NCBI GenBank assembly: GCA_965219955.1
Contig: OZ244799.1
Span: 3,744,001 to 3,808,000, forward strand
Source: a bacterium
GTDB taxonomy: Bacteria; UBA8248
Reading direction: 5' to 3'
Length of the DNA: 64,000 nucleotides
How positions within the stretch are numbered: position 1 is the first letter of the stretch; every line of letters begins with the position of its first letter. Of this stretch, positions 1-64,000 are shown piece by piece. A program made the position numbers and the translations under genes. The notes beneath the pieces are model-generated. The model ran no database searches. It saw nothing but the letters and a program-made list of their open reading frames with translations, and was not told where the DNA came from.

Positions 1-118
1 TTCTCGCGTCGTCCGGGAAGCCGTGTACGAGAACCACGGGCGGCGCGGCTTCATCGCCCGCCTCCAGATAGCCGATTTCGAGCGCGGGGGTCGTGATGGA
101 TTTGAGCGCGCCAGGCAT
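1..118 (-). CDS. alpha/beta hydrolase, N-terminal part only (runs off the window edge)
   Basis: Manual translation from ATG at 118: MPGALKSITTPALEIGYLEAGDEAAPPVVLVHGFPDDAR. HGFPD is the oxyanion motif of epoxide-hydrolase-like enzymes. Not in the ORF track. Confidence 0.8.
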   Translation of the reverse strand, partial: MPGALKSITTPALEIGYLEAGDEAAPPVVLVHGFPDDAR

Positions 119-138
119 CTCGGTTTTTCAGTCCGCGA

Positions 139-882
139 TCAGATCGCGCACCAGCCGTCGTCGACGATGAGGTCGAGGCCGTGCACCGCGCTCGCGTCGT
201 CAGACGCCAGGAACACCGCCGCGCCCGCCATCTCCGCCGTGGTGATGTAGGCCCGGCCCGTGGGCGTGTAGCTCGCCATGAGCTTCACGAACTCGGGGTC
301 GTCCTGTAAGTGCTGGTTGAGCGGCGTGGCCGTGTTGCCCGGCGAGATGCAGTTCACGTTGATGCCGCACTTCGAAATCTCCGCCGCCAGCGCGCGCGTG
401 ATCATGTAGACCCCGCCCTTGCTTGCGCAGTAGGGCACCGCGTTCGGGAAGGCGTGCGTCGCGGCGATGGAGGCCATGAAGATAATCTTCCCGTAGCTCT
501 TCTCTTTCATGATGGGCACGACGGCCTGCGACAGCAGGAAGTTGCCCTTGAGATTAATGTCGATGATGTCGTCCCACTCCTGCTCGGAATAGGCTTCGAG
601 TTCCTTGTTGATCATGATGCCGTGGTTGCCGACTAAGATGTCCACCGTGCCGAACGCGCTCACCACGTCGGCCACCATGGCGTCCACCGCCGACTTCTTC
701 GATACGTCGCACGGAAACGCGCGGGCCGCATCGCCGATCTCCGCCGCCAAAGCCTCTCCTGTTTCCGCCGTGCGGTTCACGACCGCGACCTTAGCACCTT
801 CTTCCGCGAAGCGGCGGCAGATGGCCTCGCCGATTCCCTGCGAGCCGCCCGTGACGATGGCGACCTTGTCTTGTAGCTTCAT
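139..882 (-). CDS. SDR family NAD(P)-dependent oxidoreductase
   Basis: TGGSQGIG Rossmann motif, YCASK catalytic motif, VNCISPG; SD-like GGGAGG upstream. Confidence 0.95.
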   Translation of the reverse strand: MKLQDKVAIVTGGSQGIGEAICRRFAEEGAKVAVVNRTAETGEALAAEIGDAARAFPCDVSKKSAVDAMVADVVSAFGTVDILVGNHGIMINKELEAYSEQEWDDIIDINLKGNFLLSQAVVPIMKEKSYGKIIFMASIAATHAFPNAVPYCASKGGVYMITRALAAEISKCGINVNCISPGNTATPLNQHLQDDPEFVKLMASYTPTGRAYITTAEMAGAAVFLASDDASAVHGLDLIVDDGWCAI

Positions 883-1019
883 GGATGTTTCCTCCCTGCG
901 GCGCTTCCGGATCGCCCCGGAAGCGAAAAGTCCCCGGTAAAGACTGCGTCTCGATTTTTGCGGGCATGATACCGCCCTTTGGTGTGATGGGGAAGGGGTG
1001 GGGCATGGTTCCGGTGAGC

Positions 1020-1640
1020 ACCTGCAGGGGGCGCATACATGCGGCCCGTGGTTTGGACGGCAAAAACAAAGGGACGCATGGTATGCGTGGGACGGCCCCG
1101 AGGAGGGGTTCGTCCCCTACGGTGGCATCGCAGGAATTCGCAGCCGGACAGGCGCAGGAGCCTGTCCGGGGACCGGTGTGTCCGCCCTCTTGATTTGGTA
1201 GGGGTCGTTCGCGAACGACCCCTACAGAAGGGCATGATTCCGGCTTTTGCCCGTCATTCCGGTGTCAGACCCGACCAAGGCGGGGCCGTTGAAAAAGCCC
1301 CATGGAGCGATTTTGGTTGAGCGCAAGTTTTTGAATTTCACTCCCCCCTTGAGGGTCTGGCTTCCCGAGGGGAAAGCCAGACGAGGAAGCCGAGCGGTTT
1401 GTGCGAAGGCTGAATCGGTGGGGGGTAAAATGCGTTTTATCGCCAGTCCGAGTTATACCCCCCCACCGAATCGCTTTCGGGCTTACGCCCTCAGCTCTTC
1501 GACTCCCCCTCAAGGGGGGAGTGGTTGGTTGGCGCTCTGCAAGGGAGGAGTAAAGTTTCATCCCTCCATGGGAGGCTCCATGTGTGGAATCACGATATCA
1601 GGACTTTTTCAACAACCCTGTATGCGTCCCCTACACGACC
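1020..1640. repeat. Intergenic REP island with several palindromic repeat families
   Basis: Perfect 28-bp palindrome GTAGGGGTCGTTCGCGAACGACCCCTAC at 1198-1225; CGTCATTCCGGTGTC repeat at about 1252; CCCCCTTGAGGG / CCCCCTCAAGGGGG pair at about 1340 and 1505. Confidence 0.85.
1282..1618. mobile_element. MITE-like element with GTTGAAAAA / TTTTTCAAC terminal inverted repeats
   Basis: Left end GGGGCCGTTGAAAAAGCCC, right end GGACTTTTTCAACAACCC; the same termini recur at six other intergenic loci. Confidence 0.65.
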
Positions 1641-1669
1641 AAAGGTTCAACCGGATATGCGATGCGAAT

Positions 1670-3472
1670 CTACTTCTTGCTCAACCGCTTCCGTCTCCGC
1701 CTGGTTCTGGCCGCATCCACCTGGCCCGCGTCGTCGACCGCGACGCCGTAGATCTTCCAGGCGCGCTCCCTGGTGATCCACTTCTCCTCCACGTCCTCGC
1801 GCACCTTCTCGACCGGCCGCTCGTGCGGCGGGCCGTAGCCGCCACCGCCCGTGCAGTAGGACGCCACGTTCTCGCCGGGTTTCAGGATGATGTCCGCGCA
1901 GGCGGGGAGATCCTCCAAGGAGCCGTCCTCGCGCATGAGGAAGTTCCGGCAGACCGCTCCGTTCAGGCCGCCGAGCGTTCCCTTCGACGCGTTTATCGCG
2001 CCGTCCGACACGTAGACGACCTCCAGATCGCCGCCGCCCACGGGGCCGTATTCACAATAGCCCGATGGCGCGCCAATCGTCCGGCCCGCGCCCTCGGTGT
2101 CGGGCATGAGCCTGCGCGTCTTGATGTAGATGGGGAAGTGGAGCTCGTCCAGTTCGATGCTGTCCACGAAGCACATGCCGGCGTTGCCCGCGTGGAGGAT
2201 GGTGAGCCAGGCGTCGGTTTTCCCCGCGCCCGCCCCGCCGGTGACCATTAAAAAGAGGTGGTTCACGAAGGGCTCGTTGTCGTTCCTGGGGTCGAAACCG
2301 GAGATGACGCCCATCGACGCCGGGAAAATCGGCCCGCACTCGGCCAGTCCGATGCCGTCCTGAATCTTCGAGAACGCGCGCTGCACGGGATTCGTCACGC
2401 GGTCGGCGAGGTTCGTGGTGGCGACGGACATCGAGGTGGGGTGCTTGCCCCCGCCCGCGACCGAGCCGTCGCGGATGAGCACGTTGACCCGCCGGAAGCT
2501 GCCCGCGTTCGTGGGCACGATGTCGTCGATGCTGTTGAACACGCCTATCATCGCGCCGGTGCGCGCGCAGGCCTCGCTCAGGTTCAGGCCGCAGGGCATG
2601 GCGTCGGGGTTGTCGCGCAAATCCACCTCGATGGTGGCCTTTTTGTTATCGATCCGCACGTGCGCGGTGATGGGGATGCCTTCCTCCGGCGTGCCGGGGA
2701 CGGGGTCGTGCGTGCTGTGGGCGGTGGCCTCGCCGGTAGGCAGTTTTTTGATGGCGGAGACCATGAGCTTCTCGCTGTAGTCGAACCACTCTTTCGAGAA
2801 ATCGTGCAGCGTCTCCCAGCCGTATTCATCGCCCATGGCGAGCACCTCGCGCTCGCCGATTCTGGCCGCGCCGATCATCGCGAGGTAATCGCCGTACCAC
2901 TGCTCGGGCACGCGGATGCGCATCCGGCAGAAGTTGATGAAGTCCTCGTTGTCCTCGTAGTTCGTCTGCACCCTGGTGGGCGGGAAGATGAGCGCGCCTT
3001 CTTCATAGACGTCGCGCGCGTGGCCCATGTAGGTGGTGGGCTGGCTGCACCCGCAATCCGCCTGGTGGGCCTTCACCCACACCGTGAACTGGTGGACGCC
3101 CCGCTTGTCGATGACGGGCACGAGGATGGTGTGGTCCGCCGGGTGCGAGCAGCCATGGTAGGGCGAGTTGTGGAGATAGGCGTCGCCCCTTTTTAGATTG
3201 GGATGCAGGTCCATCATCGAGCGGGCCATCAGGTCCGCCCCGCTCAGGTGATGGATGGGGAGCGATTCCGCGCCCGTCAGCAGTTCGCACTCGCGCGTCA
3301 CGACGGAGGTGGAGAAATCGCGCGCGAGGTTCAGCACGCCCGAGCGGCCTGTCCTGAGCAGCGTGTTCGCCATCTTGGTCGTCACGGCGTCGAAGCGCTT
3401 GTGCAGCACGGCCAGGGTGATGGGGTCGAGTTTCGTCTTTCGCTTCGCGCGTCTGGTTGCTGCTCTCGCCAT
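1670..3472 (-). CDS. Hydantoinase B / 5-oxoprolinase / acetone-carboxylase-alpha family protein
   Basis: LDPITLAVL N-terminus, NSPYHGCSHPAD and HQAD metal motifs, YEEG, TGGGGYGPP C-terminal motif. Confidence 0.92.
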   Translation of the reverse strand: MARAATRRAKRKTKLDPITLAVLHKRFDAVTTKMANTLLRTGRSGVLNLARDFSTSVVTRECELLTGAESLPIHHLSGADLMARSMMDLHPNLKRGDAYLHNSPYHGCSHPADHTILVPVIDKRGVHQFTVWVKAHQADCGCSQPTTYMGHARDVYEEGALIFPPTRVQTNYEDNEDFINFCRMRIRVPEQWYGDYLAMIGAARIGEREVLAMGDEYGWETLHDFSKEWFDYSEKLMVSAIKKLPTGEATAHSTHDPVPGTPEEGIPITAHVRIDNKKATIEVDLRDNPDAMPCGLNLSEACARTGAMIGVFNSIDDIVPTNAGSFRRVNVLIRDGSVAGGGKHPTSMSVATTNLADRVTNPVQRAFSKIQDGIGLAECGPIFPASMGVISGFDPRNDNEPFVNHLFLMVTGGAGAGKTDAWLTILHAGNAGMCFVDSIELDELHFPIYIKTRRLMPDTEGAGRTIGAPSGYCEYGPVGGGDLEVVYVSDGAINASKGTLGGLNGAVCRNFLMREDGSLEDLPACADIILKPGENVASYCTGGGGYGPPHERPVEKVREDVEEKWITRERAWKIYGVAVDDAGQVDAARTRRRRKRLSKK

Positions 3473-3481
3473 ATCCTGCTC

Positions 3482-5548
3482 CTAAAGCGTGATGAACAGA
3501 CTCCCGCTTCTCGTGCGCTCGGCCTTTGCGCCGGGGTCGATGACCACCGTCGTGAACGGCGATTCGATGATGGCCGGCCCCCGCATCGCGGAGCCTGCCT
3601 TCATGGAATCGAACGCCGCCACGCGGGCGTTCACGAGTCCCTTGCCCGCGAAATAGGCTTCGCGCCGCCTGGGGAGCGTCGTCTCGTGGATCGCCTCGCG
3701 CACGAGCCTGCCGAAGCGGCCCTTTCTCAGCTTGCACCGCGCCACGGCGCGCCAGCCGACGAACTCGACTTCCGAGGACGGATCGCGGAAGGCGAACACC
3801 TCCTCGTGCACTTCGTCGAACGCCGCCCGCGTGCGCTCCACGTCTTTTTTCGAGCGGAAACGGTTGATGGGCAGCCCCAGGTCGATCTCCCAGATCTGGT
3901 GCTTGTAGCGCGCCTCGACGTAGAATTCCGTAGCGCTCTCCACCGCCCCCTTGCCGGGACCCTTGATGAAGGCGCGGCATCTGTCGCCGAGCGATTTCAG
4001 GGTCGCGTTCGCCCCCTTGAAGTCGAAGCGGTCCGTGATGGTGAAGAACATCGAGCGGTAGTCGGCGTGCAAGTCGCTCATCATCGCGCCCGCCGCCGAT
4101 AGCGCGGCGCCGACTTCGGGGATCACGAGGCCCTGGCAGCCCAGCCGCTTGGCGATGGCGACCGAGTTCAGCCCCGCCGCCCCGCCGCCGCCGATCAGCA
4201 CCGCGCCCCTGGGGTCGATGCCCTGGTGGATGGTGATCTCCTCGATCGCGCCCACCATGTTCTCTGTCGCCAGCCTGAGAATGGCCGAGGCCGCCTCCTG
4301 GAGAGATAGCCCCAGCGGTTCGGCCACGTCTTTCGATATGGCCTTCTCGGCTTCCGTGGTGTTGAGCGTCATCGCGCCGCCCAGGAAATAATCCGGGTCG
4401 ATGTGGCCGAGCACCAAAGATGCGTCCGTCAAGGTAGGGCGCGTTCCGCCCCGGCCGTAGCAGGCCGGTCCCGGTTCCGCGCCCGCGCTTTGCGGCCCGA
4501 CGTGCAGGAGGCCGCCCTCATCCACCCAGGCGATGCTGCCCCCGCCCGCGCCGATGCTCTTCACGTCCACGGAGGGAAAGCCCAGTATGTGGCCCCGGTA
4601 GCGCTGGCCGAGCCAGGTTTCAGGCGACATGGGAATCTCGCCCCGGCGCACGAGGCTCACGTCGTAGGTGGTGCCGCCGGTGTCGGCCACTATCGCCGTG
4701 GCGGCCCTGGCGTCGGCGCGCGAGAAGTGCCTGCCCGCGATGGGCGCCATCGAAGGCCCCGAACCCACCGAGTGGATGGGCGCTTCGGCGAGTTCGCCCG
4801 CGTCCATCACGCCGCCCTTGGAAGTCAGCATCAGAAGCCTTCCGGCGAAGCCCGCCGCGGCCAGCCTTTCCTGCAGCCCGCCGATGTAGCGCGACATCAG
4901 GGGTTTGAGAGACGCGTCGATACAGGTCGAGGACGCCCGGCGGTATTCGCGCAGGATCGGGTTGAGAACGTGCGACAGGGTGTAAGGCACGCCCTTAAGG
5001 TGTTTTTTCAGCAGGCGTCCCACGCCGATCTCGTGGGCGGGGTTCACGGTGGACCACAGGAGAGAGACGGCCACCGCCTCCACTTCTTTTTCCTTGAGTT
5101 CCTCGATGATCCCGATGACGCCCGCCTCATCGAGCGGCTCGTACACGCCCCCGTCCGCACCCATGCGCTCGGGCACCTCGTAGGTGAGCGCGCGCGGGAT
5201 GTAGGGCTTGGGGAAGGGCACCAGGAAGTTGAACGGCTCCATGCGCCCGCCCTCGCGCAGCACGAGGATGTCGGGGTGGCCCTTGGTGGTGAGGAAGGCG
5301 GTCTTCGCGGTGTTTCCCGTCACGATGGCGTTGGTGGCGTGGGTGGTGCCGTGGATGAAGAGTTCGCCCTGGGCGAGGAGTTCTTCGGTGGTCGTCGAGA
5401 GCGCAACGGCTGCCGACTCGATGGCCGCGAGGATGCCCTCCACCGGGTCCTGGGGCGTCGTGGGGGCCTTGAACATGTGGAGGCGGCCCCGGTTGTCCTC
5501 GAGCACGAGGTCGGTGAAGGTCCCGCCCGTATCTACCGCGAATCGCAT
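3482..5548 (-). CDS. Hydantoinase A / oxoprolinase family ATP-dependent subunit
   Basis: MRFAVDTGGTFTD, HGTTHATNA, SGP, DTGGTTYD, IGAGGGSIA, SAGAEPGPACYG. Start moved to ATG 5548, which has an SD. Confidence 0.93.
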   Translation of the reverse strand: MRFAVDTGGTFTDLVLEDNRGRLHMFKAPTTPQDPVEGILAAIESAAVALSTTTEELLAQGELFIHGTTHATNAIVTGNTAKTAFLTTKGHPDILVLREGGRMEPFNFLVPFPKPYIPRALTYEVPERMGADGGVYEPLDEAGVIGIIEELKEKEVEAVAVSLLWSTVNPAHEIGVGRLLKKHLKGVPYTLSHVLNPILREYRRASSTCIDASLKPLMSRYIGGLQERLAAAGFAGRLLMLTSKGGVMDAGELAEAPIHSVGSGPSMAPIAGRHFSRADARAATAIVADTGGTTYDVSLVRRGEIPMSPETWLGQRYRGHILGFPSVDVKSIGAGGGSIAWVDEGGLLHVGPQSAGAEPGPACYGRGGTRPTLTDASLVLGHIDPDYFLGGAMTLNTTEAEKAISKDVAEPLGLSLQEAASAILRLATENMVGAIEEITIHQGIDPRGAVLIGGGGAAGLNSVAIAKRLGCQGLVIPEVGAALSAAGAMMSDLHADYRSMFFTITDRFDFKGANATLKSLGDRCRAFIKGPGKGAVESATEFYVEARYKHQIWEIDLGLPINRFRSKKDVERTRAAFDEVHEEVFAFRDPSSEVEFVGWRAVARCKLRKGRFGRLVREAIHETTLPRRREAYFAGKGLVNARVAAFDSMKAGSAMRGPAIIESPFTTVVIDPGAKAERTRSGSLFITL

Positions 5549-5702
5549 TCCTCGCCTCCCGCCGTCAACCGCGCCCGGTGGCATGACATGTCTGCGCGGA
5601 TGAGGTTTCTGAATCGCTATCTGCGTATGGGTGATGAATTCAGGCGCAATATATCACTTTCCGGGCGGTGGGATGCAAGGAGGCCACGGGTGAAAATGCG
5701 CG

Positions 5703-6383
5703 TCACGCGTCGCGCACGTGCGCGTAATACCGGGCGAGGCGCTCGGCCGAGACGCCCAGCGCGAAGAGGATGCTCAGCCCCCACCAGATGATGAGGCACT
5801 TGGGCTTGCCCCATACGTCGATGCGCCGCCCGCTCGTGACGACGGGCGTCTCGATGACGGCGGCGCGCCCGAACGCGCGCATCCTGCGGCTCAGGTCCCA
5901 GTCCTCGAACAGGGGCATGTCGGCGTAGCCGCCCATGCGCTCGAAGGCCTCGCGCCGGATGAAGATGCACTGGTCGCCCAGGAAGCGTTTCGCGATTTTC
6001 GCGCGCGCGTTGGCGCTGAAGCTGATGAAGCGGCTGAAGCTGTCCTCGCGATCGAAGCTGTGGAGAAAGCCCCCGCCCGCCACGTCGTTCCCGCGCATGA
6101 CGTCCTCGATATCCCTTAACGCCCCAGGCGGCAGTTTCGTGTCGCAGTGTAGAAACAGGATCGTCTCGCCTTCGGCCAAAGCCGCGCCCGCGTTCATCTG
6201 GCGCGCGCGGCCGGGTTCGGTTTCGACGATAAGAGCGCGTTCGCCCGCGACCGCCCGCGTCCCGTCCGTACTCCCCCCGTCGGCGAGGATGATCTGCTTC
6301 TCCCCCGGCTGGGCGTCGAGCATGTCGAACATGGGGGACAGCCTGGGCGCTTCATTCAGTACGGGCACGACGATGGAGATCAT
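5703..6383 (-). CDS. GT2 glycosyltransferase, TIGR04283-like
   Basis: ISIVVPVLNE, DGGSTDGT, GRARQMNAGA, FLHCDT, GDQCIF, PLFED, TSGRR. Start ATG 6383 after AAGGA. Confidence 0.85.
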   Translation of the reverse strand: MISIVVPVLNEAPRLSPMFDMLDAQPGEKQIILADGGSTDGTRAVAGERALIVETEPGRARQMNAGAALAEGETILFLHCDTKLPPGALRDIEDVMRGNDVAGGGFLHSFDREDSFSRFISFSANARAKIAKRFLGDQCIFIRREAFERMGGYADMPLFEDWDLSRRMRAFGRAAVIETPVVTSGRRIDVWGKPKCLIIWWGLSILFALGVSAERLARYYAHVRDA

Positions 6384-6493
6384 CGCTGAGTCCTTCTTAA
6401 GGAACCAGTCTTTCACCTGGAAGCGCTGAGACGATACTTTCCCCGGGCTGTGGTATGATGCCTCATGCGAAGCCATCCGGTGAACCCTAACCA

Positions 6494-8089
6494 TTGGAAC
6501 CTTCAATGTCGATAAGGCGCAACCGTATTTTCCGTCTTCTTCTCTCCCGCGCAGGCGGCGCCCGCCGCGTGAAACATCTTGCGGTCGGCCTCATCCTTTC
6601 CGTTGCGTTGCTCTCCGCGAGCCTCGTCTTTTCGCTCTCCAGCGATCAGGAAGAGGCCATCGCCCTTCTTTATGAGGTCATGGAGAAAGTCGACGATAGC
6701 TACACGCGCACACCCGATTTCAGGAAGATGTACGTCGCGGGCCTGGAAGGCCTCAAGAAAAGCGCGGGCGAGGGGAACTTCGATTTCGAGGAGAAGGCGG
6801 GAGACGAGGTTCTCCTCAAGGCGGGGGAGAAGGAGTTGCTCGTTCGCCTCCGGGGAGACACCGTCGGCGGGCTGGGCGGGTTCGAGCGCGCCTACCGGTT
6901 CGCCATGGCGAACGCCGGGGATTCGGAGAAGAAAAAAAAGGGCGGATTGGAAGTCATGTACGTGGCGCTCACCTCCATGCTGCGTTCGCTGGACCCTTTC
7001 AGTTCTTTCGTCTCGCCCGACGCCTACAGGCAGATGCGGGTGGAGCATACGGGCCGCTACGGCGGGGTGGGCGTCATCATCACGGTGCGGGAGAAGAAGC
7101 TCACCGTCATATCGCCCATCGACGACACGCCCGCGCATCGCGCGGGCCTCAAGTCCGAGGACGTGATTCTGGAAATCGACGGCGCGACCACGGCGGACAT
7201 GCCGCTCTCAGAGGTCGTGCGCCGCATGAGAGGACCCGCGGGCAAGACGGTCGATTTGCTGATTTCGCGCGCAAGCTGGCCCGAGCCCCGCAACGTGAAG
7301 CTGCGCCGCGCCATCATCAGCATCAAGAGCGTGAAGGCGGAGGTGAAAGAGGACGGGATCGGCTACCTGCGGGTCACGGCCTTTCATGGACGAACGACGC
7401 GGGAACTGGACGTGGGCCTCAACGAGTTGGTTCGAAAGAAGAAGGTGCGGGGAATCGTGCTGGACCTGCGCGACAATCCCGGTGGTTTTCTCCGCCAGTC
7501 CGTCCAGGTCTCCGAACGGTTTCTGCCCGATGGAAGCATGGTCGTCTTCACCCGGGGGCGGAGGCGCAGCGAGACGGTGTATTTCCGCTCCCGCGGCAGC
7601 GGCGTTTGGGTGGGCAAGCCCTTGATCGTGTTGATCAACAAGGGCAGCGCGAGCGCTTCCGAAATCGTAGCCGGCGCCTTGCAGGATCTGGATCGCGCCC
7701 TGATCATCGGCAGGACGAGCTTCGGCAAGGGCTCCGTTCAGGCCATCATCCCCACGAGGGGCGGAGCGGCTGTCCGGCTGACGACGGCGAAATACTACAC
7801 CCCGCTCGGCCGCCTGATCCACGAGAAAGGCATTCAGCCCGACGTCGAGGCGGGGCCTCAGCCGCTCACAAAAAAAGAGATCAGGGAGAGAAGAAGAAAG
7901 ATGAAGTCTTCGCTCTACAAGAAAGAGGAAAAGACAGACGAGAAGAAAAAGGACGCCGTCCTCGAACTGGCGGTGGCCGTCTTGAAGGACGCCGCGAGCG
8001 CGGACGTGGAAGCGCTTCGCCAGGCGGCGCTTCATGCGCAGCGCCTGATGCGGAGCGCAGAAGCGGTATCGTCCGCAGCTTCTCCCTGA
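6494..8089 (+). CDS. ctpA: Carboxy-terminal processing protease, S41A family (PDZ plus protease domain)
   Basis: LDPFS, GVGV PDZ start, DLRDNPGG, SASASEIVAGALQD, SFGKGSVQ, TTAKYYTP. The true start may be 6506 or GTG 6568. Confidence 0.92.
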   Translation: MEPSMSIRRNRIFRLLLSRAGGARRVKHLAVGLILSVALLSASLVFSLSSDQEEAIALLYEVMEKVDDSYTRTPDFRKMYVAGLEGLKKSAGEGNFDFEEKAGDEVLLKAGEKELLVRLRGDTVGGLGGFERAYRFAMANAGDSEKKKKGGLEVMYVALTSMLRSLDPFSSFVSPDAYRQMRVEHTGRYGGVGVIITVREKKLTVISPIDDTPAHRAGLKSEDVILEIDGATTADMPLSEVVRRMRGPAGKTVDLLISRASWPEPRNVKLRRAIISIKSVKAEVKEDGIGYLRVTAFHGRTTRELDVGLNELVRKKKVRGIVLDLRDNPGGFLRQSVQVSERFLPDGSMVVFTRGRRRSETVYFRSRGSGVWVGKPLIVLINKGSASASEIVAGALQDLDRALIIGRTSFGKGSVQAIIPTRGGAAVRLTTAKYYTPLGRLIHEKGIQPDVEAGPQPLTKKEIRERRRKMKSSLYKKEEKTDEKKKDAVLELAVAVLKDAASADVEALRQAALHAQRLMRSAEAVSSAASP

Positions 8090-8137
8090 AACCCCTCGCA
8101 TCCCCCGCCGGAATCAAGGAATCCTCGATTTTTTGCG

Positions 8138-8986
8138 TTACTGCGTGAAGGCGACGATGGTTCCCACCGCGGCGGCCAGCCCCAGAAGCTTTCTCACCGT
8201 CATCTTCTCGGACAGCCGCCAGGTGGCCAGGATGGTGGTCGTGATGAAGCTCAACTGCAGGATCGGCGTGACGATGGTGGCCTCGCCTTCCCTGAACGCG
8301 GCCAGCAGCGAGGTGATCCCGAATATGAAGCAGGTGGCGGTCACGAGTCCGTGCGCCCAGCCTTTTTTCGAAAACTGCGGCCCCCCCTGCACCACGAACG
8401 AGTAGATGTAGGAGATGGTGATGAAGAAAATCGCCTGGCTGTGCAGGAACATGATAGGCGCCACCCCGCCCTCGACGCCCAGCTTGTAGAAGAAGTTCAC
8501 GAAACCGACGGCCGCCATCGCCACGACGGCCCAAAGGATGGAGACGAGCTTGTCGGTCGAGAAACTCCCCCGGTGGAAATCCGAGAACAGGAAAATGGCG
8601 CAGCCGGTGAGGATGAGGCCCACGATCTTCGGGAGCGTGATGGATTCACTCAGAAACCAGACGGCGAGCATGGCGGTGACGACGAAACTCATCCGGTAGA
8701 TGGGCGTGCTGGCGCTCGCCTCTCCGAGCTCCACGCTTCTCATGAAGCTCCAGAAGCCGATGAACGTGAAAAAGGCGGTGCAGAATCCCAGAAGGGCGGG
8801 GGGCGTCCATGCGTAGCTGCCCTCGCAGTACGTCCATATCCACGTGATCGGAACGACGATGCTCGACTGCGAGACCGTGATCGTGCCCGGCAATATCTTG
8901 TTCCTGACCGCGCGGCCATACACGTAGTCCGCCACGCCGATCAGAAACGATGCGAAAAGGGCGAGCACGATGAACCTTGGAAGCAA
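8138..8986 (-). CDS. EamA/DMT family transporter
   Basis: About 10 hydrophobic segments in two repeats (GEASASTPI...LSESIT and GEATIVTPI...LSEKMT); TTG start with AGGAG SD. Confidence 0.88.
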   Translation of the reverse strand: MLPRFIVLALFASFLIGVADYVYGRAVRNKILPGTITVSQSSIVVPITWIWTYCEGSYAWTPPALLGFCTAFFTFIGFWSFMRSVELGEASASTPIYRMSFVVTAMLAVWFLSESITLPKIVGLILTGCAIFLFSDFHRGSFSTDKLVSILWAVVAMAAVGFVNFFYKLGVEGGVAPIMFLHSQAIFFITISYIYSFVVQGGPQFSKKGWAHGLVTATCFIFGITSLLAAFREGEATIVTPILQLSFITTTILATWRLSEKMTVRKLLGLAAAVGTIVAFTQ

Positions 8987-9376
8987 GCCGAATCTCTCCT
9001 GATAAATAACGCCGCCGCTTCAAACCCTTCGGGCGTCATGCCCGTTATCGGCGGGCGCGTTTCGTCGGTTCGGGAAGAGTACGCCGAAACGGCGCTTGAT
9101 TCATAGCTCTGCACCCGCTCGTTTTCCTGCCCGCACACCCTCGCCCGGACTCGCCGTGCGGGGGATGCGGCGCCCCGGGCCGCGGTTTCCCTTGTTGTGC
9201 CGATGGGGGCCTTCCTGTATATTGCGTGTATATATCTTGCCATGTTGCTTATGTGAACCGCACCGGAATCATTCCGGGGAGAGGGTCAAACTTTCTTCTC
9301 TGTTCGTGCGGAAACGGGCAAACCCCTGCGTCCGCACTCTGAATCCACGGAATCGGAAGCTAGGGAGGATCATGTA

Positions 9377-10633
9377 ATGGCAACGAGATCGACGTATACC
9401 CGAATGCCAAGGTTCAGCGTTTCCCGTCTTGCGGTGATGTTCACGGTGGCGTCTTTCGCGCTCATCGCCGCCTTCGGTTCCCCCGTTTTCGCTGCAAAGA
9501 AAGATCCCATTAAAATCGGGGTGCTCTCGTTTCTGAGCGGAAAGCTCAAGCCCATCGGCGACGAGATCACCACGGGCATCCAGACGGCCGTGAAGATGCA
9601 CGGACCCGTCATGGGCCGTTCCATCGAACTGATTCTGGAGGACAGCCTGGTCAACGCGCAGGTGGCGGTCACCAAGGCGACCAAGCTCGTCCAGAAGAAC
9701 CAGGTCACGGCGATTCTGGGAACCAGCACGCTCGAAGCGCTGGCGCTCCTGCCCGTGGCGAATCGCCTGCGCGTGCCGATCATCACCTCGAACAGCGGCT
9801 CGGCCGTCATCACGGGCAGCAAGTGCAACTACTGGGTGTTCCAGACGAACCCGACGCCCCAGATGGCCGTCGTGGCCATGGACTCGCTCATCAACGACAA
9901 CCCGAAGTTCAAGGCCGCGAAGTGGTTCACCATGGGCCACGACTATCCCTGGAGCAGGCGGGTGGCGCGCTCGGTCAAGATCGTCAAGGGCGTGAATTAC
10001 GTCGGCGAGGCGTATGCGCCGCTCGACACCACGGACTGGGCGCCGTTCATCGCCAAGGTCCGCGCGTCGGGCGCGACGGCGGTGGTCATCCCCGTCACCC
10101 TGGGCACGCCGCTCGTGCAGTTCATCCAGCAGGCCAACGAGTTCGGCCTGACCAAGCAGGCGACCCTGGTGGCGCCCATCGGACTGCCGGACTGGCTCAT
10201 CGCCAAGCTGGGTGAATTGTCGACCCACATCGTCTCAGCGGGCGCGTGGAGCGCGTGGCGTCTCGAGGACACGATTCCCACGACCAAAAAGTTCAACGAG
10301 CTCTACTACAAGATGCACGGCCGCGTAGCCGGGATGCAGGCCATCCAGGCGGGTACGGCGGCCCAGCTTCTGTTCAACGCCATCACGAAAGCGGGTTCCA
10401 CGGACGGCAAGGCCATCGTCGCGGCGCTCGAGAAGCTCGACGTAGAGGCTCCTGCGGGAAGAATGCGCTTCCAGAAGGACGGGCGTATGGCGGAGGTTGC
10501 GCTGATTCTCGGGAAAATCGAGAAGCTCAAGAAACCGAAGTATGGTGCGCAGTACGCGCAGTCGGTCACGGCGCTTCCGGCGTCCAGGACGCTCGAGCCG
10601 GCGAAGAAGCTCGGCTGTAATTTGAAGAAATAG
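9377..10633 (+). CDS. ABC transporter substrate-binding protein, Liv/branched-chain amino acid type
   Basis: Signal peptide, IKIGVL..LSG, DYPWSR, PLDTTDWAPFI; first gene of a complete Liv-type operon. Confidence 0.9.
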   Translation: MATRSTYTRMPRFSVSRLAVMFTVASFALIAAFGSPVFAAKKDPIKIGVLSFLSGKLKPIGDEITTGIQTAVKMHGPVMGRSIELILEDSLVNAQVAVTKATKLVQKNQVTAILGTSTLEALALLPVANRLRVPIITSNSGSAVITGSKCNYWVFQTNPTPQMAVVAMDSLINDNPKFKAAKWFTMGHDYPWSRRVARSVKIVKGVNYVGEAYAPLDTTDWAPFIAKVRASGATAVVIPVTLGTPLVQFIQQANEFGLTKQATLVAPIGLPDWLIAKLGELSTHIVSAGAWSAWRLEDTIPTTKKFNELYYKMHGRVAGMQAIQAGTAAQLLFNAITKAGSTDGKAIVAALEKLDVEAPAGRMRFQKDGRMAEVALILGKIEKLKKPKYGAQYAQSVTALPASRTLEPAKKLGCNLKK

Positions 10634-10641
10634 CTATTGGG

Positions 10642-11508
10642 ATGGATTGGAATTTCTTGTTCGTCAATTCACTGAACGGGATCATCTACGGCTCGTTCCT
10701 CGCGTTGACGAGTCTCGGCCTGAGCCTGGTTTTCGGCTTGGGCCGGGTCGTCAACTTCGCCCACGGCGTGTTGTACGCCCTGGGGGGGTATTTCTTCATC
10801 ATCTTCCTGCCCTCGCTGGGCTGGGGGGCGATGGTGTTCGCCCCGCTGGTGGTGGTGCCCCTGGCCATCGCGATGGAATGGCTCACGATCGCCCCCATCC
10901 GGAACCGGGATGAAATCTACACCCTGCTCGTGACGTTTGGCCTTTCGTTCATGATCACGGGCGCTATCGAGTATCTCTGGGGCACCGAGACGACCCTGAT
11001 CAAGCCGCCCGTCATCTTCCAGGGCACGGTGGACATCCTCGGCAATCAATTCCCCGTCTACAGGCTCTTCGCGTCGGCGCTGTCGCTGGTGGTGACGGGG
11101 CTGGTCTTCGTCTTCATCCAGTACACGCCGGTGGGCCTCAAGATTCGCGCCATCACGGATGACAGCGAAATGGCCGAGGCGCTCGGCATCAACACGCGCT
11201 GGCTGCTCACGAGCATCTTCGGGGGCGCTGCGGGTTTCGCGGCGTTCGCCGGCGCACTGGGCGCTCCCATTTTCTCCGTCGAACCGGAGATGGGAATGGG
11301 CATCATCATCGACTCGTTCCTGGCGGTGATCCTGGGCGGCCTCGGCCATCTGCCGGGAACCGCCGTGGGGGCGTTCATCGTGGCGCTCGCGAAATCCATC
11401 GGCGGGGGCTACATCGCGGAGTGGGCCATCGCGGTCCTGTTCCTGGTCGTGGCCGCGATCATGGTTCTGCGGCCCAGAGGAGTTTTCGGTCGTGGCCGCA
11501 TCGCCTGA
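10642..11508 (+). CDS. Liv-type ABC permease (LivH-like)
   Basis: GLSLVFGLGRVVNFAHG, GLKIRAI, ILGGLG, LRPRGVFG. Confidence 0.92.
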   Translation: MDWNFLFVNSLNGIIYGSFLALTSLGLSLVFGLGRVVNFAHGVLYALGGYFFIIFLPSLGWGAMVFAPLVVVPLAIAMEWLTIAPIRNRDEIYTLLVTFGLSFMITGAIEYLWGTETTLIKPPVIFQGTVDILGNQFPVYRLFASALSLVVTGLVFVFIQYTPVGLKIRAITDDSEMAEALGINTRWLLTSIFGGAAGFAAFAGALGAPIFSVEPEMGMGIIIDSFLAVILGGLGHLPGTAVGAFIVALAKSIGGGYIAEWAIAVLFLVVAAIMVLRPRGVFGRGRIA

Positions 11509-12496
11509 TGTCGAAAACCTGACGCCGGACGCCTCGAGGGCCCGTTCGCGGGAGGTCGCGACGCGGGTGCTGCTCGCCGGCTCAGCGCTCCTGGTGCTGG
11601 CGGTTCCGTTTCTGGGCGCCAGCCCGTTTTTCATCACCCTGCTCACCGAGGCCCTGATCTTCGGCATCTGGGCGATGAGCCTCGATTTGCTGGTGGGCTA
11701 CACGGGGCTCGTCTCGTTCGGCCACGCCGCGAGTTTCGGTTTCGCGACCTATGCCGCGGGTATATTCGCCATGAACATATCCGCGGATTTTTTCCTCTCG
11801 ACCATCGTGGCCATCGTCGCCGCCGCCGCGGTGGCGTTTCTGACCGGCCTGGTGGTGACGCGCCTCTCGGGAATCGCTTTCGCCATTCTCACGCTCTGCA
11901 TCTGCCAGGTCCTGTTCCAGATATCCGTCGTGTGGCGCTCGTTCACCGGCGGACTGGACGGCTTGATCGGCGTTCCGCTCCCCACGCTATTCGGCCGGGA
12001 GGTCGAGCCCGGCAAGGAGTTATACCTCCTCACCGCGGCTACGCTCATCGTCTGCTATCTTCTCCTCAGGAGGGTGGTGGAGTCTCCGTTCGGGAAAACC
12101 CTGCTGGCGATTCGCGCGAACGAGGAGAGGGCGGCGGCCATCGGCATCGACGTGAGGCGGCACAAGCTGGTGATTCTCGTCATCTCCTGGATGACGGGCG
12201 GCGTGGCGGGAACGCTCTTCGTCTTCCTGAAGGCGGGCGCGAACCCGATGTCGCTCTACTGGATCGAGTCGGGCAACATACTGGCCATCACGATCCTGGG
12301 CGGCATCGGAACGCTGTTCGGCCCGATCATCGGGGCGATCGGCTTCATATTCATCCGCGATGAGGTCACGACGATGTACCGGGCGTGGCAGTTTTCCTTC
12401 GGGCTCGCCTTCGTGCTCGCCGTGCTCTTCATGCCGTCGGGAATCGCGGGCATCGGCGAGAGGATCTGGAGACGGCTGTGGCCAGCGCGTTCCTGA
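11492..12496 (+). CDS. Liv-type ABC permease (LivM-like)
   Basis: DLLVGYTGLVSFGHA, TGGLDG, SPFGKTLLAIRANE, ILGGIGTLFGP. Confidence 0.92.
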   Translation: MAASPDVENLTPDASRARSREVATRVLLAGSALLVLAVPFLGASPFFITLLTEALIFGIWAMSLDLLVGYTGLVSFGHAASFGFATYAAGIFAMNISADFFLSTIVAIVAAAAVAFLTGLVVTRLSGIAFAILTLCICQVLFQISVVWRSFTGGLDGLIGVPLPTLFGREVEPGKELYLLTAATLIVCYLLLRRVVESPFGKTLLAIRANEERAAAIGIDVRRHKLVILVISWMTGGVAGTLFVFLKAGANPMSLYWIESGNILAITILGGIGTLFGPIIGAIGFIFIRDEVTTMYRAWQFSFGLAFVLAVLFMPSGIAGIGERIWRRLWPARS

Positions 12497-13236
12497 TAGA
12501 AGGCCTCCACAAGTCCTTCGGCGCCCTGCATGCCGTGAACGACGTGTCTCTTGACATCGAAGCCGGGCAGGTGCACTCGCTCATCGGCCCGAACGGCGCG
12601 GGCAAGACGACTTTGTTCAACTGCATCACCGGATTTCTCCAGCCCGACGCCGGAAAGGTGTTTCTGAAAGGGCGCGACGTCACCGACCTGCCGTCCCACA
12701 AGCTGGTGAAAGAGGGAATCGTCCGGACGTTCCAGATCACCCAGGTCTTCGGCGAGTTGAGCGCGCGTGAGAACGTCGAACTCGCGGCGCGCTCCCGCGA
12801 GGGGCTGAATTTCGACTTCTTCCGCAAGGCGAGCGCCTGCCGGAAGGCGCGCGAAGACGCGGAGGAATCGCTGGAGGTGGTCGGGCTGATCGAGAAGGCC
12901 CATTTGCGGCCCGAGGAGCTGGGGCACGGGGACAAGCGGGTGCTCGAAGTGGCCATCGGGCTCGCGCTCAACCCCGAGGTACTGCTGCTCGATGAGCCGA
13001 CGGCGGGCATGTCCCGAACGGAGACCGAGCGCATCGCCCGCCTGGTGCGGCAAATTGCGGACCGCACGAGCGTCCTCCTGGTCGAGCACGACACGGAGGT
13101 GGTTCTCTCGATTTCGGACAAGATCACCGTGATGACGCAGGGCCGGGTGATCGCCCAGGGTCCGCCCGAGCAGATCAGCCGGGATCCCCAGGTGCAGGAC
13201 GCCTATCTCGGGGCCGTCGAAGTGGGAGAGGACTGA
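12478..13236 (+). CDS. ABC ATP-binding protein (LivG-like)
   Basis: GPNGAGKTT, LLLDEPTAG, VEHD, VQDAYLG; GTG start at 12478 overlaps the upstream gene. Confidence 0.92.
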   Translation: MASAFLIEGLHKSFGALHAVNDVSLDIEAGQVHSLIGPNGAGKTTLFNCITGFLQPDAGKVFLKGRDVTDLPSHKLVKEGIVRTFQITQVFGELSARENVELAARSREGLNFDFFRKASACRKAREDAEESLEVVGLIEKAHLRPEELGHGDKRVLEVAIGLALNPEVLLLDEPTAGMSRTETERIARLVRQIADRTSVLLVEHDTEVVLSISDKITVMTQGRVIAQGPPEQISRDPQVQDAYLGAVEVGED

Positions 13237-13967
13237 TGCTCAAAGTCTCCTCGCTCCACGTTCATTACGGGACCGCCCACGTTCTCCACGGTGTGGACCT
13301 CGAGGTGGAGGCCGGCAAAATCGTCTGCCTCATCGGGCGCAACGGCGCCGGCAAGAGCACGACGCTCAAGGCCATCATGGGGCTCACGCCCCCCACTTCA
13401 GGCGAAATCCTCTTCGGGGAGCAGCGCATCGACGCCATGGCGGCCCACCAGGTCGCCCGTATGGGAGTCGCCTACGTGCCCGAGGACAGGCGGCCCTTCG
13501 GTTCCTTGAGCGTGGAGGAGAACATCCGCGTGGCCGCGCAGGCGAGTCCTCGCTCGGACGCAAACGGCGTCAGCGAGGCGCTGGCGTTTTTCCCCGTCCT
13601 CGAAGAGCGCTCCAGACAACTGGCGGGGAGCCTGAGCGGCGGTGAGCAGCAGATGCTCGTGATCGCGCGCGCCCTGGTGGCGCGGCCACGGCTGATTCTG
13701 CTCGACGAGCCGACCGAGGGATTGGCCCCCAGCCTCGTCGGCTCCATCAGAGACGGAATCCTGAAGACCCGGACGCATGGCCTCTCGATTCTGCTCGTGG
13801 AGCAGAACCTCTCCCTGGCGCTGGAGGTGGGGGATTATTTCTACGTGCTGAGCCGGGGTTTCGTCGCCTTCGAGGGTACGAGCGAGGAACTCCTTGCGCG
13901 CGAAGACGTTATCGCCGAGCATCTGGGCGTCGGCCGTGTGAAGGAGGCCCTGAGAGCGCGAAAATGA
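13236..13967 (+). CDS. ABC ATP-binding protein (LivF-like)
   Basis: GRNGAGKST, LSGGEQQML, LDEPTEGLAP, VEQN; TGATG translational coupling. Confidence 0.93.
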   Translation: MLKVSSLHVHYGTAHVLHGVDLEVEAGKIVCLIGRNGAGKSTTLKAIMGLTPPTSGEILFGEQRIDAMAAHQVARMGVAYVPEDRRPFGSLSVEENIRVAAQASPRSDANGVSEALAFFPVLEERSRQLAGSLSGGEQQMLVIARALVARPRLILLDEPTEGLAPSLVGSIRDGILKTRTHGLSILLVEQNLSLALEVGDYFYVLSRGFVAFEGTSEELLAREDVIAEHLGVGRVKEALRARK

Positions 13968-14042
13968 GGCGCTGAGCATCCCTGCGCGGTGTCGCGAAAA
14001 ACCGGACCGGACCGACCCGCCTGAAACGGAAGAGATCACCCA

Positions 14043-15005
14043 TTGCTTGCCTGCGTGCTGGAGGAAAACGGCCCCTCTTTGAAAGAGATAGCGCGCCCTG
14101 AGCCGCTTGCGGACGAGGCGCTCGTCCGGGTGAGGCTCGCGGGCATTTGCGCCACCGACCTGGAGCTCATTCGCGGGTACATGAATTTCCGTGGCGTGCT
14201 GGGCCATGAGTTCGTGGGCGAGGTGGCGGGGCCGAAGGCGCATCCGCTTCTCGGGCGAAGGGTCGTGGGCGAGATCAACTGCGGATGCGGAAGCTGCGCC
14301 TGGTGCGCGCGGGGAATGGAGCGGCATTGCCCCGGGAGGAGCGTTCTCGGCATTCTCGACCGCCATGGAGTCTTTGCGGAATACACCTGCCTGCCGAGCC
14401 GGAACCTGCACCCCGTTTCTGACGCCGTGGAAGATGAGGCGGCCGTTTTTTGCGAGCCTCTGGCCGCCTGCTTCGAGGTGATCGAGCAGTTTCCCGAAAT
14501 CGTGGAGCGAGAAGTCCTGGTGATAGGAGACGGGAGGCTCGGCCTGCTGCAGGCCGGGGTGTTGCGCGCCGCCGGGGCGAGAGTGGGCCTGCTGGGCCGC
14601 CACCGGGAAAAAATGGCGCTGCTCGCTCCTTATGAGATTCCCGCCTGGAGCGAACCGGCGCAGGCCGCCTGCTCCGATGGGGAGAAATGGCCCGTCGTGA
14701 TCGAGGCCACGGGTGCGGCGGATGGGTTTTCCCTCGCGGTTTCTAAAACGAAGCCCCGGGGCGTGGTGGTTCTCAAGAGCACGGTGGCCTCCGAGGCTCG
14801 CCTGAACCTGTCCTCCGTCGTGGTGGATGAAATCACGGTTCTGGGTTCGCGCTGCGGCCCTTTCGAGCCGGCGATTGAGGCACTCGAGACGGGCGCGGTT
14901 CGCACGTCCTCGATGATTCATGGCTCCTACTCCCTGCAAAACGCGCCCGAAGCGCTTGAAAAAGCCCGCGAAAAGGGCATAATCAAGGTGCTGCTCCGGC
15001 CCTAG
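14043..15005 (+). CDS. Zn-dependent medium-chain alcohol dehydrogenase family protein
   Basis: GICATD, GHEFVG, structural-Zn CGCGSCAWC...C, IGDGRLG. Confidence 0.9.
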   Translation: MLACVLEENGPSLKEIARPEPLADEALVRVRLAGICATDLELIRGYMNFRGVLGHEFVGEVAGPKAHPLLGRRVVGEINCGCGSCAWCARGMERHCPGRSVLGILDRHGVFAEYTCLPSRNLHPVSDAVEDEAAVFCEPLAACFEVIEQFPEIVEREVLVIGDGRLGLLQAGVLRAAGARVGLLGRHREKMALLAPYEIPAWSEPAQAACSDGEKWPVVIEATGAADGFSLAVSKTKPRGVVVLKSTVASEARLNLSSVVVDEITVLGSRCGPFEPAIEALETGAVRTSSMIHGSYSLQNAPEALEKAREKGIIKVLLRP

Positions 15006-15079
15006 GTATTATTTGCATTTTAGTGTAGAATGGTGAGTCCATATTGCTTCATAGGGTGGCGCTCGATAAGGAGCATGCG

Positions 15080-15973
15080 ATGAGAGGCCTCATGGGGATG
15101 GCCTTGATGGTGTGGCTCCTCGCTTCGGCTTGGAGCATGGGGGCGTTTGCGGCCACGCCGGAGACCCCCGGGGCGATAGAGAAAAGGCGCGTCTCTCGCA
15201 TCGTCGCTCACCTCAAGCGACTGGAGAGGCCTCAGGACTGGCGTCTGGTGCGCAAGCTTTTCTCCTCGGATTCGAACGTGCAGCTCAACGCCCTCTCGAA
15301 CTGTCCATTGCCCGAAAACGAATGGCCCTGGTATCTCTCCTCGGATCACCTCAAGAATTACGCCTTCTCGGTGGATTTCATCCCGATCAACATGGATGCG
15401 GACAAGCGCCTCGAAACCCTCATGGTGATCCAGTCGGATCACGACAAGGACCACTACATCACCTTTTGCCTGATGGATGACGAGAAAAGGGCCCGCAAGC
15501 CGCTCGCATCCTACAGCGACTTGAGCCGGGGCCGTCAGATTACCTACCAGATAGCCGATCTGACGGCGGACGGGTCGTATGAGTTGATCGTCAACGTTCG
15601 CGAGGGTTCGGACGGCCGCTACTCCGACGCCGTGCGTGTCATCAAGCCGACCCGGAAGAACCGTTTCGAACTGATGTGGTTCGCGCGCCTGCAGGATGAG
15701 TTGCAGTGGCCGAAAAGCTACCTGGACGACGCGGGTAAACAGGCCGTCCAAAGGCGTGAAGACCTGCGGGCCAAGGTTCGCTTTCGCTTTAACGGACCGG
15801 GCAACCCCGTCACCCTCATTCTCAAGGGGGTGAGGGAATACGAGGAACGCGTTTTCAACATCAAAGGCAGGGAAGAAAAAAGCAAGCTCCTCGTCGACCG
15901 GTTCCCGTTCGAGGAATTCTGGCGGTGGGATAAAGCGAAACTGCAATTCGTCCGCGTTTTCGACTCCAGATAA
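15080..15973 (+). CDS. Hypothetical exported protein
   Basis: Signal-peptide-like N-terminus after AAGGAG; DLTADG motif resembles a Ca-binding (FG-GAP-like) loop; no family recognised. Confidence 0.7.
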   Translation: MRGLMGMALMVWLLASAWSMGAFAATPETPGAIEKRRVSRIVAHLKRLERPQDWRLVRKLFSSDSNVQLNALSNCPLPENEWPWYLSSDHLKNYAFSVDFIPINMDADKRLETLMVIQSDHDKDHYITFCLMDDEKRARKPLASYSDLSRGRQITYQIADLTADGSYELIVNVREGSDGRYSDAVRVIKPTRKNRFELMWFARLQDELQWPKSYLDDAGKQAVQRREDLRAKVRFRFNGPGNPVTLILKGVREYEERVFNIKGREEKSKLLVDRFPFEEFWRWDKAKLQFVRVFDSR

Positions 15974-16008
15974 CTGAAGAAGCATATCCGCTTTTCCGGA
16001 AAGGTCGT

Positions 16009-17556
16009 GTGAAGCCGTTGAACTACCCCCGCCCCGTCATGCTCATCGTTCTGGATGGGTGGGGCTTTTCCGATGAACGCGCCCACAACGCCGTCGCGTT
16101 GGCCGATACCCCGACCATGGACGCCCTGCTCGCTCACCGCCCCCACACCCGTCTCGTTACCTCGGGGCGCGCCGTGGGACTTCCCGACGGCCAGATGGGC
16201 AATTCAGAAGTGGGTCATCTGAACCTGGGCGCCGGCCGGGTGGTGGATCAGGACATCGTTCGCATCGACCGCTCCATCGAGGCGGGTGATTTCTTCGAAC
16301 TCCTCCCGTTTGTGGAGTGCATTCAAAAAGCCAAAGAAAATGGCGGCGCCCTGCACATCCTTGGCCTCGTTTCGGACGGCGGGGTGCACAGCCTCCAGGA
16401 CCACGGGGTGGCGCTGGCGCGGCTGGGCAGAAAAATCGGGATTGAGCGCATCTTCGCCCATGCCTTCACCGACGGGAGGGATACGCCTCCCCGTTCGGGG
16501 CTGGACTTCGTGGGTCGGTATGAGGAGAGTCTGCGGCGCGAGGCGGGGGCCGAACTCGCCACCGTCATCGGACGCTACTACGCGATGGACCGCGACAGCC
16601 GGTGGGAGAGAAGCGAGCGGGCCTACCGGGCCATGGTGGCGGGAGAGGGAGTCTTCTCCCGAAGCGCCGCCGAGGCGATAGAGGCCTCCTATGCGCAGGG
16701 GGTGACGGATGAGTTCATCAAACCGGTGGTTCTTGGTGAGGACGGGCGTCCGGTGGGGTTGATTCGGGACGGCGACGCCGTGATCTGCATGAACTTCCGC
16801 GCGGACAGGGTGCGTCAAATCACCCGCGCCTTCACCGATGACGGGTTCGACGGCTTCGACGTCTCGGGCGGACCTGCGGTTCATTACGCCTGCATGACGG
16901 AATATGACGAGCGTTTCGCGCTACCCGTCGCGTTTCCCCCATTGAAGATGGAGGGTCTGTTCTACCACGCCCTGGCCGGTGCGGGAAAAACTTGCCTGAG
17001 AGTGGCCGAGACGGAAAAATATCCCCACGTCACGTATTTCTTTAACGGCGGCGAGGAGGAGCCGCCCCCCGGCGAGCGGCGGCGCATGGTTCCTTCGCCC
17101 AAGGTGGCCACCTATGATCTAATGCCCGAGATGAGCGCAGAAGGAGTAACGGAAGTGGTCCTGGACGCTATCGGGCGGGGTGAGGATGACGCCATCGTCT
17201 TGAACTACGCCAACCCCGACATGGTGGGACACACGGGCGTCGAGAGCGCCGCCGTGCAGGCCGCCGGTTTCGTGGACGCCTGTCTCGGTCGCGTTCTCGA
17301 AGCGCTCGAGCGCGCGGGCGGGGCGGCGGTGGTGACGGCGGATCACGGGAATTGCGAGACGATGTGGGATGCGGAGAACGACTGTCCGCACACCGCGCAC
17401 ACGCTGAACGAGACGCCCTGCATCGTCGTAGCGCCCGGTTTCGAAGGCCCGCTCAGATCGGGCGGCGCGCTTTGCGACGTGGCGCCCACCCTGCTGGGGT
17501 TGATGGGTATCCCCCAGCCTCCTGAGATGACGGGTGTGGATTTGCGGATTCTCTAG
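16009..17556 (+). CDS. gpmI: 2,3-bisphosphoglycerate-independent phosphoglycerate mutase
   Basis: LDGWG, GQMGNSEVGH, SDGGVHS, DGRDTPP, GRYYAMDRD, AETEKYPHVT, NPDMVGHTG, TADHGN. Confidence 0.97.
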   Translation: MKPLNYPRPVMLIVLDGWGFSDERAHNAVALADTPTMDALLAHRPHTRLVTSGRAVGLPDGQMGNSEVGHLNLGAGRVVDQDIVRIDRSIEAGDFFELLPFVECIQKAKENGGALHILGLVSDGGVHSLQDHGVALARLGRKIGIERIFAHAFTDGRDTPPRSGLDFVGRYEESLRREAGAELATVIGRYYAMDRDSRWERSERAYRAMVAGEGVFSRSAAEAIEASYAQGVTDEFIKPVVLGEDGRPVGLIRDGDAVICMNFRADRVRQITRAFTDDGFDGFDVSGGPAVHYACMTEYDERFALPVAFPPLKMEGLFYHALAGAGKTCLRVAETEKYPHVTYFFNGGEEEPPPGERRRMVPSPKVATYDLMPEMSAEGVTEVVLDAIGRGEDDAIVLNYANPDMVGHTGVESAAVQAAGFVDACLGRVLEALERAGGAAVVTADHGNCETMWDAENDCPHTAHTLNETPCIVVAPGFEGPLRSGGALCDVAPTLLGLMGIPQPPEMTGVDLRIL

Positions 17557-17658
17557 CGCCTGGGCGTTGCCCCTCTCGCCCGGTTCGGCGAGTATGGAGA
17601 GCGGCGGGGAATTCGACGGTTTCATGGTGAGGAAACATTCATTCGGGAGGAGACGGGC

Positions 17659-18339
17659 GTGAGCGAGGGTGTCCCCGATTTTCAGGCGTTGCGCGTGATG
17701 TATCACCAGGAGGTGGAAGGGCTGAGCGACGCCCAGCTTGACTGGGAAGACCCGTCCGAGGAGTGGTCGCGCTGGAGCATCAGGCGGCAGGTAAGCCACG
17801 TGGCGCTCGCTTATTTCTTCTGGTGGGTGAAGATGTGGGGCAAGACCCTCTGGCCGGAGAACCCGCCGGAAGACCCGGTGGATTTCACGAAAGCGGCCCC
17901 CAATCAGTACGACCGCAGGCTGGATGAGGAGAAATACTGGCGGCTCGAGGATTTGCTGCCCAAATTCGACGAGGCGCTCGCCTTTGCCGAACGCGCCGCC
18001 GAGGGGAAGAGCGCGGATGATTTGAAGGCGCTGGCCATCACCCGCACTTTCAAGCCGGAGTTGCTGATGGGCGATACGGACCTGCCGGTATACCGGTTCT
18101 GGATGCACGTCTCCACGTTTCACGACGAGGGCCTCACGCAAGACCCCGAGGATGAGACGAAATTCACGTATACCCTGGCGGGGATGCTCCGCCAGCTTTA
18201 TTGGGAGGCGCTCGTGCACTTGCGGACCATTCACCGCCTGAAACTCAAACAGGGGCTCACGCCCGCCGCGCAGATACCGCGCGAGGGCTTGCTGCTCGAC
18301 CCGTTTTTCTGGGGACCCGAGGATGAACCCAGGATGTGA
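17659..18339 (+). CDS. DinB-superfamily protein (putative)
   Basis: LSDAQLDW...WSIRRQVSHV and C-terminal LYWEALVHLRTI match the DinB/YfiT four-helix pattern; GTG start after GGAGG. Confidence 0.65.
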   Translation: MSEGVPDFQALRVMYHQEVEGLSDAQLDWEDPSEEWSRWSIRRQVSHVALAYFFWWVKMWGKTLWPENPPEDPVDFTKAAPNQYDRRLDEEKYWRLEDLLPKFDEALAFAERAAEGKSADDLKALAITRTFKPELLMGDTDLPVYRFWMHVSTFHDEGLTQDPEDETKFTYTLAGMLRQLYWEALVHLRTIHRLKLKQGLTPAAQIPREGLLLDPFFWGPEDEPRM

Positions 18340-18378
18340 GGGCGCGCGGCGCTTGCGCTTATTTGCGGGGACCTTCCC

Positions 18379-19182
18379 ATGCCGTTCGTGACGCTGGAAT
18401 CAGGCCTTGAAATTTTTTATGAGATATATGGAGAGGGGCACCCCCTTCTGCTGGTGAGCGGAACGGGGCACGACCACACCTTCTGGTCGGCGCAACTGCC
18501 CCTGTTGAGCGCGGATTACCGCTGCGTCGTCATCGACAACCGGGGGGTGGGCAAGAGCACGGCGCCCCCTCCGGGATATACGCTCGCGGACATGGCGGAT
18601 GACGCAGCAGTCGTTCTGGACGCGGCCGGCGTGGAGCGCGCCCACGTGATGGGTTTTTCCATGGGGGGGCACATTTCCACCGAGCTCACGCTTCGCCACC
18701 CCGGGCGCGTTGTCAGCCTGGGGCTCCACCACACCTGGGCGAGGAACTGCCCGCGGCTGGGTTCTTTTCAGCGCGCCCGCATGCGCTTCGCCGCGCGCGG
18801 GGAGCGCGAGGCGCTCGTGGAACTGAGCCTCCTGGGGCTGTATTCCCATGAATTCTACGATGCGAACGCCGAGCTTATGGAGCAGAAAAGACGCTGGCTC
18901 ACCGAGCAATCCGGCGTCGACCTGGGATGGGAGGGGCAACTGCTCGCCTGCCTGGAAGGGGATACCCTCGAGCGTCTCCACCGGATACGAGTTCCCACGC
19001 TCATCACCTGTTCGGATCGCGACCTGATCGTCGACCCCCACCACGCGAAGGAAATCCACGAGCGCATCGAAGGCTCGAAGCTCATCATCATGGAGGGGAC
19101 GGGCCACGTGGCGCTCATCGAGCGGCCCGATGCCTTTGCGAGCATCTGCCATGAGTTCCTGGCCTCCCTGCCGCCGGGATAG
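18379..19182 (+). CDS. alpha/beta hydrolase
   Basis: DNRGVGKS, GFSMGG nucleophile elbow, D and GTGH triad positions. Confidence 0.92.
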   Translation: MPFVTLESGLEIFYEIYGEGHPLLLVSGTGHDHTFWSAQLPLLSADYRCVVIDNRGVGKSTAPPPGYTLADMADDAAVVLDAAGVERAHVMGFSMGGHISTELTLRHPGRVVSLGLHHTWARNCPRLGSFQRARMRFAARGEREALVELSLLGLYSHEFYDANAELMEQKRRWLTEQSGVDLGWEGQLLACLEGDTLERLHRIRVPTLITCSDRDLIVDPHHAKEIHERIEGSKLIIMEGTGHVALIERPDAFASICHEFLASLPPG

Positions 19183-19357
19183 AGAGTCACAGGCGACCGC
19201 CTGTCCGGGGCGAGTGACCGCCCGGCCCGACTTTCCTGGAGCGCCTGAAGCCGCCGCCGGTTTGACAAAAGCCCTGGGCTTGAGGCAAGAAAAAACGGTT
19301 TTATCCTCTTAGGTCATACAGCCGGACGGCATCGGGACCCGGAAAGCGAGGTGTGTC

Positions 19358-20008
19358 ATCCTCAAGAAGATTTTCGGCTGGTTCGCGCAAAAGAACGACC
19401 CCCCCTCGGGAGGCGGGTCTCCTCCTTCGGGTGGCGGCTTCGGCCTGCCCATGGCGCCGGACCAGGTGGAGCAGGAGGCCCTTTTCGCCGAAAAAATCGA
19501 AGCCCACGGTAAATGGCTGCAGAGTTCGGGCGCGCGCGGGGAGCGCGCCGACTTCTCTGGCGCGCATCTGGAGGCCATCAGCCTTTTCATGGTGAATCTC
19601 TCCAAGGCGGATCTGCGCGATGCGCGTCTCGCGGGCGCCAACGCGCAATGGGCGAACCTGGACGGGGCGGACCTCGCCGGCGCCAATCTCGAAGGGGCCG
19701 ATCTGTTCCAGTCCAGCCTCGAGGGGGCGAACCTCACCGGCGCGCGGATGGCCGGGGCGAACATGATGTCGGCGGATCTCAAGTTCGCGGATCTGGCGGG
19801 TGCCGACTTGAGCGGAGCCGACCTGCGCGGCGCCTCGCTCCAGCGGACGAAACTCGGGGGCGCGAACCTGGCGGACGCGCTCATCGACGACGCCGACCTG
19901 GAACTCGCCGACATCCGGGGCGTCGACCTCTCGGGCGTGAATGGCCTGACGCCCGAACAGGCCGAAGGCGCGCTCAAGGACGGCGAAACGCTCTTTCCGG
20001 ATGCCTAG
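19358..20008 (+). CDS. Pentapeptide repeat protein
   Basis: Long A(D/N)LxG repeats from 19550 to 19940. First ATG is 19451; an in-frame extension from ATC 19358 is proposed (see findings). Confidence 0.88.
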   Translation: MLKKIFGWFAQKNDPPSGGGSPPSGGGFGLPMAPDQVEQEALFAEKIEAHGKWLQSSGARGERADFSGAHLEAISLFMVNLSKADLRDARLAGANAQWANLDGADLAGANLEGADLFQSSLEGANLTGARMAGANMMSADLKFADLAGADLSGADLRGASLQRTKLGGANLADALIDDADLELADIRGVDLSGVNGLTPEQAEGALKDGETLFPDA

Positions 20009-20124
20009 AAAAGGTGATTTCAAAGACGTTTCGATTTCTTCCTCTCCCCCCTCCCGTCTTTTTCTTTTGCAGGATTCGGTTTATGATGAATTTTTTGGGA
20101 AACAATGAGCAGGAGTGACGCAGC

Positions 20125-21219
20125 ATGCCGCAGACGACGCAGATGGTGGACCAGGAAGTTGATTTGGTGGAGTACTACTACGAGCAGGGTTTCTCGGACG
20201 GGCTTCCCGTCGTCCCGCCCACGCCCGAGAAGATAGACGCCGCCGTCTCGGCCCTGGGCGGCGATAAAGACTACATCGAGTGCCGCGTGCCGCCTCGCTG
20301 GGGCAACCTCACGAGAGAGGTTCTGGCGATCAACATGGTGATGGCGGGCTGCAAGGCGGAGTACGCGCCCGTCGTCCGCGCGGCGATGCTCGCGCTTTGC
20401 GACCCCCACTTCAACCTGAACGGCGTGCAGGCCACCACCCACATGGCGTGCCCGCTCATCGTGGTGAACGGGCCGGTTCGCGGCGAGATCGGCATGAACG
20501 CGGGCTGCAACGTGTTCGGCTCGGGCAACCGCGCGAACGCGACGATAGGCCGCGCGGTGCGGATGATGCTCCTGAACGCCGGCGGCGCGTGGCCGGGCGA
20601 CTTGGACAAGAGCACCCTGGGCTGCCCCACGAAATACACCTACTGCATCGCCGAGAACGAAGAGGCCAGCCCCTGGGCGCCCTACCACGTGGAACAGGGC
20701 TACGCGCCCGAGGATTCCACGGTCTTCGCTATCGCCGCCGAGGCGCCCCACAGCGTGACGAACCACATCTCGGATGATCCCGAGGGCATCCTCGACAGCA
20801 TCTGCTCGGCGATGAGCACCATCGCGCATAACAATTCTGTGAGCAGCGGCTCGTGCGCCGTCGTCATCAGCCCCGAGCACGGGGCGACCATCAGCGCGAA
20901 GAACTGGACGCGAAACGACGTGAAGAGCTATCTGTGGATGCACACAAAGAACACGTTCGCCGATATCTCGTTCAACCACCGCTACGGGAAGGTCTACAAC
21001 CGCAACATCCCCAAGTGGTACAGGCGGGAGCCTGACGAGAGAATCCCCATCGTTCCCAGTCCCGAGAACATCCACCTGTTCGTGGCGGGGGGGGAGGCGG
21101 GCCGTTTTTCGGCTTTCATTCCCGGCTGGGGCCACATGACGAACCCGGTGCTGCGCGCAATCGACGGAAGAGCGCTCGAAGGCGGCCCCGTCTGCGTGGA
21201 CGGCACCTGTCTGCTATAG
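20125..21219 (+). CDS. Cys-rich conserved hypothetical protein, partner of the UGSC selenoprotein
   Basis: DGLPVVPPT, NMVMAGC, GNRANATIGRA, AENEEASPW; C-terminal CVDGTCLL; AGGAG SD. Confidence 0.85.
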   Translation: MPQTTQMVDQEVDLVEYYYEQGFSDGLPVVPPTPEKIDAAVSALGGDKDYIECRVPPRWGNLTREVLAINMVMAGCKAEYAPVVRAAMLALCDPHFNLNGVQATTHMACPLIVVNGPVRGEIGMNAGCNVFGSGNRANATIGRAVRMMLLNAGGAWPGDLDKSTLGCPTKYTYCIAENEEASPWAPYHVEQGYAPEDSTVFAIAAEAPHSVTNHISDDPEGILDSICSAMSTIAHNNSVSSGSCAVVISPEHGATISAKNWTRNDVKSYLWMHTKNTFADISFNHRYGKVYNRNIPKWYRREPDERIPIVPSPENIHLFVAGGEAGRFSAFIPGWGHMTNPVLRAIDGRALEGGPVCVDGTCLL

Positions 21220-21247
21220 CGTTTGGAATAGAAACCAGGAGGAAACC

Positions 21248-21790
21248 ATGAGTGACGTCATGACCGGCCAGGTCGTCTACGACCCCAGAGGGGTGGTCGA
21301 GGCCGAGGCGCAACCCACCGCAGAGCGCGTCCGGAATTTGAAGGGTCTCAAACTCGGGGTCCTGGACAACACGAAGTGGAACGGGCGCAGGCTGCTCGAA
21401 AAAACCACGGCGCTGATGGAGGCGGAAGGCCCCTTCGCCGAAGTGCATTACTACAAGAAAGAGAGCTTTTCCAAGAACGCGGCGCCTGAACTGATCGCCC
21501 GGATCGCGGAGGAGAACGACGTCGTCCTGACGGCGATTGGCGACTGAGGCTCCTGCACCTCGTGCTGTATGCACGATGCGGTCTCCCTGGAAGAAAAAGG
21601 GGTGCCCACCGCCGTGGTGGTGACGGAGGTTTTCCTGCACGAAGCCCACGTGCAAAGGGCGGCACTGGGGATGAACGACCTCGACCCCGTGGTTATCCAA
21701 CACCCCCTGAGCACGCTCTCGGATGAGGAAATCTCCGCGCGCGCGGGCGATGCGGCTCGCCAGGCGGTGAAGATTCTGCTCGAAGGCTAG
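21248..21790 (+). CDS. UGSC-family selenoprotein (Sec at codon 100, TGA 21545-21547), 180 aa
   Basis: ORFs 21248-21547 and 21569-21790 are in the same frame and join as DVVLTAIGD-U-GSCTSCCMHDAVSLEEKGVPTAVV; SECIS-like hairpin follows. Confidence 0.9.
21553..21581 (+). promoter_or_regulatory. Putative bacterial SECIS element
   Basis: CUGCA-CC-UCGUGC[UGUAU]GCACGA-UGCGG; the loop begins 18 nt after UGA with G at loop position 2. Confidence 0.7.
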
Positions 21791-21801
21791 TCCGGCTTTT
21801 C

Positions 21802-23034
21802 ATGACGAAGCCATTAGAAGGCATCCGCGTCCTCGACCTGACGCAGTTTCTCTCAGGCCCGCAGGCCACGCTTTTTCTGGCGGGGCTGGGGGCCGAGGTC
21901 ATCCGGATCGACAATCCGGCCACGGGCGACCCGGTGGCCTATTCTCCTCCCTATATCGGCGAGAAGGGCGTCTCCTACCATCCCCAGACGGATGAGGACC
22001 TGGGAATGGCCTACTTGAAGCGCACGCGCGCGAAAAAGGCGATTACCCTGAACATCAAGGACCCCCGGGGTCTCGAGATGTTCTACGGGCTCGTCGATCG
22101 CTCCGACATCCTGGTGGAGAATTTCTCCGTCGGCGTCACGAAAAGGCTTAAAGTTGACTACGAGACGCTTCACGCGCGGAAACCCTCCCTGGTCTACTGC
22201 TCCATCACGGGCTACGGCCAGACGGGGCCGGATGCGGGCCTCAAGGGCTATGACGCCGTCTCACAGGCGGCTTCCGGCCTCATGAACCTCACGGGCTTTC
22301 CCGACGGCCCGCCCACCAAGGCGGGCTCCGCGCTCGGCGACAGCGTGGGCGGCACGTTCGCCTTCGGCGCCATCATGACGGCGCTCTTTCACCGCGAGCG
22401 CACCGGGGAGGGCCAGCAGGTCGACATCTCGATGATCGACTGCATCTTCTCGCTGATCTTCGATGAGCCGATGGATTTTTACGAACAGCTGGGCCTCCCG
22501 CCGCGCATCGGCAACCGCATCATGCGGCTCGCCCCGTTCAACGCCTATGAGACGAAAGACGGCTGGGTCATCATCGCCTCGGGCACCAACGCGCACTGGC
22601 ACAACATCCTGCGCGGCATCGAGCGCCCCGAATTGATCGGCGATGAGCGTTACGAGGACATGAGCCGGCGCGTGAGCAGAGTCGCGGAAGTCGACGCCAT
22701 CATCACCGAATGGACGAAGCGCCGCGAGGCGAAAGAAGCGGTCTCTTCCCTGCGCGCGCACGACGTCATCTGCGGGCCGGTGAATAATATCCACGACATC
22801 CTCGCCTGGCCCCACATGCAGGAACGCGGGATGATAGTCGACATCGAACACCCCACCCTCGGAACGCTCAAGAACGCGAAAGCCCCGGGCTTTCCCTTCA
22901 AGTTCAGTGAAATAAAAGGCGGCTACGCCGCCCCCGCTCCGCTCGTGGGCCAGCACAACGCGGAGATCCTCGGCGGTCTTCTCGGCGTATCGGACGCGGA
23001 ATTGAAAGAGCTGGCGGATGAGGGTGTGGTCTAG
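21802..23034 (+). CDS. Class III CoA-transferase (CaiB/BaiF family)
   Basis: PLEGIRVLDLTQFLSGP, LGAEVIRID, DILVENF, CSITGYGQTGP, GYD, LGD catalytic Asp. Confidence 0.95.
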   Translation: MTKPLEGIRVLDLTQFLSGPQATLFLAGLGAEVIRIDNPATGDPVAYSPPYIGEKGVSYHPQTDEDLGMAYLKRTRAKKAITLNIKDPRGLEMFYGLVDRSDILVENFSVGVTKRLKVDYETLHARKPSLVYCSITGYGQTGPDAGLKGYDAVSQAASGLMNLTGFPDGPPTKAGSALGDSVGGTFAFGAIMTALFHRERTGEGQQVDISMIDCIFSLIFDEPMDFYEQLGLPPRIGNRIMRLAPFNAYETKDGWVIIASGTNAHWHNILRGIERPELIGDERYEDMSRRVSRVAEVDAIITEWTKRREAKEAVSSLRAHDVICGPVNNIHDILAWPHMQERGMIVDIEHPTLGTLKNAKAPGFPFKFSEIKGGYAAPAPLVGQHNAEILGGLLGVSDAELKELADEGVV

Positions 23035-23070
23035 GGGGGCATGAAGAGCGGAGCCTTCGGGTGTTCAGCC

Positions 23071-23862
23071 ATGCGGCATTTTATCTTTCTACTGGTGCCG
23101 GTTTGTTTTCTCTTATCGGGCTGCGCCGCCGGGGTCGACCCCAAGACGCTCGACTTGGCCGATGAGGCGAGCCGCACCTTCGACGCCGCCTACGTCATGC
23201 TCGGGGCAGAGGGCGCGCTCATCGAAGGCAGGATGAGCGACGATTTCGTTCAGCGAAAACTCGCGAGCCTCAAGAAAAAACGCCCCACCGTCGTTTTCGC
23301 GCACGGCTGCACCGGGCTGGGCCGGGGAAACTTGCGCTATATGCGGCTTCTGGCGCGGGCGGGATACGCCGTCATCGCGCCCGACAGCTTCGCCCGCCGC
23401 TATCGTCCCGAAACCTGCGATCCTTCCCGGCGCCGAGGCATAAAGGGAGCGCCGCACCGGCGGGTGGGCCGAATGCGGCAGGAGGAGATCCATCACGCGG
23501 CGTACCGCGTCCGGCGCATTCGGTGGGTGGACCGGAAAAACCTCTTCCTGATGGGACACAGCCAGGGCGGCACCGCGGTCGCCGCTTACGAAGGGGATGG
23601 GTTCAAGGCCCACGTCATCAGTGGTTCCGTATGCTGGCGCGGCGTTCGGTCGCCAAACGGGACGCCCATCCTGGCCTTGTACTCAGAAGACGACCCCTGG
23701 CGGCGGGGCAGGCCTGCCGATTCTTGCCTGCGAAAGGCCAGGGCGCGGGGTGTGAGCATGGCGTTTCATCTCTTCGAGGGCCGGGCGCACAATCTCTCGC
23801 GCAACGAGCAGGCGCGGCGGCTGATTCTCGATTTTCTGAACCGGCACCGCAGAACGGAATAA
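23071..23862 (+). CDS. Dienelactone-hydrolase-family lipoprotein
   Basis: LSGC lipobox, HGCTG, PDSFARR, GHSQGG, GRAHN. Confidence 0.8.
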   Translation: MRHFIFLLVPVCFLLSGCAAGVDPKTLDLADEASRTFDAAYVMLGAEGALIEGRMSDDFVQRKLASLKKKRPTVVFAHGCTGLGRGNLRYMRLLARAGYAVIAPDSFARRYRPETCDPSRRRGIKGAPHRRVGRMRQEEIHHAAYRVRRIRWVDRKNLFLMGHSQGGTAVAAYEGDGFKAHVISGSVCWRGVRSPNGTPILALYSEDDPWRRGRPADSCLRKARARGVSMAFHLFEGRAHNLSRNEQARRLILDFLNRHRRTE

Positions 23863-24001
23863 AATCGCTTCAGGACGCGTCTTGACGTTTCGAGTGTAGT
23901 TGGTTTTCCTGGAACGCTGTTTCACGAGCGGTGCGGCATCGCCCGCGCCCCTGTGGTAGGATTCCCCTTGTCGCGGACTTGAAACCTGGAGGCTCATCTT
24001 C

Positions 24002-24988
24002 ATGCGAATCTGCACTTTCAGCCTGGCGGGCGAGGCGCGCATCGGCGTGTTGTTCGGGGAGAAAATCGCCGATCTCAAGCTGGCCTACGCCCTGTCGCTC
24101 GATGAGGAAACAGCGGCGGAGGCGATGGATCGCGTCGAGGCCGAGGTCCCCGATGATTGCGAGGAGTTCATCGAGGACCTGGAGCTGAACCGTCCTCTCG
24201 CCGAGGAAGCTATTGAGGCGCTCGAAGCGCACGGGAGCAAAAAGGACCCGGTTCGCTTCGACGGCATGCAGGTCGTCTATGAGCACGGTGAAGTCGAGAT
24301 TCTTCCCCCCGTCGTGCCGGACACGCTGTTTTGCATGGCGAGGAACTATGTGGCCCACGCCGCCGAGATGGCGCGCACCGAAGTGGATGATTTCAAGGAA
24401 GAGCTCCCGCTCTACTGTTTCCTGAAGCCCGCCACGTGCGTGAGCGGCCCGTATGAGGACGTGCCCGTCTATCCCTCGATGGAAAAGCTCGATTATGAAC
24501 TCGAACTCGGCGTGCTCATCGGACAGGGCGGCAAGAATATCCCCGTGGACAGGGCCATGGACCACGTGGGCGGCTACACCCTGTTCAACGACATGAGCGA
24601 CCGCACGAGCCTCAACATGGGAAAGTTCATCGACTGGTACGCCATGAAGGCGCCCGACGGCTTCGCCCCCATCGGCCCCTGTATCCTGCTTCCCGAGGAG
24701 GGCCTCGACCCCCACGATTTGAGACTCAAGCTCTGGGTGAACGGCGAACTGAGGCAGGACGCCACCACGGGCGACATGGTCTGGCGGGTCGCCGAGCAGG
24801 TATCGTATCTGTCGGGGATAGCGACCTTGCGGACGGGTGACATCATCGGCACCGGCTCTCCCGCCGGCAACGCCGCCTCGTGGGGGGAATATCTCCAGCC
24901 GGGCGACCTGATAGAGGGCGAAATCGAGGGCATCGGGCGCCAGGCCTTTCGGATCAGGAGCGAAAACCCCGAATATACGCCGGGCTAG
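24002..24988 (+). CDS. Fumarylacetoacetate hydrolase family protein
   Basis: RNYVAH, FLKP, LDYELEL, GYTLFNDMSDR, K..DGFAPIGP, GDIIGTGSPAG. Confidence 0.93.
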   Translation: MRICTFSLAGEARIGVLFGEKIADLKLAYALSLDEETAAEAMDRVEAEVPDDCEEFIEDLELNRPLAEEAIEALEAHGSKKDPVRFDGMQVVYEHGEVEILPPVVPDTLFCMARNYVAHAAEMARTEVDDFKEELPLYCFLKPATCVSGPYEDVPVYPSMEKLDYELELGVLIGQGGKNIPVDRAMDHVGGYTLFNDMSDRTSLNMGKFIDWYAMKAPDGFAPIGPCILLPEEGLDPHDLRLKLWVNGELRQDATTGDMVWRVAEQVSYLSGIATLRTGDIIGTGSPAGNAASWGEYLQPGDLIEGEIEGIGRQAFRIRSENPEYTPG

Positions 24989-25082
24989 TTCTCCCGGCGG
25001 TTGATTCGCACCCGTTTGCGCATTAAGATTTTCGCATCGATCAATGGAATTCCGAATTGCTGAAACCCGAGAGGGGACCCTC

Positions 25083-26450
25083 ATGAATCCAGCCATAGCC
25101 GAAGCCGAATCCCTGCGGACGATGGACAAGGAACACGTCTGGCATCCGCTCATGAACCATTCCGGGATGGAGGAGAATCCCCTCGACGTCGTGGTCAAGG
25201 CCAAAGGCTCGACCATCCAGGACGCCTCCGGCAGGGAATACATCGACGCCATGGCGGGACTCTGGTGCGTGAACATCGGCTACGGGCGCGACGAGGTGGC
25301 CAAGGCGGCGTACGAGCAGATGCTTGAGCTGGCCTACTATCCGCTGACGCAGGTGAATCCCCCCGCGGCCAGGCTCGCCGAGCGGCTGGCGTCCCTGCTG
25401 CCCGAGGGGGTCGAGCGCGTCTGGTTCGTGAACTCGGGTTCTGAAGCCGTGGACACGGCCATCAAGCTGGCCCGCGCCTATGGCCGCCTGAACGGCGGGC
25501 GGCGGTACAAGATCATCGCCCGCCACCAGGGCTATCACGGGGCGACCATCGGAGGCGCCAGCCTCACCGGCCAGACGCTCCGGCGCGCGATGTTCGAGCC
25601 GCTTCTGCCGGGCGTGATTCACGTGAGCGCGCCCTATTTCTACCGAAGCAACGCGGACACCGAGGAAGAACTCGCGCGGCGGTGCGCGGACGAGTTGGAT
25701 GAGGTCATCCGCTACGAAGACCCCGAGACCGTGGCGGCGTTCATCGCGGAGCCCGTCATCGGCGGCGGGGGGGTGATTCCCCCGCCCGCGGATTATTTGA
25801 AGCGCATGCGCGAGGTGTGCCGGAACCACGGCGTGCTGTTCATCGCCGATGAGGTCATCACCGGCTTCGGGCGCACGGGGGAACTCTTCGCCTCCGATCT
25901 GTACGAGATCGAGCCGGACATCATGACGATGGCCAAGGGGCTGAGCAGCGCCTATCTGCCCATCGGGGCGACGGCGACCACGAACGAGATATTCGAAGCC
26001 CTGAACGCCGAGGGAGACTCGGGCTTTCTGCAGATAAACACCTACGGCGGACACCCCGTCGCCTGCGCGGCGTCGCTCAAGAACCTCGAGATCATGATGG
26101 AAGAGGAGTTGCCCGCGCGCGGCGCCAAGGTGGGCGCATATCTCGGCGGGCTTTTGGGGAAACTCTCCGACATCCCCTGCGTGGGCGACGTGCGGGGCGT
26201 GGGCCTCATCTGGGGGGTGGAGTTGATAGAAGAGAGCGGCGCGCCGCTGTCCACGGCGGCCACGGCGAAGGTGCTGGCCTACGCGAAGGAGCAAGGCGTG
26301 ATCTTCGGCAAGAACGCAGGCATCGCCGCCGGCCCTTCGAACACCGTCACCCTCAGCCCGCCGCTGGTCTTGACCGAAGAAGAAGCCGAGCGCGCCGCCT
26401 CCGCTCTCGACACCGCATTGCGCCGCGTCCAGGCTGAGAGCGGCGCCTGA
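25083..26450 (+). CDS. Class III (omega-amino acid type) PLP aminotransferase
   Basis: DAMAGLWCVNIGYG, SGSEA, YHGAT, FIADEVITGFGRTG, MAKGLSS, TYGGHP. Confidence 0.95.
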   Translation: MNPAIAEAESLRTMDKEHVWHPLMNHSGMEENPLDVVVKAKGSTIQDASGREYIDAMAGLWCVNIGYGRDEVAKAAYEQMLELAYYPLTQVNPPAARLAERLASLLPEGVERVWFVNSGSEAVDTAIKLARAYGRLNGGRRYKIIARHQGYHGATIGGASLTGQTLRRAMFEPLLPGVIHVSAPYFYRSNADTEEELARRCADELDEVIRYEDPETVAAFIAEPVIGGGGVIPPPADYLKRMREVCRNHGVLFIADEVITGFGRTGELFASDLYEIEPDIMTMAKGLSSAYLPIGATATTNEIFEALNAEGDSGFLQINTYGGHPVACAASLKNLEIMMEEELPARGAKVGAYLGGLLGKLSDIPCVGDVRGVGLIWGVELIEESGAPLSTAATAKVLAYAKEQGVIFGKNAGIAAGPSNTVTLSPPLVLTEEEAERAASALDTALRRVQAESGA

Positions 26451-26498
26451 TGCGATAGCCGATCACTTATCCCGCACATCATTTCAGGGAGATTTCAT

Positions 26499-27161
26499 AT
26501 GTCCAACATCACCATGCTCGACATCGAGGATCTGAAGAAGACGAAACTCGCTCCTTTCCTCAACAAGGCGCTCAAGCACCGCGCGCCCGACCCCGCCTTT
26601 CACGCCATGCAGGGCCACAACGAGGATCTGGCGAAGTCGATGTACCTCGCCTGGGGCACGGTGTTCAACACCGGCGTGATCGATCACAAGCTCAAGGAGA
26701 TCATCCGCGTCCAGCTCTCGCGCCGCGCCTTTTGCAACTACTGAGGGAACGTGCGCTCTGCTTCGGCGAAGCAGGCCGGCTTGACGGAAGAGATGATAGA
26801 CGAGGGCATCGACAACTGGCGCGAGAGCGAGCTTTTCACCGAGGCCGAAAAGCTGGCGCTCGAATACAGCGAACTCATGGATTCCGAGCCCGAGAAGATC
26901 GACAAGGCCTTCTACGCGAGGCTGCGCGAGCACTACTCGGATGAGGAAATCGTGGAGCTCGGCTCCTTCATCGGCTTCAACGTGGGCTACCACACCTTTT
27001 TCAGAACGCTCGATTTCTACCCCATGTTCACCCCCGACGGCAGGCTGGTGAGCCAGGAGGAATCGCGCCGCATCTACGGCGATTGCCCCGTATCGCACAT
27101 GAGCGGCCCGCTCGAACGCGCGATCGCAGAGGGCGAGGCGCAACGGGCAAACGGAAGTTAG
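26499..27161 (+). CDS. AhpD/carboxymuconolactone-decarboxylase-like selenoprotein, CxxU (Sec at codon 82, TGA 26742-26744), 220 aa
   Basis: ORFs 26499-26744 and 26751-27161 join in frame as LKEIIRVQLSRRAFCNY-U-GNVRS. The joined protein is colinear with the uninterrupted paralogue downstream; SECIS-like hairpin follows. Confidence 0.9.
26757..26775 (+). promoter_or_regulatory. Putative bacterial SECIS element
   Basis: UCUGCUUC[GGC]GAAGCAGG; the loop begins 20 nt after UGA with G first. Confidence 0.7.
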
Positions 27162-27170
27162 GAGGGGACC

Positions 27171-27776
27171 ATGCCGATTATCGATCCGCTCGAACCCGAA
27201 GCGATTGAAGAGAAGAACTGGAAGCGCGTCATGGAGCGCACTGCCGAGACCCACGCGCCCGATGCGCTCTTCTCGCGCATCATGGCCCATGCGCCCGGCT
27301 ACGCCGACGCCCTGCACGACGCGATGCACCGCTCCCACGCCATGGGCGGGGTGGACCACAAGCTCAAGGAGATGGTCCGCATCCAGCTCGCCAGGACCGC
27401 GCAAGACACCTACTTCGCGAACCTTCGCTCCGAGCAGGCGAAAAAAGAGGGCCTGACGGAAGAACGCATCGAGGCCGCCTGCGGGGATTTCGAGAACGAC
27501 CCGCAGTTCACCGAAGCCGAGAAGTGGGCGCTCCGGTTTTCCTACTGGATGTACCGCGACGCCGCGAGGCTCGACAAGGATTTCTACGACGAGGGCAAGA
27601 AGCACTTCACCGAAGCCCAGATCATGGAGATCGGCGCGATGGTGGCGCTTCACTACGGCCTCCAGGTCTTCATGCGCACGCTCAAGGCCTATCCGCTCCA
27701 CGATCCGGAGGGAAACCCGGTGACGCAGGCGCAGTCCGAGCAGATTTACGGGAAAGACGTGCCCCTGCCTTCTTGA
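27171..27776 (+). CDS. AhpD/CMD-like protein lacking the redox residues
   Basis: DHKLKEMVRIQLARTAQDTYFANLRS aligns to the upstream selenoprotein with C->D and U->F; FTEAEK, HFTEAQIMEIG; GGAGG SD. Confidence 0.88.
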   Translation: MPIIDPLEPEAIEEKNWKRVMERTAETHAPDALFSRIMAHAPGYADALHDAMHRSHAMGGVDHKLKEMVRIQLARTAQDTYFANLRSEQAKKEGLTEERIEAACGDFENDPQFTEAEKWALRFSYWMYRDAARLDKDFYDEGKKHFTEAQIMEIGAMVALHYGLQVFMRTLKAYPLHDPEGNPVTQAQSEQIYGKDVPLPS

Positions 27777-27794
27777 GTTTCGCCATCGAGTGAA

Positions 27795-27824
27795 AAGCGC
27801 CCGCCGACCGGCGGGCGTTTTTTT
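27795..27824 (+). terminator. Intrinsic terminator
   Basis: GCGCCCGCC-GACC-GGCGGGCGT followed by a T run. Confidence 0.85.
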
Positions 27825-27866
27825 ATGCGGCTTGAAGTGCCGGATGGCGCACAATTCCGGGGAATC

Positions 27867-28027
27867 GGGACTTGTTGAAAAAGTCCTTCGCGAGGAGGGA
27901 GGGAATCCCGATCATCGAATTGTTTGCCGTAGGGACAGGCCTCCGTGCCTGTCCTGACGAAGGACAACCACGGAGGGTTGTCCCTACAACCGCCAATTCT
28001 CCTTTATCGGACTTTTTCAACAACCCC
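27867..28027. mobile_element. MITE-like element carrying a GTAG-type REP doublet
   Basis: Perfect 15-bp IR TTGTTGAAAAAGTCC / GGACTTTTTCAACAA. The internal 85 bp (GTAGGGACAGGCCTCCGTGCCTGTCC...) is near-identical to 31500-31585. Confidence 0.75.
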
Positions 28028-28054
28028 GACAAGGAGAAGCAGGGGGCAAGCCGA

Positions 28055-28260
28055 GAGCCTGCGCCTCCGCCCGGGTTCGGGTTTTGGCCGTCATTCCGGC
28101 ATGCGCCGGAATGACGATCCAGGGCGAATGACGTGTATGCCTGCAGGGGCCGTTCGCGAACGGCCCTTGCCGGAGGAACGGGCGCTTCACGAAGCGCCCC
28201 TACGGGTTCGTCTCAAAACGTAAGCGATGCGTAGGGGGCGGGTTTTCTCCCGCGCAGGCA
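28055..28260. repeat. REP cluster (CGTC-type and GTAG-type palindromes)
   Basis: CGTCATTCCGGCATGCGCCGGAATGACG; GCAGGGGCCGTTCGCGAACGGCCC...GGGCGCTTCACGAAGCGCCCCTAC; the leader CCTGCGCCTCC...GGGTTTTGG is shared with about 41667. Confidence 0.8.
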
Positions 28261-28586
28261 TCGGCTGTGGAGCCGGACGCCGGGGGCGGCCGGAGCGACT
28301 TGATCGATGCGATGAAGCCGGGTCGCGCCGAACCCGCGAGCATCCTCGTGAAAAAAATTCTTGAATCGCGCCCCTCCCATGCTCTAATATGTCTTCAATA
28401 TAATTGCGGCACACATCGACGGCCCTATCCGGAGGCGTGTATGGTGAACCTCGTTCCGCCTCGCCCGCTGAATACATGGCGCGTCCTGTCCGCCTCTTTT
28501 CCGGCCTATCCACGATGTCCTCGTGCGCAACGCCTCCGAAAACAAAACCGATTTCGAGCGGATTTCACCAGAATTGGAGTGAACTC

Positions 28587-29993
<1,407 letters not shown>

Positions 29994-30060
29994 GGGGAAG
30001 GCTGCGAAGAAGTGATTGATTTACAGGCGTGTCCCCCGCCGGGGTTTTGGGAAAGTTGAG

Positions 30061-30089
30061 AGCGCCCGCCATCCGGCGGGCGCTTTTTT
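30061..30089 (+). terminator. Intrinsic terminator
   Basis: AGCGCCCGCC-ATCC-GGCGGGCGCT followed by a T run. Confidence 0.85.
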
Positions 30090-30152
30090 CGTCAATGAGT
30101 AAAGGAAAATTTCTTTAGCGGATGAGAGGGGCGAACGTAAAGCGGTTTGGCC

Positions 30153-30905
30153 TCACGCCAACCCGAAATACGCCTTGATGCGCCGGGCCGCCTCGTGGGA
30201 GACGCCGCGCATCACCTCGGCCACGCGCTCGGGCGAGGTGTCCTCTATCACGCCGTACCAGCCCGATTCGTACATGTCGCGCACGTCCCTGGGGATGTAG
30301 TAGACCGCCGGGTCGCGCCGGGCCGCGTCGCTCTTCGCTCCGTGGTCCATGGGGGATGCGTCCGTGGCGAGTTCGAGATGTGCGAGCTCGGGCCTGTCGG
30401 CGAGCACGGGGAGGATTTCGAGTTCCCCGCCGTGGGTGAGGCCCACCTCCCCCCCGTAGAGGTTCTTGGCGATGAAGTGCGCGTGAACGATGAGGATCCG
30501 CAAACCCTCGTGCGCGTTCTGGGCGTCTTCGGCCGCTATCTCCATCGCCGGCAGGTTGCGCTCGTGCCAGTTCAGGAACACCATCTTCCTCGCCCCGTGG
30601 CGGTGGAGGCTGCCGACGACGTCGCGCATCAGGTGGATCATCGTCTCCGATCGAAGCGTCACCGTGCCGCCGAAGCCCATGTGCAGGGGGGTGACGCCGA
30701 AGGGGCAGAAATCCACCAGCAATCCGCCGGTGATGGCCGCGACCCGCCTCGCGAAAGACTCCGCCGCGTAGTAGTCCGTACCCATCGGCAGGTGGGCGCC
30801 GTGCTGCTCCACGCTGCCCAGGGGAATGATGGCGAGGCCGGTTTCCTCCAGGATTTTTTCGGCCTCGGGGTTCGTCATCTCCATCAGCGTGCGCGCTTTT
30901 TCCAT
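30153..30905 (-). CDS. Creatininase family amidohydrolase
   Basis: PLGSVEQHGAHLPMGTD, H.GFGGT, NWH..N, HGGELE. Confidence 0.92.
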   Translation of the reverse strand: MEKARTLMEMTNPEAEKILEETGLAIIPLGSVEQHGAHLPMGTDYYAAESFARRVAAITGGLLVDFCPFGVTPLHMGFGGTVTLRSETMIHLMRDVVGSLHRHGARKMVFLNWHERNLPAMEIAAEDAQNAHEGLRILIVHAHFIAKNLYGGEVGLTHGGELEILPVLADRPELAHLELATDASPMDHGAKSDAARRDPAVYYIPRDVRDMYESGWYGVIEDTSPERVAEVMRGVSHEAARRIKAYFGLA

Positions 30906-30909
30906 GACT

Positions 30910-44343: not shown

Positions 44344-45849
44344 ATGCCGGCGCTGTTGACGATGGAGGGGATATCCAAGGCCTTTCCGGGCGTCCAGGCG
44401 CTCTCGAAGGTCGACTTCGAAGTCATGCCCGGCGAGGCGCACGCCCTGATCGGAGAAAACGGGGCGGGCAAGTCCACGCTCATCAAGATCCTGGCCGGCG
44501 TCCACCGGCGCGATGCGGGAACGATCCGCTTCGAGGGGAGCGACTACCGGGTCGCCAACCCCCACGAAGCGCTGGCGATGGGCGTGGCCGTCATCTACCA
44601 GGAGTTGAACCTCGTCCAGAAGCTCACGGTGGCCCAGAACATTTTCCTGGGCCACGAACCCCTGCGCCGGGCGGGCTTCGTCGCGACCCGCGAGATGAAC
44701 GCGCGCGCCGGGGAAATCCTGAAAGAGCTCGGGATATCCATGGACCCGCGCACCCCGGTCGAAGCGCTCGGCGTCGCACAGAAGCAGATGGTCGAAATCG
44801 CAAAGGCCCTCTCGCGCGCCTCGCGCATCCTGGTGATGGACGAACCCACCGCTCCCCTCACGCAGAGTGAGATCGAGGTGCTCTTCCGCGTAATCGCGGG
44901 TCTGAAGGAGCAGGGGCTGGGGGTCATCTACATATCGCACCGCCTCGACGAGGTCTTCCAGATTGCCGACCGCGTCACCGTGCTGCGCGACGGCGAGCGG
45001 GTGCATTCGAGCGAGGTGTCCGAGACGCAGATCGATCGACTCGTCCTCGCCATGGTGGGCCGCCGCCTCGCCGAGGAAGAGCCTCCGCTCGAGGTTCCTG
45101 AAGATGCGCCCATGGTGCTCGAAGCGGAGAGGTTGGCCGATGGCCGGGTGGTTCGTGATATCTCGTTAGGCGTAAGGGCGGGCGAGGTGGTCGGCCTTGC
45201 GGGTCTCATCGGCTCCGGGCGCAGCGAGTTCGCGCACCTGCTCTTCGGCTCCGAAACGGCGGCGGAAGGCGAGGTGCGCCTCGTGGGCGAGACGCTGAGC
45301 GGAGGCGTTCCGCAGCGGATCGCCGCAGGCCTCGGCATGGTGCCCGAGGACCGCAAACTCCAGGGACTCGTAATGCAATTACTCGTCAAGGAGAACAGCA
45401 CCCTCGCCACGCTCGATAAATACACGAGCGGCGGCTTCATCCGCCGGCCCGCGCATGAGTCCCGCGTGCGGGAGATCATCGCGGAGCTTCGCATCGCGAC
45501 GCGCGGTCCCCGCCAGTCCGTCAAGGCGCTGAGCGGGGGCAACCAGCAAAAAGTCATCCTCTCGCGCTGGATGGACACGGGCGCGCACGCGCTCATCTTC
45601 GACGAACCCACCCGGGGAGTGGACGTCGGCGCAAAGGCGGAGATCTACGCCCTCATCCGGGAGTTGCAAAGGCGCGGCGTCGCCATCTTGATGATCAGCT
45701 CGGACCTGCCCGAGGTGCTTCGCATCAGCAACCGGGTCATCGTCATCAGGAACGGGCGCGTCGCGGGGGAACTCTCCCGCGAGGGAGCCACACAGGAGCA
45801 AGTCTTGCGGCTCATGATGGGAGCCGCCGTATCGGGCAATGGAGCCTAA
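44344..45849 (+). CDS. Sugar ABC ATP-binding protein (RbsA-like, two domains)
   Basis: GENGAGKST, MDEPT, YISHRL, PEDRK, LSGGNQQKV, DEPTRGVDVGAK. Confidence 0.95.
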   Translation: MPALLTMEGISKAFPGVQALSKVDFEVMPGEAHALIGENGAGKSTLIKILAGVHRRDAGTIRFEGSDYRVANPHEALAMGVAVIYQELNLVQKLTVAQNIFLGHEPLRRAGFVATREMNARAGEILKELGISMDPRTPVEALGVAQKQMVEIAKALSRASRILVMDEPTAPLTQSEIEVLFRVIAGLKEQGLGVIYISHRLDEVFQIADRVTVLRDGERVHSSEVSETQIDRLVLAMVGRRLAEEEPPLEVPEDAPMVLEAERLADGRVVRDISLGVRAGEVVGLAGLIGSGRSEFAHLLFGSETAAEGEVRLVGETLSGGVPQRIAAGLGMVPEDRKLQGLVMQLLVKENSTLATLDKYTSGGFIRRPAHESRVREIIAELRIATRGPRQSVKALSGGNQQKVILSRWMDTGAHALIFDEPTRGVDVGAKAEIYALIRELQRRGVAILMISSDLPEVLRISNRVIVIRNGRVAGELSREGATQEQVLRLMMGAAVSGNGA

Positions 45850-45878
45850 GTGAGAATCCCTAACCAAAGGAGAAAGCC

Positions 45879-46784
45879 ATGAAAAGAACCTTAAGCGTTC
45901 TAGCTCTCGCCGTCGCACTGGTTGTCGCGGGGGCGCTGCCGGCCCAGGCGGCGATGAAGAAGCTCCGGTTCGGGGCATCCTTCTCGGGTCTGCATCACCC
46001 CGCCTACGCCACGGTTGCCAAGCACATGCGGATAGAGGCGAAGAAACAAGGCGTCGACATCATCATCACCGACAGCCAGGACAAGCTCGCCAAGCAGATC
46101 AACGATCTCGAAGACATGATCACCAAGGGCGTGGACGTGCTCTTCGTGAACACGGTATCGAAGGGAACCGAGCCCACCCTCAGAAAGGCTGCGGCCAAGG
46201 GCATCAAGGTCGTCGCCGTCCAGCGCTGGAACAGCGACCCCGCCGTGGTGCACTTCGTCGGCACCGACAACAAGGAGATGGGCCGCATCGGCGCCGAGTG
46301 GGTCGTCAAGCGCATGAAGGGCAAGGGCAACCTCGTCGTCATGTCGGGCATCCCCGGCGCCGCCTCCTCGGATGATCGCAAGACGGGTTCGGACGCCGTG
46401 TGGGCGAAGAACAAGGGCATCAAAGTCGTCGCCCACCAGACGGGCATGTACAACCGCGTCAAGGCGCTCGAGGTGATGGAGAACATCCTCCAGAAAAACA
46501 AGAAGATCGACTGGGTGTTCTGCTACAACGACTCGATGGCGATGGGCGTCTTGGGCGCCATCCGCGCCTCGGGCCGCAAGGGCATCAACGTCTTCGGCAT
46601 GGACGCCATCAAGGACGCGGTGCAGGCCATCAAGCGCGGCGAGATGACGGCCACCCTCGCCATTCCTTTCGACGAGGAGGGCCGCGTGTCCGTGCGCAAC
46701 GGCGTCAAGCTGGCAAAAGGCGAGAAGCTGCCCAAGTCCCACGTCATCCAGGCCTTCGTGATGACGAAGAGCAACGCGCCTTAA
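45879..46784 (+). CDS. Sugar ABC substrate-binding protein (RbsB-like)
   Basis: Signal peptide ending AQA, VGTDN, NDSMAMG, FGMD. Confidence 0.9.
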   Translation: MKRTLSVLALAVALVVAGALPAQAAMKKLRFGASFSGLHHPAYATVAKHMRIEAKKQGVDIIITDSQDKLAKQINDLEDMITKGVDVLFVNTVSKGTEPTLRKAAAKGIKVVAVQRWNSDPAVVHFVGTDNKEMGRIGAEWVVKRMKGKGNLVVMSGIPGAASSDDRKTGSDAVWAKNKGIKVVAHQTGMYNRVKALEVMENILQKNKKIDWVFCYNDSMAMGVLGAIRASGRKGINVFGMDAIKDAVQAIKRGEMTATLAIPFDEEGRVSVRNGVKLAKGEKLPKSHVIQAFVMTKSNAP

Positions 46785-46811
46785 GCGAGCGTTTCGTAGA
46801 GGCAGGGTTTG

Positions 46812-46852
46812 AAAAAAACCGGCGGCCGGCAAGGAACTGGCCGCCGGTTTTT
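46812..46852. terminator. Intrinsic terminator (potentially bidirectional)
   Basis: AAAAAAACCGGCGGCC...GGCCGCCGGTTTTTT. Confidence 0.85.
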
Positions 46853-46941
46853 TCGGGCCGATGAAAGGAATGTGAGCGTCGATCCTTGCGAATGCGAGAA
46901 GAACAGCCCAAGACGCAGCTTCGAAAACCGCTCTCCCTTGA

Positions 46942-47482
46942 GGAGGTTGTTGAAAAAGCCCTCGTCGGGGGACATTGCCTTTGGAGGAAGGGCCGCTTTC
47001 GCGCAAACCCCCGACCTCCCCCCATAAAAGCAACCCCCCCTACCCCCCCTTGTCAGGGGGGCAAGAAAAAGCAAAGCCCCCTCAACCCGGCGGGGGCGCA
47101 TTGCCTTTTTATACCCCCCTGACAAGGGGGGGTAGGGGGGGTTGCTTTTTCAGTCGAGAGGAATGTCCCCTCTATCCCCTGAAAAAGCCCGCGTCTCACG
47201 GAATAGATCAACGCCGTCATTCCGGCGGAAGCCGGAATCCATTTTCAAGCGGAATGGCAATACGCCAGCATTTCATCTCCTCGTCATTAGCGGGAATCAA
47301 TCTGAAAATAAAAGCAAAGACAAAACAAATGGATTCCGTCGAATCCTCCCGCATTGGTCGGCTCCGACACCGGAATGACGAACAAAACCGAACTACCTCT
47401 TTGGGCCAGCTCGCGACCTGGCCCTGCGGTAAACAACTCGATGATCGGGATTCCCGCCCCCTGGAGACCTTTTCAACATCCC
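46942..47482. mobile_element. MITE-like element with several REP modules
   Basis: GGAGGTTGTTGAAAAAGCC...GACCTTTTCAACATCCC. It contains a CCCCCTTGTCAGGGGG/CCCCCTGACAAGGGGG doublet (shared inverted with 48795-48905), a roughly 180-bp CGTC REPIN (shared with 31712-31890) and an inverted piece of the 27900/31510 module. Confidence 0.7.
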
Positions 47483-47704
47483 TTCCTCGGTCGCGTTTGA
47501 CCCTCGAGGGGGAGTGGTTTTCGGGTATTTCCTCAACAGGGGCATTCCGCAACCCGCGAGTGATTTTTGGTGGCGTCTTGATGCAAAGAGGTTTATCTTA
47601 TAGAGGAGGTGCGCGTCCCGCGCCATGGGGTATCCTGGTCCCCGGCTGGGCGCGAGAGATCGAGCGAGACGGCAGGAGCCCCCTTTTCTCGGAGGATAGA
47701 GAGA

Positions 47705-48139
47705 TTGTTCCCCATCCCATGGGAGGCGCGCAGCGACGCGGGCGTTTTCCTGTTCAACCAGGGGGAGTACTGGTGCGCGCACGAGGCGTGGGAGGGCATC
47801 TGGATGCACGCCGAGCCCGTCCCCAAGAAGTTCTACCAGGGTCTCATCCAGATTGCCGCGGGTTACGTGAAGCTCCAGCAGCGCCACCACAAGGGCGCGC
47901 TCGCCAATCTGAAAAAAGGCCTCGAGCGCTTCCGCGAAGTGGATGAGGCCGTGGGCGATCTCGACGTGCCGATTCTCTACAAGAAACTCGTGAACCAGTC
48001 GCGCGGTGTGCGCGTGAGCCTGCTCGATCAGGGCGAGGCCCGCGTGCTCGAGCGCGCGTGGGATTTATGGCCGAAGATCGAATACGCCGCCGACTCGAAG
48101 CAGGAAAAAGTTTCACACTCGCCGCCGGCGAAAGGATAA
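47705..48139 (+). CDS. DUF309 family protein
   Basis: LFNQGEYWCAHEAWEGIW, YQGLIQIAAG; TTG start after GGAGGA proposed. Confidence 0.82.
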   Translation: MFPIPWEARSDAGVFLFNQGEYWCAHEAWEGIWMHAEPVPKKFYQGLIQIAAGYVKLQQRHHKGALANLKKGLERFREVDEAVGDLDVPILYKKLVNQSRGVRVSLLDQGEARVLERAWDLWPKIEYAADSKQEKVSHSPPAKG

Positions 48140-48144
48140 AAGAG

Positions 48145-48696
48145 ATGAAACGCCTTGCCGTTAGCCTCATGGTTCTGGTCTTCCTGAGCGGGTGCGCGGG
48201 GGTTCCGCTCAGCGATTCCCCGTTCCAGAGGATCACCCGCGCCCAGCCGAAGGATGTTTATCTGGTGTCCGTCAAGGCCGGACTTGTTCCCACGGATTTG
48301 CACGTGCCCTCTTCCATCGCCCCCGAAGCGTCCGAGGTGCGCGAAGCCGCCTGCAGGGGTTTGTCGTTTGCCCCCCGGTTTCGCTGCGTTCGGATGAACG
48401 ATGCCGGCAAGCCCCTGGAGAAGCCTGACTACATCGTTCAGATAGAATACGACTTGATCGATGAACGTTCTTTTCTCTCGCGCCGGTTCATCAGGTTCGT
48501 GCTCGTGAGCGGCGGCGACAGGGAACCGGACGAGGGAGACGACGTGGGCGATGCGGATTACGTCGTACAATGGAGTTTCCGGGTGCTCAAGTCCGGAGAG
48601 GCGAAGCCGGTGTTCCAGAGCGTATCCCGCGAAGAGGGTGTCGATACCTGGAGCTTCGACGTCGAGCAGTGGATGGAGCGCTATTTTTCGGAGTGA
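48145..48696 (+). CDS. Hypothetical lipoprotein
   Basis: MKRLAVSLMVLVFLSGC lipobox; directly follows the DUF309 gene. Confidence 0.75.
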   Translation: MKRLAVSLMVLVFLSGCAGVPLSDSPFQRITRAQPKDVYLVSVKAGLVPTDLHVPSSIAPEASEVREAACRGLSFAPRFRCVRMNDAGKPLEKPDYIVQIEYDLIDERSFLSRRFIRFVLVSGGDREPDEGDDVGDADYVVQWSFRVLKSGEAKPVFQSVSREEGVDTWSFDVEQWMERYFSE

Positions 48697-48752
48697 ATTC
48701 GCGTCATTCGGCTTGCCGCATGAATATCCGCAGGGGCTGGTCTTCTCCTGAC

Positions 48753-48934
48753 AGCAGGGGCGGTTCGCGAACCGCCCACCTCCCTCTAAAACCACCCCCC
48801 CTACCCCCCCTTGTCAGGGGGGCATAAAAAGGCGATACGTCCCCGCCGGGCTGAGGGACTTTGCTTTTTCTTGCCCCCCTGACAAGGGGGGTAGGGGGGG
48901 TTGCTCCTTTGGCAAAGGCTTTTTCAACAGCCTC
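48753..48934. repeat. REP island ending in a MITE-type right end
   Basis: GCAGGGGCGGTTCGCGAACCGCCC, CCCCCTTGTCAGGGGG...CCCCCTGACAAGGGGG doublet, GGCTTTTTCAACAGCCTC. Confidence 0.75.
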
Positions 48935-49099
48935 CTACGGCTCCCTCTCTCGTAGATCGATATCGGATCCACGTCTTTGCCCCTTCGGGGTATGCGGTCC
49001 TTTTTATTCGCCCGAAAAAAACTTGACAATCCTGCTCCTCACTTTTACGACTGATCCATGACCCGGTGGCCCGGTATATCCACGAGGAGGTTCTTCTTC

Positions 49100-51625
49100 A
49101 TGCGCACGGTTCGAAAACATGTCGTTCATCTGATCTTGCTGATGCTCTTTCCGGCGATTTTCCTTGGAGGAGCGACAGACGCCGCGTCTGAGGAGAAGGG
49201 CGCAGGAGCGTCTGCGGCCGGCCATATTTCCCGTCCTGCGTCCGAGACCCCGCGCCCCGTCTCGGTGATCACGCGGCGCGACATCGAACTTTCGGGAGCC
49301 CGGAACGTGCGCGAACTGCTGCAGAGCCGACTGGCGTTCAACAGCTTTGGTCTCTACCGGCCATCCGTTGCGGGGAGCGGCCGACGCGTGGTTCTCGTCA
49401 ACGGCCGCCGTTCGTCCTATTCGGGTTTTGACGCCGAAGCGTTTCCCCTCTCGGCGATTGAGCGGATCGAGATACTGGGCGACAGCGCCGCCGCCCTGCA
49501 CGGCGGACACGCCATCGGCGGAGCGATCAACATCGTGCTCAGGCGGGATTTCAAGGGTTTCGAGGTCCAGGCCGGTACGGCGCGGCCGGGGCAGGCGGCC
49601 GCCGATTCCGAACATGGCAGCTTCGCGTGGGGAGGCGCGCTCGGGCGCGGACGCGCGGTGGTCGGCGTCGATGTCGTCCGGCGGGAAGAGATTCGCGACG
49701 CCGACAGGGATTACTCCCGCGGCACGTGGACGCCGGGCGGCTCGTTCGCCGATGCGCGGGATATATCGGTGGGCGGCAACACCGCCTTCATCACTCCGCC
49801 GGGTGGAAGCACGATTGCGAGGCCTCTCGGCGACTGCGAAGGGAGCGGCTACGTGGCCGGTCTCACCAATCCCATAGGCCATCCGGGCGTGGGCTGCGGC
49901 TTCGATTTCACCGCCCTCAAATGGCATATCGACTGGGAGCGTCTCGCGCGCGAGAGTCTGTTCCTGAGCGCCGGGCACCCGCTCGGCGAGAGCGCCGATA
50001 TCTATCTCGACGCGCGGTTCGCGCAAAGCGAAAGCACGCTCCTGTACGCTCCTTCGGTCGGCAGTTTCTCTTTCTCCCCTCCGCAATCACTCAGGGATAA
50101 ACTGCTTGGAGACCCCGGGATAGACGCGCTTCCTGAGGAGATCACCGTTGCCCATCGCTTCATCGGCCACGGCAACCGCGAATGGGTGACGGAGGTCGAA
50201 GGTCGGGACCTCACGCTCGGCGTTCGGGGCGAGTTGGGAGAGATCGGCTACGATGCGCACGTCCGCTACTACCTGCGCGATCTGAACGTGGACGGCAACA
50301 CCTTCGTGAGCGAGAGTGCTATTTCAAGAGTGATTGGCGACGGGCGGTACGACGTCGAAAACCCGTTTTCGACCGACCCGGCCCATCTGGCGGCGGTCCG
50401 GGAAACCAGCCTCACCCTCAAGCGGGAACAGACGGCCGAGTATACGGCAGCGCGGGCTTCGCTGAGCGGCAAGGCGTTCGCGCTCCCTGCGGGAAGCGTT
50501 CTTTGGGCGGCGGGTGCGGAAATCGCGTCCCAGGACTGGAAGAACATCCACGACTATCGGGACAGGAACGGGCGCTCCTACCCGGCGACCGACGTGCTCG
50601 GCTCCGGCGGAAGTTCGTCGGCCGGTGAGCGGCGGACCGTCTCGGCGTTTGGGGAAGTCTCGCTGCCGCTGGTCGAGGATTGGGACGTCACACTCGCCGG
50701 GCGGCATGACGATCACGACGACGTCGGCTCGACGTTCTCCGGCCAGGTCGCGAGCCGCTACCGGTTGAACAAGAATCTCGCGCTTCGCGCGTCCTGGGGG
50801 ACGGGCGGCGCGCCGCCGGCCCTGAGTGTTCTCCATTTGCGCGGCGAATCGGTCAGCTACCCGTACGTGTGCGACGTGAGTACGCACACCGGCGACCGCG
50901 CCGATTGCGACACGACACAAGTGGAGCACCGCTCGAGCGGCAATCCCGACCTCGATCCGGACGAAGCGGACAGCCTGAGCATCGGCGCCGCGGCGAGCGC
51001 GGGGCCTTTTTCATTGGGTATGGACTGGTTCCGGATCAACATCACCAACCAGCCGGCGGAACTCGCGGGACAGACCATCCTGGATCTCGAGGCGAAAGGG
51101 CAGTTGCCCTCCGGCGTGCGAGTCGTCCGCACCGGAGATCTCATCCGGCGGATCGAGGGTTCATGGTCCAATAGCGGAGAACGCGACATCGAGGGCATCA
51201 ACCTTCGCGCGCACGTCGACTGGAAGACCGATGCGCTGGATATGGACTTCGACCTGTGGTGGTCGCGCGTGACCGGGGATGAAATCCGGGTGGCCGGCGA
51301 GAAATCCCCCTACACCTTTCCGCGCGACCGTTTTCACGGGTCGTTCCGCCTGAGCCGGGGCCGCGTGACGGCCAACTGGAGCCTTTACGGGGTTTCGGAG
51401 TATTGGAATACGGACAGAACCGACCGCTACGGAGAGTGGGTGGGCCACGACATCACGCTGGGCTGGCGCAAGGCGTTCGGCATGCGGGGGCTGGAGCTCA
51501 TCGGCGGGGTCCTGAATGTCGCCGACCGCGGGCCGTCCATCGCCGATGAAGTCCCGGCTCTGACTTTCGCCTCCGCCCGGGGCCGCACGCTGTTCGTAAA
51601 CGCCAGGTACACCTTCGGGCATTGA
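49100..51625 (+). CDS. TonB-dependent receptor family outer-membrane protein
   Basis: PVSVITRRDIE, VLVNGRR, FPLSAIERIEIL.D.AAALHG..AIGGAINI plug; GNPDLDPDEA; C-terminal GRTLFVNARYTF. Start 49058 or 49100. Confidence 0.9.
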   Translation: MRTVRKHVVHLILLMLFPAIFLGGATDAASEEKGAGASAAGHISRPASETPRPVSVITRRDIELSGARNVRELLQSRLAFNSFGLYRPSVAGSGRRVVLVNGRRSSYSGFDAEAFPLSAIERIEILGDSAAALHGGHAIGGAINIVLRRDFKGFEVQAGTARPGQAAADSEHGSFAWGGALGRGRAVVGVDVVRREEIRDADRDYSRGTWTPGGSFADARDISVGGNTAFITPPGGSTIARPLGDCEGSGYVAGLTNPIGHPGVGCGFDFTALKWHIDWERLARESLFLSAGHPLGESADIYLDARFAQSESTLLYAPSVGSFSFSPPQSLRDKLLGDPGIDALPEEITVAHRFIGHGNREWVTEVEGRDLTLGVRGELGEIGYDAHVRYYLRDLNVDGNTFVSESAISRVIGDGRYDVENPFSTDPAHLAAVRETSLTLKREQTAEYTAARASLSGKAFALPAGSVLWAAGAEIASQDWKNIHDYRDRNGRSYPATDVLGSGGSSSAGERRTVSAFGEVSLPLVEDWDVTLAGRHDDHDDVGSTFSGQVASRYRLNKNLALRASWGTGGAPPALSVLHLRGESVSYPYVCDVSTHTGDRADCDTTQVEHRSSGNPDLDPDEADSLSIGAAASAGPFSLGMDWFRINITNQPAELAGQTILDLEAKGQLPSGVRVVRTGDLIRRIEGSWSNSGERDIEGINLRAHVDWKTDALDMDFDLWWSRVTGDEIRVAGEKSPYTFPRDRFHGSFRLSRGRVTANWSLYGVSEYWNTDRTDRYGEWVGHDITLGWRKAFGMRGLELIGGVLNVADRGPSIADEVPALTFASARGRTLFVNARYTFGH

Positions 51626-51665
51626 GGGGAACCCTGCCAAAGCGCGGTGATACGGCGCGAGTTGC

Positions 51666-52670
51666 TCAGACGGTTTTCCCGGGCTTGTTCACCGGGTACC
51701 TGGGCTTCCTGCCGCTCATGACGCGGGCGATGTCCTCGCCGGCCCATGAGGCGATGGCTTCGAGGCACTCGTGCGTGGAACCCGCCATGTGCGGCGTGAG
51801 AATGAGGTTGGGCGCATCGAAGATGGCGCTTTTCGGATCCGGCGGTTCGCCTTCCAATACGTCGAGGGCCGCCCCGCCGATGTGGCCGCCTTTGAGTGCG
51901 CGGGCGAGCGCCGCCTCATCCACCAGCGGACCTCTCGCGGCGTTTATGACAAACACGCCTTTTTTCATTTTCGAGATCGCTCGCGCATCTATCAGATGAT
52001 GGGTATTCGGCGTGAGCGGCGCGTGGAGGGAGATGAAGTCGGCCCGGGCGAGCAAGGTATCGAATCGCGCCGGTCTCGCCCCGCGCGCCTTGATCTCTTC
52101 GCTCTCGAGGCCGGGGTCGTGGGCGAGAATCCTCATGCCCATAGCGAGCGCCATCTCCGTGAGCCGGCTCCCCACCTGCCCGATGCCGATGAGGCCCAGC
52201 GTCTTGCCCCTGAGTTCGGTTCCCGTGTGGCGCGCCTCGCCCCATATCCGCTCCGCCCCCACGCGGGAGGCTGCCTGGGGAATGCGCCTGGCTGCTGAGA
52301 GCATCAACCCCAGCGTCAGTTCGGCCACGGCGTTCGCGTTGGCCCCCGGCGCGTTGGTGACGAGTACGCCGCGTTCCGTGCAGGCCGCCACGTCGACCTG
52401 ATCGACACCCGCGCCGTGCACGGCCACGACCCGCAGATCCGGCAGCAGCGCGAGCAGAGAGGCGGTAATATAGCCCGGGCGCAGCAGGATTCCTTCCGCG
52501 CCTTTCAGTTTCCCGGCGAAGGCGGCCTCTTCTTCTTCGTTCAGGGGCCTGAAGGGCAGCGCCACGGCGCGAACCGGCGCGACGCCGGCCATCGCCTTTT
52601 TCACGGGCGCCATGGCGACTGGAAGATCGGGTGTGGAGGTGACGGCGGCCCAGCGTTTTTTCGAGGGCAT
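51666..52670 (-). CDS. D-isomer-specific 2-hydroxyacid dehydrogenase (SerA-like)
   Basis: GAGVDQVD, NAPGANANAVAE, GLIGIGQVG, INAARG, LDVLEGEP, TPHMAG; the real start is ATG 52670. Confidence 0.92.
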   Translation of the reverse strand: MPSKKRWAAVTSTPDLPVAMAPVKKAMAGVAPVRAVALPFRPLNEEEEAAFAGKLKGAEGILLRPGYITASLLALLPDLRVVAVHGAGVDQVDVAACTERGVLVTNAPGANANAVAELTLGLMLSAARRIPQAASRVGAERIWGEARHTGTELRGKTLGLIGIGQVGSRLTEMALAMGMRILAHDPGLESEEIKARGARPARFDTLLARADFISLHAPLTPNTHHLIDARAISKMKKGVFVINAARGPLVDEAALARALKGGHIGGAALDVLEGEPPDPKSAIFDAPNLILTPHMAGSTHECLEAIASWAGEDIARVMSGRKPRYPVNKPGKTV

Positions 52671-52678
52671 CGGACAGG

Positions 52679-54340
52679 CTACATGTCGACGGCGGTAAAC
52701 TCGCCGTCGTAGTTGTATTCGGCTCTGGCTTTTTGAACGGAAAGCAGCCCCTCTTGCAGGTCGTGCTCGATGGCGTAGAAGGATCGGTCCTTCGGGTCGC
52801 CGTATCCGCCTCCGCTCGGCACTTCCAGCACGAGCCTGTCGCTCTGGTTCATGACCCATTGGCGCTTGGGGTTGATGGGGCGTCCGTTCAGGGTCACCTT
52901 GCCGACGCGCCCGTTTTTCCCGCCGAACAAACCATAGGCGGGGTGCCGGGTTCGCTCGCTCATGAACGTGAGGAGAATCGGTCCGTCGGAGAGCGATTTC
53001 ACGATGACCTGCTGGCCGTTGCCGCCCGCGTATTTCCCCGATCCGCCGCTGTCTCTGATGGAGGCTTTCCTCTCCACCAGCAACGGCACGAGATGCTCGA
53101 GGATTTCGATGGGCGTGTTCGACGTGTTCGAGGGGAAATCGAGACATACGCGTCCATCGTGCCTGTCCGTCGCGCCTTGCCCTCCGTGCAGGAAGAAGTT
53201 GCCGGCGAAGCGCTTGTTCTCCTTCGTGATGCCCGCCGCGTTGATGGCCCATGTGGGGCTGCCGCTGGCCGCCTGCACGAGATTGGGAACCGCTTTGCAC
53301 AACGCGCCGAAAATGGACGAAGGAATGAAATGCCCCACCATGGAGCGGCCGTTCACGGGGGCCGGATAACGCGGATTCAGTATGCTGCCCTCGGGGGCCG
53401 ATACCGTCACGGGCCGGAAGTTGCCCTCGTTGTTGGGAATCTGCGGACAGAACAGGCATTTGAGCGAATAGGCGGAATAGGAATAGACGTAGCTCAAAAC
53501 GGCGTTCAGGCCGCGGTCGACCTGTGGGGACGAGCCCGTGTAATCCACCAGAATGCTGCTGCCGCGAACCTTGACCTCCACGCGGATAACAAGCGGCTCG
53601 TCATACCCGTCCGTGGATACCTGAAAGCGGTATTCCCCGTCTTCCACTTTCTTGATCGCCTCGCGCATCGCGTTTTCGGAGCGCTGGAAGATGGTGGTGG
53701 CGGGCGCTTCGAGGTCGGCGAGTTTGTATTCTTCGAGCATCTCGCCGATGCGCTGGGCGGCGAGCCTCCCGGCGGACATATGGGAGATCAGATCTCCTTC
53801 CACCTGGTTCGGCACGCGCACGTTTTTCCTGATGATGCGCAGAATATCCTCGTTGATCTGGCCCGCCGACATGTATTTGCAGGGCGGGAGCTGGAGGCCT
53901 TCCTCGTAAATCTCGCGCACCTCGGGGGATCTGAGTTTCCCGCCCATGTCCGTTACCTGGGTGGTGATGCCGATGAGGGAGACCAGCTTCGATTTGTAGA
54001 ACACCGGCGTGAGGGAAGTGATATCCTGCAGGTGGCCGGTTCCCATCCAGGGGTCGTTCGTGAGAATGAGATCATCCGGCTTGAGCGTTTCCTGCGGGAA
54101 AATCTGCAGAAGTTTCTTGGCCGTGATCGGCAACGCGCCCACGAAGCTGGGCATGGTGGACCGGGCTTGCGCGATGGACTGTCCGGCCGGATTCAATATG
54201 ATGACGGCGAAGTTTCTCGATTCGCGTATGGTCGTGGAAAAGGCGGTGCGGACGATCTCGGTGGCCGCTTCTTCGGCGATGGCGATGAATCGGTTCCAGA
54301 GGACTTCCAAGGTAATTGAATCGATACCCTTGCGGGCCAT
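52679..54340 (-). CDS. Hydantoinase B / oxoprolinase family protein (second copy)
   Basis: IDSITLEVLW, RTAFSTTIRE, NDPWMGTGHLQD, YEEGL, NTPIEILE, SGGGYGDP. Confidence 0.92.
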   Translation of the reverse strand: MARKGIDSITLEVLWNRFIAIAEEAATEIVRTAFSTTIRESRNFAVIILNPAGQSIAQARSTMPSFVGALPITAKKLLQIFPQETLKPDDLILTNDPWMGTGHLQDITSLTPVFYKSKLVSLIGITTQVTDMGGKLRSPEVREIYEEGLQLPPCKYMSAGQINEDILRIIRKNVRVPNQVEGDLISHMSAGRLAAQRIGEMLEEYKLADLEAPATTIFQRSENAMREAIKKVEDGEYRFQVSTDGYDEPLVIRVEVKVRGSSILVDYTGSSPQVDRGLNAVLSYVYSYSAYSLKCLFCPQIPNNEGNFRPVTVSAPEGSILNPRYPAPVNGRSMVGHFIPSSIFGALCKAVPNLVQAASGSPTWAINAAGITKENKRFAGNFFLHGGQGATDRHDGRVCLDFPSNTSNTPIEILEHLVPLLVERKASIRDSGGSGKYAGGNGQQVIVKSLSDGPILLTFMSERTRHPAYGLFGGKNGRVGKVTLNGRPINPKRQWVMNQSDRLVLEVPSGGGYGDPKDRSFYAIEHDLQEGLLSVQKARAEYNYDGEFTAVDM

Positions 54341-54353
54341 GTTTGAATCTCTC

Positions 54354-56453
54354 CTAGAGTTCGATGATCAGGTTCTGGAATTTGTCGACCTGGAAGTTCG
54401 AGCGCGGCCCGATGACGGTCGTCGTCATCCTCTCTTCTATCAAAGCCGGTCCCTTGAACTTCTGGCCCGGTTTCAAGAGATAGCGGTCGAAGATATTTAC
54501 TTTCCGGAAACCCTTGTTCTCCGGCATGAAGATGCGCCGGTTGCCCTTCAGGGCGTTTTTTACGTCCGTTTCGGGCAGGTTCGAGAAATCGAAGCTCACG
54601 TTGGGTTCCGGCCCCAGACCGAAGATTCGCCAACTGAACACCTGGAGCGGCACCTCGTCGATGGCGCGTCCGTGAGCCGAGGCGTAGTGCTCGCGGTAGG
54701 TTTCGCTGATTTCCCCGAAGTGGTTCCGCGTCAGTTTTCCGCTCGGGATGGGAATGGTGAGCGGAAAACCCTGGCCCTCGAAGCTGATGTCCGCCATACG
54801 CTGAATCCGTATTTCGCGCTCCCTCACTCCGGCGGCGGTGAGGACTTCGCGAAGCCGCTTTTCCCGCCGGGTGAGCGTATCGTTCAGCTTGCTGAGGTTC
54901 ACGTCTTCGAGCGCCATTACCTGGCTGTCCACGGTGTCCACCTTGAAGGGGACGGTGTGGAGCCCGAGGCTCGAGGCCAGGCCTGCGCCCGGCGGGCAGA
55001 CGATGCGCTTGAGCCCCACCTTGCGCGCCAGCCGGAAAGCGTGAACGGGGCCGGCGCCGCCGGTGGCCATGAGCGTGAAGTTGCGGGGGTCTTTTCCGCG
55101 TTCCGAGAGCTTGATGCGCGCGGCGGCGGCCATGGTTTCGTTCACCAGTTCATGAATGCCCCACGCCGCCTGGATCTCTTCGATCTTCATCGGCTCGGCG
55201 ATTTTGGTGCGTATGGCCTCGGATGCCGCTTCGGGGAAAACCGGCATCTCGCCGCCCAGGAAGTAATCGGAATTGATGTAGCCGAGAAGCAGGTTGGCGT
55301 CGGTCACCGTGGGTTCTTCTCCGCCCAGTCCGTAGCAGGCGGGCCCGGGGGATGCCCCCTGGCTCTCGGGACCGACCTTGAGCAATCCCAGATCATCGAT
55401 TCGCGCGATGCTGCCTCCGCCGGCGCCGACTTCGATGAGATCGATGCACGGCACCTGGATGGGCATCCCGCTGCCTTTGGTGAAGCGCTTGACGCGCGCA
55501 ATCTCGAATTGAACGGAAAGGTGAGGTTCGCCGTTCTCGATGATGCAGGATTTGGCGGTGGTGCCGCCCATGTCGAATGCGATGAGATTTTCGAATCCGC
55601 CGAGTTTCCCGAAATAGGCCGAGGAAAGCGCTCCCGCCGCGGGCCCCGACTCGAACATGCGTATGGGGCTGCGCCCGGCGGATTGCGCCGTGGCGATGCC
55701 GCCGTTCGACAGCATGATATAGAGCGAGACGTTTTCGAGGTTGACTTCCAGGTCTTCGAGATACCTCGAGACGATCGGCTGAATGTAGGCGTTGGCCACC
55801 GTGGTGGACGTTCGTTCGTATTCCCTGATTTCCGGGCAAACCTGGGAGGAGAGGCTGAAGCTCACATCGGGGAACGATTGCGCTATCGCTTCGCCGACCT
55901 CGGTTTCATGCGCCGGATTGGCATAGGAGTGCAAAAGGCAAACCGCTATGGACTCCGCCCCTTTTTCGACGAGTTCCTGAATCGTTACCTTCACCTCCTG
56001 GGTGCTCAGAGGCTGCAGGATTTCTCCGGCCGCGGAAATCCGCTCGGTCAATTCGCGGCGAAAAGGCCCGGAGACCAGGGGGTCCGGGAATTCAGGGACG
56101 ATGTCGTAGATGTCATACCTGGATTCACGGCCCATCAACAGGATGTCGGCGAATCCCTTCGTGGCGAGGAGGCCCGTGGCCGCTCCTTTTTTCTCGATGA
56201 TCGCGTTGGTGGCGAGGGTGGTCGCGTGAATCGCCTGGCCGAGGTCGCGGAACCGCAGGCTTTCCTCGTCGAGCAGCGTCCGCAGACCCGCGAGCGCCCC
56301 GATGGAAGGGTCGTTCGGCGTCGTGAGATACTTGCCCACCGAGGTTTTTCCGTTCGATGGATTATAAATCGCGATGTCGGTGAACGTACCGCCGATGTCA
56401 ATCGCGGCGATGATTCGTTTTCTGGATGTGGTGGATGATGCGGATTTGGCCAT
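54354..56453 (-). CDS. Hydantoinase A / oxoprolinase family protein (second copy)
   Basis: IDIGGTFTD, HATTLATNA, ESGPAAG, DMGGTTAK, VGAGGGSIA, PGPACYG. Confidence 0.93.
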   Translation of the reverse strand: MAKSASSTTSRKRIIAAIDIGGTFTDIAIYNPSNGKTSVGKYLTTPNDPSIGALAGLRTLLDEESLRFRDLGQAIHATTLATNAIIEKKGAATGLLATKGFADILLMGRESRYDIYDIVPEFPDPLVSGPFRRELTERISAAGEILQPLSTQEVKVTIQELVEKGAESIAVCLLHSYANPAHETEVGEAIAQSFPDVSFSLSSQVCPEIREYERTSTTVANAYIQPIVSRYLEDLEVNLENVSLYIMLSNGGIATAQSAGRSPIRMFESGPAAGALSSAYFGKLGGFENLIAFDMGGTTAKSCIIENGEPHLSVQFEIARVKRFTKGSGMPIQVPCIDLIEVGAGGGSIARIDDLGLLKVGPESQGASPGPACYGLGGEEPTVTDANLLLGYINSDYFLGGEMPVFPEAASEAIRTKIAEPMKIEEIQAAWGIHELVNETMAAAARIKLSERGKDPRNFTLMATGGAGPVHAFRLARKVGLKRIVCPPGAGLASSLGLHTVPFKVDTVDSQVMALEDVNLSKLNDTLTRREKRLREVLTAAGVREREIRIQRMADISFEGQGFPLTIPIPSGKLTRNHFGEISETYREHYASAHGRAIDEVPLQVFSWRIFGLGPEPNVSFDFSNLPETDVKNALKGNRRIFMPENKGFRKVNIFDRYLLKPGQKFKGPALIEERMTTTVIGPRSNFQVDKFQNLIIEL

Positions 56454-56811
56454 TTCTAGGTTATGGGACAGCCTCTTGTGTGGGGATCAAAAGATTTGCG
56501 GCACCGTATGTTTTAGGGTGATTCCGAGCAACTCAAATTCTATAAGCCAGACATAAGTATATGAAAACAGGCGATTTGTCAATTCTCTGCCGGATAAATA
56601 TGGTTTAAGATATTGATGTTTAATGAGTTATTTGATTTTTTCGAGGCAACGGGCAATAATAAAAATAATGAAATATCATGGGGATTTCAGTTTAACTCGT
56701 TGATATATATATCGTTATTGAACGATGATTCCCCGTTTCGACTCGAAAGGCCCGATATTCAGGGAAGAAACAGGTTGCACGATCCGATAACGGGTTCTTG
56801 ATTGCATCTAT
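56454..56811. promoter_or_regulatory. AT-rich divergent promoter region
   Basis: Strongly AT-rich stretch (about 56520-56730) between divergent operons in a GC-rich context. Confidence 0.55.
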
Positions 56812-56868
56812 ATGCCGAATGTCCATACGATTGGGTGGAAGTTTTCTCAAACGAGGGTGAGGCCTGTT

Positions 56869-57885
56869 GTGATGACGGAAAATCAAAACGAATCGCTCGT
56901 CCGATATGCGCTGGTTGATTGCGATCCGGGCGTGGACGATGCGCTGGCCCTGGCGATGGGGTTCGCGTCCCCCTTTTTCCGCTATGACGCCGTGACGACC
57001 GTGCACGGCAACGTTTCCGCGCGTCTGGCCTACCGGAACGCGAGAAGGCTCACCGCATTCCTGCGTGCTCACCTCGAATCCCCCATTCCGGACGTTCCCG
57101 TTTATCCGGGCGCCTCGCTGGCGCTGGACGGAAGCCGCCTGAACCGGAGTGAATCGCGCATGATTCACGGGCCCGATGGCATGGGAGCGATTTTCGGGAA
57201 GAAAAAGCGTTTGCTCCGCATGAGCCGGGGAAGTTCGAAACCTGCCTGGGAGGTGATCGTCGAGCAGGCTGCCGAGCGGGGCTCCAGGTTGACGATCATC
57301 ACGCTGGGGCCGCTGACGAATCTGGCCCTGGCCCTTCGGCACGCGCCCGGCGCCTTGTCCCGCGTAAGGAGGATTGTGGTGATGGGAGGAGCCGCCCGGA
57401 TGCCCGGGAACGTGACTCCTGCGGCCGAGTTCAACATCTATTGCGACCCCCTGGCGGCGAAGGAGGTGTTCTCATCGGGTCTGCCCGTCACCATGGTGGG
57501 TCTGGACGTGACGAGGCGCGCGCTCATGAGCGTCGATGAATTGGAGGGCGGCGGCTCGTTCCGCGCGGCGCTCAGAGACCTCACCAAAGTCTACGCGCGG
57601 TTCTCCAGGAAACGGCGGGGCGCCGACGACATCACCCTGCACGATCCCCTGGCCCTCGCCGTCGCGATGAAGCCGGAATTGGTGGAGACCACCCCCTGCA
57701 GCGTGGACGTGGACGCGAGCAGGGGGGTCGCGCGCGGCATGACGCTGGTGGACCTGAGGGAAAACAGGGGCGCGCGGGTCAGAAACCCGGTCGACGTGGC
57801 CCTGGACCTGGATCGAAAGGGTTTTCTGGCGTTTTTCATCTCGCATCTGAGCAAATACCGCGGATGGGACGAAGATGGAAAATAA
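56869..57885 (+). CDS. Inosine/uridine-preferring nucleoside hydrolase
   Basis: DCDPGVDDA, TVHGN, IHGPDG, LGPLTNLA, MGG, GNVTPAAEFNIYCDP, GLDVT, LHDP; start 56812-56872 uncertain. Confidence 0.93.
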   Translation: MMTENQNESLVRYALVDCDPGVDDALALAMGFASPFFRYDAVTTVHGNVSARLAYRNARRLTAFLRAHLESPIPDVPVYPGASLALDGSRLNRSESRMIHGPDGMGAIFGKKKRLLRMSRGSSKPAWEVIVEQAAERGSRLTIITLGPLTNLALALRHAPGALSRVRRIVVMGGAARMPGNVTPAAEFNIYCDPLAAKEVFSSGLPVTMVGLDVTRRALMSVDELEGGGSFRAALRDLTKVYARFSRKRRGADDITLHDPLALAVAMKPELVETTPCSVDVDASRGVARGMTLVDLRENRGARVRNPVDVALDLDRKGFLAFFISHLSKYRGWDEDGK

Positions 57886-58837
57886 AAAACCCGCCGTCCT
57901 GGTGCTGGGAAGTTCGAATATCGATATCGTCGTTCGCGTGGACAAGCTCCCCCGTGCGGGTGAAACCGTCCTGGGAGGGGAGCGGCGTGAGTATTGGGGC
58001 GGCAAGGGAGCGAATCAGGCCCTGGCGTCCGCCCGCGCCGGGGCGGAAGTGCGCTTCGTCACCATGCTGGGAAACGACCCGGGCGGCGACGCTTATGGCC
58101 TCTACCTGGTGGAGAGCGGGTTATCGCCCGACGGGATACTGCGCTGTAAGGCGAGCACGGGGACGGCGCTGATCCTGGTGGACGGGAAAGGCGAGAACCA
58201 GATCGCCGTGGCCCGGGGCGCGAACGCGCTCCTCACGCCCGGGCGAATGAGAAGAAGGGCGGGACTCCTGGATTTCGGAGACGTGGTTCTGGCGCAGTTG
58301 GAGGTCCCGGTTTCATCGATCATGGCCGCTTTCGGAAAAGGGAGAAGGCGCGGCGCCTGCAACGTCCTGAACCCGGCTCCGGCGGCGGGGGAATTGCCCG
58401 ATGAATTGCTTCGTTTGACCGACGTGCTCGCGCCGAACGAAACCGAAGCGGCGCATCTGGCCGGACTCGTGAAAACTCCCGAAACCGATGAGGAGTTTTT
58501 ACGCGCTGCGCATGCTTTACGGGATATGGGGTTTTCTCGGGTCGTCATTACCGCGGGCGCAAAAGGGGCTTTTCTTCTGGATGAGGAGCGGGCCGCCTGG
58601 ATGAGGCCTCCCGCCGGGATTCAGGTGGTGGACACCACGGGCGCGGGCGATGCTTTTTGCGGAGCGCTGGCGGTGAAGCTGGCCGAGTGCGCGGCGTTTC
58701 AAGAAGCGGTGCGCTTCGCCGTCAGCGCAGGCTCGTGTTCGGTGGGAAAACGCGGCGCGCAAGGGGGTCTGCCTTCGCGCAGGCAAATCCTCAAAAATCA
58801 GCGCCAAGTGCGCCGAAAACAAATTCGGGTTGGTTGA
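57875..58837 (+). CDS. rbsK: Ribokinase
   Basis: GSSNID, GGKGANQA, GENQI, QLEVP, LNPAP, PNETEA, DTTGAGDAF. Confidence 0.92.
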   Translation: MENKKPAVLVLGSSNIDIVVRVDKLPRAGETVLGGERREYWGGKGANQALASARAGAEVRFVTMLGNDPGGDAYGLYLVESGLSPDGILRCKASTGTALILVDGKGENQIAVARGANALLTPGRMRRRAGLLDFGDVVLAQLEVPVSSIMAAFGKGRRRGACNVLNPAPAAGELPDELLRLTDVLAPNETEAAHLAGLVKTPETDEEFLRAAHALRDMGFSRVVITAGAKGAFLLDEERAAWMRPPAGIQVVDTTGAGDAFCGALAVKLAECAAFQEAVRFAVSAGSCSVGKRGAQGGLPSRRQILKNQRQVRRKQIRVG

Positions 58838-58942
58838 CTTCAATCCCCAACCCGCATAGGGTGAGCGGAGAGGCGCTTGATGAGGTGACATTTCGCGCTC
58901 TTTCCGACCAAACATCACACGTCGCCAATAGGAGAGACGCTC

Positions 58943-59992
58943 ATGCCGATGGATTGGGATGAGTTCAAATCAAGAAGACAGGGAGGCAGCGGAGGAGGAA
59001 GCGGTGGAGGCGGCGGCATCCCGCCGCAGATCAAGATTCCGCAGTTCCGCATGCCGAATTTCAAACTTCCCTCTGCGGCCATATTCGTTGTGGCGGCGCT
59101 GATATGGCTGGCTTCCGGCATTTTCAGCGTGGGGCCGGACGAGCAGGGCATCGTGCTCCGGTTCGGACGCATCGAACGGGTGGTGTCCTCGGGCCTGAAC
59201 TACCATATGCCTTTCCCGATAGAGACCGCCTACACGCCGAAGGTGACGGAAGTGAAGCGCGTGGAAATCGGTTTCCGCACCATCGATCCCGGGCCTCCCG
59301 CCAGATATTCGGACAAGCCCCATGAGTCGAGGATGCTGACCGGGGACGAGAACATGGTGGACGTGGACATGATTGTCCAGTATCTCATCGTGGAGGCGGA
59401 CAAGTATCTCTTCAAGGTGCGCAACCCCAGGGAGACGGTGGTGCACGCGGCGGAGGCCGCCATCCGTCAGGTGGTGGGCAGCAAGCCCATCGACGAGGCG
59501 CTCACCACCGGAAAGGGCGCGATTCAGCAGGAGACGCTGGTGGAGCTTCAAAAGATACTGGATCGCTACGAAACCGGGTTGCGCGTAGTGGCTGTGCAGC
59601 TTCAGGACGTGACGCCTCCCAAGGAGGTCATCCACGCATTCAAGGACGTCGCCAGCGCCCGTGAGGACAGAAACCGCCTCGTGAACGAGGCGCAGGGCTA
59701 TCAGAACCAGGTGATACCGGAGACGCGGGGCAAGGTGGCCGCCATCATCAGGAAGGCGGAAGCATACCGCGAGACCAAGATTCGTCACGCGCGAGGCGAT
59801 GCGAATCGCTTCCTGGCGACGCTCAAGGAATACAAAAAAGCGCCGGCGATCACGCGCGAGCGGCTCTACCTCGAAATGATGAAAGAGGTGATGCCGACGG
59901 TGGACAAGGTGATCCTGGATCAGGGCAAATCCGGCGTGTTGCCCATACTCCCGCTACGGGGCAACGGCATTGAAGGGGTGACGAAACGATGA
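58943..59992 (+). CDS. hflK: FtsH protease modulator HflK
   Basis: Gly-rich N-terminus, TM segment, EQGIVLRFG, MLTGDENMV, AFKDVASARED, APAITRERLYLE. Confidence 0.96.
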   Translation: MPMDWDEFKSRRQGGSGGGSGGGGGIPPQIKIPQFRMPNFKLPSAAIFVVAALIWLASGIFSVGPDEQGIVLRFGRIERVVSSGLNYHMPFPIETAYTPKVTEVKRVEIGFRTIDPGPPARYSDKPHESRMLTGDENMVDVDMIVQYLIVEADKYLFKVRNPRETVVHAAEAAIRQVVGSKPIDEALTTGKGAIQQETLVELQKILDRYETGLRVVAVQLQDVTPPKEVIHAFKDVASAREDRNRLVNEAQGYQNQVIPETRGKVAAIIRKAEAYRETKIRHARGDANRFLATLKEYKKAPAITRERLYLEMMKEVMPTVDKVILDQGKSGVLPILPLRGNGIEGVTKR

Positions 59993-60924
59993 GCGCCGAA
60001 GGAGCAGAAACCAGAAAAATTCCCAAAAAGACGATCGCCCTGTTCGTTTTGATACTGATCATCGTTTTTGGCGTCAATTCGCTTCTGTTCACGATTCGTG
60101 AAGACAGGCAGGTGGTCGTCACGCGGTTCGGAAAGCCCGTCCGCGTCTTGCGCGACGCGGGTCTCCACTACCGGCTGCCGTTCGTGGAGCAACTCTCGTT
60201 CTTCGACCGGCGCCTGCTGGAGTACGACTCCAACCCGACGGAGATCATCACGCAGGACAAGAAATCCCTGGTGGTGGACAACTTCTCGCGCTGGCGCATC
60301 ATCGACCCGCTCCAATTCCTGCGCACCGTGCGAAACGAAACGGGCGCGCAGGCCCGGCTCGACGACATCATCTACAGTGAACTGCGCCTGGAGCTCGGCC
60401 GTAAGGATCTGATCGACATCGTGGCGAAAGAACGCGCGCAACTGATGGCCAAGGTCACGAAAGAAAGCGACAAGAAGGCGCGCGCCTACGGCATTCAGAT
60501 AGTGGACGTGCGCCTGAAGCGCGCCGATTTGCCCACCGAGAACCTGAAGGCGATTTACGGACGCATGCAGGCCGAGCGGCAGAGAATCGCCCGTCAGTAC
60601 CGATCGGAAGGAAAAGAGCAGGCCCAGAAGATTCGGGCGGAGACCAACCGTGAACGCGACGTGCTCCTCGCGGAGGCCTACGAGAAAGAGCAGACCGTCA
60701 AGGGTGAGGGAGACGCCAAGAGCATCGACATCAACGCCCAGGCGTTCGGGCAGGACGAGGAATTCTATGCCTTCCTGAAGAGCCTCGAGGTGTATGAGGG
60801 CTCGCTCAAGGACAAGACGACCCTCGTGCTGCCGGCGAGCAGTGATTTTCTCCGCTTCCTGCAAGGCTCCGTGAACAGGAATATGAAGAAAGCCGAGGAA
60901 AAAACCGAGAATAAATCCCAATAA
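59989..60924 (+). CDS. hflC: FtsH protease modulator HflC
   Basis: VTRFGKP, TQDKKSLVVD, RWRIIDP, DVRLKRADLP, RMQAER, EFYAFLKSLE; ATGA overlap with hflK. Confidence 0.96.
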   Translation: MSAEGAETRKIPKKTIALFVLILIIVFGVNSLLFTIREDRQVVVTRFGKPVRVLRDAGLHYRLPFVEQLSFFDRRLLEYDSNPTEIITQDKKSLVVDNFSRWRIIDPLQFLRTVRNETGAQARLDDIIYSELRLELGRKDLIDIVAKERAQLMAKVTKESDKKARAYGIQIVDVRLKRADLPTENLKAIYGRMQAERQRIARQYRSEGKEQAQKIRAETNRERDVLLAEAYEKEQTVKGEGDAKSIDINAQAFGQDEEFYAFLKSLEVYEGSLKDKTTLVLPASSDFLRFLQGSVNRNMKKAEEKTENKSQ

Positions 60925-60936
60925 TTTTGTATTTCC

Positions 60937-60974
60937 AAAAAGAAAGGCCCCCTCCCGAGGAGGGGGTCTTTTTT
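60937..60974. terminator. Bidirectional intrinsic terminator
   Basis: AAAAAGAAAGGCCCCCTCC-CGA-GGAGGGGGTCTTTTTT; U-tracts on both strands. Confidence 0.85.
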
Positions 60975-61244
60975 CGGCGGGGTTGAGAGGCGACTCGAAA
61001 GCCCGAATGCGAGACGCCCTCGTCTTCGGTGTCGAAACTTATGGGGCCCCGCAGGGGGCCCCTGGGTGGGATAGGGGCATCTTCCGGAAGGAAAGGGCAA
61101 GCGATGCCCGGAAAGGTCATCTCGCCGTTCACGTCATGAAAATACTTCCATAACCGATACGTGCAAAATACGCCTGGAACGGAAACGAAGGGCGGATGGA
61201 CCTGCCTGAACTCGTGGTGATGTGCTTGCTAGATGCTACCCATA
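60937..61244 (-). ncRNA. Candidate small RNA, about 300 nt, unknown family
   Basis: Lies between a near-consensus promoter (61251-61279, minus strand) and the terminator; no credible ORF; hairpins GGGGCCCC-CTGC-GGGGCCCC and GGGCATC...GATGCCC. Confidence 0.45.
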
Positions 61245-61250
61245 TCCTCC

Positions 61251-61279
61251 AATGTAGAGCGAATTTTTCCATCTGTCAA
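61251..61279 (-). promoter_or_regulatory. sigma70-type promoter
   Basis: Minus strand TTGACA (61279-61274)-17bp-TACATT (61256-61251). Confidence 0.7.
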
Positions 61280-61287
61280 GAAATTTA

Positions 61288-61457
61288 ATACTAAATGTAG
61301 TGCATTTTTTTGTTTCCACACAAGATATTGTGTCAAAAAGGCAATCTTATCCACAGGTTATCCAGACGGGAAAAAACGAATTGCCCCATAAAAAGCAATC
61401 AGTTACGAGGAATCTATATATAGTGTAATGAGTAGTTGTGGATACAATATCTTGAGA
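61288..61457. promoter_or_regulatory. Four NrdR-box-like sites in two tandem pairs, plus three DnaA boxes
   Basis: NrdR-like: ATACTAAATGTAGTGC 61288, ACACAAGATATTGTGT 61318, AATCTATATATAGTGT 61411, ATACAATATCTTGAGA 61442 (spacings 30 and 31 bp). DnaA: TTATCCACA 61347, TTATCCAGA 61358, TGTGGATAC 61437. Confidence 0.7.
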
Positions 61458-61577
61458 TAAGGAGAAATATAGTTTTCAGGCTGTTTCCGGGCCCGTTCTG
61501 GTCGGGGAAGTCATCGAATCGGCGGGCGCGAACCAGGGCGCTTTCATCGTACCGGCCGCCAAAACGGGAATTCGTCG

Positions 61578-61940
61578 TTATCCGTCTCTCAGGTAATTAT
61601 CGGTTCCGTCGACCCAGTCTTCCCGGATGGGGCTGAAGATGTCGTAGTCTATCGCCGTTTCATCGCCCACGACTTCCACGGAGTGGGGGACGTGCGGGGG
61701 GATGAGGAGCGTCTCCCCCGGCCCGATTTCCACGGTCTCATCGTCGATGAAGAAGCGGAGCCTACCCTGCAAGACGTGGGATATCTGCTCGTGCTCGTGG
61801 CTGTGCATGGGCACCACGCAGCCGGGCTTGAGCTTGAGCCAGCAAAGCATCTCTTTTTCGCCCACCACCATCTTTCTCGACAGGGTGTCGTTCAAGACCT
61901 CCTCGGGCATCTCATCCCAACTGTATTTTTGGGCGCGCAT
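61578..61940 (-). CDS. Cupin domain protein
   Basis: VPMHSHEHEQ, IPPHVPHS, DIFSPIREDW; AAGGAG SD. Confidence 0.9.
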   Translation of the reverse strand: MRAQKYSWDEMPEEVLNDTLSRKMVVGEKEMLCWLKLKPGCVVPMHSHEHEQISHVLQGRLRFFIDDETVEIGPGETLLIPPHVPHSVEVVGDETAIDYDIFSPIREDWVDGTDNYLRDG

Positions 61941-62004
61941 GGTTCATCTCCTTGGGGTCGAGTGCTGGTTCGCTTCAGGAAGGCGGCGAAAACCGCCGGC
62001 GCAT

Positions 62005-62283
62005 CTACTGCTTGTATTCAGGCAGCGTCCTGCTGAAGCCCTCCCGCATGACGCGGCCTTTCTTGAGCACGTAATAACCCTCGCCGTAGCGGATGACGCT
62101 GGTGAGCGGGGGAATCCGGCATTCTTTCGAGATCACTAGGTTTTCCTGGGATTCATCGCGGGGGAGATAGCGCTCCGCGTCCTCATCGGACAGCTGAATC
62201 TCACTGTTGCAGGCGCCGGCCGCCGTTTCGAATTCGCCTTGCAGCTTGATGGTCTTGCATTCACAAGAAATCGCGTTGCTCAT
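62005..62283 (-). CDS. Small hypothetical protein
   Basis: 92-aa ORF with AGGAG SD, same strand as the cupin gene; no family recognised. Confidence 0.6.
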   Translation of the reverse strand: MSNAISCECKTIKLQGEFETAAGACNSEIQLSDEDAERYLPRDESQENLVISKECRIPPLTSVIRYGEGYYVLKKGRVMREGFSRTLPEYKQ

Positions 62284-62409
62284 TGAGGGTCTCCTGCGCT
62301 CATCGAGAGCCTTCTGAAAAAGTGGGCCTATGCTAAAAAGTGGGCTTCAGCCTGTCAAGACCGCCGGGGATGAAAAACGCATGCCGCATCGGCGCGATGG
62401 TCCGGGAAA

Positions 62410-62760
62410 GGAGTTGTTGGAAACCCGTCTTTGCTCGAAATGGACCACCGCCGGAATGACGAGCGGATGCCGCGCCCGCTGCAGGGGCTGTTGAAAAAGT
62501 CTCATACGGCGCAATCCCTCTCCTCGTCCTGCGCATCCCACCGCTCCGCCTCACCCTGAGTAGCGGCCCCTCGACTTCGCTCGGGGCAGGCTCCGCCGTT
62601 CTCCGACACTCCTCACCCTGAGTAGCGGCGGAGCCGCGTATCGAAGGGCGAAGTTCGCACCCCCCCCCATCCTTCGATACGGCGCTTGCGCGCCTACTCA
62701 GGATGAGGGTTTCAAGGCTTCTGCGAAGCCCGTTCCCGATACCGGGTTTTTCAACAGCCC
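62410..62760. mobile_element. MITE-like element(s) carrying a CCCTGAGTAG...TCGAAGG REP doublet
   Basis: Left ends GGAGTTGTTGGAAACC (62410) and GGGGCTGTTGAAAAAG (62484), right end GGGTTTTTCAACAGCCC; internal CACCCTGAGTAGCGGCGGAGCCGCGTATCGAAGG...CCTTCGATACG...CTACTCAGGATGAG. Confidence 0.7.
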
Positions 62761-62858
62761 GGGAGAGGTTCTGTTCGGTTTGAAATGTCTCCCTCGCGGG
62801 AGTATAAATGGTCGGGTTTCAGGATTTATCGTTTCATTCATTTCAGGAGGGCGCATTG

Positions 62859-63359
62859 ATGCCACGCATGACGGACAAGATGATCGACTCGGGCGATCCC
62901 TTCCCGAGCCTCGAGGTGGACCAGGTGGGAGGCGGCAAAATCTCCCTTCCAGGCGACCTTGCGGGCGATTGGGGGGTGGTATTGCTCTACCGCGGACACT
63001 GGTGACCGTACTGCAAGCAGCAACTTACGGCCTTCGACAGATCGGCGAAGCTCGCCGAAGAAGGCGTCAAGGTTGTTGCAGCCTCCGTGGACACGGAGGA
63101 GAACGCGAAGGGAACGATTGAGGAATGCGGACTCAACTTCCCCGTGGGCTATGGCCTGGACAACAGGCAGATTTCCGAACTCACCGGTTGTTTCTATGAG
63201 GAAAAACGCCAGATCATCCACAGCACGGGCTATGTCCTGAAGCCCGACGGAACGGTGGCCGTCGCCGTCTACAGCACGGGCCCCATCGGCCGGCTCGTGT
63301 GGCAGGACGTGGTGGGTCTGGTTCAGTTCCAGAAGAAGATGATGGCCTCCCAGGGCTAG
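62859..63359 (+). CDS. Peroxiredoxin-like (AhpC/TSA, thioredoxin fold) selenoprotein, UxxC (Sec at codon 49, TGA 63003-63005), 166 aa
   Basis: In-frame join GDPFPSL...WGVVLLYRGHW-U-PYCKQQL...VVAASVD...LNFPVGYG...YVLKPDGTV; AGGAGG SD. Confidence 0.9.
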
Positions 63360-63375
63360 CGCGCATCTTTTCGGG

Positions 63376-63415
63376 CACCCCCTCGGGTTTCGGCTTCGAG
63401 GGGGTGTTTCTTTTT
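63376..63415 (+). terminator. Intrinsic terminator
   Basis: CACCCCCTCG...CGAGGGGGTG followed by TTTCTTTTT. Confidence 0.8.
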
Positions 63416-63520
63416 GCGAGGAAAACCGGCGGGCCTGTTTTCATCGCTCCGCGAGAGAGGTAACATCGCAGGCAGATGACACAGCCGCATTCATATTCCT
63501 GAACGAAACGGGAGCGCATC

Positions 63521-64000
63521 ATGCCGAAAGTGAACCAGTTGTTCCTCGACACCGGGGATGACTTCCCGAGTCTCGAAATCCCCAGGGCGGGCGGCGGAAG
63601 GATCTCCCTGCCCGACGACTTGCTGGGTTCTTGGGGCGTCGTCATTTTCTACCGCAGCCACTGGTGACCCTACTGCCTCGCCCAGATGGCGGGATTCTCC
63701 CGGGTGGGAGAAAGACTCGAAGCAGAGGGCATCAAGGTCGTCGCGGCGTCCACCGACCCCGAGAATGAGGCGTTGCAGTCCATCGAAGAGAGCAAGGTGA
63801 ACTTTCCGGTGGGCCACAGCCTGGACCCCGCGCACATCTCCGAGGCGACGGGCGCTTTCTACGCACCCGAGGCGGGCGACAAGCCGAGGACGTTCCTCCA
63901 CGCCACCAACTTTCTGCTCTCGCCGGACGGCAAGGTGAACATCTCGCTCTACAGTTCGGGCCCGCTGGGGCGTCTCGTCTGGCAGGACGTCATCCAGGCC
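63521..64000 (+). CDS. Second peroxiredoxin-like selenoprotein, UxxC (Sec at codon 49, TGA 63665-63667), 3'-truncated by the window
   Basis: Manual translation: MPKVNQLFLDTGDDFPSL...WGVVIFYRSHW-U-PYCLAQ...VVAASTD...VNFPVGHS...YSSGPLGRLVWQDV. Paralogue of 62859-63359 with TGA at the same codon; absent from the ORF track. Confidence 0.9.

What the first reader, a model, noticed from the sequence alone, without database searches (positions are those of the whole stretch)
20125..23034. UGSC selenoprotein operon: a candidate uncharacterised selenium-dependent reductase system
Seen: three tightly spaced genes (gaps of 28 and 11 nt) encoding a Cys-rich 364-aa protein, a 180-aa protein read through TGA (TAIGD-U-GSCTSCC) and a class III CoA-transferase. 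Known: UGSC-motif selenoproteins are a recognised family with no established function. As I recall it, the Sec region of glycine/betaine reductase GrdB reads roughly VILTST-U-GTCTRC...EIERAGIPVV, which resembles VVLTAIGD-U-GSCTSC...SLEEKGVPTAV here. Inference: a two-component GrdB/PrdB-like enzyme whose selenolate attacks a substrate, coupled to CoA activation.
Basis: partly seen in the sequence, partly recalled or inferred. Interest (0 to 1): 0.8.

Follow-up and report, generated by a model that had tools for sequence, protein, structure and literature searches.

The report
UGSC selenoprotein with obligate partner enzyme
This is a real selenocysteine-containing gene of the long-known but unexplained UGSC family, and it almost always travels with, is sometimes fused to, and is predicted to bind a large uncharacterised partner protein, which makes the family's function testable as a two-subunit enzyme.

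Summary
Genes A (20125-21219, 364 aa), UGSC (21248-21790, in-frame TGA = codon 100) and a family III CoA-transferase (21802-23034) lie 28 and 11 nt apart.

- **Sec is real.** The genome holds tRNA-Sec, SelA, SelB and SelD. All 8 UGSC paralogues and 80 of 80 orthologous loci in other genomes keep TGA, followed by a conserved hairpin.
- **A is the true partner.** A belongs to a large family with no Pfam or NCBIfam model (4,877 50%-identity clusters). It is adjacent or fused in 7 of 8 paralogues here and upstream in 74 of 80 orthologous loci. Fusions occur in both orders. Presence and absence match exactly in 51 genomes of the phylum. The complex prediction scored 0.81 against a best control of 0.00, with the Sec loop in the interface.
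- **GrdB/PrdB likeness is weak and local.** It covers only the Sec segment (hhalign E 7e-5). A is unrelated to GrdE/PrdA.
- **CoA-transferase linkage is partial.** It holds in 34 of 74 orthologous loci and 2 of 8 paralogues.
- **Redox tail.** This orthologue group carries a C-terminal CxxxxC tail on A (75 of 75), which suggests a thiol/selenol relay.

Best reading: a two-subunit selenol/thiol reductase of unknown substrate. The family is known; the system-level picture appears new.

The parts
20125..21219 (+). Gene A: 364-aa partner subunit from a large uncharacterised family. Invariant residues are D25, G75, G142, R143, E177 and G322. C76 is present in 15 of 15 paralogues in this genome and C174 in 12 of 15.
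   Evidence: ORF. No Pfam or NCBIfam hit. 4,877 representative clusters. Conservation. Confident model, pLDDT 92.5, with no clear match to a solved fold.
21193..21210 (+). Codons 357-362 of A: a C-terminal C-x-D-G-x-C tail, two residues before the stop, in the low-confidence flexible end of the model.
   Evidence: CxxxxC followed by 2 residues and the stop in 75 of 75 orthologues with a complete C-terminus. It is absent from the other 14 A paralogues of this genome and present in 7 of 67 members of alignment A1. pLDDT is below 50 for residues 361-364.
21237..21242 (+). AGGAGG ribosome-binding site, 5 nt before the UGSC start codon.
   Evidence: Read directly from the sequence.
21248..21790 (+). 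UGSC-family selenoprotein gene, 180 aa when TGA is read as Sec; motif U100-G-S-C103-T-S-C106-C107.
   Evidence: Model pLDDT 92.5, five parallel beta-alpha units with Sec at the end of strand 3 and start of helix 3.
21545..21547 (+). In-frame TGA = selenocysteine codon 100.
   Evidence: TGA in 8 of 8 paralogues and 80 of 80 orthologous loci. Cys stands at this column in 119 of 121 aligned full-length sequences (the window's own read-through row, written with C, among them). The Sec machinery is present.
21560..21576 (+). SECIS-like hairpin: a 6-bp stem and 5-nt loop (UGUAU), with 12 nt between the UGA and the stem.
   Evidence: Consensus structure over 69 distinct sequences, with no broken pairs and only pairing-compatible changes. 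Comparable hairpins follow the TGA of all 8 paralogues. Folding of the window's own copy gives z = -1.69, so on its own it is weak.
21802..23034 (+). Family III (CaiB/BaiF) CoA-transferase, 410 aa, a facultative third gene of the module.
   Evidence: PF02515, E 1.6e-114. Below all NCBIfam equivalog cut-offs. The closest solved chain is succinate--hydroxymethylglutarate CoA-transferase 9br7, E 2.7e-77.

Best explanation
Genes A and UGSC encode the two subunits of one selenoenzyme.

The small UGSC subunit is a five-stranded parallel alpha/beta domain. It carries Sec100 and Cys103 (U-x-x-C) at the end of strand 3 and the start of helix 3, and it is a distant relative of the Sec-bearing segment of GrdB/PrdB.

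The large A subunit comes from an undescribed family. I propose that it supplies the substrate pocket, using its invariant D25, C76, R143 and E177. The Sec loop and the conserved N-terminal tail of UGSC dock onto A next to N70, M73 (with C76 close by in the sequence) and T104/T105.

Proposed cycle (inferred, not shown):
1. The selenolate attacks an electrophilic carbon of a carboxylate or acyl-CoA substrate.
2. Cys103, or C76 of A, resolves the adduct and leaves a selenenylsulfide.
3. In this orthologue group the bond is re-reduced through extra cysteines (C106/C107 of UGSC and the C357-x4-C362 tail of A) by a thioredoxin-type donor.

The downstream CoA-transferase would activate or recycle a dicarboxylate substrate or product in this particular version. 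The genome's seven other UGSC genes, six beside an A gene or fused to one, sit in different catabolic operons and would act on other substrates.
For: **Shown: Sec is decoded**
- tRNA-Sec, SelA, SelB and SelD are present.
- TGA is kept in 8 of 8 paralogues and 80 of 80 orthologous loci.
- The hairpin after the TGA is conserved.

**Shown: A and UGSC belong together**
- In this genome 7 of 8 UGSC genes are directly beside an A paralogue or fused to one.
- A lies upstream on the same strand within 1,500 nt in 74 of 80 orthologous loci. These span Nitrospinota, Tectomicrobia, Chloroflexota, Alphaproteobacteria, Burkholderiales, Eremiobacterota, SAR324 and Acidobacteriota.
- 36 of the best 150 A-family representatives carry UGSC sequence: 15 full UGSC-A fusions, 16 that start with the post-Sec half, and 4 in A-UGSC order that end exactly at ...GD, just before the Sec codon.
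- The same 43 of 51 genomes of the phylum hold both families, and the same 8 lack both.

**Predicted: the two bind**
- ESMFold2 complex of window A with a 63%-identical stand-in UGSC scored 0.81 in each of three runs, best of 3 controls 0.00. The runs share at least 90% of contacts and the partner's pLDDT is at least 87.
- In the tool's calibration this mark was reached by 51 of 78 solved complexes and 2 of 108 mismatched pairs.
- The interface contains the Sec position and its neighbours (stand-in residues 99-101 and 103-105). On A it contains residues 55-63, 66, 69-70, 73, 97 and 99-105.

**Redox hints**
- U/C100 and C103 are each conserved in at least 90% of UGSC sequences.
- The CxxxxC tail is present in 75 of 75 orthologues of A.

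**Remote likeness to GrdB/PrdB:**

**Metabolic context**
- Acyl-CoA enzymes lie beside 4 of 8 paralogues.
- In other phyla the neighbours include a CoA-transferase, acyl-CoA dehydrogenases, enoyl-CoA hydratases and MmgE/PrpD.
Against: - No activity, substrate or redox partner is shown.
- The complex used a stand-in from another organism that carries W at the Sec position, and it was folded without alignments.
- The GrdB/PrdB likeness is only 62% probability over 71 columns and far below the family cut-offs.
- A has no relation to GrdE/PrdA, so the pyruvoyl chemistry of those reductases cannot be carried over.
- One paralogue has UGSS, with no Cys at +3. Some fused Cys-type relatives lack both cysteines. 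The U-x-x-C redox pair is therefore not universal in the family.
- Four orthologous loci with at least 4.6 kb of upstream flank show no adjacent A (L061, L079, L082, L084).
- Neighbours are heterogeneous: peptidases, transporters, luciferase-like oxygenases, and in some loci AhpC, DsbA or glutaredoxin.
Confidence: 0.55

Rival explanations
1. A general thiol/selenol-disulfide oxidoreductase or antioxidant pair. UGSC acts like a thioredoxin or peroxiredoxin-type redox protein and A is its client or reductase. This is the reading implied in the selenoproteome literature.
For: The U-x-x-C motif fits. Zhang and Gladyshev 2008 (PMC2398784, passages read) call the protein 'likely' Trx-like in fold. 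One source names an Entotheonella homologue of A 'Thiol-disulfide ...' (P0055). AhpC, DsbA or glutaredoxin genes lie near the pair in L077 and L090. An AhpD-like selenoprotein lies 4.7 kb downstream in the window.
Against: The model has five parallel beta-alpha units, not a thioredoxin topology. A carries invariant D, R and E residues typical of a substrate pocket. Eight paralogues, seven of them with an A gene beside or fused, sit inside different catabolic operons, which argues for substrate-specific enzymes rather than housekeeping redox proteins.
Confidence: 0.15
2. A non-redox enzyme, such as an isomerase, racemase, epimerase or lyase. Sec100 and a cysteine (C76 of A or C103) serve as a nucleophile or acid-base pair acting on unsaturated or alpha-substituted acyl-CoA or dicarboxylates.
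For: Neighbours are enzymes that make or use enoyl- and methyl-branched acyl-CoAs: acyl-CoA dehydrogenases, enoyl-CoA hydratases, MmgE/PrpD and a family III CoA-transferase. C76 is invariant in all 15 A paralogues. One paralogue lacks the +3 cysteine (UGSS). The comparison with two-cysteine racemases and with maleate isomerase is recalled, not tested.
Against: The strictly conserved C-terminal CxxxxC tail of this orthologue group (75 of 75) and the extra C106/C107 are hard to explain without redox turnover. The Sec segment resembles that of reductases.
Confidence: 0.15
3. A metal or iron-sulfur site at the subunit interface. U100/C103/C106/C107 of UGSC together with C76/C174 of A bind a cluster or metal, and A acts as a hydro-lyase-like subunit.
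For: The spacing U/C-x2-C-x2-C-C resembles the start of a ferredoxin motif, and 8 of 52 UGSC members hit NapF weakly. The only whole-chain structural hints for A are class I (Fe-S) fumarate hydratases: Foldseek E 5.4e-4 with TM 0.22-0.27, and 7xky_A with Z 5.5, rmsd 5.4 A and 195 residues aligned. In the seven A paralogues of this genome that are not next to a UGSC gene, N70 becomes H in 7 of 7 and T105 becomes M or L in 6 of 7. These are possible metal ligands close in sequence to C76.
Against: C106 is variable and C107 is specific to this subfamily; most paralogues read UGSCTSWS. The motif lies at the start of a predicted helix. The structural matches are at chance level for this aligner (Z below 8).
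Confidence: 0.1

Closest known systems
UGSC-containing selenoprotein family (Pfam PF24696, NCBIfam NF041046; Zhang and Gladyshev 2007/2008)
   Same: It is a full-length match above both curated cut-offs, with the UGSC motif at the family's conserved position and Sec encoded by TGA. The 2008 paper already notes a fusion of UGSC with a conserved 'Unknown_1' domain (PMC2398784, passages read).
   Different: Nothing differs as far as membership goes. Beyond what I found in print, this work adds the partner family's size, the near-obligate adjacency, fusions in both orders, the predicted interface, the GrdB/PrdB-like Sec segment and the CxxxxC tail. I could not open Figure S1 of the 2008 paper (a PDF supplement), so the identity of 'Unknown_1' with family A is presumed, not checked.
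Selenoprotein B of glycine/betaine/sarcosine and D-proline reductases (GrdB, PrdB; PF07355, TIGR01917, TIGR04483)
   Same: Sec sits at the end of a beta strand, followed by a helix and an LE-x-x-G-[IV]-P-T strand. U-x-x-C also occurs in this genome's three PrdB-like proteins. The profile alignment puts Sec on Sec. Like those enzymes, it works with a second, larger subunit.
   Different: Scores are far below the family cut-offs, and the Pfam GRDB model gives no hit. UGSC lacks the long N-terminal parts of GrdB and PrdB. The partner A is unrelated to the pyruvoyl proproteins GrdE and PrdA. This genome has a separate GrdE-GrdB-like pair. No solved GrdB or PrdB structure was found by sequence for comparison.
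C-terminal redox-shuttle tails of class Ia ribonucleotide reductase R1 (CxxxxC) and thioredoxin reductase (recalled, not tested here)
   Same: A has a flexible C-terminal tail with two cysteines four residues apart, close to the end of the catalytic subunit. It is strictly conserved in this orthologue group.
   Different: There is no sequence or fold relation; this is an analogy only. The tail is absent from the other 14 A paralogues in the genome.
Succinate--hydroxymethylglutarate / succinate--glutarate family III CoA-transferases
   Same: ORF C matches PF02515 over its full length. The best solved relative is 9br7 (E 2.7e-77). The best NCBIfam models are succinate--glutarate and succinyl-CoA:mesaconate CoA-transferases.
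   Different: It falls well below the equivalog cut-offs (285 against 750 bits, 279 against 700), so substrate specificity is not assigned.

Membership tests
UGSC family (PF24696 / NF041046) | Score above the curated cut-off of the family models | tested here: met
   PF24696 197.7 bits (cut-off 25) and NF041046 157.7 bits (cut-off 125).
UGSC family (PF24696 / NF041046) | U/C-G-S-C motif at the conserved position | tested here: met
   U100-G-S-C103. At this column 119 of 121 aligned sequences read C, counting the window's own read-through row, and 80 of 80 orthologous loci have TGA.
UGSC family (PF24696 / NF041046) | Sec decoding is possible: tRNA-Sec, SelA, SelB, SelD and a hairpin after the UGA | tested here: met
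   Machinery. Hairpin (69 distinct sequences, no broken pair, no compensatory double change). Sec insertion itself cannot be tested with these tools.
GrdB/PrdB selenoprotein B (PF07355, TIGR01917, TIGR04483) | Score above the curated cut-off of the family models | tested here: not met
   TIGR04483 16.3 bits against 300 and TIGR01917 13.8 against 602.2. No PF07355 hit among 52 members at E up to 1.
GrdB/PrdB selenoprotein B (PF07355, TIGR01917, TIGR04483) | Sec segment homologous, with Sec aligned to Sec | tested here: inconclusive
   hhalign of A2 against A3: probability 62%, E 7.4e-5, 71 columns, position 100 aligned to 350. 45 of 52 members hit PrdB and 16 of 52 hit GrdB below threshold.
GrdB/PrdB selenoprotein B (PF07355, TIGR01917, TIGR04483) | Partner is a GrdE/PrdA-type pyruvoyl proprotein (PF09338) | tested here: not met
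   No PF09338 hit in 67 members of family A. hhalign of A1 against this genome's GrdE-like protein gives probability 0.15%.
GrdB/PrdB selenoprotein B (PF07355, TIGR01917, TIGR04483) | Three-dimensional similarity to GrdB/PrdB | not testable with these tools
   No solved GrdB or PrdB chain was found by sequence.
Thioredoxin-fold oxidoreductases (suggested in the literature) | Thioredoxin fold | tested here: inconclusive
   The model is five parallel beta-alpha units. The best structural matches are flavodoxin-like or periplasmic-binding-protein-like, with Z 9-11.
Family III CoA-transferase (PF02515), ORF C | Full-length match above the cut-off | tested here: met
   383.3 bits (cut-off 23.3), profile positions 1-366 of 366.
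Family III CoA-transferase (PF02515), ORF C | Assignment to a characterised specificity (NCBIfam equivalog) | tested here: not met
   The best scores are 285.3 against 750 and 279.1 against 700.
Class I Fe-S hydro-lyases (fumarate hydratase), considered for A | Shared fold over most of the chain | tested here: inconclusive
   Foldseek E 5.4e-4 but TM 0.22-0.27. 7xky_A gives Z 5.5, rmsd 5.4 A, 195 residues aligned.

The most novel reading that the evidence does not exclude
A-UGSC defines a new class of two-subunit selenol/thiol-dependent reductases. It would combine a catalytic subunit of previously undescribed fold with a minimal GrdB/PrdB-like Sec domain. It would have radiated into many substrate-specific pairs (eight UGSC genes and fifteen A genes in this genome) acting on carboxylates and acyl-CoAs in aerobic and marine bacteria. 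[quoted passage not shown]
Probability: 0.35. Interest if true: 0.8.

Novelty: new variant of a known kind. Interest (0 to 1): 0.6.

Why it matters
[quoted passage not shown] A 2026 review groups them with the many selenoproteins, known from bioinformatics, whose functions remain largely uncharacterised (PMC13188914).

If the selenoprotein is one half of a two-subunit enzyme, its other half is a very large family with no Pfam or NCBIfam model and at least 4,877 clusters. Two unknown families then become one testable object. The complex can be co-expressed, and the catalytic residues to mutate are named: U100 and C103 of UGSC, and D25, C76, R143, E177 and the CxxxxC tail of A. Operon contexts such as the CoA-transferase, acyl-CoA dehydrogenases and enoyl-CoA hydratases suggest substrate classes to screen.

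In three of the 20 loci whose neighbours I scanned with Pfam, the pair lies beside selA, selB or selD (L050, L062, L090). This raises the possibility, not tested here, that it is a main reason for keeping the Sec trait in those genomes.

Tried and rejected
**Searches that gave nothing useful**
- PDB by sequence gave nothing for UGSC or for A, whether as single sequences or as profiles.
- Foldseek and VIA-align showed only generic flavodoxin-like or Rossmann-like matches for UGSC. No GrdB, PrdB or thioredoxin chain appeared in the lists shown.
- For A the matches were sub-threshold only. Its C-terminal domain, about residues 202-340, resembles the common chorismate-mutase/YjgF/IspF-type alpha+beta arrangement at Z about 6.
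- The ESM Atlas returned only A's own unnamed clusters and nothing usable for a Cys-form UGSC homologue.
- Rfam, run at E up to 1 over 19000-28000, gave only one chance-level sRNA hit.
- The promoter and terminator scan found nothing between the three genes.

**Complex prediction**
It was run instead with single sequences and a stand-in partner.

**A second TGA, rejected as Sec**
- The A paralogue at G000:C1:2356179-2357234 has a TGA near its end. I considered a second Sec and rejected it. It sits where the other paralogues stop, it is followed by low-complexity sequence, and the downstream fold (-12.3 kcal/mol) shows no hairpin of the type that follows the UGSC TGAs.

**Sequencing runs**
- Three metatranscriptome runs from one study hold contigs 90-95% like the locus. 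Some bridge the A-UGSC junction, and others bridge the TGA and the UGSC-CoA-transferase junction.
- These contigs come from a relative, may include DNA, and do not show a single transcript. They are therefore not used as evidence.
- Parts of the CoA-transferase gene had no cover.

**Errors corrected**
- A column-mapping error was corrected.
Full report
**1. Observation**

- Gene A runs 20125-21219 and encodes 364 aa.
- The second frame, 21248-21790, is interrupted only by a TGA at 21545-21547. This is codon 100, in the context TAIGD-U-GSCTSCC.
- Gene C runs 21802-23034 and encodes 410 aa.
- The gaps are 28 and 11 nt. AGGAGG lies 5 nt before the second start codon.

The family matches are clear.
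- The read-through product matches Pfam UGSC (PF24696) at E 2.1e-58 and NCBIfam NF041046 at 157.7 bits against a cut-off of 125.
- Gene C is a family III CoA-transferase (PF02515, E 1.6e-114). It falls below every NCBIfam equivalog cut-off.
- Its closest solved relative is a succinate--hydroxymethylglutarate CoA-transferase (9br7, E 2.7e-77).
- Gene A matches nothing in Pfam or NCBIfam, and no family recurs among the weak hits of 67 family members.

**2. Selenocysteine is real here**

The window lies in a single 4.28-Mb contig. The genome encodes the full Sec machinery:
- tRNA-Sec (aragorn);
- SelA (509.9 bits);
- SelB (390.1 bits, above its cut-off);
- SelD, which itself contains one TGA.

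The TGA is conserved wherever I looked.
- The genome has eight UGSC genes, each with exactly one in-frame TGA.
- Eighty related loci were fetched from other genomes, 61-96% identical to the window protein. They come from Nitrospinota, Tectomicrobia, Chloroflexota, Alphaproteobacteria, Burkholderiales, Eremiobacterota, SAR324 and Acidobacteriota. All 80 have TGA at this codon.
- Database proteins that gene callers managed to call full length are the Cys forms. In the alignment of 120 of them with the window's own read-through protein (written with C), 119 of 121 rows read C at this column.

A hairpin follows the codon.
- It has a 6-bp stem and a UGUAU loop, with 12 nt between the UGA and the stem.
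- It is kept in 69 of 69 distinct sequences, with only pairing-compatible changes and no broken pair.
- There is no compensatory double change, and the region also codes for protein. The structure evidence is therefore supportive rather than decisive.
- Comparable hairpins follow all eight paralogous TGAs.
- From memory, not tested here: the G and U at positions 23-24 counted from the UGA match the loop bases needed for SelB binding in E. coli fdhF.

**3. The real partner is gene A**

A has 15 paralogues in this genome. Their relation to the eight UGSC genes is as follows.

| Arrangement | UGSC genes |
|---|---|
| A directly before UGSC | 2 |
| A directly after UGSC | 4 |
| Fused into one 536-aa frame with one TGA | 1 |
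| No adjacent A | 1 |

The eighth UGSC gene has four tandem A genes 4.4 kb away, beyond a xanthine-dehydrogenase-like gene and a transposase.

Across other genomes the linkage holds.
- A lies upstream on the same strand within 1,500 nt in 74 of the 80 orthologous loci.
- Of the six exceptions, L047 has too little upstream flank held and L039 has a partial A 1.6 kb away. Four loci (L061, L079, L082, L084) show none within at least 4.6 kb.

The family is very large and is often fused to UGSC.
- An exhaustive HMMER search finds 4,877 representative clusters at E up to 1e-3 and 1,240 at E up to 1e-30.
- Of the best 150, 36 carry UGSC sequence:
  - 15 are full UGSC-A fusions;
  - 16 start with only the post-Sec half, so they are Sec-type fusions cut by gene callers;
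  - 4 are A-UGSC fusions that end exactly at ...GD, just before the Sec codon;
  - 1 is a fragment.
- Fusion in both orders is classic evidence for a physical complex.

Phyletic distribution agrees.
- In 51 genomes of the phylum, the same 43 hold both families and the same 8 hold neither.
- Kin are not independent, so this is consistent with the model rather than a statistical proof.

**4. Structure and complex**

Both models are confident, each with pLDDT 92.5.

UGSC:
- It is built of five parallel beta-alpha units. Sec100 sits between strand 3 and helix 3.
- Its structural neighbours are generic flavodoxin-like or periplasmic-binding-protein-like folds, with Z 9-11.

A:
- It has no convincing match to any solved structure; the best Z is 6.4.
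- Its C-terminal domain resembles a common alpha+beta arrangement.
- Class I fumarate hydratases appear weakly over the whole chain.

The complex prediction supports binding.
- I used window A with P0122 as a stand-in for UGSC. P0122 is 63% identical, comes from another organism, and carries W where the window has Sec.
- The score was 0.81 in each of three runs, against 0.00 for the best of three controls.
- The runs agree in at least 90% of contacts, and the partner's pLDDT is at least 87.
- In the tool's calibration this mark was reached by 51 of 78 solved complexes and 2 of 108 mismatched pairs.
- This supports binding but does not show it.

The interface has these parts.
- On UGSC: the conserved N-terminal tail (stand-in residues 4-18) and the Sec position with its neighbours (99-101, 103-105).
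- On A: residues 55-63, 66, 69-70, 73, 97, 99-101 and 103-105.
- This region of A includes the near-invariant P57, T63, N70, M73 and T105, and it is close in sequence to C76.

Conservation in A points to an active site.
- C76 is present in 15 of 15 paralogues, as are D25 and R143. E177 is present in 14 of 15.
- Within this genome, the seven A genes directly beside a UGSC gene or fused to one all have N70. The eighth (4064177), which follows the fusion gene, has C70.
- The seven A genes not next to a UGSC gene all have H70, and six of the seven have M or L at position 105.
- The interface residues therefore track the presence of a partner. This rests on one genome only.

**5. Relation to GrdB/PrdB**

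The genome has its own relatives of these reductases.
- There is a GrdE-like/GrdB-like pair, in which the GrdB-like protein has 438 aa and Sec at position 350.
- There are also three PrdB-like small selenoproteins.

The comparison gives a weak, local signal.
- hhalign of the UGSC alignment against these four proteins gives E 7.4e-5 and probability 62% over 71 columns. Sec aligns to Sec, and the following LE-x-x-G-[IV]-P-T strand and H/Y-P motif also align.
- 45 of 52 UGSC members hit TIGR04483 (PrdB) weakly and 16 of 52 hit TIGR01917 (GrdB) weakly.
- The Pfam GRDB match on the genome's GrdB-like protein stops at residue 349, just before its Sec at 350. This may be why no UGSC member hits PF07355.
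- I read this as a probable distant relationship limited to the Sec segment. It is not family membership.
- A is unrelated to GrdE/PrdA.
- No solved GrdB or PrdB structure was found for a fold comparison.

**6. Clues to chemistry**

- U/C100 and C103 are each conserved in at least 90% of UGSC sequences.
- This orthologue group additionally has C106 and C107 in UGSC.
- It also has a C-x-D-G-x-C tail two residues from the C-terminus of A. The tail is present in 75 of 75 orthologues, absent from the other 14 paralogues, and lies in the flexible end of the model.
- By analogy with the C-terminal cysteine tails of ribonucleotide reductase and thioredoxin reductase (recalled), this suggests a dithiol shuttle that re-reduces an active-site selenenylsulfide.

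Gene context varies but leans towards acyl-CoA and carboxylate catabolism.
- In this genome:
  - the window has a CoA-transferase;
  - L015 has a TRAP transporter, a CoA-transferase and an enoyl-CoA hydratase;
  - L010 has two acyl-CoA dehydrogenases;
  - L013 has two enoyl-CoA hydratases and an acyl-CoA dehydrogenase;
  - L012 has peptidases and a peptide transporter;
  - L011 has a dehydrogenase and a luciferase-like oxygenase.
- In other phyla the neighbours include acyl-CoA dehydrogenases, enoyl-CoA hydratases, MmgE/PrpD, amidases and amino-acid transporters.
- A family III CoA-transferase follows UGSC within 500 nt in 34 of 74 orthologous loci.
- The substrate is unknown.

**7. Literature**

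- The UGSC-containing protein has been listed since 2007 as a selenoprotein of unknown function (PMC1976440, passages).
- In 2008 it was reported as one of the major ocean selenoprotein families, 'likely' Trx-like in fold, and fused in some sequences to an 'Unknown_1' domain (PMC2398784, passages).
- A 2026 review lists it among the many selenoproteins, identified by bioinformatics, whose biological functions remain largely uncharacterised (PMC13188914, passages).
- Two full-text searches, 'UGSC' with 'selenoprotein' and 'UGSC' alone from 2015, returned no title or abstract on its function. I read passages in only three of these papers.
- Figure S1 of the 2008 paper is a PDF supplement that I could not read. 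Its 'Unknown_1' is probably family A.

**8. Verdict**

- The gene is a new member of a known family, so the bare observation is not novel.
- The system-level picture is new as far as my searches go. It comprises an obligate partner from a huge unannotated family, an interface that contains the Sec loop, a Sec segment like that of GrdB/PrdB combined with an unrelated partner, and a redox tail.
- This picture turns an old unknown into a concrete two-subunit enzyme hypothesis.
- The chemistry and the substrate remain inferred.

Noticed in passing
window 26499-27161 (+), TGA at 26742-26744: A second selenoprotein candidate lies in the window. It is a single frame with one in-frame TGA in the context FCNY-U-GN (a CxxU motif). 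The read-through product matches Pfam CMD (PF02627, E 6.5e-7), so it is an AhpD-like selenoprotein.
   Followed up: partly
G000:C1:1275828-1277141 (L099:1492-2805) and L099:111-1394: The genome also encodes a GrdB-like selenoprotein of 438 aa with Sec350 (PF07355, E 4.7e-116). It is directly preceded by a GrdE-like protein (PF09338, E 4.6e-106). This is unexpected for a lineage whose nearest public records are labelled Nitrospinota.
   Followed up: partly
L100:1399-2289 (G000:C1:3740457-3741347, 2.7 kb before the window starts), L101:1405-2313, L102:1231-2028 (-): There are three PrdB-like small selenoproteins with a U-x-x-C motif (PV-U-PLC or PA-U-GLC). L100 read whole matches only the last third of the Pfam GRDB model; the other two were seen as genome matches to the same part of the model. 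With SelD, the eight UGSC genes and the AhpD-like gene, this is a selenoprotein-rich genome.
   Followed up: partly
A paralogues at G000:C1:874876, 2330220, 2356179, 3601871-3606009: The seven A paralogues that are not next to a UGSC gene all have His instead of Asn at position 70, and six of the seven have Met or Leu instead of Thr at position 105. These positions lie in the predicted UGSC-binding surface, close in sequence to the invariant C76. They may be a partner-independent, perhaps metal-dependent, subtype.
   Followed up: partly
L050 2710-4707 and 6523-8874; L062 547-3800; L090 1659-3470: In an alphaproteobacterial record (L050), one labelled uncultured proteobacterium (L062) and a Burkholderiales record (L090), the A-UGSC pair lies directly beside Sec-machinery genes. 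These are selB in all three, selA in L062, and a pyridine-nucleotide-oxidoreductase-SelD fusion in L050. The arrangement looks like a mobile Sec-trait island built around this selenoprotein.
   Followed up: no
L014:9210-10817 (-) = G000:C1:4065209-4066816: A natural UGSC-A fusion occurs in this same genome, as one 536-aa frame with one TGA at codon 99 (motif V-U-GGCTSW). Another standalone A gene follows it.
   Followed up: partly
L013 10003-11433 and L017 12537-13967: Both loci contain a 476-aa open reading frame with the same length and the same codon-position GC values. The L013 copy matches the DDE transposase family PF13701 at E 2e-152; the L017 copy was not scanned or aligned. One lies between a UGSC gene and its four tandem A genes. 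This looks like an insertion element that may have split that cluster.
   Followed up: no
window 37159-37235 and 37359-37434: tRNA-Ile(GAT) and tRNA-Ala(TGC) lie 123 nt apart (aragorn on the genome). This is the usual spacer pair of a ribosomal RNA operon, so an rRNA operon probably lies in the window.
   Followed up: no
window 18379-20008 and 23041-26450: In the closest relatives, the A-UGSC-CoA-transferase genes are flanked in conserved order by other genes. Upstream are an alpha/beta-hydrolase and a pentapeptide-repeat protein. Downstream are a dienelactone-hydrolase-like protein with a lipoprotein-type signal sequence and a fumarylacetoacetate-hydrolase-family protein. In the window a class III aminotransferase follows.
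   Followed up: partly
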